64,000 bases of DNA from Azolla caroliniana. Lineage: Eukaryota; Plantae; Polypodiophyta. Below the pieces are notes generated by a model that was given only the letters and a program-made list of their open reading frames with translations, was not told where the DNA came from and searched no databases. Position 1 is the stretch's first letter; the number at the start of each line of letters is the position of its first letter. Below are positions 1-64,000 of the stretch, in pieces. The stretch covers positions 22,134,001-22,198,000 of the forward strand of contig JBHGNT010000011.1 of assembly GCA_043228905.1 (NCBI GenBank), read 5' to 3'. Made by a program: the position numbers and the translations under genes.

Positions 1-635
1 GAACCATGATTGGATACATTTCTAATGATGTGGCACATTCCAAAAGTAATCTATTATTGGAAACAAATATGTTAAGGGCCAGTGGAGAATTCAACATTGA
101 GTTGAAGGAAGACTTGTTTCTCTCACGATGTGTACTTAGGATATTGGTTAGTGGGCGTCTATTACAATCGAGGAAAATTGCTCTAGCAATTTGATGGGGG
201 TACATATGACTATATGAAACCAATATTGTACAATATTAATCTTGTCGCAAGTTACCCTCTTTTTTCCACAATTAAAACTGCCTATCAATCAATCCTAATA
301 GTTCCTTGTTGACTCTTTGGACTTTTACCATGTGACGTTGAGCCAATGGTTAGATTTCTTGCATGGTCTTGATCAAGACTTGGGTTAGATTATCACTACT
401 GACTATCACTAAGAAGCACAATTCTAGGCATGGTCCATATCGGTTATTTAAGCCTCTTAACGATAGGCATGGGGGTTGACGACGTTGATAGGTGTACTAA
501 TGCCCTGAGCGAGCGTGTCGAAGGTTTCGAACGCGTGGGATAAACATTCTTTTCCTGTGGTTTTTTACCAAACCCATTCCCATGGCTTTCTCTGACAAGA
601 TAGTGGTGGTAGGGCACTAGTGCACTAGTAGTAAT

Positions 636-725
636 GAGAGAGAGAGAGTGTGTGTGTGTGTGGGTGTGAACAAAAAGGAGAAGATTTGTTTGGGTTGGGA
701 GAGTTTTGGCCCTACACTAGTGACA

Positions 726-769
<44 letters not shown>

Positions 770-2470
770 GTTTTCTGTTCTTTGTTTTTTTGGATGCTTT
801 CTTACACTCCTACAATCTTAAGCTTAAAAAAGAAAATAAACAAAAGAGGCAGAAGAAGAAGGAGGAAAGACGCCCCCCTCCTCCCTTTCTCTCTCTTTAA
901 ATAATTAATAACAATAAATCAAAGCAGACACAACTCTCAAGGCTATGAGTTCAAGTCCTGTACTTCCTGCATCTGCCTCTGCCTCTGCCTCTGCCTCTGC
1001 TGCTGCTACTCACACTAGCATTTTTAACTGACTTTCACTTAATAAGAGCTTAAACTTTAACTTCTTACTCGCTTTTATCTTCTGATCAGCATCATCATCA
1101 TCATCAAATCAATCAAATAGATACACACACATAATAAGGAGAAGAGCTTTCTTTCTTTCTTTAACTATCTAATCTACATACATATTTATATGTGTATTTG
1201 TGTGTGTGTGTGTCTCTCTCTCTGTCTCCGTTTCTGTGTATGAATTTGTTTTTTAAGTTCAGAAGAATTGGCAGAGCCACATATCAGTCAGGAAAGAACA
1301 AGAAAACAGAATTGAAGGAAGCACTCAGAGGTACTTAAAACTCAATATAGAATACACCACACACACATATATTATACATATAGATATATACGTACGTACA
1401 CACAGGTTGAGAGAGAGAGAAAGGGGGGGTACTCTCTATAACCCAATGGTAATTCATGAAACCAATCATAATCATGATAGCCTATAGATAGACTATTTAA
1501 CTCTCTATATGTATGTAAGAAGGGGCTATATATACTTCAACTGCTACCGTCTATCCATCAATCAATCAATCAATCAATCAATATTTTGTAATTGGTTTCT
1601 TTTTTGTGGCAAAACCCCATTTATTAGACACTCAAACTCTATATGTATATGCATACAAACAAACAGCAGCAGAAGGAGATGAGGAAGTTCACACCAGAGT
1701 CCAGACCTACCTAATAAAGCCTTGAAAATAGAGATGTGTGTGTGTGTGTGTGTGTGTGTAGCTTAATGAATAAGCTAAGTAAGGATAATAAGTGTGTAGT
1801 AGAGTAGTACTCTGTCCTTATTACTACTGCTGCCCACTTCACCTTCATCTGCTTAAACCTCCAGGGCCCAGCCCAGGCTGCTCCTCCTCCTCCTACTTAC
1901 ACAAAACCCACAAATACATATATGTACATATATATGTTATTTTGTCTTTTAAACACTTATTATTATAGTGGTCGTAGTACTAATGGCCTGGCTCTAATAA
2001 TAATAATGATGATGATGATGATGATGATGTCCTTTTTCTGGAGAACTGGTATCACTCACTCCCTCACTCTGATCATCACTTCTCACACGATCATTACTCC
2101 ATTCCCTCCCTCTCTTTTCTGCTTTTCACTACCTTTTCTCTTCTTCTTCTTCTTCTTCTTCTTCTTCTTCTTCTTCTGCCGCTGCTGCTGCTGCTGCGCA
2201 TAATTCATCAGGATTTACTCCCCTGTCAAAAAAGAAGGCTTAATAATTCACCATCTGGTTTTCTTTCTTTCCTTTTTTCTTTTGTTTTTAACCCGCGCGC
2301 GCGCGCGTGTGTGTGTGTACTACCCTCTCTCTCTCTCTCTCTCCAATTTCTCTGATTATCTCTGAGTTCAAAACCTGACACAACCACTTCTTTCTCTTTC
2401 TATTTCACCATCACCATCATCATTCTCCTCCTCCTCCTCCTCCTCCTCCTCTTCTTCTTCTTCTTCGTCT
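636..2470. repeat. Microsatellite-dense promoter/5' region of the zinc-finger gene: (GA)n, (GT)n, (CT)n, (ATCA)n, (ATG)8, (TTC)n, (CG)n(TG)n, (TCC)n
   Basis: Directly visible runs, e.g. (CT)n ~729-767, (GT)n ~1735-1759, (ATG)8 2006-2029, (TTC)n ~2138-2176, (CG)n(TG)n ~2294-2318. Confidence 0.9.
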
Positions 2471-2635
2471 GAATACTTCTAACTTCTTCCTTCTCTCGGC
2501 GTCTCCATCTCAACTTTTAATCTTCTCGCTTGCTCGTGAAATCTATCTGCTTCTATTTCTTCTTCATTGAATTGAAATATTGTTCTTTCCCTTCTCTTCT
2601 CTTTCTTGCTTTCTTCTGTGATTAGATACTCGAGT

Positions 2636-3302
2636 ATGGGTGATGAACAAAGCAGTTCATCTTCGGCGCCTGCACCACTTATACGAGATTTCATGTCAGG
2701 CTATAATGGCAGCCGCGTGAAAGAAATAGAACTAGAATTCGTGCAAGAAAGACCTGGTCCACAAGAACGAGAGCAAGAGGCAGAGTCAAGGCTCGTTAAT
2801 CCTCCGGCGAATCCAGATAGCACCGCTACCACTACCTCTGATCAATACACAGGGAATCCTCCACATAGTTGCCGTGCTGCTGCTGCTGCTGCTGCAGCAA
2901 TGTCCAATGATGAATGGTTGGATTTGAGCCTAGTAGTGGCATCGTCATCAGATCAACAGGCGGTAGCACGTGCCAGATCGGCAGAGGATATGTCACCAAC
3001 AACCATGGCTACGGATGGCGGTGGTAGCGTGGACACTGTGCCGACCATTACTACAGACGAAGACGAGAGGTTATTGTTTGTGGGGCGGGATCAAGAGAGA
3101 CTCCTCCAGCCGATCGGCACAGGTCCGTCGAAAGGCGATTTGAATGGAGGCGGCGGAGGTGTTGAGCCCCGAGTGTTCCCTTGCTATTTTTGTGATCGGA
3201 AATTCTACAGCTCCCAAGCCTTGGGCGGGCATCAGAATGCGCACAAACGCGAGCGGTCGGCCGGCCGCTCCAAGCTCGTCAATCACAACATAGCGATGGC
3301 GC

Positions 3303-3335
<33 letters not shown>

Positions 3336-3620
3336 TCAAGATGGGGCAATTTCATGGGCGACCTTCATTCAATAGTAGTATCGAGCCTCCGCCGCCCTAC
3401 TCAGCGTCCATACGATCCCTGGGCATTAAAGCTCATTCGCTCATCCACAAGCCATCGAGCATCAACAATTCCGGGTGGGCCAGGGCGGCGCCACTACATG
3501 GCTCCACGTCACCGCTTCAGGCACCACCATCACCGCTTCAACTACCGCCGCCGCCGCCGCCGCTACCACCGCATTACAGCCACAACTACAACACCAACCA
3601 TAGTAACCTGCCGCACATGA

Positions 3621-3656
<36 letters not shown>

Positions 3657-4231
3657 GGTCTTCTTCACTGTTAATGCCAGGGTGTGGGCGTGCTGCTCTG
3701 GTCGGACAAAACCCCCCTTCCGCCGCCACGGATATGGCTGTATCCTTATCCTCCGCCCGACCCAACCCCCTGTTCATGGGCAGTGCCAAATTCTCTTCTT
3801 CAAGTTATCCGGCGTCCAGCAGTTACAATTTTGGGCCAGCACCTCGCTTCCAATATCAACTAGTGGGGGAGGAGGAGCAATACGGAGGCGGTGGTGGAAC
3901 ATGGCTGTGGGCGGCCGGCCAAGCCGTGGGACAAGCGCGGGATGGACACGCCACCGATGGCTTACCTGGAAGCCACTTGGGTATCCTAGAAACACCCTTG
4001 TCCCCTCCAATTCCCCAGACCTTTTCTTCCAATTCTACTGTTACCACTACGACTAATACTAATATGCGCCATCCTCATCCTCATCATAATCATCATCACG
4101 AAGAAGAACAAGAACAAGAACAAGAACAAGAACAAGAGGAAGCAGAAGATCATGATCATGATCTTGATCTTGATCACCATCATCTTCATCTTCTTCATCG
4201 CCGTCACGTAGACCTTTCCCTTCGCCTATGA
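2636..4231 (+). CDS. Single-finger C2H2 zinc-finger transcription factor (plant ZFP1/3/4/7-like) with EAR repression motifs; intronless
   Basis: First in-frame ATG is at 2636 (the ORF track starts at an upstream TTG). FPCYFCDRKFYSSQALGGHQNAH contains the plant QALGGH motif. The SLGIKAHSLIHKP motif resembles ZFP3/4/7-type proteins. C-terminal DLSLRL and internal LDLSL are EAR motifs. Many homopolymer tracts. Confidence 0.92.
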
Positions 4232-7200
4232 AGAGGTCTCTAAATTTGGAATTTATATCAGATGAAGAGATTGATTTGATGATATGCTCTTACTACTGCT
4301 ACTATAACCTAATTTCGTCGTCTGATCAGGACCTTTCGTTTTATCATACATATACATATACACCTCAAAAAATCTCGTCTGCCTATCTATCTAACCTTGT
4401 CTCTTCGATGGTATTCGAAATGTGTATACATCTATTTCTTTCATTAACATTTTTAGCGCGTAGTGTTGTGTCTGCCTCGAAAAACAGGGTAGTATTTTAG
4501 AACGAAGAAAAGAGGAACTCGTGGCGACGCAATTCATGCTCGCTCCACCACCACACACACTTTGAACGAACTCTAATGGACATGCATATATATATGTATA
4601 TGATACAGAGAAGAAGAAACAGAGGGGGGGGAAAACAAAGCATGTGTTAACTACACAAGACACGCTCTGTTCAACTATGTACTTAATCTTGTTTGTGTTC
4701 CTCTGCTTGCCTTCTTCGTCTTCTTCTTTAGCCTAATGTCCTTCTCTTGTGTAAGCATGCGTTCTTACCAAGTAAGTCTTGGATTTGACATCGTATTTGC
4801 CTGTTTTCTCCCCTTCAGTTACTTACAGTGAGGATGATCGTGGGTGGAGTTTAGGTTAGGTCATATTCTAATTCATGTGTGCCATATACAATTTATGTAC
4901 ATATATAATATACACATTGCTATTCCCGTGTGTGGATTTCTTTGCTTTAAATTGTTCTCATTGATGGGAGTGTACCACATTGGTTTACATTGTTCTCCTT
5001 AATGCCATGTGCGGGTTGATTGGTTTAGATTATTCTCATTCCACTCCATTAGTTTAGATGGGTCTTGGTTTCATTCATGTCATGTGGACTGGCTTTAGAT
5101 GCTTCTTATCCATGTGTATGGTTTCACGAAAAATCTAGATATTTTTTATTGTCATTCATGGGACTTAACTCAACACCTTACGGCACTTGTGTTGGTCCTA
5201 TGATGTGCAGTTGTGTGCGTGTGTGTGCGTGTGTGTGTGTGTGTGTGTGTTTGGACCTTTAGCAACTTAAAGCTTCTTTTGAAAGACATTTTCACATATT
5301 CCTTAGTGGAGAATACCCACTTGTTTCTTTGAGGGGGCGTTTCCTAGTGCTCTTAGTCTTGGATTCCTATATTCATGTGATATATTCTAGTAATAATGAG
5401 TAAACAAGAAGAAAGCAAAACCTAGAAGTTAATTCTTGTGTGCTTTATTTACCTTCTCACACGTTTTGCTAGGTGAATTTTTGTTCTACTCCTAAAAGGG
5501 GAGGCATGTGATGTGTTTGATCTAAAGAGAAGGAATCAAAAGACGCTCTGGATGTGCCAAATATGCTTTGACTCTACGAATTAGTGTAGCAATTGCCAAT
5601 AGGGCTTTGCTGATATAAAACACACGCACACAAAGGTTGGCATCTAGTTCCGGAAGAGGCTTTTGGTAGTCCCTTCCCAACACTAAATTTTGTATTAATT
5701 ATGATATATGAGAGACTGTCCTTCCACAAGATATGAGCTTCTGATGTATACAAGACCTATACAAACTTGGATTTTAGTGATCTCTTCTGGAATTGGAAAA
5801 ACAAAAAAAGACAAAATGAAGCACTTGCATAACTTCCACAAAATGGTGACAAAAGATCTCGATTTAAGAAGTTGGATGGATAGTGACAAAGAAATAAAGA
5901 AAATCATAAGCTTGCGTCAAATGGTGACAAATTAACTCTAATCATCGTGCATCAAAACACTTCTCTTTCCAAGGTGCCAAATGTCTCTTCATTTGAAGGG
6001 TTTCAAAGTGACTCATCATGAATATACTGCGTAATGATGACATTCACAAAGAACCACACATGAGTTATGTAAAAAGAGGAGTGACACATAAAAAGAGAGA
6101 ATAATCTAGGGGAGCTTATTCCATGCAAAACATGCCATTTCTAGTTCTAGAAATAAGGAGCTTGGAGACAACTACCCTTACGATACATTGAAACTATAAC
6201 CATAATCTGGCTGAGAGGAATGCTTCAGGAAATTACACTCTTAGTACTTTTATTCAACCACCATGTGGATCCAACATGACCTTTGCTTGTAAATTGTCCG
6301 ATTTGTAACTGGAGCCACAGTAATAAAATTCCCCTCAAAGCTATTACTTTCATAATGATGAACAATTCAATACTTTCAATGTGATTGAAGCTCCCACATG
6401 AGTGGAACTTCTATTTACCCACATTATTCTCTAAATAAGTTCACATTAAAAATATTTTTCGCTCTCCATAGGTTTCAAATACTATACATAAACATCTTAT
6501 GCAATGAGGAAAATTATTTATTCCAAGCCATAAATTATCTCATGCAAACAGACTTGCGGAAAAACAAAGATGTACTGATACAGCTCAACATGCTTTATTA
6601 TTTTAGTATCACCTTCGCAATATAACTGAAATCTTCAAAAATTTCTCATAATGCCTGATCATGGGCTAAAACTTGAATTGTTGTGCAAATATATACACAC
6701 AAAAAACAAAACTCAAACTCCATTACAACTGACCACACACCACATCCTCACTAAACATATCTTTAACTCCCAGATCCCTAGGCACATACGCTTAAGCATG
6801 GAATTAGTGAAATGGTTTTAACAATGGCTATTTTCTCCAACAAGCATTCCCCAACTATTTTAGCTCTATTGAAATCGGATTCTATTACTTGCACAAATAA
6901 TCCTCATGCTGAACAACACCTCCGTCCACTCAACAACACAACACCATGTTAGGAATCTAGAAACTAACGTATAATCAATCATATTCCAGGGGCAATTTGC
7001 CATGCAAGATCCTAAATAATTTTTTAGTTAAATTAAAAACAACCCTTTTCCTCAATGAAAATAAACATGGCTAACTTGATACACAGGCTCAACCCTTTGG
7101 GAAGGCAAAGAATTATATAAATCTACGAAGCCACCTCAACAATAAATAGAACTGCCCATGGGCCCTTTCATTTCAACCACTCGTTATTTCAAAAGGAAAC

Positions 7201-7338
7201 CTACTCTTGTTTTTCTTCCTCAATTGAATTTCCTACGATGAACCCTTTTCGCCACAAATTTACAAAAGTGTTATGAATTCCTTGTATGAGAATTCTCTAC
7301 GATAACAGAACAAGCAAAGATGGCAGCCTAAACATATT

Positions 7339-10300
7339 CTACAGCTTGTATTCCCGTAGCTGACTCACATTCACCTTTATAGATGGACCCATAGTTGAGC
7401 ATACATAAGCAGTCTTCCAATATATGCCCTTCGATCCAGTTGGCTTATTCGCATCTACAGAATTCTGTTCATAGCAAACCATCAAATAATGAGGAACTAA
7501 AGAATAACATAAACATGATGCGTATTAAATCATTAGCTTATGGCACACAAAGGACTAAAGGTATCATGATGCACACATAACATATCATCAACCAACAAAG
7601 CACCAAGTACTACCACAATGCATAGCATATCATCAAGTGATGAGACACCAAGGATCAAACATATCCTAATGCCTAGAAAATTATCAAAGAGGCGTCAAGA
7701 GCCAAAATATCATAATGCATAAGAAATCATCCATTAATGAGGCACCAAGGAAAAACATATTGTAATGAATGTGACCTAGCCATAGAACATGTGTGAATGC
7801 TGTAAAGAAAACCACCATTAAAACATAAAAGCAAAGTTTAAGAGCATTACTGCCACAGCTATAAGGTTCGTGAGCAAGTCCTCTTCACTAAAATTGGTCT
7901 TGCCAAAGGGAATGTGCACAATCCCTGTCTTGTCAGTTCTGTATTCAACCTTTCCAGCTCTAAACTCTGTTATCGCCTGCACAATTCAAAGGAAGGAAGT
8001 TCTGCTCATATCATGCTACTGAAACTGTTTACACTGTTTGTATGCAGATCCTTCTAGGTTTACACAATAGTCTGCTACTGTTAATAGTTACTGAATCAAA
8101 GCATGGGTATAAATCAGCCACACCTGTCCTAGATCTGTTGTTACAGTGCCTGCCTTTGGATTCGGCATGAGACCCCTTGGCCCCAGCAATCTTCCTAACT
8201 TGGCAACCTGAAAGCAAGGAACATTTGTAAATATATCAGTTAGAACTTAATCAATAAAAATGAAGGATTACATTGGTCCAAAAGATAACTTAATTAATAA
8301 ATGTAAATGAATTCACAGGTCAAAAATTTATTTAGATTTCCCAACACAGTTTCACATTTGAAATGCTTTAGGACGATACAAATTTTAAAAGATCCTATTA
8401 TAGTATAGAAGAAACCTTGGGCATCATATCTGGAGTAGCAATTAACTTGTCAAACTCCAAAAAACCACCAGCAATCTGTTCAATTAGATCTTCAGCTCCA
8501 ACTACATCTGCACCGGCATTCTTTGCTTCAATCTGCTTCTCTCCTAAAATCATTGAGTGATCAGTTAAACAAGCTGATTAGAAGGGCGTAACAGTACAGT
8601 TCTAATATAATCTGCATCGATGCTTCTCTTGCCCAATTTCCATTAAATTGTATTTACAGAAGAAACTAATATGAATATATAAAACCCATGATTGTTTCGT
8701 AATAAGTCCTTGTACAAGTGTAGCACATACCTTGAGTAAGCACAGCTATTCTTACCACCTGGCCAGTACCTTTTGGCAGGGATACCTGCAACACCAATCA
8801 AATTTATTGCATTATTTTTCTTTTCCACTTCTCTTCAGATTGAAAGCAGGGCGTACCCATACTCCCCTTGAACCCTAGTACCATGTTTAGGTTGAACACT
8901 TTCAGTAATTCTTATTTTAAAGAAAGAAAAGTCAACCAGAATAACAGAAAGGTACAGTAAATTTGAAGTGCAATGTTTTAATAAGGGTGGAGAACCAACA
9001 ATAACGTTTCTCACCTTATTTCATATTCAAACATTGTATTAGATACATTACAATTTAATGGAACACCTTTGTGGCATTAAGATTCTTTAAATGTTGTAAT
9101 ATTCCACAACATAGGTGATGCTTGCCATATGATAGGCATTCAGACTTTCACAGAAAAGTCAATTCTCATTTTATCTATCTCACCTTACTATAATCCAGCA
9201 ATTGAGCTCCAATACTGCACAGAACATTAGGTTTTACCATGAAGAATTCTATTTTAGAAACAATTGGGATCATATGTTGGTTACTACTCTTTTCAAGCAG
9301 AAAGATAGAAATAGCCCCAGCAAAAGAAATATTTTAACAACGAAAATATAGAATGAAAGAACTATATTACTAGGTTAGTATAAATAGAACGTGGAGAGTA
9401 TACTCTCACCTTGGCATCAGCCAATTTTTTTCACGAATCCGTATTCACAACTAGGTTATCAAGCATTTAATTGGCACACCAATCAGCCCATTCAGAAAGA
9501 GTATCATCAAACCAGACTTGAACACAAGTTTGTAAAATGTGCTCCCTCCTTTGTAGGCTTCAAATATTCAAATTCAAAGCTTCTGTAAATGGTTTGTCCC
9601 TCTGATGAATTATCGAACTTTCCACTTGAGTATCTAAACATCCTGTGATTTTTCTTTTGGACTGTGTGTTCATGGAAATGAACAACATTGACATGTGGAT
9701 ATGAGAATGTTTCAGGCCTTTCATGTGATATTAGACATCCCTCCATATTATCAAAGCACACTGAGCTTAGGTCCACATTGATACTTACAAATTGACATGA
9801 ATATGTGAACGCTTAACGCATTTTATGTGTTACGAAATATCTCTCTCAATTATATGAACTCCCATAAACTTTATTCACATCTCTGAACAACATCAAAATA
9901 TGCAAATTCACATGAAAATGTGAATATTTTATGCCTTTCATTTGTTATTCTCAAGTATCAAAGCACTCACCGTTGCTCTAAGCTGCTGATCTGAATACTT
10001 TGGGTCAAGATTGAGGCGAAAATGAGCTTCAGCCGTCTCAACGAATTTTGTATTGGCTGTTTCTTTCAGTAATTTGACTGCAACATCCGGAGCGTAGTCC
10101 TGTTTGATGACACGAACTTTCTGAATCTCCAAAAACCGCTTCGACCTAGTCTGAATACGCATGACAAAGAAACCCTAGCATAAGTACACCAAATAGACTC
10201 CCTTACAATATAAAGACATGATCAGGAATAAATATATAGAGAGAAATCATCAAACATTGTGAATCCAACAAAGAAACCGCAGTGTAAGTACATCAAATAG

Positions 10301-11472
10301 TATTCTTTCCCACCATAAGACATAAACGTATAAGATAAACCAGAGATTGCAGCAAACTCTCTGAAACCGAAAAGAAAGTCCCTCAGTTGGCCTTGTTTCC
10401 CACAATAAGACATGAACAACAATAAAAAAACATGGCGAAACATCGACAAAGGTAAAAGCATCGAAAACAATGGAAAGATAGAGAGAAGATATGAAAGACT
10501 CCGAAAATGCAATAGAAACCGTATTATGCCCACAAGGAACAGATGTCTATCAAACAAAAGATATCAACAGGAAGCAAAAATACGAAACAAAAGCCAAATC
10601 ATCAAAACCGATGGAAAAAACACAGACAAATCATGACACGGCTTTCCTTCCAGAAATAGAAATGAATGGAAACACAAAACGTCGAGAAAGAATCAATAAA
10701 GATAAAACGTTCAATGACAACGAAAAAATTTGCTTCTTCCCAGCATAGTGACAAGAACAGAATGATAAACACAGAGTACAATCAAACTGACCTCTTTGCA
10801 AACACTAAGACAGGAACAGAAACAAAAAACACAGATAATGCTCCAAAGACGATGGAAAAACTGAGAATCATAAAAAATACCTCTTTCAGGCACATATAAA
10901 TGAATAGAAACAGTGACATGCCCGAAGCATAAAATACGATGGGAAACTACAGAAAATGTATGAAACGATACCTTCTTTCCACCACCAAAATATGAACCGA
11001 AACGAAAAAACATCGAAGGAAATAACAAGCAAAAGATGAACAATGTAAAATACCCCAAATTCATCAAACAACAGAAAAGGACTTCAAAGAAAATGGTAGA
11101 ACCTACTCGATCTCGTTTGAGAGGGAGAGCAGCTTTCCCTGTCTTAGGTTTAGATGAAGGTTTGTTTGTAGCGACGGAGGCTTCATCTTCTACCGTTTCG
11201 GAGTCTGCTTCGTCTTCGATGGTAGGAAAGAGCTGAGGAACAGCATTCAGGCGAGAAGAGGTTCTACTGTCGATCCATGGAAAAAAAGAGAAGCTTCCAT
11301 TGGAATGCCAAAGAGTATGTCGAGATGTATAAGCCTGAGAAGAGAAAAGAGAAGGAGAAGAAGACGCTGGAGATGGTGAAGAAAATACCGTCGAGGAGGA
11401 GGAAGAGGAGGGTCCAGACAAGGAGAGGGTAGTGGAGAAATCGAGCAGACAGGTAGCTGTGCAGGATGACAT
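7339..11472 (-). CDS. PRPL1: Plastid 50S ribosomal protein L1 (uL1c); 7 exons: 11472-11107, 10150-9971, 8785-8731, 8543-8416, 8207-8124, 7976-7851, 7464-7339
   Basis: All introns are GT-AG. Spliced product: Ser-rich transit peptide, then [117 protein letters not shown]. These are canonical uL1 motifs. Confidence 0.95.
7510..7770. repeat. Degenerate ~50-55 bp minisatellite (~5 units) in PRPL1 intron 6
   Basis: Recurrent ATGCA..A.ATCATC...GCACCAAGG...ATATC units. Confidence 0.55.
10290..11010 (-). repeat. Degenerate tandem array in PRPL1 intron 1 (~7 recognisable cores)
   Basis: Sense-strand core resembling TTCATGTCTTATGGTGGGAAAGAAGG recurs, e.g. TTCATATTTTGGTGGTGGAAAGAAGGTATC, TTCCTGTCTTAGTGTTTGCAAAGAGGTC, TTCATGTCTTATTGTGGGAAACAAGG, TTTATGTCTTATGGTGGGAAAGAA. 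Confidence 0.55.
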
Positions 11473-13301
11473 TGGCGATGGCTTTCTTTCTTCTTCTTCT
11501 TCTTCGTCTTCTTCTTCTTCTTCTCTCACTGGCTAATCCTTTGAGCGAAGCTCTCTGTGAGGGTGTGGTGTGTGTGGATAATGTAGCCACCTGCTTGCTG
11601 CATACCACATACGTATGTATGTATGTATAATGTTAATGCACTAGACACACACACACACACAACCATCCAAGCAAAATGGAGAATGCCTCCTCCTCACGGA
11701 TGGTAGCTAGGCCGAGAGAAGTTTATGTGTGTGAAACCTTCATGCACGCTCTCTTGCGTAACCTTGTTGTTACTCTCCTACCACTCCTGACGACGACTAA
11801 CCGCTCATGCATCTTACTCTACCATCCAAAGGCTCCACCCAATAGTAGCAAGGGCCCAACTAACGAAAAGGTGTTCACATGTTACAATTTGAATGTGTGT
11901 TCCTGCCATCTAATCACCTCATTATCTTCGACATCAATGTCATCCTACCATTATTGAGTCAGTGACCATCAAGAATATTGAACCAAGTTTATCACCAACA
12001 ATGAACAATTTCCAACACATTTGGACCTTTGATCATTGTTGTAGTTCATTCACGATGACTTAGGTTGCTCTACATGAGGGTTAAACATCCAATCTCCTTT
12101 ACGAGCATTAAGGGCACACCATGACATGAGATACATGTGCAACATACCCAATAATGGGCATATATATCTACCAAACTTATAATATACTTGTTAGGGTAGA
12201 AGGAATCAATATCCAATCATCCTCATCGTAAATGAAGGGTGATGACACATGTCGTGCATATCAAATATAATCTAACTTATTGTGGCAGTACGCTCAATCT
12301 TATATGGATATGTATGTATGTATGTATGTATATGGTTTGCACAAAATTACAAGCAATAAATAAATGCATTAACATGTACCCAAGTATGAATACATTATAT
12401 AAATTACACATGCAAATCTGAATCGCCATTGCTGGTTCAATAGGAAATGCAAGGAAAAGTGTTCCACAAAACACTAGTAACAAATATTTTCTCTCAACTT
12501 TGCCATAAATTTTACTAGATAAGCTTCACACAATTGTGTCCTTCCCAAAGAGGCAAGCAACCCAAATAACGTTATTCATTACATATATTTCAATATCCCA
12601 ACTCATGCAAAGAACCAAGCAAAGCAAATAAATTGAGGAAATATGAGTACAAAAGGTTTCTTTACATTCATATCCCATACAGCCAATAGCCTTCAAAGCA
12701 AAGCATAGTCGACAACTTCAAGGTTCCATGTGTTATCTTCTTAGCAAGATGTTGAACACAAAATGGCAGATTATGTAACATGCAACCATAACCAACAAGA
12801 TTTCAAATGAATATATTATCATGGGGAAGACACAAAATTTCAACCATTAGCAACAATATCCATATAACTTTGTGGATTTAGTATTACTTTCAAATATGGT
12901 CACCTATGTTTGGTATCTCTATACTACAAAATAACTATATTGATTGATTTTTTAATCGACTTAAATTAGAGAGGTGATGATTCTATATTACCTGAGCATG
13001 AGTAAAGGATTAATGTTTCTATTTTGCAACTATGTCTATCATTAATAAGATATCTATTAATTCAACAAATTAGATCCATTAATCAATTTCTCATTTGTGA
13101 AAATGTAATAATTGAAATTTATACCGGTTGGTATATGATGGACTTTGAATGAATAATTTCTCGCATCTCAACATGGATTTGCAAAGAAAATGTGTCCTTA
13201 GAAAATTGCAAGAATATATATACGATGATGAATGGTTTATTGTCCACGATACTCATTGATCTTTGTGGCGCAAACACCAATATGGAGTCTCTTGGTTCGC
13301 A

Positions 13302-16300
13302 TCAGTAAGCCTTGCCGATGAATTCCACATCAAATAGCAACACCGAATTTGGAGGTATGAGGCAAGAACCTGGCAAATGCAAGTGATATTCTCTGTTATT
13401 CTAAACTCTCTCTCTCTCTCTCTCACACACACACAGAGATACAATACCTGCACATACACCCTATTACCAAATTCCCTCAAAGATAATATTTAGAGTAATA
13501 TTTCTTCACCATCTCAAATGATCCGATGGTAGCATAATGTGTGCTAAATTTCAATTATGTTTCCAACCAATTATATGATGTATTACAAAAAGATACATTT
13601 CATATATATTGTTCCATTTAGGAAGAACTTGTCACTTTGAGGACACTTCTTCCCCACTCTCAAGAGATTCTAAAATTGCACAACCTTTACCTTTTAAAAA
13701 TATAAGAATATGTCATTGCGAGCTGGAAATCAAGAGACCTCTAACTATTGGATACTCCATGCATTGTGTATATGAAATGCAATCCGATGTATAATGTGTC
13801 TGACCTCCATGTCCGATGGAGAGAAAAAAACCTCTTTTGCAAGGTTTAAGTTCATCAACCTATCTACAATTCATTGTGATCAAATGAATTTCCCCATGGA
13901 ACTCCTTGGGAAGAGCAAAATAGTGGTTCTAATTAACACATCACCAGCTCGAGTAATTTGAACTACGATAATTTACTTATATGGGAGAGGCAATGGATTT
14001 GGTGGCTTCATACATATACTTAGTATAACTTCAAGCAAGTGCCTCATTAGAACAAGGGGTATTTAATCTTGGTATACACGGAGATGTGATATACATTAAG
14101 TTACAGGTTTTTTTGTTTTCAGGCATCAGTCACTACAATGATCAATTCAGAGAGAGTCTAGACATAATGTTTATGGGTAAAGAAAACTTTATGGTGATAC
14201 ATAGAAAGACTAGATGTGATCTTAATGGGCTTTTAACAACCAGACAAAGGGCATGGATGTAGCCTAGGTAAAGCAAAACATGGTGATACATCGAGGGAAC
14301 TGACTGATGATAACAGATATTCAATGCAGCAGAGAAAGGACGTGGATGGGGAATACTATAATATAGATAACTGCTATGAGCACAACCCACTTCAATAATC
14401 CCCACTTGACGATATGTTTCATACATCCATATAAAGAGTACACATAAAGAGCATGCAGCTTAATTAGAATAAATGGTGCAAATAAAAAATATAACAAGAA
14501 TGAAAGTACAGAAATGCCAGAAGAGATGTGTTCTTGACTCCGGATTCAAATTTCAGTACATACCTCCCCGGCATCCTGCTCCCCGTTCGCCATATCCTAA
14601 AGATGATGGAATTCTCAGAGTACGCTTTCCTCCTGTTGAAACCCAGACAGAATCATTATCAACTTGCTTTACATGAAGTTATCCTAGAGTAAATGATAAC
14701 CTCCAGCTTGGAATCCCACATCACATCAAAAGTTCTTTTGTCCAGCATTTTGGATGGCAAGAGATAAAATTCATTCACATCAATTTTATGTCCAAACATC
14801 TTTCTTGATAAAAATATAAAAAAAAAACATTGACCTAAAGACGTATAATGCATGTGTGCTTTCTTCGTGACATGTTGGTCAGTCTTTTATCAGGATAATC
14901 TAAGAATGTTATTACAACAGTAGGTTTAAGTCTCGTAGACAAAACTTGGCCTTTTCAAGATAATCTACATCCTTTTTTCTTTCAATATAGAAACCCCATT
15001 TTAAGCTTGTATGTACACAAAACCTCTAGTTCTTATAAGTATTGGCTAATGGACGAATAGGGAAAAGAATCCTAATGAATCGCCCAATTTGTGGAGATGG
15101 TTTCTAGTTCATTGAACTTGCTTTAGGAAGGCAAACTGGTGCTATCGATGCCTTCCAAAACATGTGCATATTGCTCCTTGCATAATGCATATCAAAACAC
15201 CTCTTATTAAGCTTAATCACATGAAAAACAAAAGAATGAGCCATATAGAAATATTTGTGCTGATGGTGTTGAACTTAAAAGCACATATCTTGATTCATCA
15301 AATAGCAATACATAGAGCAGCTCCAAAATGGGCAAGGTCAATACAACTAAAATGTGACCAGAATAGAAATCTGGATACTTGCTTAGATACACGAGGTTGC
15401 ATCAGAATGTCAAACAACATTTCGAGCAATCACTGTGAACACAATGTGGAAACATAAATAATCACTCACCTGCCAACATTGGTGGAACTCCTTCACCACC
15501 TAATATTCCTTCATCCCAGCCTTTGATAACCTACAATGCCTGCCCTTAGTAATGTTTAAGACCAACATTTGTTTTTCACTGTTGAAGAACTATATGCACC
15601 TGTCCAATGCCCACTTTAAAGGTAAATGGCTTCCCTCGGTCATAACTGCTATCAAACACTTTTCCATCCTCAAGCTTACCCACATAATTAGCCTGATGAG
15701 AGTAGACAAAGAATCTGTTTGACAAATATCATAAGATGATTGTGTCGACAGTAAATCACAAACTCAAAAAGTGGAAATACATTATTTAATTGTTTGCAAT
15801 GAAACAATGTTTCATGATCCACAACCATGTGTGGATCAATGTAACGGTTTCAGTCTAAAGCTAAAACCTCATTTTTTATTTCAATACAGAAATCTTTCCA
15901 TTCCACATGCAAGTGGACAATTGGCAAAAGCTTGGTTTTTCTAACCTAGAGTTTAAGTTCAAGCAGATTCGTAATGGATCCGGACATCTATGTTCAGTTG
16001 GTTGAGGCATAAGGGAGCGTTCCTCCTAGTAATGAAAAAGGATGAGCGATCCATTCCAACCATTCCCTCCTCGTCGATAATAAATCAAATGTGTGTGAGA
16101 GAGAGACAGATAGACAGAGAGTTCTGAAATAAAATGAAGGAAAATAACGGGACATATACTCCCTATAATTTATTTAAAGAAAGAGAAATTTTAGTGCATG
16201 GCCATGGTTTTCATAGAAGATGTCATGACAAGAACAAATCTCATTCATCAAAGAAATATGTAATACCTTAATGGACATGCCTTTGGAAGCAGGCAAACCA

Positions 16301-16626
16301 GAACCAAGTGAAATATCGCAGTAGGCAAGCCCAGAAGGTGCAACAGTGAAATCACATGAAGATATGGTTGAAGCTTCAGCATATGAAGAAGAAGAAAAGG
16401 AGTCTTGTAATAAGGTTCCCAGTGAGAACGAGCCAATTAGACCCAACAAGCCTCGGCGAGATGAATGAATGATAGGGTCCTCCTGGTTGTGTAGCTGCGG
16501 TGGTTGTGTGAGAGTACAGGAAATGAAAGCTTTCTGTGGTATTTTGGGCTTTGCTAGGGTTTTCTTCCCTGGCAGAGCTATGGTGGGTAGAACAGAGGAG
16601 ACCCCTACGGTGCTGCACACTTCCAT
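13302..16626 (-). CDS. FKBP13: Thylakoid-lumen FKBP-type peptidyl-prolyl isomerase (FKBP13-like); 5 exons: 16626-16267, 15692-15600, 15530-15470, 14632-14564, 13369-13302
   Basis: GT-AG introns. Bipartite transit peptide with twin-arginine SRRGLL and an A-x-A site. FKBP core [40 protein letters not shown]...[20 protein letters not shown]...[13 protein letters not shown]. Both Cys pairs typical of FKBP13 are present ([13 protein letters not shown] and GCRGGSC). The ORF-track start at 16680 is a GTG; the first in-frame ATG is 16626. Confidence 0.9.
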
Positions 16627-19619
16627 GGTTTGGGTTTCAGCTAAGAAAGATCCTTTGCCCGCTTCTTCCTCGACGCTCACTCATTCCTGGACCAGCATTT
16701 CTCTTATGAACAATCAATCCTCTTGATGATGGACTATCATCATCATCATCATCCACAAGAAGCTCTCTCACATCTGGTGTGTCCATGGGAACAAAACAAC
16801 TTCAAATTTCTGGTTTGCCGATGGGAAAATATGAACTTGAATTGACCGTCGAATGGTGAAGCTCCGAATCTCTCCTTAGTTGTAGGTAGTGCATTGCTTT
16901 TTGCATTATGACTCGAATTCAGTGTGTGTAAATACGCCTAATTAGAAAACATGTAATGTTTCATTCCACCATATTGGTCCTGGTTGGACAAGAACTAGGC
17001 TTCTAATTATGCGTTATGTATCAATTTGAATAGATATAGGTCCAATTAGTAGTCGCCCTCCCATGGATGTTTATGATATAGTCAATATTGGGGTTTTTGT
17101 ACTTATAAAGCTAGTTACATTAACATTTGCACTATTATTTCCCTTCATAAAGTCATTCTATAGAGGGGATTCATCCTTGATGATGATGATGCTAGTAGAT
17201 GTCTATGTCTTGAGTGCACAACACACTCCACAATTATATCCTAACTTCTAAGTCATGCTCATGCCTAATACATTATGCATGTGAGGAAATGGTGGATTGA
17301 ACGAGGGGACTATCATTATAACTTTTCCTTTCACTATTTTGTTTATTTTGCTTTTAGGAGATATATTTGCAAACTAATTTTCGTTGAGTAAAGAGGCGTT
17401 TTAAACATGACATTAATTTGCAAGAAACATATGAACGATGGGTAGATTTGCAAAACAAGATCACATGAAGATTTGAAGAGATCGAAGTATCGCAAACATG
17501 ATCATAGGTGCCACATGGAAAACAATACATTTGGGGGGAAAGGAAGCCACATAGAATAATATGATTGCTTTCAGTCAACTGGCAGTGAAAGTTATTGAAG
17601 CTTTCATTGTTGATGTGATAGCGCTTTAAGAAGATAAACCATACATAACAACTTATACATCCAAATTTGGATGATAAAAAAACCCATATGCTCTCAAGTG
17701 CCTCCCAAGTGATGGCTCTATTGGAGGGTGCGATTTTCTTTGAACTCCACTTAATGGGACTCAAGTTCTAGGTATCAAAGACAAATACCCATGAGAAACC
17801 TCACATCAACTACACTGAAGCAATAGACCATTTGGGAAATTCACATATGTCATTGGTTCATGCAATATGTAGCTCATTTTCGGAGTGATTCTTACCTCAA
17901 TGAGATCTTAAGGGCAAGGATTTGTGACAAAACATTTCTAGTTTGTTCTGAGTCGATGTCTTGAAGCTTACCAAATTCATAGAGTGACCCTAGGGATTGA
18001 GCAGACGTTATGGGGTTTTCCTTGTATTTAGGTTGAGTCCAAGAATTTATAGAAGGGCTTTGTATAGACCATACGATATCGTGAAAGAAAGAGATGGGGT
18101 GATATTCCTCTTTTCTTTTCTTTTTTCCAAAAACCACTACTTCTCATCAGTTAGCAAATAGAATACAACAAAGTTTGTCCAAATCCACAATGGGATCAAC
18201 ATAGACAACTTGGAAAACAACTCCAAAACTATCAAACAAAAACAATAAAAAAACTCAATTGATCCTTAACTCAAGCAAAATTGAAATAAACCCTATTTTA
18301 CCCCGACTGTACAGTTCCCAACAGACTCTTTTCTAACAACATTATCCGGGTAACATGACTATACCAACACATGTTTGTGTCAGCTATACATACATAATTA
18401 CAACCCATGTACAATATTGGGAGCCATCGGTGGAAACAGCCACCTAGGTGCCTGGTAATTCCACTTAGGGCTCGATGAAGATTTGACTAGCATGGGAGAG
18501 CTACTCCATTTCAGCAAGAACTTGGACCTTGCCCTTTCTACTTCTTCTGAATCCCCTTGAATCAAATCATACCAACCGCGCAACCAAGCCACAAGATCAA
18601 ACTAGATATTTAACATCATCTCCCCACATGAGAGGTTTTGCTGCGGAAAAACAAACTTACAACGCTTGATCTAGATGTGCCAGGCCGTCAAACATGCCAC
18701 CATAAGCCAAATCTCCTCAAAAAATTCAGAATTTGTGTCTGGTCTCACCCCATCACATTGGAACACGCTACCACCCTGCACTATATAATCCATGTCCTTG
18801 TGGGTTTAACCATTCGCCCCAACTTTCCCCTTTTAGGGACAATCCTTGTATTGAGCCCCACACAACGTTCCCTTTCACACCACAGACTGCCACGATTCGA
18901 AGGCTTCTACTCCAAATGTTAATCGCCTCTGTATAATTCCAAAAACAGTGAGAGATTGATTCCAAAGCCTGTCCACATAACTTACAACTAGCCTCACCAC
19001 CACGGGAGCTCAACCACTCGCCTACAGGTATCGCCTTGTGGCTAAGAAGCCACAACCAAGCCTTAATTTTTTCTAGCATATCCAATGCCCATAGTCTCCT
19101 CCAAAACGACTTCAAATCAGCGTTTGAAATGCCTTTATCCTTCCTGCTGTTGTGAATCATTCCAGCACCCACAGTTTTGGAGCCAATGATTCGTCTTCCT
19201 AGCTTGGTATTGTATTCAAAAAACTTTTTCAAGATTTTTGTTCCTGGAGTCTGCCACCAAACCTCCAATGGATCCCACTCCAAATCATATAAGAGCTTGT
19301 TATCGTAAAGCCATATTTTACAATCATGATCCAGTGTCTTAGGGTCTGGGTTCAATTGCCACCACTTACCCGCCAACACTGTCACTCGCACTGCCATCCA
19401 CCTACCATCATCTATCAAAGAACTTAGGTTACCCCAGAAACGATCCCCGCTAGTTGAGCACCTACCACGTGTAAGTTGTGCATCACCCTCACCTACAAAC
19501 CAGCCTAACCAAACTGTCTCTTCTGCAGTCAACTTATCCAATCCATCAACAACCCCATCTATCAGTTGGGTTACCTTCTCTAGTCTTCCAGTAATCCTAT
19601 AATTAACATCCTGACCCGC

Positions 19620-20062
19620 TGTCAGGAATAGTACTAAAACAGAGATGGAATTAGTACAAAGAACAGCAGTACTATTAGTACTAAGAGGACGGGACTGCGT
19701 AAGATTCCCGAGAGAGGAAGTGAGAAGAGGAGAGAGAGAGAGATAGCGAGAATGAGAGAGAGAGAGAGAGAGATGATGACAGCAGCTATATATTATGTGA
19801 AAAGATAAGTACAAGCGGCTAAGAGGCTTAAGACTGGCGTTGAACCAATTTGGTTCAAAACAATGCCTTGTGCCTCCTTTTATAGTGTTTTTAGGAATAA
19901 TCCTGAAGCTTCTAGAATGTTCCAGAGAGATCTGGAATATACATCAATTTTCTATGATAAAGTATAAATGAAAATAATATCCTACAAAATACAATTCATA
20001 ATCTAATGGTAAGAGCTCGACCCATGTAGCATAAAGTCATGGGTTCGAGTCTTGCCATGACA
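19620..20062 (-). repeat. 3' LTR (443 bp)
   Basis: By eye it matches 24871-25315 except one A/T substitution (TTAGTACAAAG vs TTAGTACTAAG) and (GA)10 vs (GA)11. Confidence 0.97.
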
Positions 20063-20075
20063 CTATCTCCCCCTT
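20063..20075 (-). other. Polypurine tract
   Basis: AAGGGGGAGATAG on the minus strand, immediately before the 3' LTR. Confidence 0.9.
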
Positions 20076-23000
20076 AAAGACGACGAGTGGAACGAGTCGG
20101 CGCTAATTGCGGACCGGGTTTGTCCGGATACTTTCGGTGGAAATCAGCAAGAAGATCTTGTGAATTGGCAACATTCTCGACGGGTTCCCAAGTACGTTCG
20201 CTCGGACTATAACCGAGCCAATCGACCAAGTAATAAAGTTTGTTGCGAATAAGTTTGGAATCGAGGATGGCAGCAACTTCATACTCCGGGCCGGCGTCCA
20301 ACTCCAGCGGGGGCGGCGGTGGTGTCACACGATCGGGAATGGTGTTTGCTTTATAAGGTTCAAGAAGAGAACAATGGAAAACCGGATGTATCTGAAGCTG
20401 CGGAGGGAGATCCAGGCGGAAGGTGACATCATTAATCTTCCCCGTAATACGGAAAGGACCGAGTCGTCGATAATCCAACTTGTCGCACGGTCGAGTAGTC
20501 TTGATGTGACGACGTAAGAGCCATACTCGATCTCCGATGGCAAAAGAGGATGGAATCCGATGACGATCCGCATAAGTCTTCTGTGTGTGTTGAGCATGAC
20601 GAAGGTGAGTAGAGAGATCCATCTGGATCTTGCGTAGCCTCTCCAAATGGTCCTCGGCACGAGGGTTGGTAGGTAGCTCCGGAGTGTCGATCACCGACCA
20701 GCGAGGATGGAAACCGGTATAAGCGAGAAATGGGGAGACCCGAGTCGAGGAGTGAATAGCATTATTATACGCAAACTCCGCAAAGTGGAGAATCTCGGCC
20801 CAATCGTCCTGTTGATAACTCAGGAAACACCGGAGATATTGCTCCAACGTTTGGTTTGTTCGTTCCGCCTGTCCGTCAGTTTGAGGATGGTAGCCGGAGG
20901 AGAGGTTGCAGGAGACCTTGAGCATCCTGAAGAGATGCTGCCAAAATTTGGAGACAAATTGCGGGCCTCGGTCACTGATAATACTGTCTGGTAGGCCATG
21001 ATGCCGAAATACCTCACGCATAACAAGAGCGGCGGTTTCCTCGCTAGTGATGGCTTTAGTACATGGCACAAAATGTGCCATCTTCGTATATCGATCGACG
21101 ACGGTTAGGATAGCATCGAACCCCTTCGAGACCGGCAGATCTGTAATAAAATCAAGACAAATAGACTGCCATGGCTTACTTGGAATTGGTAAAGGTTCCA
21201 ACAAGCCATATGGATGGTGTCGTGGCATCTTTGCTCGGCAGCAAGCATCACAGGTCCGAACATAGTCGTCGACAAAACGGCACATGTGGGGCCACCAAAA
21301 ATATCGCTGCACTAACTCCAACGTCTTGGTACTACCGAAATGTCCCGCCGTATGGGTGTCGTGACAATGTTGGACGATTTGAAGGCGACAGGAGCAATCG
21401 GGGACATATACGCGCTTTTTAAAGAATAACAAACCATCACGATATTCGAATTGTCGGTAGTCAATACCTGGTTGTTGAGACTGAGAACAGGATGCCCGAG
21501 AAGTATCAATGTGCGCCAGGATGTCTTGAGCAAAACTATCCGTCTTCAAGGTTGCACGTATGTCATCGGTAATCCGTGAATCCATCGGGGTGTGAAAAAT
21601 CCGCGTCGTGTGCAATCGTGTTGGTCCCAAGATTACTTGCTTTTGATTATCAAATGTTGCGTCACCAGGACGAGGTGCAAGATATGAACGCCGTGATAGT
21701 GCATCTGCTTTTCCTTGCTGCTTCCCCGGTCGATATGTGATTTTGAAGTTGAAACGCGTGAGGAATTGCGCCCACCGAGCTTGCCGTCGATTTAGTACGC
21801 GAGCGTTCTGAAAATAAGCAAGATTTTTATGATCGCTAAAGACAATGACCTGATGTGGAGAGCCCTCTAAGAAATGCCGCCATTGTACAAATGAATCCAC
21901 GATGGCTAATAACTCCTTGTCATGTATTTCGTAGTTGATTTCTGCGACATTGAATTTGCGCGAATGGAAAGCCACCGGATGCAACTCTTCTTTATCGCCT
22001 TGTTGAGAAAGGATGCTACCGAGGGCGAAATCTGATGCGTCGGCCTCCATGATGAATGGTTTGCTTGTATCCACATGAGCTAGAATCGGTGCTGATGTAA
22101 AGGCTTTCTTAAGATGCCGAAAAGCCATATCTGCTTCGATGGACCAAAGAAATGCTTGGCCCTTCTTCGTAAGTTGTGTGAGAGGTAAAATAATCTTCGA
22201 GTAATCCTGTATAAACTTACGGTAGAAGTTAGCAAAGCCTAGAAAACATTGTACATCTCGTACCGACCGTGGAATTTGCCACTCTAGTACAGTTTGGATT
22301 TTAGCTGGATCCATGGCGATGCCCTTTGAGGAGATGACGTAGCCTAGAAATTCCACTTGCTTGCAGTCAAAGCTACATTTCTCTAGCTTGGCATAAAGAC
22401 CATTCTCGCGGAGTCGCTTTAGTACTAATAGTACATGAGAATCGTGCTCTTCCTGGGTCTTCGAATAAATCAACATATCATCCAGATAAATGATCAAACA
22501 GATATCCAAGAGGTCTTTGAATATATCATTTGCCATGTGTTGGAAGACTGCGGGTGCATTGGTTAGGCCAAACGGCATAACAGTATATTCGAAATGCCCA
22601 TACCGCGTGCGAAAAGCGGTCTTCCACTCATCTCCCAGTCGGATCCGCACGAGATTATACGCTCCTCGTAGGTCGATTTTAGTAAAAAAACTTGGCACCA
22701 TTAACTCGCTCTAAAAGACTTGATATAAGAGGAAGTGCATACCTATTCCGGATGGTGACTTTATTCAATCCGCGGTAATCAACGACAAGACGAAGTGAGC
22801 CATCTTTCTTCTTGACAAAGAAGATGGGTGCACCGGCCGGAGATTTCGAATGACGGATGAACCCGCTTGCCAAGTTCTCCTCTATGTAGGCTCGAAGGAC
22901 TTCTAACTCGGTGGGTGACAAGTTGTAAATTGGTCCCCATGGTGGCTCGGTTCCTGGTTGTAAATCGATGGGACAGTCATAGGGACGGTGATGAGGAAGG

Positions 23001-23656
23001 GTACCGGCTTTTACCTTGTCAAATACATCGGCATAAGGATGATATTTTGCCGGAAGTTGTATTGAGGAGTCCTTCTTAATAGTGCTAGAAGGATGTACTG
23101 ATATGGCAAATAGGAACATTGCCTCCTTTGGTCCTTCTTCGCGTAGTTGATGGAGTGAAATGGTCGAAACTCGATGAGTTGATTCTTGGGGTGGTCGATA
23201 TCGGACTTCTCTTGTTCTCCAATCTATGGCTGGATTATGTAATTCAAGCCAAGGTAATCCTAGGACAATAGGATGCTCTGGACTACTAATTATATTAAAT
23301 GATATTATACACACAAAACTACCTAGGACAACTTGAATGGGTTCTGATTCTTCTACAATATTCCCGGAAGCAATGGGACGACCATCAATGACCACTACAG
23401 ATGCGGGACAAGGAAGTTTTCTTAAGGATATCTGAGAAGCTTGAGCAAAATTTCGATCCATGAAACAGGAATTAGCTCCGGAATCTAAAAGTGCTAGGAC
23501 GGGTACTGGGGGAGTACTTTTAGTACTAACAATGACTTGGGCTAGGAACACATTGCTAACTTGCTTGGAAGGAATGGAACCACTAATGGGCTGTACAGAT
23601 CTAGGGCTGCTGTCCAACCAAATGGCTCCTATTTTGGCTGGACTCAATCGTTTAAC
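20074..23656 (-). CDS. pol: pol (protease, RT, RNase H, integrase, chromodomain), expressed by predicted -1 frameshift; carries one extra T at 22684-22690
   Basis: ALLDSGA (protease); [23 protein letters not shown] (RT); EADASD..DKELLAI (RH); HHCC zinc finger, [22 protein letters not shown] (IN); GPF module; [21 protein letters not shown] (chromodomain). Confidence 0.93.
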
Positions 23657-24801
23657 TCTTCATCTAATTGACTAAGGATTTCAAATTTATTTGAGATACT
23701 TGGGCTATTAGTACTATGAATACTATCTGACACTCTATTAGTACTATTAATACTATCAGACACTCCGAAGGGAAGAATTGACTCAGGTTTAGTACAGGCG
23801 ACGATTTGATTTACCTGTATTCTTGGCCTATGGGGACAATTGATGGCGATATGTCCTGGTCCACCGCAATAAAGACATAATCGATTGACACGTCGTCGTT
23901 GCTTTTCTTCTTCCGATAACGGGCCGCGTCGACGCATGGTATCGATCTCCATCGGTGTCGAAGTATTTGCTTGAGGTATGTCTCGTGCAAACGGTTTAGC
24001 CGCGACTGCGGCGTAAGTGGGCTCTGGCCTAGAGCGTGGTATCTGTAATTGACGTTCTGAACGCCGTTCAAAAAGGCGGTTGTCACATCGAACTGCTCGA
24101 CTGATTGCCTCCGTAAGAGACTTTGGTTCTTCGGGGAAAGTTAGAAGTAGATCTTTGACATCGTTTCGCAAGCCATAGCGAAACTGCTCCATTAGTGCTT
24201 GATCATCCCAGGGTATATCTGAAGCAAGTAGGCGGAAATCCGCCGCGTAGGCAGAGGCTGGACGATCGCCTTGACGCAATCGCCGGATCTTGTTGATCGC
24301 CGTCCTGATGCTGTCGGTGTCTCCAAAGCAGGCTTTAAACTCACCAATAAAATCTTCAAAGTTATTAAGTAAGGGTGATTGTTTTTCTAGAAGCGGAGCA
24401 AACCATGCCAAGGCTGAGCCGCTAAGTAGCGTGCCTATTAGGCCGACTCGAGATGCATCAGTGGGATATCGGGAAGGATGCATCTGGATGACTAAGCGTA
24501 CCTGATTAAGGAATCCCCGGAATTGCGAACGCGTTCCATCAAATTTCACAGGAAGTCCAATCTTGGGCTCTTTATGAAATCCTTGGGGACTGGATCCTTG
24601 TTGTTGCAACGCTGCTTCGAGTTGTTGTACCCGTAACGCTAACTCCCCATGTTGTTGTTGCGTTTGTTGTTTTTCTAGAGCGATTTGTTGCAGATCCCCT
24701 ATCAACCGTTGGTTTTCTTGTTCCAGGGCAACAAACTTTTCTTTTAGGCACTGTAGCTCGGAGAAAACGGATTGGTATTCTTGGGCGCTAACAGTAGCCA
24801 T
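23644..24801 (-). CDS. gag: gag: coiled coil, retrotransposon capsid ([15 protein letters not shown]; [12 protein letters not shown]), PMEID motif, CCHC knuckle [14 protein letters not shown]
   Basis: 385-aa ORF with motifs typical of sushi/PEG10/Tcn1-type Gag. Confidence 0.93.
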
Positions 24802-24856
24802 AGTATAGGGAAAAGGGTAGGAGGATGAGGGAGAGTGACAAGTAGGCTAGAGGAAA

Positions 24857-24868
24857 AAATTGGTTCAA
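24857..24868 (-). promoter_or_regulatory. Non-tRNA primer-binding site (putative self-priming)
   Basis: TTGAACCAATTT starts 2 nt inside the 5' LTR boundary. It lacks the TGG complement of tRNA CCA and is the exact reverse complement of AAATTGGTTCAA at 25104-25093. Confidence 0.8.
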
Positions 24869-25130
24869 ACTGTCAGGAATAGTACTAAAACAGAGATGGA
24901 ATTAGTACTAAGAACAGCAGTACTATTAGTACTAAGAGGACGGGACTGCGTAAGATTCCCGAGAGAGGAAGTGAGAAGAGGAGAGAGAGAGAGATAGCGA
25001 GAATGAGAGAGAGAGAGAGAGAGAGATGATGACAGCAGCTATATATTATGTGAAAAGATAAGTACAAGCGGCTAAGAGGCTTAAGACTGGCGTTGAACCA
25101 ATTTGGTTCAAAACAATGCCTTGTGCCTCC

Positions 25131-25191
25131 TTTTATAGTGTTTTTAGGAATAATCCTGAAGCTTCTAGAATGTTCCAGAGAGATCTGGAAT
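25131..25191 (-). promoter_or_regulatory. LTR promoter: heat-shock element (25157-25176, degenerate extension to ~25191) and TATA box (25137-25131); duplicated at ~19878-19938
   Basis: tGAAg cTTCt aGAAt gTTCc gives four perfect alternating nGAAn units about 20 bp upstream of TATAAAA. Confidence 0.8.
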
Positions 25192-25244
25192 ATACATCAA
25201 TTTTCTATGATAAAGTATAAATGAAAATAATATCCTACAAAATA

Positions 25245-25315
25245 CAATTCATAATCTAATGGTAAGAGCTCGACCCATGTAGCATAAAGTCATGGGTTCG
25301 AGTCTTGCCATGACA
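25245..25315 (+). other. tRNA-like A-box/B-box module at the outer end of the LTR (also 19992-20062), antisense to the element
   Basis: A-box-like TAATCTAATGG and B-box GGTTCGAGTC at tRNA spacing, with variable-loop-like AAGTC. Acceptor and anticodon stems are not intact. Confidence 0.55.
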
Positions 25316-28300
25316 CCCGCCCGCCTCTTCATGCTGAAGACTTCCCAATCATGTACCGATCGAATCTTGTACCCTAGCATCCTCCCCCAAGGCAAGTACT
25401 TTTGTTGTCCAAGCATCATACCATCTTCGCTTCTAATCCTAGGGTTCCAAAACAACGGTTGTTGTAGTTGTTCATCTAGTGTTTTCGGTTGCATTAAGAC
25501 CAACCCTTCTCTTAAACATGACCATGCCTTCATTATGGTGTGAACCACCCTATCCTCCATGCTAGCTGGTTCTTTCAACTTTAGAGTTGCATTGAACCAC
25601 CACCATGTATTTGCTTACCAAGGACCACCATTCCTGGGACACCAAAGGTCAACTCTATTCCTAAGGAGCACCTTCCACAATTCTGGTCCGGGTTGCAAAC
25701 TCCGCACCAAAAGCTTACCAAGTAGAGCCTTGCTTTGGTGAACCATATCCACTAGTCCAAGTCCTCCCTCGTTCTTTGTCTTAATTAAACAACCCCACGC
25801 CACTTTAGCTGATGCCATTTCATCGTCTCTACCCGACCACAAGAAGCCTCTCACCATTGCCTTAATATTTTTTATGCAGGGTTTGTCTAACATCCAACAT
25901 GCCATTGAATGCCACATGGTGGCCAGCAAAATATGGTTCACCACCACAACCCTACCAGCAAGGGAGAGCTTTATTGATGCCCACAACCGAAGCTTTTTTC
26001 TAATTTTGTCTTTGACCTGCTCAAGCTGCTGATTTTTAGGTGTCTCAACTCCCACCAAGAAGCCCAAATACTTAACAGCCATGCCATTGGGGACCCATTG
26101 AAAATCAACGTTAGGCTACCATAACGGTCGTGGGTCATTCCCTTGCAAGTAAAGCATAGTGTCATCTGCATACTCAAAGTCCAGCAACTCCTTACTCGCA
26201 TGTGGAATAACTAAACCCCTTGTTCCTGCATCCGATCTGTTCAAAAAGAAAGAGAATGACTCTGTAATAAATAAATAAAGATAGGGGGCCAGCGGGCACC
26301 CCTGTCTAACAGACCTGCGTAATGGAATCGACGGGCCACAATGCCCTGTCACTAACACCCTACTTGAACTTCGTTTGTAAAGGGCTAGCGCAACCGATCG
26401 CCACTTTAAAGGTAAACCCAACCTTTCCATGACTTTATCTAAAAAAGGCCACTGAACTCTATCATATGCCTTCTCAAAGTCAAGCATGAGACAGGCAATG
26501 TGCTAATTGGTTTTCTTTGCCAAGGCAATCACCTCCCAAAATGTCAACACATTATCAATTATGCATTTGTTTTCCATGAACCCTGTTTGTCCAACATGGA
26601 TTAGTTCTTGCAGGTAGGGTTTTACCCTCTTGGCTTGTATATTAGGAAATATCTTATATATTGTGTTGAGGAACGTGATTGGTCTCCATTGCCTTGCATC
26701 AGTTGTTACACCTTGTACCTTAGGAATTAGAAATATCATCCCCTCTTGAAATTGCTCAGGTAAGTACCCAACATCCCATGCCTCTTTTAGCCCATCACCC
26801 AAATCTGCCTTGATCATGTCCCAAAAATTTTCGAAAAAATCACTTCATAATCCATCGAAGCCTGGACAAGACGTTCTACAAATACCTGCCAAAGCATCAA
26901 CCACCTCCTCCTCCAAGAGAGGCCTCGCCAAATTAGCTTGTGTCGCATCTGAAAATTTGTGTTGCATTCCCTCTAGCACATATTCTATCATAGCAGGTTG
27001 TTCGGGGCTATTGTAACTATCTGAAAGCAACTCATGATAGTGTGATGTGACCGCCTCCAAGATCTTTGAAATATCCTCCGACATAGAGCCATCTCCCTTA
27101 ACCAGCTTCGGATCGTAGCTATAGTTTGTTCTAGGCTGTTTATGCATGAAAAATTGTTTATTCACCTTATCCCCATTTTTTCTCCACCATGCTACCGAAC
27201 TCCTAAATAGCATCGTATTTTTGGATGCAATCAAGCATTGCAACGTTTCTCTGGCGGCCTCGAGGCTTGCCCTAGACCGTTGGCATCGGGGATCTTTCTG
27301 TAGAAGCCTTTGGGCAGCTGCTATTGATCTCCTTAAACACATTGCTTCCTCCTTAGACCTCGCAATTCTAATTTTCGTCGCCCTATGGAGATAAGTTGAC
27401 CTTTCGATAATCTTCCCTTGAAGTTTATCAAGTGCGCCACACCCAGCTGAATTGCTTTCCCATATACGCCTTATGTTTCTACTCACCTCTGCATCCTCAA
27501 AAAGTTTTTTGTTGATCCTCACATTGCAGTCCCTTGCTGGTCTCCTCTGCATTTCTAGCGTTATCTTAACCGACATATGATTAGAGTAGGCTGAACCCGC
27601 AATGATTTCAACATTGGTTCCAAATTTTTCTAGTTCTGGACTGATGTATATTTTGTCTATGCGAGCCATGCAAAAGCCATGCATACTGCAACCTGCTCTC
27701 GAAAAACTTAGCGAACTTCGAGACTTTTTTATTACATGCTAGGCATCTTTCACCCCCATTCGATCCATAAGCAAATCCTACGCAACTAGCTCAGCCCCCT
27801 GCACCACCATTGACATACCCCCTACTTTGTCCTCTTTGTACAAAGTCATGTTAAAATCCTTAGCAAGGATCCATGCATTTGCCATCGGCAGAGCATCGGC
27901 CAATTGCCTCCAAAAAAGGGTATGGTTCGTTGACGAATTGGGCACATACACATTTATTATGCCAATTATACATTGGACCCATCTAATAGTCACATAGATG
28001 GCACGTCCCTCCACTATGGTGTCCTAACCCACCACAACGACATCTGAAGACTTCCTTATAGATGTACAGACACTCCCTTTCCTATCGTGCTCACCTTGAA
28101 CTGGGGACCAGAACGTCTGCCAATCTCCCTCAAGGGGATTACCAATATTCAAGATCTTGTTCGCACTTAGATGGTCCTATTCCAACAGTAATATATCTGG
28201 GGCCCCCTTGAAACTTGGGGAAGTTCTTCCTCTCCAACATGCATTTGCTACCCCCTAGACCTTGTATGTTCCATGTGAGTAATTTCATCAAAACATGAGT

Positions 28301-28332
28301 GAAGTTTCCCATGACGGACATAACCCCTCCCC

Positions 28333-29790
28333 TTGAGTCCATGCCCAACCGCCCTTACTAAGCTCTCCCATCCCAACACAACATCCTGCCGCATTGCATC
28401 CTCTATTTCCTCCTCATGGAGGTGCAATACCTCATGGAGGCAATCTACCCTCTCTTCTATGCTTAGTAGCAACTATTTTTTAATGCATGAATCATTGACC
28501 CTCCCACAAATCATTTTAGCATTCATCCACATCACTCTCCAGTTATCTCCATACGAAGTGATGGGCAAATTGTTAAAGTACTTGTTCACCCTACCGGTTA
28601 TGGAACTCGAGATCCATTCCATGTTATTGGCTGAAATCTCCAGGCCTGTCAGGTCAAAAGATAAACAAGCATTTGGCAACTTGTTGCGTTCATTGACAAC
28701 CACATAAACCCTCAGCCTTGGGCCTTCCTCATGACATAAGTCAATCATTCTCTTGAGAGCCTGTTGGCTAAACCTGCACCCCTTGTCGAACCTATCCCTT
28801 ACTGATCTTTTGGACTGAACAAATTTCACCGGAACTTGAGCATCTATGCCTAAAGTTACTTGTCTTGTCTCATGCAACTTCTGAGTTTCGGAACTAATTG
28901 GTGAGCTTTCTTGCCCCCTCCCAGTACGCAACCACTCTTTCATCGCTCTCAGTCTGATACTTCCACTCTTACCAAGCAAGGCATCAGGTGTGCACACTGC
29001 CACCTCTTCAACATTATTTGAGCTTTGATCTTGCAACATATCCTCTTCTTCTAACAATGCCTCAAACCTATTCTTCAACCTTACATGAGGCATAGTTGTG
29101 TTTCCTTCTTGCTACAAGCGATTTTTTCACCCCAAAACCAAAGTCCAAGAGTCTGTATTAGCCTTCTCCTTCACTACCCCATTGAGGGTGTTCTGATATT
29201 TCACCCCTATATTCTCTTGCTTAGCAACCTGCCCTTTCTCCTTTCCCACCCTCCCATTACCATTGATCTTCTTAGGGCATTCCTTAGCAATGTGACCCTT
29301 CTTTTTACAATGAAAACATTAGCTAGGTAAGCCCTCGTATTTCACCGCCACATCTATCAGTCATGCTTCTACATCATGAACCCTAATTATAGGGGGGAGT
29401 TTGGACGAACTTTGCATAAGCACTCTAATCTTAGGGTAGTCCATGACTCTATCTACCATCGTTGCCTTTGAGGGACAGACGATGCCAATCTTATCCCCAA
29501 TCTTTGGAATCAAGGGGTATAACTGGCGAGGCAGATTTGGGAATATCATAGAAATCACCCGAGGGTTACCAATTTTCTTGTCTTCCTCCATAGCATTGAA
29601 GTTAGCATGCCACTCGAGCAAAAGAGCTCTTCCATATTTGAGCTCTACAAATTTCATATCCACAATCCGCGATACAGCACCCCCCTCGACCACTTCAACA
29701 TGGAAGAAATTTCGACCCATATTGTGCACATTAGAACATGTCCTCTGTGGCGTCCAATTCCACAACCCAATCCAACCCCTGTGACAATCC
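28333..29790 (-). pseudogene. LINE ORF1 remnant (DUF4283-like region plus CCHC zinc knuckle)
   Basis: ORFs 29361-29765 and 28473-29093. YEGLPS*CFHCKKKGHIAKECP at ~29340-29275 has an in-frame stop. Confidence 0.75.
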
Positions 29791-30276
29791 GCCTGCTTGC
29801 ATTACTGCATTATGGAGGAGGCCGCGGGCAGGCAGGGGTGATATTCCTCTTGATTGAGAGGTTATTATATATAAAAGTTATCCTTTATGGAATTCCTTTT
29901 GTTTAAGCACATGCAATAACACCATAAGGAGTAAAGAGTACATGCATCTCTATCGGTGTGTACAACCATCGATCTCGCGAGTAAATAACCTACACGTTCG
30001 CACTCGGAAACCACGTATGTATGTCATTGTTGTGATCCCATAGCTCTTAAAGTCATTGGGCTAGCTAGGTGTTCCTTCAAGGACAAGTTAGAGGCCACTT
30101 CCCTAATGGGCCATACCTTCTTCACATACATACATACATAGCGGGAAGTGAGAGAAAGAACCCTCCAATGATACTCTAACTCCTCCCCAAACCTTTCCTA
30201 GATATACATATATACATATACCCCCAACAGAGTTTCTCTGAGACACTCGCTCCTCTCTCCCCTTCTCCGTGTAAGT

Positions 30277-31308
30277 ATGGCGACCTCTGTTTGTATTCTA
30301 TCCTTAGCTCTCCTCCTCTGCTCACCCACTCTAGCTTTCCTCGTCCCTTCCTCATCTCCACACTTGTCCTATCATCATGGCCCTCTCCTTGCCGGCCCCC
30401 AGCCTATCAATCTCTACCTCACATACTATGGCAAATTTCGACCCTCAGATCAAGCCACTCTTCGCGCTTTCCTCTCTTCCCTCTCAGGGATCAAAGAAGA
30501 TCAGCATCCCCAACGCCGATCCATGCGAACTACCCCTTACAATAATATTATAGAGACCCCCACCCCCACTGTGGCTAATTGGTGGGCAGTCACCCGCCAT
30601 TACGCTGATGTGAAGGGGCGATCTGTTTCTCAGAAGTTGGAAGTGTGCGGTGAGACGAAGGATGATACCTACTCTCTAGGTCGCCATCTCAAGGCAGAGG
30701 ATATAGCCCTCTTGGCAAAAACCACTGCGGAAGCCTTCTCGGTGGCGGTGGGGGGCGCTTATTCGGGGAATTCTGTAATTTTGATCTTCACGGCTCAGGA
30801 TGTGTACATCGAAGGGTTTTGCATGCACTCATGTGGCGGCCATTCCGAGATGCACATGGAAAGCCCTAATAATGGAGGGGGGAGTAAGGTGCCCTATGCA
30901 TGGGTGGGGAATTCTGGGGAGCAATGCCCGGGCTTGTGTGCATGGCCATTCGCACGTCCACAATATGGGCCCCCTATGGATCCTCTCAAGGCTCCTAATG
31001 GCCGAGACGTGGATGGGATGGTCATAACCCTAGCCAAACTCTTGGTTTCCATTGCAACGAACCCCTTGGGCAATGCCTATTACCAAGGTGGTGATGGTGG
31101 TGATAATGTCTCTAATAACTTTGGCCTTGAAGTTGGTGGAGCTTGCTTCGGGCAATTTGGAACAGGGTCATACCCTGGCTACCCTGGTCTCCTCGTCTCT
31201 AACCCAACAACAGGTGCAAGCTATAATGTGGAAGGCATTGGTGGAACCCAGTTCTTGGTGCCTTGGATATGGAATCCTTCCACTCTCTCATGTGTCGGTC
31301 AAGCTTAA
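30277..31308 (+). CDS. EXORDIUM / phosphate-induced PHI-1 family secreted protein; intronless
   Basis: Signal peptide; LSYHHGPLL, PTVANWW, LIFTAQDVYIEGFCMHSCGGH, YAWVGNSGEQCPGLCAWPF, APNGRDVDGMVI, ATNPLGNAYYQG, YPGYPG, ASYNVEG..FLVPWIWNP. Confidence 0.93.
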   Translation: MATSVCILSLALLLCSPTLAFLVPSSSPHLSYHHGPLLAGPQPINLYLTYYGKFRPSDQATLRAFLSSLSGIKEDQHPQRRSMRTTPYNNIIETPTPTVANWWAVTRHYADVKGRSVSQKLEVCGETKDDTYSLGRHLKAEDIALLAKTTAEAFSVAVGGAYSGNSVILIFTAQDVYIEGFCMHSCGGHSEMHMESPNNGGGSKVPYAWVGNSGEQCPGLCAWPFARPQYGPPMDPLKAPNGRDVDGMVITLAKLLVSIATNPLGNAYYQGGDGGDNVSNNFGLEVGGACFGQFGTGSYPGYPGLLVSNPTTGASYNVEGIGGTQFLVPWIWNPSTLSCVGQA

Positions 31309-31559
31309 TGGAGGTAACATATCCCTTGCCCCTTGGCATTAGTGACAACTTCTTCCACTATACAACATACATAATGTATATGACATAGTTGTATTTCCTT
31401 TCCCCCAAAGTAGACATGGACTTTATCATGTGTTTATCAAGCTTAATTTCACCACCTGTTCTATCCCAACCCTGTACATATGACTTGTTTTATGAAGTTT
31501 GCGTATATACTCCTCCTCTTTGCCTAACAAAAAAGGTTTTCCATGTACTATCTTTCTAT

Positions 31560-31597
<38 letters not shown>

Positions 31598-33202
31598 TAG
31601 TTTTATGAAATATGTGTATGAACTACTCTTTGCGAAAAGGTATGCAAGGTACTTACTATCTTGGCATGTATATGACTTAGACTTTTAGAATTTATGTATG
31701 AATTTGCTTCTTTTCTATCTTAGCATTATGTATGACCACCTTTTTCAATTCACAAATGGTTACAATTATGTTCAAGATAGTACTCCCTGGGATGCGTGTG
31801 CACACAAGCATGATGTTTATAGGTACACCATAAACTTAGATAAAATGCTATGAGATTGACGTTTTCGTCCTTTTTTCGAGTTGTGAGCCTCACATTTAGT
31901 TACCAAAAAACACAAAGCTATTGTAATGACGGTGACAATGATGATCATGATCATTATAATCCAATTCCAACACATTAGTAAAGTAGCTTCCAATCCTCAA
32001 CAATTTAAAGGATAGTCTAGTGTTTGGAACCTTAAATCTTTTGTGAACCACTCTCATAAAGCTTATATGACCTACCAATACCACTCATTAAATGTATGGT
32101 CTAGATTATCTTAGCCTAGAAGGTGTCACTTGTTTTTCTTATGATGATGTAGGTATCTTGACTTTTGATTTCCTATTACCTAGTTAGTACTTTACCTTAA
32201 ATGCAAAAAAATAAAGTGGAGGTATAATGCCCTTGAAGTCCTATTTAAATATAAAATAAATGGATTATCATGACAACCTTACCATGACTACATGCTCTTA
32301 AAATATAAGACTTTTTAAAAAAATTTAAATTTTCTTGGCACTTGCATGACATAATAATATCTTTATCATGTCATTTTGAAACACAAGTAGTATTGTGATT
32401 GCATTAGTTTGCTTGTTCATTGTAAACCAATACAATTATCTAATTGTAGCTTTATGATTCAGCCACTCTAAATTTGTATAGTTAACATAATACATTACAA
32501 TCTTCTTGTATTCATGGCTCATTTATTAATTACCCTAGCTCCATGGAATGGGACACAGTTCAGAAATCTTATCCAAGATTTGTGTATATGCAAATGTTCT
32601 GAAAAATATCTTCAAAGGCAACCAATCACTTGTATAATCATTGCATTAACTGAGATGTAGCTACCAATATGTGATCTTCTCCTTGCTTTCGTAGCCCCCA
32701 TTAACATACATCATGGCAAATATTTGTTCCTATGCAAATAATTAAAGTGGCACACAAAAAATATGCATGTTTTAATGACAATGCACACAACACAATATAC
32801 ACAATGCTACACGAATGTAACAATTCATAGTAAAGTCTCTAGAAAAACAGTTGTCGCATATACCTCATAAGAAACCATTAAAACCAATCCTACAACTTAC
32901 AAGACAGTGAGTATGATGATAGATGATAACACATAAAGGAATGTAGAATATTTTGATGATCTCCACAATATGATCAAAGTTGTATCTTCAGATCGAGGCA
33001 AGTGCTTTACATATATATTAGTGATTTGTTACATTTTTTGTATAAAGTATGACCAATTCACGAGATAACAACAAAATGGAATGTAATGCTACATATTTTA
33101 CCCTCAAGAAAAATCACTACAGATCAATATATCTTATGTCATGAGACAGAAGCTTGCAGCCAAAACACTAATAAAAAAACATTGAAAAGAGAAGCCTTTG
33201 AT

Positions 33203-35891
33203 TTAAGATTCAGCAGAAACTTCTGAAGGTGTATCCTTTTGCAAGCTAAGTTTTAGTTCTTCCATCTGGAAGACAATAAACAATATGATATGATTGACCT
33301 CCTGTGATAGTAATAAGTAACTGCTAAATGTAACAGAAAAAGGGGTCACCTCTTTACATATCTGCTCATGTTGTATTTGTAATTCTTCATACTTTGTTTC
33401 AAGTTCTTCTTTCTCTGTTTTTAGAGTCTGAAACTCGGTTGTGGTTGGGCCTCCCAAATTACGCTGTATAAATCTGACGGACACAAAATTTAGACAAACA
33501 AACCACACCTACAACTGAATTCATTGTTCTTCATTAACTACTTAAAAGTTGTTTATGGGTACTCTGGTCATTTCTGAAAACTTAGGGGTATTCTCATGAA
33601 TATCCAACAAGTTGATGTATTTTCATGCTCCTTTTTATTTTACAAGAAAAGGGAGCATGATTGAAGTTAGGCTCTTGAGCTCACCATTGAAGCGATGAAA
33701 TTTGCAGTTCATGGGTAGTGTCTTGGCATGCTATGACAAAACAAACAGAGTAGTACATGGTTGATAAATCTCTCATTGTGTGTGTGTGTGTGTGTGTGTC
33801 ATGCAAAATAGTATGGCAGAATAGACCCAAATAGTAGAGAAAATTATCACGACAGAGGGGTATTGTAGTTATTTCTGAAAACTCAGGGGTATTCTCACAA
33901 ATGCCCAACAAGTTGTGGTATTTTGATGTTCTCCCTTTTGATTGTCTGCTCTTCAACTCATCACTAAAGTGGTGAAGATTGCACTCATGGCTAGTGTGTG
34001 TTTGCATGTTTTGAGTTTATTTTCTTTTTCTCCATTCTGGCTTACACGTTTTCTTTTTTTTCATTACTCATACTTGCTCATAAATTCAGTATATATCTAG
34101 TCCCAATTTAACATCATCAGCAACGGAGCCCTTGACATGGCCTTAGCTTTTATTGTGTTCCAAAATAATAGGGAAATCATTTGACACTTCTTTTAGATAT
34201 ATTATTAGGAGATTGTAGCACCTTTGGACTACGATATTATTACATAACTTCTGTTATTTACCTGTCTTCATTTTGATCTTGAGCTATTTGGATTAGCTTG
34301 TACCCCTATCTTTCTAAACATAATAAAGAGTTCCTAACGCCTTCAGATTAGAATATCACTACAGATCCTCAGTCATCACAACTCATAACTCATGAAACTG
34401 TCTCATCATGATCATGAACTTTTTGGATTATCTTATACCCCAATGCTTACATCTACCTCAAGATTTTTTCCTAGGGCTATAGAATAAGGTTTTTGAAAAT
34501 ATGAGGATGTCAACCAGCTAATGGATCACTAAGATGGACCCTACTACCTTACACCCATGATAAAACCATGACTGAGAGCAGAAAAAGCACGGACATTAAA
34601 TGCATACACATAAACACTATCCACAACTGAAACTACAAAAAATATGAAGGAAATTCACATTCTAGAGGCATAAGTAAAAGATCAGCATTTTTTGAGGATA
34701 TAGTAGGACCAACAAGCAACTCCATTTCGTTATATATGCATACACATAGAACTAGCCGTCAGCTTTTTGCAAAGTAAGGTACATCTCAAAACTCAAAAGG
34801 CATTGCATATGCTAGGATATAAAAAAATCTGAAATCTTTATAGCACAATAAGACAAAACTCACTCTATTGCAGATGTAGGCTTGTCATTCTCCTCGTACA
34901 GGCCCACAAGCACTGAAAATTAAATACAAGGAGAAGATGATTTCAAACACTTTCATATTTATATATTACCAAAGATACTACAGAAACAAAATCTAAATGC
35001 CGTAAAAGTGATCGTGGCCTCTCCGATCCCACTCCAAACTTAAGGAAGGGATGAAGGAATCGAGTCTTCCCAATTTGATCTAGATGAGGAGCAACGTTAC
35101 TTCAAACACTTTCATATTTACATTACCAGCTAGATACTACAATCTAAATGCCCTAAGAGTGATTGTGGCCTCTTCTGTCCCCCGCCAAACTTACGGGAAT
35201 GGATGAAGGCATCAATTCTCCCCAAATTAATCTTCTGATTCTCTGACCATTTTGTTCTTATCTCTCCCTCTTTTGATCAACTATCAAAACCCCGATCATG
35301 TGCAATGTCTCAATCTTCTAGATTATCTATGCAGGCAGGGGATGACTTTCATTGCTTCCTTTCTCTAGATTCTCTAATCATTTTTTCTTATCTCTGCCTC
35401 TTTTGGTCAAGCACCAATGTCCCCATCTTCAAAGTTATCCATGGAGGCAAGGGATGGCTTTGATTGCTTCTATCTAGCCTCTCACCAAGTCCCCTTGGAC
35501 TTCTTCCAAGCATATCTTAGGAGTTATGCACGAAGTGCATTGGAATGTAAATCATGACATTATGTACATCGCAAAATGTGATCCGCTGCCTGTCTTTGTG
35601 AATGATGAATTAACCTTTCCAAAAACGTGCAGGGATAACAATTACATTAGAAAGACAAAAACACACGTAAATTTTAAGAAGAACACAATTTGAACTCCAC
35701 TCTAATCCAACAATCCAACAGGGATATACATTGAAACGTACAATGATGCTACAATGTGAAATTTACAAAATAATAATGCAAACAATACTTCTACGCAAAT
35801 TTTAGGTTAGAATAAAACCTTTAGTAAGAGCATCGAGCACCCCACTAGCCTCTAAATACTTCCTAAATGCTTCTTTCTTGGATTCGCTTGC
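33203..35891 (-). CDS. c-Myc-binding protein (MYCBP/AMY-1) homologue; exons 35891-35819, 34912-34864, 33473-33350, 33265-33203; probable first exon ~36316-36300 (joining phase unresolved)
   Basis: Spliced ESKKEAFRKYLEASGVLDALTKVLVGLYEENDKPTSAIEFIQRNLGGP followed by a coiled coil; GT-AG introns. Confidence 0.85.
34942..35476. repeat. Two adjacent diverged tandem duplications in a MYCBP intron (A: ~34942-35080 / 35101-35232; B: ~35237-35367 / 35368-35476)
   Basis: TTCAAACACTTTCATATTTA occurs twice; GATTCTCT..CATTTT.TTCTTATCTCT.CCTCTTTTG.TCAA occurs twice. Confidence 0.8.
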
Positions 35892-36922
35892 CTAAAAAAA
35901 CAAAGTTAGTTCAATAATCATAACCCACCCACTCGAAGAAGTATGATTTGTTTCTCATGGGCATAAAGTAAATCCTCTTTGATACATAAATTCACTCTCG
36001 GAGGAAAAATAACAGAGTATATGGTAAATATAGTCTCCAAGATAAACAAAGGGTTGTGTGTGTGTGTGTTAATGGAGGGAGGAAGAGATTACCATGTGGG
36101 CAAAATTGCGTGTGCTGTTCTACGAGAATGCAACAGGAAAAAAACAGTATTTTGTAACGGGTTAAGAGAAAACTTATCAAAACAAGCCCCTCAATTAACC
36201 GTAAACTATAGAACTAGCCTGATGTTTTGTTACAAGCACACATACGTATATATCACGAGAAATGGCCCATGGGCAGCAAGGAAAGAAAAAAACATTTACC
36301 CATAAGATGGTGCCATCCTCTCACGTACGCTTGTTAGAGATTTGTATATGTATGTTTGTTAGAGTTCAAACAAACGAATCTATATTGATAAGCTAAAAAG
36401 TAAAGTTTCCACTTCGGCACATGTTTGAATCCATTTTGGTTGAGTTTCAATATTGGATTTGTCTACGAGTTCAAAGCTTACGTGGTTCAATTTGAGTACA
36501 TGTTTCCTTACAAGTATTCAATCCACCCACATGCCTCTGAAAGCCTATGTCCTGCTTATTGTGCTTGCAGCTACTGAATTGTTGCAATGGTACTACCATT
36601 ATTTTTATTTCCATGCCTCGTGAACCCCATCTTCAATTCAATTCCATGTGAGCCTTGGAAAATGGGTGTTGAAGTAGACATGCCAATAAATTATTATTTT
36701 CAATTTAAACGAATAGAAAAGGTAAGCAATTGATTTTAAAAAAGGAAGTTTGAGCTTCCCTTGGACTATGCTTTTGGGGAAACGCATAATATAATCACAC
36801 TAAATGGGATTTGAACTTGTGTGTGATTCATAGTATATAAGACCCTCTCTTTGATGATGTAAACTTTACCTTCCATCATAACCATTCAAAATCTTCACAC
36901 GTGGCCTTTTGGTTGGATAATG

Positions 36923-37209
36923 TACTTTCCAAATTTCTAAGACTATGATGATGAATATTTATCCTTGCAATTCTGTTTGAATATATAACACATTTGCTAG
37001 ATACAATTCTTGCGCGTTTCTAATTAGGAAATGATTGGAGATGTTATTTAAACTAGCTGTTTAGAGACATTATGTTTTTTTGATAATCTACTTTCCATAT
37101 TTCCATAAAGTAAAATGATGATTATTTACCTATGCAATTTTAATATATACCGCATTTGCTAAAAACAATTGTTGAGCTTTTCTAGCAATAAAATAATTGG
37201 ACAAGTTAT
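36923..37209. repeat. Diverged ~165-bp tandem duplication, intergenic
   Basis: TACTTTCCA...ATGATGA.TATTTA...AATATATA..CATTTGCTA...ACAATT repeated at ~36923 and ~37089. Confidence 0.7.
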
Positions 37210-40109
37210 GTGGATGCATTGTTGAATATTGCATGTTTAGTCCTTACGATGGATAGAGCTAGGTCAACTAGGTCACATGCATTTAAAGATAACCAATATA
37301 CTTGGGTCTTAGATGTGTCAAGATAACCTTCACAAACAATTTTAATTGTCCAATCAAACTTTTTAATGGGCTAAAATAGAGTTTTGTAAGACAACCCATC
37401 ATTGGTTCAATTATACCTCAAAAAATGAGCATATAAACGAGACGCTGACGTTTATTCGTAACTTGTTTATGGTGTTCTTTTCAACATTCTAGTACATTCT
37501 CTTGCAAAATATCTATACATGTCAAGAAAAGCATGAGCTATGTAGATATGAGGGTTATGGGACATAAAACAAGACTCTTCGATGATGCACGCATCACCTA
37601 TTTAATGAAGTATATGAGAAAAGGTGGAAATCAAGTTGAAATTATTCCCTCCCCCCAATTAGGTATATGGGTTGAGATCGTAGAGAGACTATCATCTTTG
37701 ATGTAATAATTTATCGTAACATCGATGAAGCTCATAATAAAGTGCCCATGGTGTTACCCAATTCTCATTATGATTGGATGCAGGGTCATTTGGTAGACGT
37801 TTTCGTTGAAACTTCAAATGTATTAAATGAAAGGCAGTGTAATATTGTGTCTTCCCAAAACATGTGTATGTTTTGTAATTTATTACAAGCCTTGAGCATC
37901 AATGTCCATATTTGCACGCTAGATTAGTTGTTTCTAGGTTCATACCCATCCAAATGAAAAGCATATGCCCACTCTTATTGGATGTGGGCATATTTTTTCC
38001 CTTAAGTTTATTTATATGTAAAGATTTATGTTTAATGCATGAAATGGCATATTGAGAGCCCACACATTTTAAAAATAATATAATTTAATCTAAAGGAAAG
38101 GAAAAGAGAAATCGAATTTGAAATGAAATATGCTCTAATATCACAATGGTTTTGGCATTACTACAAATAATATTTCTAATTTTCCATTTACAAAATATTT
38201 TACAACAAACAACTTTTACAATGTCAAAACATTGTGAGCAAGTATAGTGTATTTTGACTCATTGATGATGTGTTTCAGTTAATGAATTTTGTTGAACAAG
38301 CAAGAGGTATCAAATTTCTTGATGACATTAATTTGAATGCCTTTACCTATAGTCTATCAACCCACGTTGCGTACAAGCGTGGGAACTCTATAGAATATCA
38401 TATAAAACAATGGATTAATCCATAACTTACATTCAAGTTGTTTATATACATGTAGACAACTTGATTAACCGAACTCTCACCACAAAATTTAAACCTAAAT
38501 GCCACCCAACGGCGTTGCTTTGTAGGTGGCTCCAATTTTAATCCTTCCATGCAATTTATAATATATGCATAATTCTATAAAACATTCATCAAAGGAAATG
38601 TCCTACACTTAATTTTATTAAGCAATCGAATTATTATTTTTGGAACATGAACTGGGTGAGCAATTGGAGTTAACTCGAGATCGTGTTAGATTGTTCAACA
38701 TCCATCTAGACCACGAGAAAGTCATTATCAATAAGAATGAGCACCAAGTTCGAATTTAAGGACATGTTGTGCAACTTGGTTCTCAAGGCATGTCAATAAC
38801 GTTAAACCAAGGGTCTAGTATTTGAATCATCGTATAACGTCCCAATTAAATGCTCAACGGCACGATTAAAGTCGATGATCGTTAGCCATGTCCTTCATCA
38901 TGACCTTAAATGAAATAATCTATGGAATCTCCAATTCACCATTTCAAACCTTATACAATAGGGTTTTTTGTACCAACTTTTTCTATTTTATGTTGGCGCA
39001 TTTCATTCCCCATTATAATAGCCAATCAACATTAAAACAAATAAAATGCGTGAATAGATTTTATAGACTTGGATACGGGTCGACGTGAACCAAGGTGATA
39101 ATAGTAGTATCAATCAAGGAAAACAACATTGGTCTTGAAAATCCATAGTGTGAATGATCATTTAATCCAATCTCATGCATGATCTCAGTAAATGTCATAC
39201 CTCCCAAGCATTATAGAACTTTGGTTATTTTACTACCCTCTCACGAGCACCACTGACAATGCAAGTTGAATAAAAGGACAATGTTGATGTTCGAATCGTA
39301 CAAGATGGATGCGCGCATTTGAGGCCAAACCTCACACACTGGGCACGTCTTTCTTGGAATCCTAAAAACTCTACATATTTGGCTACCTTTCAAGTGGGGT
39401 TAAAGGGTGTCCATCAACGCTAACAAAGCAAGTCAATTAGGGACGAATCCAAAACTACGACACCATGAGAGGATATATGGAGTGTACACATAGGATAGCT
39501 ATCTAAGGCTCGATAGCAAGACCTAACGGGCAATGCATGCACATTGACCTTAATGAAGCGAATGGCATGGGATGAATCCAAATCCAAGAGCAAAATCAAG
39601 ACACCATGAGATGAATAGAGAATGTGGAAATGTGCCTCATTCTCAAATTCTCATACATTATTTTGGCTAGGTCATTCTCAATGTGTTGGAGGAGTGGCAA
39701 TAAAGACACCCCCGACAGGGACCATACACACATTTCTGTCTCTCCCCCAATTACATATGGACACATAATACTTCTTTAGCTAAAGCAAGAGAAGTTTTTG
39801 CTTCTCAGCATTTGTAGCGCCTTCAATGATAGTGAAGCCTGCTGTGTGCTGCTTTTTGCTGTCACTCACCGAAGCCTTTTCTCTCACACCCTAATTTCCT
39901 CGACCCCTTTTCCTGCAGTTGAAGGCTTCACCAAGCAGAGGTGAAGAATTTGAGTAGCGGCGAAGGTTCGAGCTCAATCAATCTTTAACGAGAACACACA
40001 CATCTGCGTAGATTTTGGCCTTATCATGCATGATCCATAGAATTATGGTCCGTCCCCACGCTACTCTGATGGCGATATAGGTCGAGGGCTCAAAAGCTAC
40101 ACCTTTCAG

Positions 40110-43100
40110 ATGGCTGCCCCTCCTACTCCCCTCTCTGCTCCGAGGCAAGTTTGCTCTGATACACTGCGCCGATTAGCGGACCTTTGTACTAAAGGACAAC
40201 CCAAGGTATGTCAATTCCCTCTCCATATTGTTTCTATTGTTTCATATATTCTATCGCCACCAAAAAATTCCCAAGGTATGCAATTTTTTGTTGGGTCAAA
40301 TCTCCTTTGACTGAAAAAAATCCCAAGGTACGCTGGCGTTTTCCTGTTTTTGTTGGTTTAATCGTCTGTTTTCACTGAAGTAAATCCCAGAGTATGCAGA
40401 AGTTTCGTTTGTTTCATCTTTTATATGCAGTAAAAGGCATGACAAATATTTATTATTGTTTTTGAAATCTTCTCCTTACACCAAAGGAAGTTCAAAGCTT
40501 TGTGAATTTTTTCTTTTGATTATTTTTATTGGTTTAAATATTCATTTGATAAAGGAATCACAAGGGTGTGCAAATGTTATTTCTATTGTTGCTCTCATAA
40601 CTTTTGTGGACAGTAAAGGAAATTCCAAGATATGCATTTATTTTTTGTCGCTGTTTCTAAAGAAAATTCGAAAGTATGCAACTTTGTAATTATTATGGCT
40701 GATTTAAGTATTTGATTTGCCCTAACAGTATTCTGAAGTATGCAAATGTTCCTTTTTTGACATTTCAAAACATTTATAAGAATTTAAGGAAATCCAAAAG
40801 TTCTTGAAAAAGATTATTTTGTTGGCTATTTTTCTGTTTGTATTAAAAGAAATCTTCATGTCCAGAAAAGTTGTTTTCTTCAAAAAAAGCATCATTCTTT
40901 TGAGTTTGTTGTGTCGTTTTGTTTCCAAATCTATTTTCTCTATGTAGGATGGAGCTGCTATGCATTTCAGAAGGCACATTGAGGAGGAAGCTCGAGATTT
41001 GGGCGGGGAGGCATTTAGCAGGTTCATGGACAACTTTTACCATAGAATAAACACGCTGATTGAAAGTCCCGAAGTATCAGACAACTTAGGTGCACTTCGC
41101 GCAATAGATGAGCTTATTGACATGAAGCTTGGTGAAAAGGCATCAAAGCTTTCAAGGTTTGCTGAATATCTACGCCACACATTTGAGGAGAAACAAGATC
41201 CTGATGTATTACTTACTGCAAGTCGGGTTCTTGGTCACTTTGCTCATGTTGGAGGGACTACAATGGCAGATGAAGTTGAGCGTCAGGTTTGTATTTATTT
41301 CTCGAGCTCATTTGAATATAACTTGCAAGTGTTTTGGAACAAGAGAACTATGCCTAGAAGTCTTGGATCATGATCATGCCAAGTATTTGTTTTGCTGGAG
41401 TTCTTTGAGGGTAGTTTCTTTGTGAATTTAGGATCACTGTTATGTTTAACGTCTGCTGCTTTATTGCTGTCAAGTCAAGGGGAGAAGACAAGATTTCAGA
41501 TTTTTTATGAAGAGCATGCCTTATGTATGATATATAATGGATTGTTTTTTGTTTGGACCATGAATCCCATTTCGTTTCAGTGCTATCTCCTCAAGGAAAG
41601 AAACATGGTCTTATATCCAATCGTATCTACTGTTGAAAGATTGTTTAGCTTTCATCCTAGACATACATTTTCATTTAGATATCCAGTGCATCTCATTTAA
41701 GTGACGTCCTTTTATCTTATTTACTTTTTTTACATTAACATTTATTTTGGTTTATTGTTCTCAAAAACAAGACTACACTTAAGTTGTAATCTCTTGTTTG
41801 TCTTATTGGCCATTTTCGCCTCTTAAAAGATGTTAATATATCTTTCTTTCTTTCTATCGATTTCATCTTATAGATCAAGTTTGTTTGATACATGTTACAA
41901 GATAGATTAATCATCATGGTGCACCATCTTATATGGATACACATCTATCTCGTGTGCTAAGACCTCTTCTCAAATGGATTTGCCAATTGTGGCATCATAA
42001 TGTTGAAACAGAGGAACACTACGTTTGACCTTATATTGTTTTTGTGAAATTAAGGGGATATACCATTGTGTCTTCAAACAAGGATTTGATTCATTCCTTT
42101 CGATAACTGAATATAAAGACCAATGAATTATGATGCTTGGTATTTTTCTATCTAGAAATCAAGAGATATAGAGAGAAGTTATTGAAGACCAACAAAACAA
42201 TTGCAAAAGCTCCCCAACATAGATCACTACAACATTCTTGACCCTTATCACTCCTCATGCTACAAGTAAATCAATGGCTACGCTCAAGATAGAAACTGGT
42301 TGTGCATGCAGGCCATACTCATATGAACCATGATCTCCTTACCCTTGTTATCAACAAACAAATGCCATTATCACCTGACACCGAAGGTGATCTGTTTATT
42401 TGGAAACACCTCTATTTTGGATCAGCCCATGTTGGAGATATTTCAAAAGCAGAAAATTCAGTCCATCTAAGATCAAAATGCCAAGTGCTTAGCTAATGAG
42501 AATATCTAGTGCTATAGGAAGTTTTTTACTAATTTGTTGGTTTTATTGCTTTTTGTTTTTTTCTTCTCTTTTGAGAGAACATTTTAAGATGTTATTTTCT
42601 GTCCCATAGAGTATTTTGGCCTCTTAAAAGATGTTTAAATATATTTCTGTCATTCTTTCTCCCTCTTTGTTTATTTTCTAGCAATTTTGAAAGAATAGAG
42701 TGCTTCGAACTGATATTATCAAATTGGATAATGGAAGAACATGTTACAGCCCCGCATCTCTTGGTAGGAAGATGACCCACAACAAGCCACACATTTTGCA
42801 CACATCAAAGAATGGAATCATAATTATGCCCTTATATGGATATACATCTATCCCATGCCCTGCACAATGTGATAGGGTGGCTGCGGATCTCTTCACATCA
42901 GTTAGAGATTGAGGTAGAAAGTTATGCATGCACACCTGTGGAAGAAAGAATTTGCCAATTGTGTCATCAGGGAATGGAATATGCAGAACACTATTTTGCC
43001 ACTACTATTTTTTATGATATAAGTGACATACCAATGCCTCTTTTAACCAAGGCTTTGGCTTACTACACTAGATTATGGAATAGGGCCAATGGTGCTTTGG

Positions 43101-46100
43101 GGATGTTCTTGTTAGAACTCAAGAGACATAGGGAGAAGTTGAAGGAGAACAATACAACCATACAAGCTCATCAACAATGAACAATTGCAAATTTTCAGCC
43201 TTACCACTCCTACTCATGCCACAATTCAATCAAAGGCTGCTCAAGTCGACACATGGGTTTCCGTATAGGATAATCATGACCCTAATCCCGGGGTCGAAAC
43301 CTCTTGAGGTAAGAGGCATTATCTACTCGGACCTCACTAATGAACAGGTTGGTTTTCTTGAATACGAGATTACTAGCAGCATTTGCTGCTGCGGGAAGAA
43401 CCAACTGTGATATGATACAACATGCTTTGTAAGGCATGAATTCAGGTGATACAAGTGTCTGCTTGTTCCAATCAGGACATTGCAAAAGGGTTACACTAGA
43501 TCAGGCAATAGAAATTTGTGGTTCACATAGGCCCTGATCTCGTGAACCAAAATCTGACCACCCTTATCATCGGTAGATAAAGTCCATTGACCTATGCTAC
43601 AGATCTTTTGAAGACAAAAATAATAATCTACATGTATGTATAACAGGATTCTTTAGTCACTTCTATTATTTAATTAGATTTATTTTGATTTCTTCCCAAG
43701 AATCTTAGATGTATAGATAACAGGATTCTTTAGTCACTTCTATTTGTATTTACTCTTTATTTAATTAGATTTATTTTGGTTTGTTGTCAAAGAAGGGAAC
43801 ATTTTAAGATGTAATCTCTTGTTTGGTTTTATAGGCGATTTTGACCTCTTAAAAGACCTTGATATATTGTTCGTTCTTTCTAGAAAGTTCATATTCTTCT
43901 CTTGGTTTAAGAGATTTTGGTTCACACTAGCATACCTTTTCTGATGGAGTATTGTACTGAAGAATAAGTTTTTTGATATATCTCTATAGATTCCAGAACT
44001 AAAATAATACGATGTAGGAGTTTCGAGTCTATGGTTGCAACTTGCTAACACAGTGAACAGGATATTCTTCCTTGTTTGAGTGAAAAGGGAAGGAAATTAC
44101 ATTTAAATACTCAAGTTGTTGTTGAAACATGCAAACACAATAAACAGGATATTCACCTATGAATTTGGGTGAAATTCCACATTTCAACGCCATAGTTTGA
44201 ATAAGCACAACTTGTTGCTTGAACTTGCGTAATGTATGCAGGATTCCATTAACAGCAAACAAATGAACCTTATTTGAATGAGGCATATTGTCAGATCAGA
44301 AACTTCCATGACTCAAATGGTATATTGAAGTACGCCTTTCGTCCTCTCATCAGCATGAAAGAACCATGGCTTTCTGATGTTACCTCATGCTTTCCTAGCC
44401 AAAATGTCAAAGGGTCTCCACTTCTCAATGAGTGCTCAGTGCTGAGATAGTAGTTTGCATGGTTTGTTGGTTGTGTTCCTGTTTGGCAGGCCGAACTTGG
44501 ACATATGTGTAGTTAGGAAATCGCGTAATTACTTGCACTTAATGTCATGTGTACAGTGGTTCCACGTTTTCCTTAATTCTATTTGCTGATAAAAGTTGGA
44601 ATTTTAAATAGGCTATGCATAAAATGCAAAAACAAAAAACACTCATAAATAATGTGGGTTCTGGCAGGTAAAGCATGCATTGCATTGGTTACAAGGGGAG
44701 AGAGTGGAGTCACGTCGCTTTGCAGCTGTCCTTATTCTTAAAGTAAGGATTCTTTGAAATCAAATAATGAATTGATTCCAATATTAACACTAAAATATGT
44801 GTATTCTACATACTGTAAATTTTTTCATGCAGGAAATGGCTGAAAATGCACCTACAATGTTCAATGTACATGTTCCTGAATTTGTCGATGCAGTCTGGGT
44901 AGCATTGAGAGATCAGAAACTTCATGTTAGAGAGAGAGCAGTAGAAGCTCTAAGAGCTTGCCTCCGTGTGATTGAGAAGAGGGAGACCAGATGGCGTGTA
45001 CAATGGTAAGAAAGATTACAATCAAACTGCCACATTATAATGTGAAAGTTGAAGATGCGTAACACTGTTATGTGGTGTAAGTCAATTCACTGAACAAAGA
45101 TAACTCTTCTTTAGCATTGTCTCATATATTGTGCACTATGAAATGAGCGTTGAAGGTTTAACTATGAAAGACTTCCATCATTTTGAGCTCTCTGATTTCT
45201 CTTCTCACCTGTAGGTATTACCGTATGTTTGTAGCAACCCAAGATGGTCTTGGAAAAAATGCAAGCGTTGAAAGTATACATGGGTCACTACTTGCAGTAG
45301 GAGAACTTTTAAGGTTGGATTATGCATAATGCAACCATATTCTCTACCTTTCATGTGTTCAAATGTAGGAAATTGAGATAAGCTGCTTTTGTTCAGGAAC
45401 ACTGGTGAATTCATGATGTCTCGGTATAAAGAAGTAGCAGACATTGTCTTTAAATATCGGGATCATCGTGATCGTCTTGTAAGGAGAAGCATCACTGCCT
45501 TACTTCCTCGCATTGCCCACTTTTTGAAGGACCGGTTTGTTTCTTCATATCTAAAGGTGATTTTTTCTGCAGCATACTCTTCTTTCATATTTCACCGCTT
45601 ACATGCGATCTCTTACTTGTTTCGTTTAAATGCATAAGATCTGCATGGACCATCTGCTTGCTGTTATGAAGAATCCAAGTGAGCGTGGTAGTGGATTTGT
45701 TGCACTGGCAGAGATGGCAGGGGCAGTTGGAAAGGAGTTAGAATCTTACCTACCACTTGTAACTGGGCCGCTAAAAGAGGCAGTGAGGCTTCATACCATA
45801 TTTTTTATTCAGGAAAAAGGTGTATATTTTGGATATTGAAGATAGACCCTATATTTCTAACCTACTCCATTTATACAGATAGCACCGAGAAGAGGCAGAC
45901 CATCTATGGAAGCCTTGGCTTGTGTTGGCAGTCTAGCTAAGGCAATGGGGCCTGCAATGGAGGAGCATGTGCGGGGATTGTTGGACGTTATGTTCTCAGC
46001 AGGACTGACACCTACACTTGTTGAAGCACTTGAAAGTATAGTTTCAAGGTATTCTTTTGTACACATGCTTGTGAGCTTTTTGGGAGTATTTTGTATATAA

Positions 46101-49100
46101 ATGTTGATGTGGTTTTGCTGTTGTGGCAGGTTGCCTTCTTTGTTACCAACTATACAGGAGCGTCTATTAGATTCAATCTCATTTGTCCTGTTAAAATCAC
46201 CTTATCGATCAGCCAAAACCACAACAGTCCCTGGTCGTTCACCAATTGTGCCCAGTTCGCCACAATCATTTGAGTTAAATGGGCCTGCTTTGGTGCAACT
46301 TGCATTAACGACTTTGACAACATTTAATCTGGAGGTTGGTTCGTTGATGGGATTTCAGTATATGTGGGGTTTTCTGATTCAATAGCAATAAAAGGAAAAT
46401 TGAAGGGCAGGTTGAAATCCTTATTTTTTTCCATTAGGTTCTACTTATTTTCCAGGTAATAGCTCACAATAAGTCTTCCATGGTGTACATAATGTAGATA
46501 GTAAGGTCTCGAAAAGGTGATTATTAGGGGTTCTGCAGTATTTTAATTGAAGTCTGGACACTAAAGTGGGATGATATATAGTTAATTGTCAGTAATTGCA
46601 GGATTGTTCCTTATTTTATGAACTAGAGAGTGAATACTGTGTGACCAGGTCTTACTCTTACTTTTATTCATTTATGTGATATCTCTTATAAAGGAGAAGA
46701 TTCTAGTGAAGCTCAAAGAAAGAAAACTATTTATTGTTCTTGGCAGTAGCTTTGCGTTTTTTTCTTTTCTTTTAATTTCTTTCATCATTCAATTCCATTT
46801 CTGCCCGAATATTCTTGGTTACCTTGTAAGTCATGACTTATAAAGGTCTGTGTTTGACAGCTCTTAACAACTTTAGTCTCTTAGGTCAGTTTTTGGCCTT
46901 TTGTGCACGATAATATTACTTAAACTGGCCTTTTGTGCACAATAATATTACTTATTTTCTTAACAGGCTAAAATTTGACTTTTGTGTATCATGTTTTGGC
47001 AGGGTCATGAACTGTTAGAATTTGCTAGGACTGCTGTAATACCTTACTTAGAGGATGAGGATTCAATTACAAGAAGAGATGCTGCAGTTTGCTGTAGTAG
47101 GCTTATGGAACACTCATTTTCTTCTTTTGGGCTAGCTAATGGAAGATTCTCATCCAGTAGATCTGCTCGTCCAGGAGGATCTTGGAGGCGATGGCATCTT
47201 ATAGAAGAGGTGTGATTGTTGTTGTTTTATCTTGTTATGTTCTCCTCAACCAGAAATGGGTTGGAGAAATCAGGAAGATATGTTTTCATCATTATAATTT
47301 TTGGAGAGTTTGGTTTTTCATTTTATGATATATGCATATTTTCTCCTATGGCCAGATTCTCGACAGGCTTCTAGTTGCAGCAGTTGCAGATGCAGATGCT
47401 GGTGTTCGAAAAGCGGTTTTACATTCATTACATGAAAATGCTAGTTTTGATGCATTTTTGTCACAAGCTGATAGTTTACGTGCTATATTCATTTCCCTGA
47501 ATGATGAGGTGTGGTATATCTGATTCTCTAAGTCATTAGTTGCGTTCAATGGCGTAAGTCTGGGAAGTAATTCCATTTTGTTATGAAGGCTTTTGAGGTG
47601 AGACAACTTGCTATCTCAATGGCTGGTAGGCTATCAGATCAAAATCCTGCATATGTTCTGCCAGCTCTTCGTTGTCACCTTGTGCAGCTGTTAACGGACC
47701 TTGGACAAAGGTAATCTTTACAAGTGTCTGGGGAAGGATATCTTCAAGAAGGATTGGAACCCATTATGAAAGTTACAAATACACGTATTCTTATGTTGAT
47801 GCAGCCCGGATAGTAAAAATCGAGAAGAGAGTGCCCAACTTCTTGGTTACCTTATCAGATCTTGTGAACGTTTAGTACTCCCATATATTGATCCAGTTCA
47901 CAAGGTACTGTGTTTGTATGTTTAATTTCAAGAAGACTACTTTTTTGCTTGCTTTACAGAGGTAATATGTTTCTTCCTCGAAGGTTCTTCTAGAAAAGCT
48001 ACAGGATGGATCTTCTGGAGCTGCAAATAATGGAGTAGTGACAGCTGTGCTTGCGACAGTTGGTGAACTAGCAAGAGTGGTATGAAGGATATGATTATAA
48101 GAGAGGTTGCTAAGCTGACAACATTCAGTTCAATCTCTATCTTTAATGCAAGATTAATATGTTCTTAGGGTGGATGTGCAATGCGACAATATCTTGATGA
48201 ATTGATGCCACTAATAAGAGATGTCCTCCTTGATGGGGCATCAGTAATGAAAAGAGAGGTTGCAGTTTCAACACTTGGGCAACTTATTCAAAGTACAGGG
48301 TAAGTTTCCTTAATGCTTACATATTTACAGTCATAAATGTTTCACAGTGGATATATCAGTTCTGTCATTTCTGTGACTTTTTTCATTTGTGTGAGAATTC
48401 TTCTTAGGCTGGTAGAATGTCATTCCTCTGCTAATTTGTTGTGGAAGGGATTGTGGAGGCTGGTGTATAAGTAGCTATTTTCAGTTTAGGCGCATCAGAG
48501 TCATGATTGAATCATTTTAAAAAGCAATTTTCAGTTTAGGCGCAACTTCTGAATGCTCAAATATGTGAACTTCAATGTATTCATGAGGAACTCCCCCTCA
48601 AAATTTCCAGAGGTTTTGTGGCTCATTCCAAATTCCTGAGTCTCTGCAGACTTCATAGAGCCATAAATTGTTTAAAAATAGATGATTGGGGCATTATGCA
48701 TGCATCAAGCTTGAGCTCGAGTAAAAGAAAACCTCATCTTCCTTTTGAGGCAAGATAAAGAATGCATAAACTAGGATTAAGTTCATCTCATTGATCTTAT
48801 TGTTGGTTGTAAACTTTCATTTCGGGTGTGTTATAGATGCCATTATACATTTCATCTCATTTCATTGCCAACCAAAATTGACAGCATGCAATAGCTAGTT
48901 GTGAATCTTATCTTTTTCTTTATAAGATTCCTGAACTTGTGCACTATTTGACACAGGTTGTCAGATATCAAAACAATGCTGTTTGTGTGATGCAATTTTG
49001 TCAAACTCGTCATAGAATTATCTTAAATGTGCTCAGAAAATTCTAGTGAGAGTAAAAGAAATTTTATCTGCAAAAACTCTTTCAACTAATAAGTAAAGCT

Positions 49101-52100
49101 GTTCTATTTTCATAAAACTTTGGTTGGCTCATCCATCCCAAATCTGACTGAAACTTCTTCGAGGTCAATTATTACCAGAATTGAACTTGGGTTGCCTGGT
49201 GAAACAAAGCCAGGTATCCTAACCTGACTAGACAAGAATGGATCCACATCTTGATATTCAAAATTTACATACATATGTGTATCAATTCTAGAAGCAGAAG
49301 GTGAAAACATGCAAACAGAACAATGTGTTCATCTTGAAAACAATATATAGATATATTGTGTCAAAGCCTATGAGTAATAGCACAGTGCGTGAAATTGAGC
49401 ATAGTTGGTCAAGGGATTGGCTTCCATTGTAATAGAAAAGAAATGCATCGGGTTTTCTGTATAGCAATAGAATAATAACAATGCTCCAGTCGATCTATCC
49501 AATAATAGATTTTAATGAAATATTATTTTATGAAATTTATTCCTTTATGAGCCTCTCATTTAGTTTTTATGTATTTATTTATTTCTGTATCTTGGTCTCA
49601 TTTATTTTTCAATATACTTAAAGATCCTCTAGTAATTTGCTGAGCTGAAAGTTTTCTGCCTTTTAATGAGATCATGCAGATATGTTGTGACTCCTTATAC
49701 AGACTACCCTGAATTACTTGGTTTGCTGCTTCGCTTATTAAATGGAGATCTTGCATGGTCTACAAGAGTAGAAGTGCTTAAGGTACAAAGTGATTTTGAG
49801 TATACTTGATAAATGCGTATGGAACTTTCTAAAAAATGTGTTTTGTTAATTTTTATTCTCAGGTTTTAGGAATATTGGGTGCACTTGATCCTCACAGACA
49901 TAAACATAATCAACAGTCACTGCAAGGGGTTCATAGAGAAGGGAATCATGCAGATGTCCGGCAGCAGATGCATTCTATGGAAGAACTTCCCCTTGATCTC
50001 CTGCCTGCAGGAGGGCTATTTACGACTTCTGAGGATTACTACTCAACGGTACTCCATTTTCCCAACTCTTGCATATCTTTAAGAAGTATTTTCCTGATTA
50101 TATTTAGTTCTGTGATTCTTTATAGGTTGCGATACATGCATTGATGCGCATTTTAAAGGATCCTCAGTCAAGCTACCACCAGAAAGTTGTGGGGTCTCTC
50201 ATGTTTATCTTCAAGGTATGGGAGGCATTCTCTTTGGTTCTGGTGCCATGAAGCCATTTTGATTCGCAGAGATTGCATCCAATTTATTTGGATTGACTGC
50301 TGCCTTTTGTTACATTTTTCTGACTTTTTGTGTATTTGCAATGCTGATATTTCAGACCATGGGGCTTGGCTCTGTCCCATATCTTTCGAAGGTGAGTAAA
50401 ATGGTTCAGAAACTTTATTTCTCATTTCTTTTTGAGCATTGAGGGCAATGTATGCAACACATGAATTGCGTTTGCATTCTTTTTCAATACATTGTTGATC
50501 ATTGTTTGTCCCTGTTCCATATCTTTCGAATGTGAGTAAAATGGTTCAGAAACTTTATTTCTCATTTTTTTTTTGAGCATCGAGGGCAATGTATGCTATA
50601 CATGAATTGCATTTGCTTTCTTCTTCAATACATTGGTGATCACTGTTTGTTTGCTCACATAGTACATCGATGAAAGATATTGAGATTTTATAGCTATAGT
50701 CTAGCTATAAATTGTCTGATGGATATTAAATTTGTCTTTATTTAATGGAACCATTTGTTTACAGTGTAAGCAGTTGTGTCGAGCTACAGTTTTGATGTGC
50801 ATTGTTGCTTTATTTTGTCAAGCTATGTGTTTTCATTTTCTACTAGTTTATAATGTGTTTTGTTCTATTATTTAAGAGAAAGAAAGATATATTAACCCCT
50901 CTTAGGAGGCCAAAAGGGCCTATACGACCAAATGAGGGATTACATCATAAGTGTTGTCTCGTCTTTGAGAACAACAAATCAAAATAAATAAATTTTCCTA
51001 GGTAAAAAATTAAATAAGATAAAAAAGACTAGAGAATCTTGTTATCAATACATGCAAGATTCTCAAGTTAGACATATTGTAAATTTTTTTCAAAAGATCT
51101 CTAGCATAGGTTGATCGAGAATGGAGGGTCCCCGAAGTGAGTGAAGCACCTTTCAATGGCGGGAGATAATGGCCTTTATCTATCAATGACAAGGGTAATG
51201 AGATCATGATCCATGGGGCCGGGCCCTACGTGCACGACAAATTGCTATTGCCTGATCTATTGTAACCTCTTTGTTATTTCCTAGTTGGGAGCCCATTTGT
51301 GTAGCACATGATTGACTTGTAGCATGAGTAGGAGTGATGGAGCTAAAGAATTTTATGATGTTCTTTGTTGATGAGCTTGTGTCGCTCTACTGTTATCCTT
51401 CAACAATTTTTCCATGTGTCTCTTGAGTTCTAGCAAGAAAAGCCCCAACTGCTGTTGGTCATATTCCATTACCTTGCATACTGGGCCAGAGCCTTGCTTA
51501 AAGAGGCAATGGTATCTCCCCCTTATTTCATAAGAAACACTAGAGTGACAAACATAATGTTCTTCAGATTCCACTCCCTGATGACACAATTGACAAATTC
51601 TTTCTTCTAGAAGTATTAGTGCATATCATCCTACCTCAATCTCTAACTGATGTGATGAAGTTTGCAGTTGCCCTATCACACTGCACAATGCATATTCCTA
51701 CCAAGGGATATTTTGGGGTTGATTTATATTATACTGTTTTCCAAGTTAATAATATCAGTTCAAACCACTGTATTCTTTTCCAGTTTGATCATGTTTAGAT
51801 GACATCAATCTAATCTATACAGTAATGGGGGTAGTGCATTTATGATTATACTATGTGACTTGAACCATGGTTGCATTTTAGCATACCAACAATAGATGTC
51901 TCCATGTTCAGCAAGTTGTTTTTATGACATAATTGCCAATCTTGAGTACCATCGTTTAGGGAACTCCAAAGCAATTGGATATAGGTCACTGATCAGAATA
52001 ATGCCTTGATGATTATAGAGGCTGCTCCCATCTCTGCAGAAAGAAAGAAAGATATATTAATGTCTTTTAAGAGGCCAAAATGGCCTATAAGACCAAACAA

Positions 52101-55100
52101 GAGATTACATCTTAAGTGTTATCTCGTCGTTGAGAACAACATATCAAAAAAATAAGCAAATAATACTCCGTAAATATAAAAGTATATAAGATAAAAAGAC
52201 ACGAGGGAATCTGGTTTTCGGCACATGAGAGATTCTCAAGTTAGATATATAGTAGCTTTTGTCTTCAAAAGATCTCTAGCATAGGTCGATCCAGAATGGA
52301 AATGTCTCTGAAGTGAGGGAAGCACCTATGATGGCGGGAGATAATGGCTTTTATCTATCGATGTCAAGGGTGTCGAGGTCGTGGTCCATGGGGGCTGGGC
52401 CTACGTGCATGGCAAATTGCTATTACCCGATCAATTGTAACCCCTTTGATATGTCTTGGTCTGGAGCCCATTTGTGTATCCCGTGATGGACTTGTAGGAT
52501 TAGTAGGAGTGATGGGGCTAAAGAAAGTTGTGATTGTTCTTTGTGGATGAGCTTGTGTGGCTATATTCTTCAACAACTTTTCCCGATGTCTCTTGAGCTA
52601 TAGCAAGAAAAGTTCTAGGCATTGTTGGTCCTCATATTCCATTACCTTGCGCAGTGGGCCAAAGCCTTGTTTAAAGAGGCAATGGTATTTCCATCTGATT
52701 TCATAAAAGGCACTACAATGACAAACATAGTGTTCCTCAGATTCCACTCCTCGATGACACAATTGGCAAATTCTCTCTTCTAGAGGTAGTCGTGTATATC
52801 TGCCTACCTCAATCTGTAGCAGAGAAGAGGATCAACTTTTGGGGTTAATAACTCTTCTGTGAGCATCAATAATGAATGATGTACCAGAGGAATGGCCATT
52901 CCCAACAGTGAAGGAGACAAAAGTTTCTCTGATATGAAAGCTACTATCAAAAAAGTGCTTTGGTCCTGGTCATGAGCCAGAAAGAGATAAACCAATGCTT
53001 TATACATGCTTATTGATACAGGTATAGACATAAACTATGAACAATCAAAAGTAGATACAATCAACTGTCTGCCTAGAAAAGTAGAAAATCCCATGTATCA
53101 AAAGAGCTCACAAGTATGTGTAATCTAAGTGACATAATGGAAGCATAATGACAGTAGGGTGAATATCACCCTGTCCTCTGAATCATTATTTTGTCTAAGA
53201 CCATGGAACTGTTTTAATGGTGATTTCCGATGTATGTCAACACATAGTTTTCATGGCAGAGTTGGTACTTTATCAACATGGAACCATAGATATTAAAATT
53301 TTCAAGATAAATAACGACAAAATAAAATTGAGATATCTGAAATGCATCAGAAGGGAATAAAGAGTTGACCTGCATGTGCAGTTGTTTGAGAGTTGATATT
53401 TTAATTCTGTAAATCATGGTGGTATTCTTGTATGAATGTTACATTGAAATTTTACATGTTTTTTCTCAGGTGATGCCGGATCTTTTTATTACAGTTCGAT
53501 CATGTGATGACAGCTTGAGGGAGTTCATATTTTTGCAGCTTGCATTGCTGGTTTCTATTGTGAAACAGGTACAAAAATATGGACCAATAATAGAAATCTT
53601 ACATGCTGGGTACAAGTTTGCATATATAGATAATTAGTTTCCTTTGGTTGCCCAAATGAATGTAAAATAGATATGTCTAATTTCTCTCTTTTTTATCTTA
53701 ATTTTTACAGCACATTCGGAAATATTTACCTGAAATGCTTTTACTTATCTCTGACTTTTGGTCCACTCTGCTTCTGCCTACACCAAGACGACCTAACAGT
53801 GGATCACCTGTAGTTTGAAACCCCTTGATCATCTAGAAGTTTTATTTATAGTCTTCTCCAATAAATATACAAATGTAATGTTTATATTTGGAGATCTCGT
53901 AGGCATCATGTGCATTTGGTTTTTGCAGATATTAAATCTGTTAGAACAATTATGCAAGGCTCTCAACGATGAGTTTCGGACATATATGCCAAAAATCTTA
54001 CCACGATTCATTCAAGCATTGAGTGATGCTGAAAGGAACTCTGGTTATGCTTGTGTGCCACCTATATTACACACGTTGGAGGTTTTTGGCAGTGAGTCTC
54101 TAGCACTTCTCAAAATTTAAATAGCCAACTTGAATTTTTCCTAACAGTCATGTTTTTTCTCTATGGTCATCATCACTTGGCACTGAAGGTGCTTCCCTCG
54201 TGTTGGAGATATTTTCATATTGAATATTTTCCGAAGGCAGAAATTTCAGTCTATCTAACTTTAGAATCTTAAGTGCTTAAATTTGCACACTATGTTTACT
54301 TATATTATTTTGGCTTTTTGTTCAAAAAGAAGAGACAACTTTTTGAGTAAAAATTGTTTATTTAGTCTTATAAGCCATCTGGCCTCTTTAAAGACATTAA
54401 TATATCTTTATTTATTTATTTCTACGGCAGGCAATTTGGATGAACACATGCATCTGTTACTTCCAGCATTAATTCGTTTATTCAAGCCAGATGCATCTGA
54501 TGCACCTTTAGACATCAGACGTGCAACCATCAGGGCACTTATCCAACTGATTCCGGTGGTACAAGTATGTAAATGCTCTTCTGGAAATAGGTTGTTTGAT
54601 GTTAATGATTCAATATGAATGAATAAACACTATGTATTTGTGATTCAAGGAGAATTTCTCTGTTAAATTTTACCATTCGGTAGTTTTTCATGAATAAATT
54701 ACCAAGGTCAACCCAAGAGGACTGGCTTTTTGTTCTGGATGATACACTTTGAAATTCACAGACAAGCACAGATGATTTAGCTGTCTGTTAGTTTTTCATG
54801 AATAAATTACCAAGGTCATCTCAATAGGACCTGCTTTTTGTTCTGGATGATACACTTTGAAATTCACAGATAAGCACAGATGTTTTAGCTGTCTGTTGTT
54901 AATGACTAGAGAATCAAGATTCTGTAAAATTAGAAGTGCAGCTCTAATCCTAAACTTTCTGTCTGTGAAAGGATCCATCTGCATAGAAATGAACTGGGTT
55001 AGTATCGACGAAGAAGTAATGTAACCCCAAACAAGGGCAGTGTACACATTGATGAAACTTGACTTCAGATTATTTCAATGGATTCAATGAATTATACATG

Positions 55101-58100
55101 TTTTCTTTAATATGCAATGACAGTAAAAGACATGAATTAATAATAAACAAACACTTATTTTTTTGAATTGTTATACAATTTGAACTATTTTTCATATGCA
55201 TGACATCAATATTTTTCTGTCACATATATGCTTATTTATTGCCTTCGTGCTCTTTTCTGGTAGGTGTCTGGACATGTTTCTGCAGTGATGCATTCCCTGA
55301 AACAGGTCTTGGATGGGTAAGGTTGCTTAGAATTTTGTTGCACCTTCATACCGCTGAATTTTTATTATTCTGGAACATGATTGTAATATAGATACCGGTA
55401 GCCTGTCCATTCTGACATGTAATTTATCAATGCTTGCTGCAGTAGTTTTGATGAGCTGCGTAAGGATGCAATGGATGCCATCTGTGCTGTTGCTGTGGCT
55501 TTGGGTGCTGATTTTGTGTACTTCCAACCGTCTGTTCGCAAGATATTGCAACGCCACAGACTACAGGTAATAGTGTCTCCTGGATGTTGGAATATAATGT
55601 GAAAGTGTGCATTATTTGAATATTTTCTGGTGGCTGTACAGCATGCACAGTTTGATGCAATTGAAGGAAGATTAAGAAGACAAGAACCTTTGTTCTTTGA
55701 CGTGAAGGGAAGTCCAGCTATAAATGCAAGTCTTACAAATGGAGATTCAACTATGGCTGCAAACACCGGAAGTTATGGATTTGATTTTGATGATAGATAT
55801 GATGATGGAATAGACCCTTCAAGTCAAACAAAGAATTTTAAGGTTGGGGATGACGTTTGAATTCACTAAATGTTTCAGACAATAGGTTATATATTTGGTT
55901 GTGTTCAGGTCAATGATGGCCGAATTCGAGCGGCTTGGGAGGCATCTCAGAGAAGCACTAAAGAGGACTGGGCTGAGTGGATGCGGCACTTCAGTGTGCA
56001 GCTCCTTAAGGAGTCTCCTTCACCTGCTCTGCGGACTTGTGCACGCTTAGCCCAGCTTCAGGTTGGTGTCCTTTGAGCAAGACAGTTTTACAAGCTCTGC
56101 AATTTCCATAAATGTTTTTGTCTCTTTTAGCCTTTTGTGGGAAGGGAGCTATTTGCTGCGGGGTTTGTAAGTTGCTGGGCTCATTTAAATGATGCTTATC
56201 AACAGCAACTAGTTCGGAGTCTTGAAATGGCATTTTCGTCTCCAAATATTCCTCCTGAGATCCTTGGGACACTCTTGAATCTGGTAGGTTTGGCGTTATT
56301 CTCCTCAAGAAAGGCATGTGATTGGTGGTGGCTGGTGGTGATACTTGTGTTTTATCCAGGCAGAGTTTATGGAACATGATGAAAAACCATTGCCGATTGA
56401 TATCCGCCTCTTGGGTGCTCTGGCAGAGAAGGTACACTATTTTCAGCTAATTTGATATTCAGATTTCTTACTGTTTCTCTCATGCTTTTGTATTATGATT
56501 GTGCAGTGCCATGCATATGCTAAGGCCTTGCATTACAAGGAAATGGAATTTGAGGGAGCACAATCCAAAAAGATGGATGCAAACCCTGTTTCTGTTGTTG
56601 AAGCATTGATTCACATCAACAACCAGCTTCATCAACATGAGGTTTAAATGCTTATGACATTGATCAGGCACCTGAAGCACAATATTGCCTTGTATTTGCC
56701 TTGTGTTTGCGCTGATTAATTGTTGTTACTGTAGGCTGCAGTTGGTATCTTAACATATGCGCAACAACATCTCTCGGTTGAGCTCAAAGAATCATGGTAA
56801 ATGAATAAGTTATGTATGAATATTAAAACTAAAATAGTGAGCACTAGGGTGATGAAATTAGACTACGTTTTTCTCATCGCCAATTTAGGTCAACTAATGG
56901 GCACAAATGCAATATTTTCATTTTGGTGTGATGCTTGGTTGGAGAAGGCCACATCACAGTTGACTCCAAGTAGTATCCACCCAGATGACACTGCAGATTT
57001 GATAGGAGAGCATATAATGCACCTGAATCTTTGGAAGACAATGAATATGTTGGGAAATGAATGTTTAAGGGACTGTAGCTCTAAGGTATTGCTATCCCTG
57101 AATAATGCAAGTAGTTTTGACCTCTTTGTTAAAAAAGTCATCAAACTCCTTGGTGTAGAAAACATGTCATCTACCCTACTGGTACATGCTAATGGTTCAA
57201 TCTGGACTATGGTAGGAAATTCCTCCATTATCAAAACTTAGTTTTTATAATTATCATTTTGTATTCCCACAATATTCCTAACTCTAATGTTAAGTACCTG
57301 TTGTCCTTTTTATTTTCATCATCTCGACTCAAACGTTTCGCTGTCAGTTAACCATTCTCAGAAGAGGAGATATGTATACTATACACACAATTAATACTCT
57401 TAATGAGCAAGCTCTTTAGCTGCTTAGGATACATATATCCAAATCTGTGAGTACGTGGACAGATATGTTTTTTCATTAGAACCATATCAGGAAAGCCTAT
57501 GAAGTGAGATTTGATATTGCACTTCCCTCTTTTGTGAATTTCTTGCAAAGCTATTTTTCATTATTTCTGTGTTAGAGGTGTGATGTGCTTTAAATACATC
57601 TGTGTCTCGTTGGGCATGATGTGCGAAGAAAGAAAGAAAGCTTTAGTAACATCTTGTAAGAAATAACATGAAAGAAAGATGAAAGAAGGAAATAATGTAA
57701 TTTGTTTGAATTTATTAGAAGCCCAGACTGGCATGGATCAATCTTGTACAAGTAAGTCTATGTGTCCGAGTTGCTCTTGATACATTAGGTGAGGATAAAA
57801 ATAGTTTCCTAAAATTAGGCATATTTGAAGAGTATGAAAATCAGAAGTTTTGGTGGGGGGTGGGAAGGAGCTGTAAGGCTAGAGAATTATATGCATCTTT
57901 ATGTGTCATTATACGAGAACAAAATTCTTACCTAATCTGCCCACCTGAGGATGTATCGCGTGGGTGGATGGGTGAATGTGGTTTGAAGATTTTGCAATGC
58001 TCTTCAGATTTAATGGATGTGTGCTAACTGGTTCTCCATGTAATGTCACGTCCGGATCTCCCTGTTCCGGACTAAGAAGAAAGAAAGCTATATCAATGTG

Positions 58101-61100
58101 TTTTAAGGGGCCAAAATAGTCAATAAGACCTAATAAGAGATTATGTCTCACATTGTTTTCTCATCTTTAAGCATAGGGTACTGAAGAATCCAGATATCTA
58201 AGAATTTAAGATTCTAGACTTTGTAGACCGAAACTTCTCTTCAAAATATCTCCATCCATGTTCTTCATAATCCAATTTAATGATATGATCAGATCATTCT
58301 ATTATTTTCCACTTTAGCCATGTTCAGATGTGGACGATCCATGCTATATTGGAATGGGAATAGTGTGTTAATAGTTATGCCATGGGACTGGAACTGTACT
58401 TGCATTTTAGCTTACCAACAATGAACGCTCCATTTCTAGGTAGCCCTTTTGATGACAAGTGCTAGTCTTGAGTACCTACGGGTCACTGATCAGAATAATG
58501 CATTGGTCACAATTGGACTGCTTGTATCTCTGCCCATATTATATAATGGGTACCTATGCTTTGCTCCTTATCATCCGACCAATTATCGAGACTAGATGTC
58601 TCGCCAAATCTGTCCAGTTATGTGTCCTCTCCAAGGTTCTATTCCTTAGTGAAGAGTTACACCTGAAATTAATTTTACTCCAATATCAGTTCAATGAAAC
58701 TATAGCATCAAGGATGGATATGTTCTTCAAAGAAGGAACGTTCCACATGTTTTAAATGATAATGTTCTTTATTTCAAGATACCTGGAGCTTTTCTGCACT
58801 CAACATAATGTGATTGCCTGGTAAATGCTTTATGGTTGGCGAAATAGAATCGGAGAGTCTCGCCCTTGCATGCATGATAAGGTGCTTCTGCATGGAGGGT
58901 GATGCCCTTGAAGAAGTCTGAAGTGTCCTTTCCTGTGATGGTGCGGCAACAGTTCTAATGTTTAGAAATTTCTACCAAGTCTCTTGATCTAGTCTTACAT
59001 TTGATTGACAAATGTTTGATTTTTCATGCAACATTGCCTGAAAATTTGCTTTTTAAGTGTTACTAACTGGATATCGTCTTGTGTGTTTCACCAAATATTT
59101 GCAGACTGGAAATTAATAATTTTTTTCTTGTTTATATAGGTATGAAAAGCTGCAAAGATGGGAGGAGGCTTACCAAGCATATTCTGCAAAATGTTCTCAA
59201 ACATCTAATGTCCATCCTGCTTTGGAACCAACTCTAGGTCTGGTTGACGCCAAAGTTAATGATTGTTAGCTTCCAGCATTTATTGTTAAGCTTAAGGGGT
59301 TGTAGACTGAAAGTGAGAATAATGATTAACCTCCACTGTTGTTGTAACTGTGCATTTCTGTTTCTGTATGATAAAATAATCGAGGACACAGTAAAAGATG
59401 AAGAGATAAGGAGGTTGTAAGAAACTCATTGGAGGTTCAGGTTATGTTAGGAACAATGGCATGATAGAGTTTTCTTTGTATGGCATGAAAGGCACACTTA
59501 TGTAGTCCAGTGCATAGACCCGTCGATGGTCAATTGTCTCCTTGGACACGATATGGCTACACAAGTACACTAGATAGATTCACAAACTTATAATGAGGGG
59601 GATATGTAGTTTGACAATATCTCAATATTATTCTTCTCCTGATTGATTTGTTCTACTAATTGATGTGTATTGAAATATAGGAAAGATGAGATGTCTGGCA
59701 TCATTGGCTCGATGGGATGAGCTCAATCTTCTTTGCAAAGATTATTGGGCTCGTGCTGAACCTGTTGCTCGTTTGGAGATGGCTCCTATGGTTAGAATTG
59801 TCATTCTTTATATCATTATTATTATTATTTTGCAACCCCAACAAGGTTTAACAAATAAAAAATCTGCAGGCTGCAAATGCAGCATGGAACATGGGTGATT
59901 GGGAGATGATGGGAGAGTATGTTTCTCGTCTTGATGATGGTGATGAATGGAAGCTACGTAATTTAGGGAGCTCTACAAATAATGCAGAGGGAAGTAGTGA
60001 TGGACCCTTCTTCAAGGCAGTTTTATGCATCAGGCATTGTAAGGTTGGCATTCTTCTAAAAAGAACTTCTGCATTTTCCATAATTGAATTTTCATATCAC
60101 AGTGTTATCTAGCGTGGCACACATTTTGATTGGCCAGTATGATGAAGCTCGAAGCTATATAGAGCGTGCTCGAAAGTGTGTTGCCACGGACCTATCAGCT
60201 TTGGTAAAAGTTTCTTTGACATCAGCACACATTTTTGTTTACATGTTAATCTATTGAACTGAAGTGTTGTCCCAAATGTTATGCCAGTGAATATTTCTGT
60301 TGCAAACTTTATTAATTGATTTTATACTGATTTTATAGATCTGTCAATCCTAGGTTCATCTGTTTGTAGTTGATGATATTTTAGTTAGCATACAGCATAA
60401 AGCAGTATCATCGTTGTGTTTGGTGTATACTTTTGATCATTATGAATTATTTAAAGCAATTGGTGTTTGTCCTAACATTTTTGTGGTTACAGCATGTCAT
60501 GCAACCTGATCTATAAACTTGCTCATTGTTCTGTTTTAGAGGGTAGGTAGTCGTGGAAGATTACAGTATGAAAATACCTGGATTTTGGTTAGAGGAAAGT
60601 AGTTGTTGGTTACAGGATAAGCCAAATATACATTTACTCTATATGAGTCAGCTTCATCGAACCCATCACTGTACACCTAGTTGCAGTTTGGATATATTGC
60701 ATTCTTAAGAGACATAATATCGTAGAAAGATTATCTTTTGTACAGTTGCTCGTATTACTTTCTGACAAATTGGAAGAGTTGCAGCCGTCACATTGATAAG
60801 CTGTGAAACTCATTCCACCTCTGATATCTATAAATTTTTCTTATGATTGATTTGATGTGCCCAAAATATTATCAGCACAAACCAAGATTATTCAGGTTTG
60901 GAGGAAATATCTACCAGGACTATGTTGATTTCACATTATTCACGCTTCCAAGGTCAATGGTTTGCTTGTATTTCAATTTCTGGGCGAATATAATGTGGAT
61001 TTTCCTCATTAATATTAGGTGCAAGCCTGCTTTGTGCATCTATTTCTCATAGCATATGTGCTATTCTATTAGTGATTTTAATATTGAGGTACTACAATTA

Positions 61101-64000
61101 CTTGTGCTTGTATTGGATGGGGCGATTATCTCTAGTTGATTCTAATATAGTCAATTCCAAGTGGAAATGCTTCTGTTGTATCTTTTTATTTCTTGTATAT
61201 TTTCTATAATGTTTATGTTTGCAGGTGTTAGAGAGCTATGACCGTGCTTATAACAACATGGTGCGTGTGCAACAGCTCTCGGAACTTGAGGAGGTGAGAA
61301 ACTGAACAGTCTATATGATATTTGAGAGTTTTAAAATTGATTGTATACTATTATGCATGAATGTTTGAAAAACATTTTGCTAGTTGCAAAACACTATGGT
61401 CATAGTTCAAATGATCTATATTAATTATCCAAGACCAGACTACAATATTTACAGTTATAAATTTTAATTTTTTGCTCTGCCCCAACTCCCTTCCCCTCAA
61501 ATGTATGCTTAATCTGTGCATTATTATCTGCTGAATCTCTGTGGAATGTTTGGGAAATCTTGGTGTTAATGCCTACAGTATCTCTTGTTAATCTTTGGTG
61601 ATTCTCTACTTAAGCCCTGCATATGCAGCCCTTATGCCCTTGAAAGACAACCACAAACTAAAATTGTGGCTATTAGATACACGTGTCACACCAACACTTC
61701 CCTATGGAGTAGAAACCTGGGGACAGAGTCTTAACAAGGCAAATAATTGAAAAGATTGAGAGAGACCTTTAGTCTCAATGATTGCCCGCATGATAAGGAC
61801 CAAGCATTGGTGCCCCATGATATAATCTGGGGAGAGATGGGAGCAGCCCCAATAATCATCACGGCATTATTCTAATAATTAACCAGTATCTAACGACTTT
61901 AGGAGCTCGCTAAATAAAGGTACTCAAAGTTGGCGCTTATGTCATCAAAACTACTTGCTTAACTTGGAGATATTCTTTGTTGGTATACTAAAACTCAACA
62001 ATGGTTCATATCACGTGTCATAAACATAAATGCGTTACCCCCAGTCCAAAATAGGATGGGCCCATATAAACATGACGAAACTGGAAAAGAAGATTAAGTT
62101 AGAAAACAAAATAACATGTAACACCACCCAACATCTTTTGCTAGGAAGATAGTCCACTATAAGACACCTTTTACAAACATTGGAGGATGGATTCCATCAT
62201 TAGGACCTCTTATAGGGCAGATGCGAGCTTCTTCACATCAGTTAGAGATTGTGGTTAGGCAGATAAGCTTAAGATTAGACCAAAATAACAAAATAAGACA
62301 AAACACTTTCGAGCCCATTAGCTGATGGTCAATAGCAAATTGTTGTGCACGTAGCCCCCAAGTTTGTGGACCGTGATCCCTCCCGCCCATGTCATCGGCA
62401 GGTCAAGGCCATCATTACTTCCCTTGCTTCGTAGATCTTTGCATTTTGGATATACCAGAGATATTTGATGACAAAAATTACAATCTTTGTATCTTTATTT
62501 GCTTTTTGTTTGTTCTGAAAGGAAGACAGATTATGATATAATATCTTGTCTGGTCTTATAGGGCATTTTGGCCTGCTGAAAGACGTTATTGTGTAAACGC
62601 GTGTGCGTGTGCCTACTTGAGTGGGATCATGGGGAACCTGAACCAGGGAGGATGTGATCCCATGTGAGAAGACCCTTAAAATCCCTTCGTGGGTCACCTC
62701 GTACAGTTTTCCCCTTTATGTAAATTAGCATTGTCGAGAATAAAGGCTTGCTTTAGTCGAGGGTGGTCCAAACTCAGGCTTTGAGGTTAGCTCAGGCTTG
62801 AAGGCTCACTGTAGTTGAGGTTAGCTCAGATTCAAATGCTTGCTGGAGTCAAACATTTGTTGGACTCGAAGACTCATCAGAGTCGAACATTCATTGGACA
62901 CAATGTGTCCTTAACGACTTGGCTGTTTGCCTTTTATTATTATATAAATGCTTTCTTTCACATATATTCACTTTATGTGGCTGTATCTCTTTCCCCCTTT
63001 CCCCTGTTTCTACCTTTGGACCTGCCACATTACGACAAGGTTAATCTGTCGCTCTCTCATGCTACAAGTCAATCACTCCTCAAACACGCTTCTGTTAGCT
63101 CTATCGCGCCTACTCATTCTACAAGTCAATCAATGCCTGTGCAAATGGGCTTCTGAGTAGAACACTAGATCCGCCAATACCAATTTTTGTGCATAGGCTG
63201 TCTTGTGGACCACTATCTTGCCACTCCTGTCATCGACAGATGAAAGCCATTATCTGCTGCCATAGCAGGTGCTTTTTTCGTTTTGGAGATGTCTCCATTT
63301 TTCAACTTTTGAGGAAAAAAATACAATCTATCCGATTTGAGAATCTTGATTCGCTTTTATTTTTCTTTACATTTATTTGGTTTTGGTGTCTTGTAACTTT
63401 TATTTTAAGTTGTAAAATCTTGGTGGTCTTATAGGCTAGTTTGGCTCCTTAAAAGGTGGTAATATATCCTTCTTTTTCTTCTCTAATCAATAATTCAGTA
63501 TTAAAATTTATTTCCATTCCTTGCTGATGTGACAGGTTATTGATTATTCTGTGATTATGCGATCTCCTGGTCATGGAAATGAGGGACGTGCCTCTTTGAT
63601 TCGTAAAATGTGGCATGATCGCATACGTGGCACAAAAAGGAATGTGGAGGTAAAGAACAAGTGATTGTTTAGATGCTCTTTTAATTGCTTTTGAAATTGG
63701 GTTAAAATCTTCTGGAACTATTGTTACTGATACATGTTTTTCATATCAGGTATGGCATCCGCTGCTGGCAGTCCGAGCTCTTGTTCTGCCCCCTGAAGAA
63801 GATGTTGAAACGTGGCTGAAATTTGTTTCTCTTTGCCGAAAGAGTGGTCGTATTGATCAGTCTCGAGTCACATTGGACCTTTTGTTGGTATTTTGCTATT
63901 GTCTATTGTCTATTGTCTTAACCAAATGGTTGTAACTTCTTCTAACTGCAGTTCTTTTCAGGAGCATGATGATTCATCATCCCCAACTACCTATGCACAC
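40110..64000 (+). CDS. TOR: Target of rapamycin Ser/Thr kinase, 5' part (HEAT repeats into the FAT domain), ~39 exons; gene continues beyond the window. First exons 40110-40205, 40948-41286, 44668-44742, 44833-45005; last seen 63536-63649, 63750-63887, 63962-end
   Basis: GT-AG exon chain giving [155 protein letters not shown]. Confidence 0.97.
40186..40870 (+). repeat. Degenerate ~60-bp tandem array (~12 units) derived from the TOR exon-1/intron-1 junction
   Basis: A core resembling CTAAAGGAAATCCCAAG|GTATGCAA recurs with donor-equivalent positions at ~40206, 40276, 40328, 40392, 40437, 40500, 40566, 40630, 40674, 40738, 40800, 40860. Confidence 0.75.
41560..43880 (+). mobile_element. Three 5'-truncated, decayed copies of an RTE/RTEX-like LINE in TOR intron 2 (~41560-41855, ~41950-42660, ~42690-43880)
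   Basis: [19 protein letters not shown]...EH remnant; shared 3' end ...GGCC(ATTTT)GGCCTCTTAAAAGA..TTAATATATC(TTTC)n. Confidence 0.75.
50372..50650 (+). repeat. ~140-bp tandem duplication of the end of TOR exon 19 and its donor site
   Basis: CCATATCTTTCGAAG|GTGAGTAAAATGGTTCAGAAAC... is repeated as CCATATCTTTCGAAT|GTGAGTAAAATGGTTCAGAAAC... (50512-50650). Confidence 0.9.
50878..52815 (-). mobile_element. Two head-to-tail RTE/RTEX-like LINE 3' fragments (~50878-52037 and ~52038-52815) in TOR intron 19
   Basis: [31 protein letters not shown] in both copies; both end in the same hairpin and (TTTC)n tail. Confidence 0.85.
54170..54420 (+). mobile_element. 3'-UTR fragment of the same LINE family
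   Basis: GGTGCTTCCCTC...GTCTTATAAGCCATCTGGCCTCTTTAAAGACATTAATATATC. Confidence 0.65.
54684..54898. repeat. ~108-bp tandem duplication in TOR intron 23
   Basis: TTTTTCATGAATAAATTACCAAGGTCA...GCTTTTTGTTCTGGATGATACACTTTGAAATTCACAGA.AAGCACAGATG.TTTAGCTGTCTGTT occurs twice. Confidence 0.9.
58078..58800 (-). mobile_element. Decayed copy of the same RTE/RTEX-like LINE in TOR intron 31
   Basis: Terminal hairpin/tail at ~58080-58160; GGTCACTGATCAGAATAATGC is shared with the copy at ~51985. Confidence 0.65.
61600..63485 (+). mobile_element. Two further decayed copies of the same LINE (~61600-62590 with the YGVETWG RT C-terminal motif; ~63050-63485) in TOR intron 36
   Basis: TATGGAGTAGAAACCTGGGGA encodes YGVETWG; RASSHQLEI; terminal hairpins at ~62550-62585 and ~63425-63470. 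Confidence 0.7.

What the first reader, a model, noticed from the sequence alone, without database searches (positions are those of the whole stretch)
24857..25137. tRNA-independent, Tf1-type self-priming architecture in a plant chromovirus
Seen: the PBS position (2 nt inside the 5' LTR) reads TTGAACCAATTT, with no TGG. Its exact 12-nt complement AAATTGGTTCAA lies in the LTR, starting 33 nt downstream of the first T of TATAAAA at a pyrimidine-purine (C-A) step, where the transcript should start. Established: S. pombe Tf1 primes minus-strand synthesis with the first 11 nt of its own RNA, and fungal-type (Tcn1/sushi) chromoviruses are proposed to do likewise, whereas most seed-plant LTR elements use tRNA. 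Inference: this young element folds its 5' end onto the PBS and self-primes, and belongs to the fungal-related chromovirus lineage of non-seed plants. The primer is also one half of a DNA palindrome (TTGAACCAAATTGGTTCAA) straddling the predicted U3/R border.
Basis: partly seen in the sequence, partly recalled or inferred. Interest (0 to 1): 0.8.

Follow-up and report, generated by a model that had tools for sequence, protein, structure and literature searches.

The report
Retrotransposon misfires fossilise self-priming joint
An abundant plant jumping gene has no tRNA primer site but carries a matching 12-letter stretch at the predicted start of its own RNA, so it likely primes its own copying, as already predicted for its family; dozens of faulty inserted copies preserve the exact joint where that primer would have been extended, which is new supporting evidence.

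Summary
The element is a young 5,696-bp chromovirus on the minus strand. Its 12-nt PBS has an exact complement 33 nt after TATA. Six primer/PBS pairs co-vary across related families, no host tRNA 3' end fits (partial tRNA set), and the RT groups with fungal and vertebrate chromoviruses. Self-priming itself is not new: REXdb predicts it for 83% of Tcn1 elements. New here: 57 genomic places hold chimeras in which U3 plus the primer is joined directly to antisense U5/R, the predicted primer-cDNA joint. Of 20 with a far end assigned, 13 have an exact 5-bp TSD. The antisense arm stops at R11-19 in 11 of 34 events (1.4 expected) and never in R1-10; 4 of 11 later events repeat this. That fits Tf1-type cleavage after nt 12. 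Fold-back of plus-strand DNA remains a rival origin for the chimeras. The start site is not mapped. A U3 hairpin that could mask the 3' primer copy is strong in two other families but showed no effect on misfire rate.

The parts
24871..25315 (-). 5' LTR (445 nt, TG..CA)
19620..20062 (-). 3' LTR (443 nt); holds a second copy of the primer with U3 attached upstream (19840-19851)
25316..25320 (-). 5-bp target site duplication, left copy (right copy 19615-19619)
25131..25137 (-). TATA box candidate (TATAAAA)
   Evidence: spacing to primer 31-33 nt in six primer types
25093..25104 (-). 12-nt self-primer; predicted R1-R12, predicted RNA start at 25104 and predicted cleavage between 25093 and 25092
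25093..25111 (.). Interrupted palindrome across the predicted U3/R border; as RNA in the 3' LTR an 8-bp hairpin over the primer copy
24870..24918 (-). Predicted U5 stem-loop stacked on the primer:PBS duplex
   Evidence: z -3.3
24857..24868 (-). Primer binding site, 2 nt (GT) downstream of the 5' LTR
24851..24856 (-). Hypervariable bases directly after the PBS (20 versions in 53 copies); likely scar of the plus-strand strong-stop end
23644..24801 (-). gag ORF (Retrotrans_gag, Ty3_capsid, DUF4939, CCHC)
22679..23659 (-). pol, first part (protease, start of RT), overlapping gag in another frame
20074..22710 (-). pol, second part after a frame break (RT, RNase H, integrase, SH3, chromodomain with Y/W/Y cage residues)
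20063..20075 (-). Polypurine tract

Best explanation
This is a Tcn1-type chromovirus whose RNA likely starts at about 25104 and likely folds its first 12 nt onto the PBS, where its RNase H would cut after nt 12 to free a primer, as in Tf1; the genome holds dozens of inserted chimeras in which U3 plus these 12 nt is joined directly to antisense U5, the predicted primer-cDNA joint. Shown: the PBS/primer match, its co-variation, the chimera structure, their TSDs and where their arms end. Inferred: in a few percent of events a second copy of the primer that still has U3 and the PPT upstream (the 3' LTR copy, or a read-through RNA from a tandem or circular copy) pairs with the PBS, is cut at the same place and is extended. 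The strong-stop DNA ends at the cut 5' end of the template (R13), jumps to internal sequence, the PPT sets a new left end at the U3 TG, and integrase inserts the product. Inferred: the plus strand copies the primer and adds cap-directed or untemplated bases, which scrambles the bases just after the PBS.
For: Six primer/PBS pairs, each matching its own LTR, PBS at offset 2, TATA+31..33; 83 of 96 copies have a perfect pair, including 21 with a two-sided change. Primer:PBS duplex is in the MFE fold, z -5.3. tRNA 3'-end match at most 2 nt in 49 distinct tRNA calls. RT groups with fungal and vertebrate chromoviruses, 100/99. 46 of 53 places and 11 more are U3-primer|antisense-U5 chimeras. TSD exact in 13 and one mismatch in 4 of 20; exact in 3 and one mismatch in 2 of 10 more. 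Arm ends at R11-19 in 11 of 34 against 1.4 expected, none in R1-10; 4 of 11 later events end at R13-19, none in R1-10. In L195 the arm runs on through R, U3, the PPT and internal sequence like a normal minus strand. PBS intact in 53 of 53 copies while the next bases differ from the mode in 35 of 53; in a second family 39 of 39 have C right after the PBS.
Against: The RNA start and the cleavage were not observed. The R11-19 window was chosen after seeing the first set, so its P value (7e-8) is post hoc. Fold-back of plus-strand DNA can make the same joint. Left and right U3 of chimeras come from the same subfamily, so a two-RNA origin is not shown. TSD was not found in 3 of 20. Co-variation is expected from primer copying alone and does not prove selection. 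The third duplex of the Tf1 pretzel (leader with R) is absent from the MFE fold. Tandem PPT-LTR-PBS copies are rare, 1 of 77.
Confidence: 0.8

Rival explanations
1. The element self-primes, but the chimeras come from fold-back of plus-strand strong-stop DNA: its 3' PBS copy pairs with R1-12 on the same strand and is extended into U3. Copies of this hairpin stall near the stem base and jump.
For: Needs only the 12-bp inverted repeat. Explains two-U3-ended products such as L141 (TSD exact) and normal elements whose PBS match runs 4-9 nt into U3 (L138, L146, L149, L158, L159). Left and right U3 are identical in 5 of 16 scored chimeras.
Against: The U3|primer border, where fold-back would start, is unchanged in 41 of 47 joints (read by eye), while 35 of 53 normal copies are altered after the PBS; but normal copies gather changes over many cycles and fold-back may select matched ends. 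Arms that jump to antisense internal sequence or run into the PPT (L164, L168, L183, L190, L195) behave like minus-strand strong-stop DNA.
Confidence: 0.2
2. The U3 arm of the palindrome is a decoy PBS that folds over the 3' LTR copy of the primer and so limits mis-priming; at the 5' end the arm is not transcribed and the primer is free.
For: Two unrelated primer types have 10-12-bp U3 hairpins with their own sequence, P <= 0.01 against shuffles in 4 contexts; the window's 3' LTR folds an 8-bp hairpin, z -2.3.
Against: Not significant in the window's family (P 0.22) and absent in the AATTCGAATCAA family. The subfamily with the weaker hairpin does not misfire more: 16 of 637 against 37 of 1,041 junctions, P 0.25.
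Confidence: 0.3
3. A tRNA fragment ending in the T-loop primes at the PBS.
For: An 11-nt stretch (last spacer base plus 10 nt of the PBS) is complementary to the T-arm of tRNA-Tyr and tRNA-Thr calls in this genome.
Against: The match is internal, is shorter than the LTR match, was found by a search aimed at it, and cannot explain five other PBS sequences that each track their own LTR or the chimeric joints.
Confidence: 0.03
4. The chimeras are host-made inversions between the two 12-bp inverted repeats, or assembly artefacts.
For: Short inverted repeats can seed inversions (general knowledge).
Against: A simple inversion would resume at the PBS and leader; instead the arms jump to many different internal sites, and the products carry their own TSDs. 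One contig of another organism's run spans the same joint (X4 record 24, depth 3.5; weak).
Confidence: 0.03

Closest known systems
Tcn1 clade of plant chromoviruses (REXdb; Neumann et al. 2019, PMC6317226, passages and supplement 5 read)
   Same: 5-bp TSD, size within 5,466-9,444 bp, gag overlapping pol, chromodomain with aromatic cage residues, PBS complementary to its own LTR, RT next to fungal and vertebrate elements.
   Different: That paper predicted self-priming from a complementary match alone; here co-variation, the post-PBS scar and integrated primer-cDNA joints add evidence. Named Tcn1 references could not be aligned.
Schizosaccharomyces pombe Tf1/Tf2 (as summarised in PMC7175516, PMC11042837, PMC4600332 and bioRxiv 2022.12.06.519325; passages read)
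   Same: Primer from the RNA's 5' end pairs with the PBS; a U5 stem-loop lies beside it; the PBS is copied to the cDNA end with untemplated additions.
   Different: 12-nt rather than 11-nt primer; two overlapping ORFs; only two of the three pretzel duplexes appear in the predicted fold; U3-primer|antisense-U5 insertions were not found described.
SM-Tcn1 of Selaginella (Novikova et al. 2010, PMC2864245, passages read)
   Same: About 5.7 kb, 440-bp LTRs, two ORFs, chromodomain, T-rich leader.
   Different: Those authors found neither a tRNA PBS nor a self-primer; here the self-primer is clear.

Membership tests
Tcn1 clade (REXdb) | Ty3/gypsy domain order with C-terminal chromodomain bearing the aromatic cage | tested here: met
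   Pfam PF00385 at the end of pol; Y, W and Y cage positions present in the translation; similarity to HP1-type chromodomains
Tcn1 clade (REXdb) | 5-bp TSD, 5.5-9.4 kb, gag overlapping pol | tested here: met
   TSD GCGGG, 5,696 bp; ORFs overlap at 23644-23659; reference values
Tcn1 clade (REXdb) | At least 10 bp starting 0-5 bp after the 5' LTR complementary to the LTR, no tRNA PBS | tested here: met
   12 bp at offset 2; tRNA 3'-end match at most 2 nt in a partial tRNA set
Tcn1 clade (REXdb) | RT clusters with fungal and vertebrate Tf1/sushi elements, apart from seed-plant chromoviruses | tested here: met
   26-row clade, 100/99; 32 of 120 listed hits used, labels from source names
Tcn1 clade (REXdb) | Placement against named REXdb/GyDB reference sequences | not testable with these tools
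   The REXdb table and FASTA supplements are too large to read here
Tcn1 clade (REXdb) | Host is a non-seed plant | tested here: inconclusive
   A Phi-1/EXORDIUM gene lies nearby, so a land plant is likely; the lineage was not determined
Tf1-type self-priming | [quoted passage not shown] | not testable with these tools
   No raw RNA reads; indirect support only: TATA+31..33 in six primer types and variation starting right after the PBS
Tf1-type self-priming | RNase H cuts at the 3' end of the primer:PBS duplex | tested here: inconclusive
   Chimeric joints lie exactly after nt 12 and arms pile up at R11-19, but DNA fold-back could mimic this
Tf1-type self-priming | Three-duplex pretzel fold | tested here: inconclusive
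   Central duplex and U5 stem-loop predicted; no leader duplex in the MFE fold
tRNA-primed plant chromoviruses (Tekay, Reina, CRM, Galadriel) | PBS complementary to a tRNA 3' end, starting TGG | tested here: not met
   No TGG; 3'-end match at most 2 nt

The most novel reading that the evidence does not exclude
Self-priming retrotransposons pay for dropping tRNA with a built-in error: the second, U3-attached copy of the primer also pairs with the PBS and is cut and extended, in about 3% of the junctions seen in this genome. The resulting inserted chimeras are a DNA record of Tf1-type RNA cleavage in a plant, exact to the nucleotide, and a sequence signature by which self-priming could be read from any genome; some families counter the error with a decoy PBS hairpin in U3.
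Probability: 0.55. Interest if true: 0.65.

Novelty: new member of a known kind. Interest (0 to 1): 0.5.

Why it matters
Self-priming in plant Tcn1 elements rests, in the papers I could read, on a complementary match alone, and one study of a Selaginella member found no primer at all. The chimeras turn that prediction into something readable from DNA: where the primer ends, where the template starts and how RT jumps afterwards. They also show a route by which this family makes inverted LTR pieces, which form long hairpins if transcribed. The architecture itself is ordinary for the clade.

Tried and rejected
No RNA holder listed for the LTR; the runs laid were contigs of guessed type, so no start site could be read. 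Rfam found nothing meaningful at the LTR and ARAGORN no tRNA in the window. Test for a two-RNA origin of chimeras: inconclusive. Search for chimeras in the AAGGAGATCAA family found none, but only 39 junctions match exactly, about 1 expected, so it is uninformative. Misfire rate against hairpin strength: no difference. A Fisher test used 4 of 47 altered borders; the recount is 6 of 47, so I give the counts and not that P value. Two rows (L026, L130) are chance matches without TATA and were dropped. From the arm-end count of 46 chimeric places I dropped 3 duplicates, 5 that run on into U3 and 4 that could not be scored; one end (L169) was set by eye. L091 and L107 gave no long enough RT match for the tree. 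Simple host inversion and tRNA-fragment priming were rejected (see rivals). The primary Tf1 papers (PMC230564, PMC231564, PMC109269, PMC1563812, PMC1287563, PMC6388632) were not held, so Tf1 details come from reviews and later papers; two REXdb supplements could not be read and may list these PBS types.

Full report
Observation. The finding is the 5' end of an LTR retrotransposon on the minus strand, 25315 to 19620. The LTRs (445 and 443 nt) differ by one substitution and a 2-nt microsatellite indel and are flanked by the TSD GCGGG. Two bases after the 5' LTR lies TTGAACCAATTT (24868-24857); its exact complement is at 25104-25093, 33 nt after the first T of TATAAAA. From the LTR's base composition such a match has a chance of about 2e-4, or 3e-6 at that spacing. 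The ORFs encode Gag, protease, RT, RNase H, integrase and a chromodomain; gag overlaps pol, and pol has a frame break in RT. The family is large: 1,370 exact LTR-end/PBS junctions in the genome, none for the control pattern.

Lineage. The RT/RNase H region is 63% identical to a protein of the fungus Cunninghamella, 52-58% to vertebrate rows, 50-56% to the other fungal rows and 38-47% to seed-plant and algal rows. In a tree of 39 rows (32 of the 120 hits, six own-genome copies and the window) it falls in a 26-row clade of fungal, vertebrate and own-genome elements with support 100/99. No named REXdb references were available. Neumann et al. 2019 (PMC6317226; passages; supplement 5) describe the plant Tcn1 clade as clustering with Tf1/sushi, with 5-bp TSDs, gag overlapping pol, a chromodomain and predicted self-priming in 83% of 1,500 elements.

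Co-variation. Among loci found by the LTR, the junction pattern and the Gag family PF16297 there are six primer sequences: AAATTGGTTCAA, AAATCGGTTCAA, AATTCGGTTCAA, AATTCGAATCAA, AAGGAGATCAA and AAGGTGAACAA. Each matches its own PBS at offset 2 and starts 31-33 nt after a TATA-like box. Of 96 copies of the first three types, 83 have a perfect pair, 3 a mismatch, and in 10 my pattern found no primer. The predicted RNA from 25104 folds with all 12 pairs stacked on a U5 stem-loop, z -5.3. Among 49 distinct tRNA calls, a partial set, no 3' end matches more than 2 nt; the best match is 11 nt inside a T-arm.

Scar after the PBS. In 53 young copies the PBS is intact in all, but the next few bases come in 20 versions and 35 copies differ from the mode. 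In the first 100 of 204 genome matches, read by eye, 99 keep the unconstrained last 7 nt of the PBS and 65 differ just after it; the first base is C in 14, G in 8 and A in none. In the AAGGAGATCAA family 39 of 39 copies have C after the PBS, although the LTR base before the primer is C in most loci seen, which would give G. Tf1 RT copies the primer to the cDNA end and adds untemplated bases (PMC11042837, passages). I infer the same here, with C possibly copied from the cap; cap copying by RT is recalled, not tested. This places the primer's 5' end near 25104, with some blur from the T run.

Chimeras. A contig in run X4 switched strand exactly between primer and PBS, so I searched the genome for that joint. 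It occurs at 53 places, 3.2% of 1,678 exact junctions. Seven are normal or complex elements, mostly with the PBS match running 4-9 nt into U3; 46 read host DNA, TG, all of U3, the 12-nt primer, then directly the complement of GT, U5 and R. A second pattern gave 47 places, 11 of them new. After the antisense arm the sequence jumps to internal sequence, with 0-3 matching bases or a few extra bases at the jumps inspected, and usually ends in a normal PPT and 3' LTR. Of 20 chimeras with a far end assigned, 13 have an exact 5-bp TSD, 4 one mismatch and 3 none; L141, which ends in U3 at both sides, also has an exact TSD. Among 10 more, 3 are exact and 2 have one mismatch. These are therefore integrase products of reverse-transcription errors, not host inversions.

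Where the arms end. Of 34 independent scorable events, 11 end at R11-R19 against 1.4 expected under a uniform model, and none ends in R1-R10. That window was chosen after seeing the data; in the 11 later events 4 end at R13-R19, one runs through and none ends in R1-R10. An uncut template would give ends at R1. Tf1 cuts between bases 11 and 12 of its RNA (PMC7175516, passages); a cut after nt 12 here would leave a template starting at R13. In L195 the arm continues through R, U3, the PPT and internal sequence, like a normal minus strand with a long primer attached; in L164, L168, L183 and L190 it jumps first to antisense internal sequence.

Mechanism. Best reading: normal priming is Tf1-like. 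In a few percent of events a primer copy with U3 and the PPT still upstream is cut and extended instead; the PPT then sets the left end at TG. The source may be the 3' LTR or a read-through RNA from a tandem or circular copy; tandem PPT-LTR-PBS copies are 1 of 77, and I cannot separate these sources. The main rival is fold-back of plus-strand strong-stop DNA, which needs only the inverted repeat and could also stall near R13. Against it, the U3|primer border is unchanged in 41 of 47 joints (by eye), but that comparison with normal copies is not like for like. A test for two parent RNAs was inconclusive. Either route leaves self-priming supported by the other lines.

The palindrome. In the 3' LTR RNA the U3 arm folds over the primer copy (z -2.3). 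Two unrelated primer types have 10-12-bp hairpins of their own sequence (P <= 0.01 in 4 contexts), but the window's family is not significant and one family has none. Misfires are not more common where the hairpin is weaker (16 of 637 against 37 of 1,041). Masking is a lead, not a result.

Literature and novelty. Searches (listings, plus the passages cited) showed no description of such chimeras or of an experimental test of self-priming in a plant. The library lacks the primary Tf1 papers and most subscription journals, so this is not proof of absence. PMC2864245 (passages) reports no primer for Selaginella SM-Tcn1. Earlier scan notes in this genome concern a different, PPT-less family; none matched this DNA. 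Verdict: a new member of a known kind, with an unusually direct DNA record of its priming step. Interest 0.5.

Noticed in passing
window 25259-25311 (first ~57 nt of each LTR): The LTR's outer end folds into a strong hairpin (z -4.9). Read on the opposite strand it holds a tRNA-like B-box; 16 of 17 nt match the variable loop and T-arm of host tRNA-Ile. A similar motif with changed flanks sits at the LTR start of related families (L120, L169, L104, L096). It could be a TFIIIC site or an outward Pol III promoter; Rfam and ARAGORN call no tRNA.
   Followed up: partly
L122, oriented 822-1050 (G000:C13:20924688-20932188): An element whose 5' LTR begins exactly at the first base of the primer, with no U3, preceded by the LTR end, tRNA-type PBS and gag start of an unrelated element: a possible junction at the predicted RNA start.
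   Followed up: no
window 18768-19614 and 25321-29800: The element is inserted into an older, broken LINE on the same strand; the LINE's ORF2 frame resumes after the 3' LTR.
   Followed up: no
L344 (G000:C14:17273300-17280500): A young chimera (96-100% to the window copy) with about ten template jumps in 2.6 kb, still bounded by an exact TSD.
   Followed up: partly
L136, L145, L178, L180: A family with a different LTR uses the same 12-nt primer and also forms the chimeric joint; L178 ends at R15.
   Followed up: partly
window 30202-31308: Intact-looking Phi-1/EXORDIUM-like gene (PF04674) next to the LINE.
   Followed up: no
window 41700-63500: Nested, older repeats with about 1.17-kb direct repeats (50877-52823) and related inverted copies, probably LTRs of another family.
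   Followed up: no
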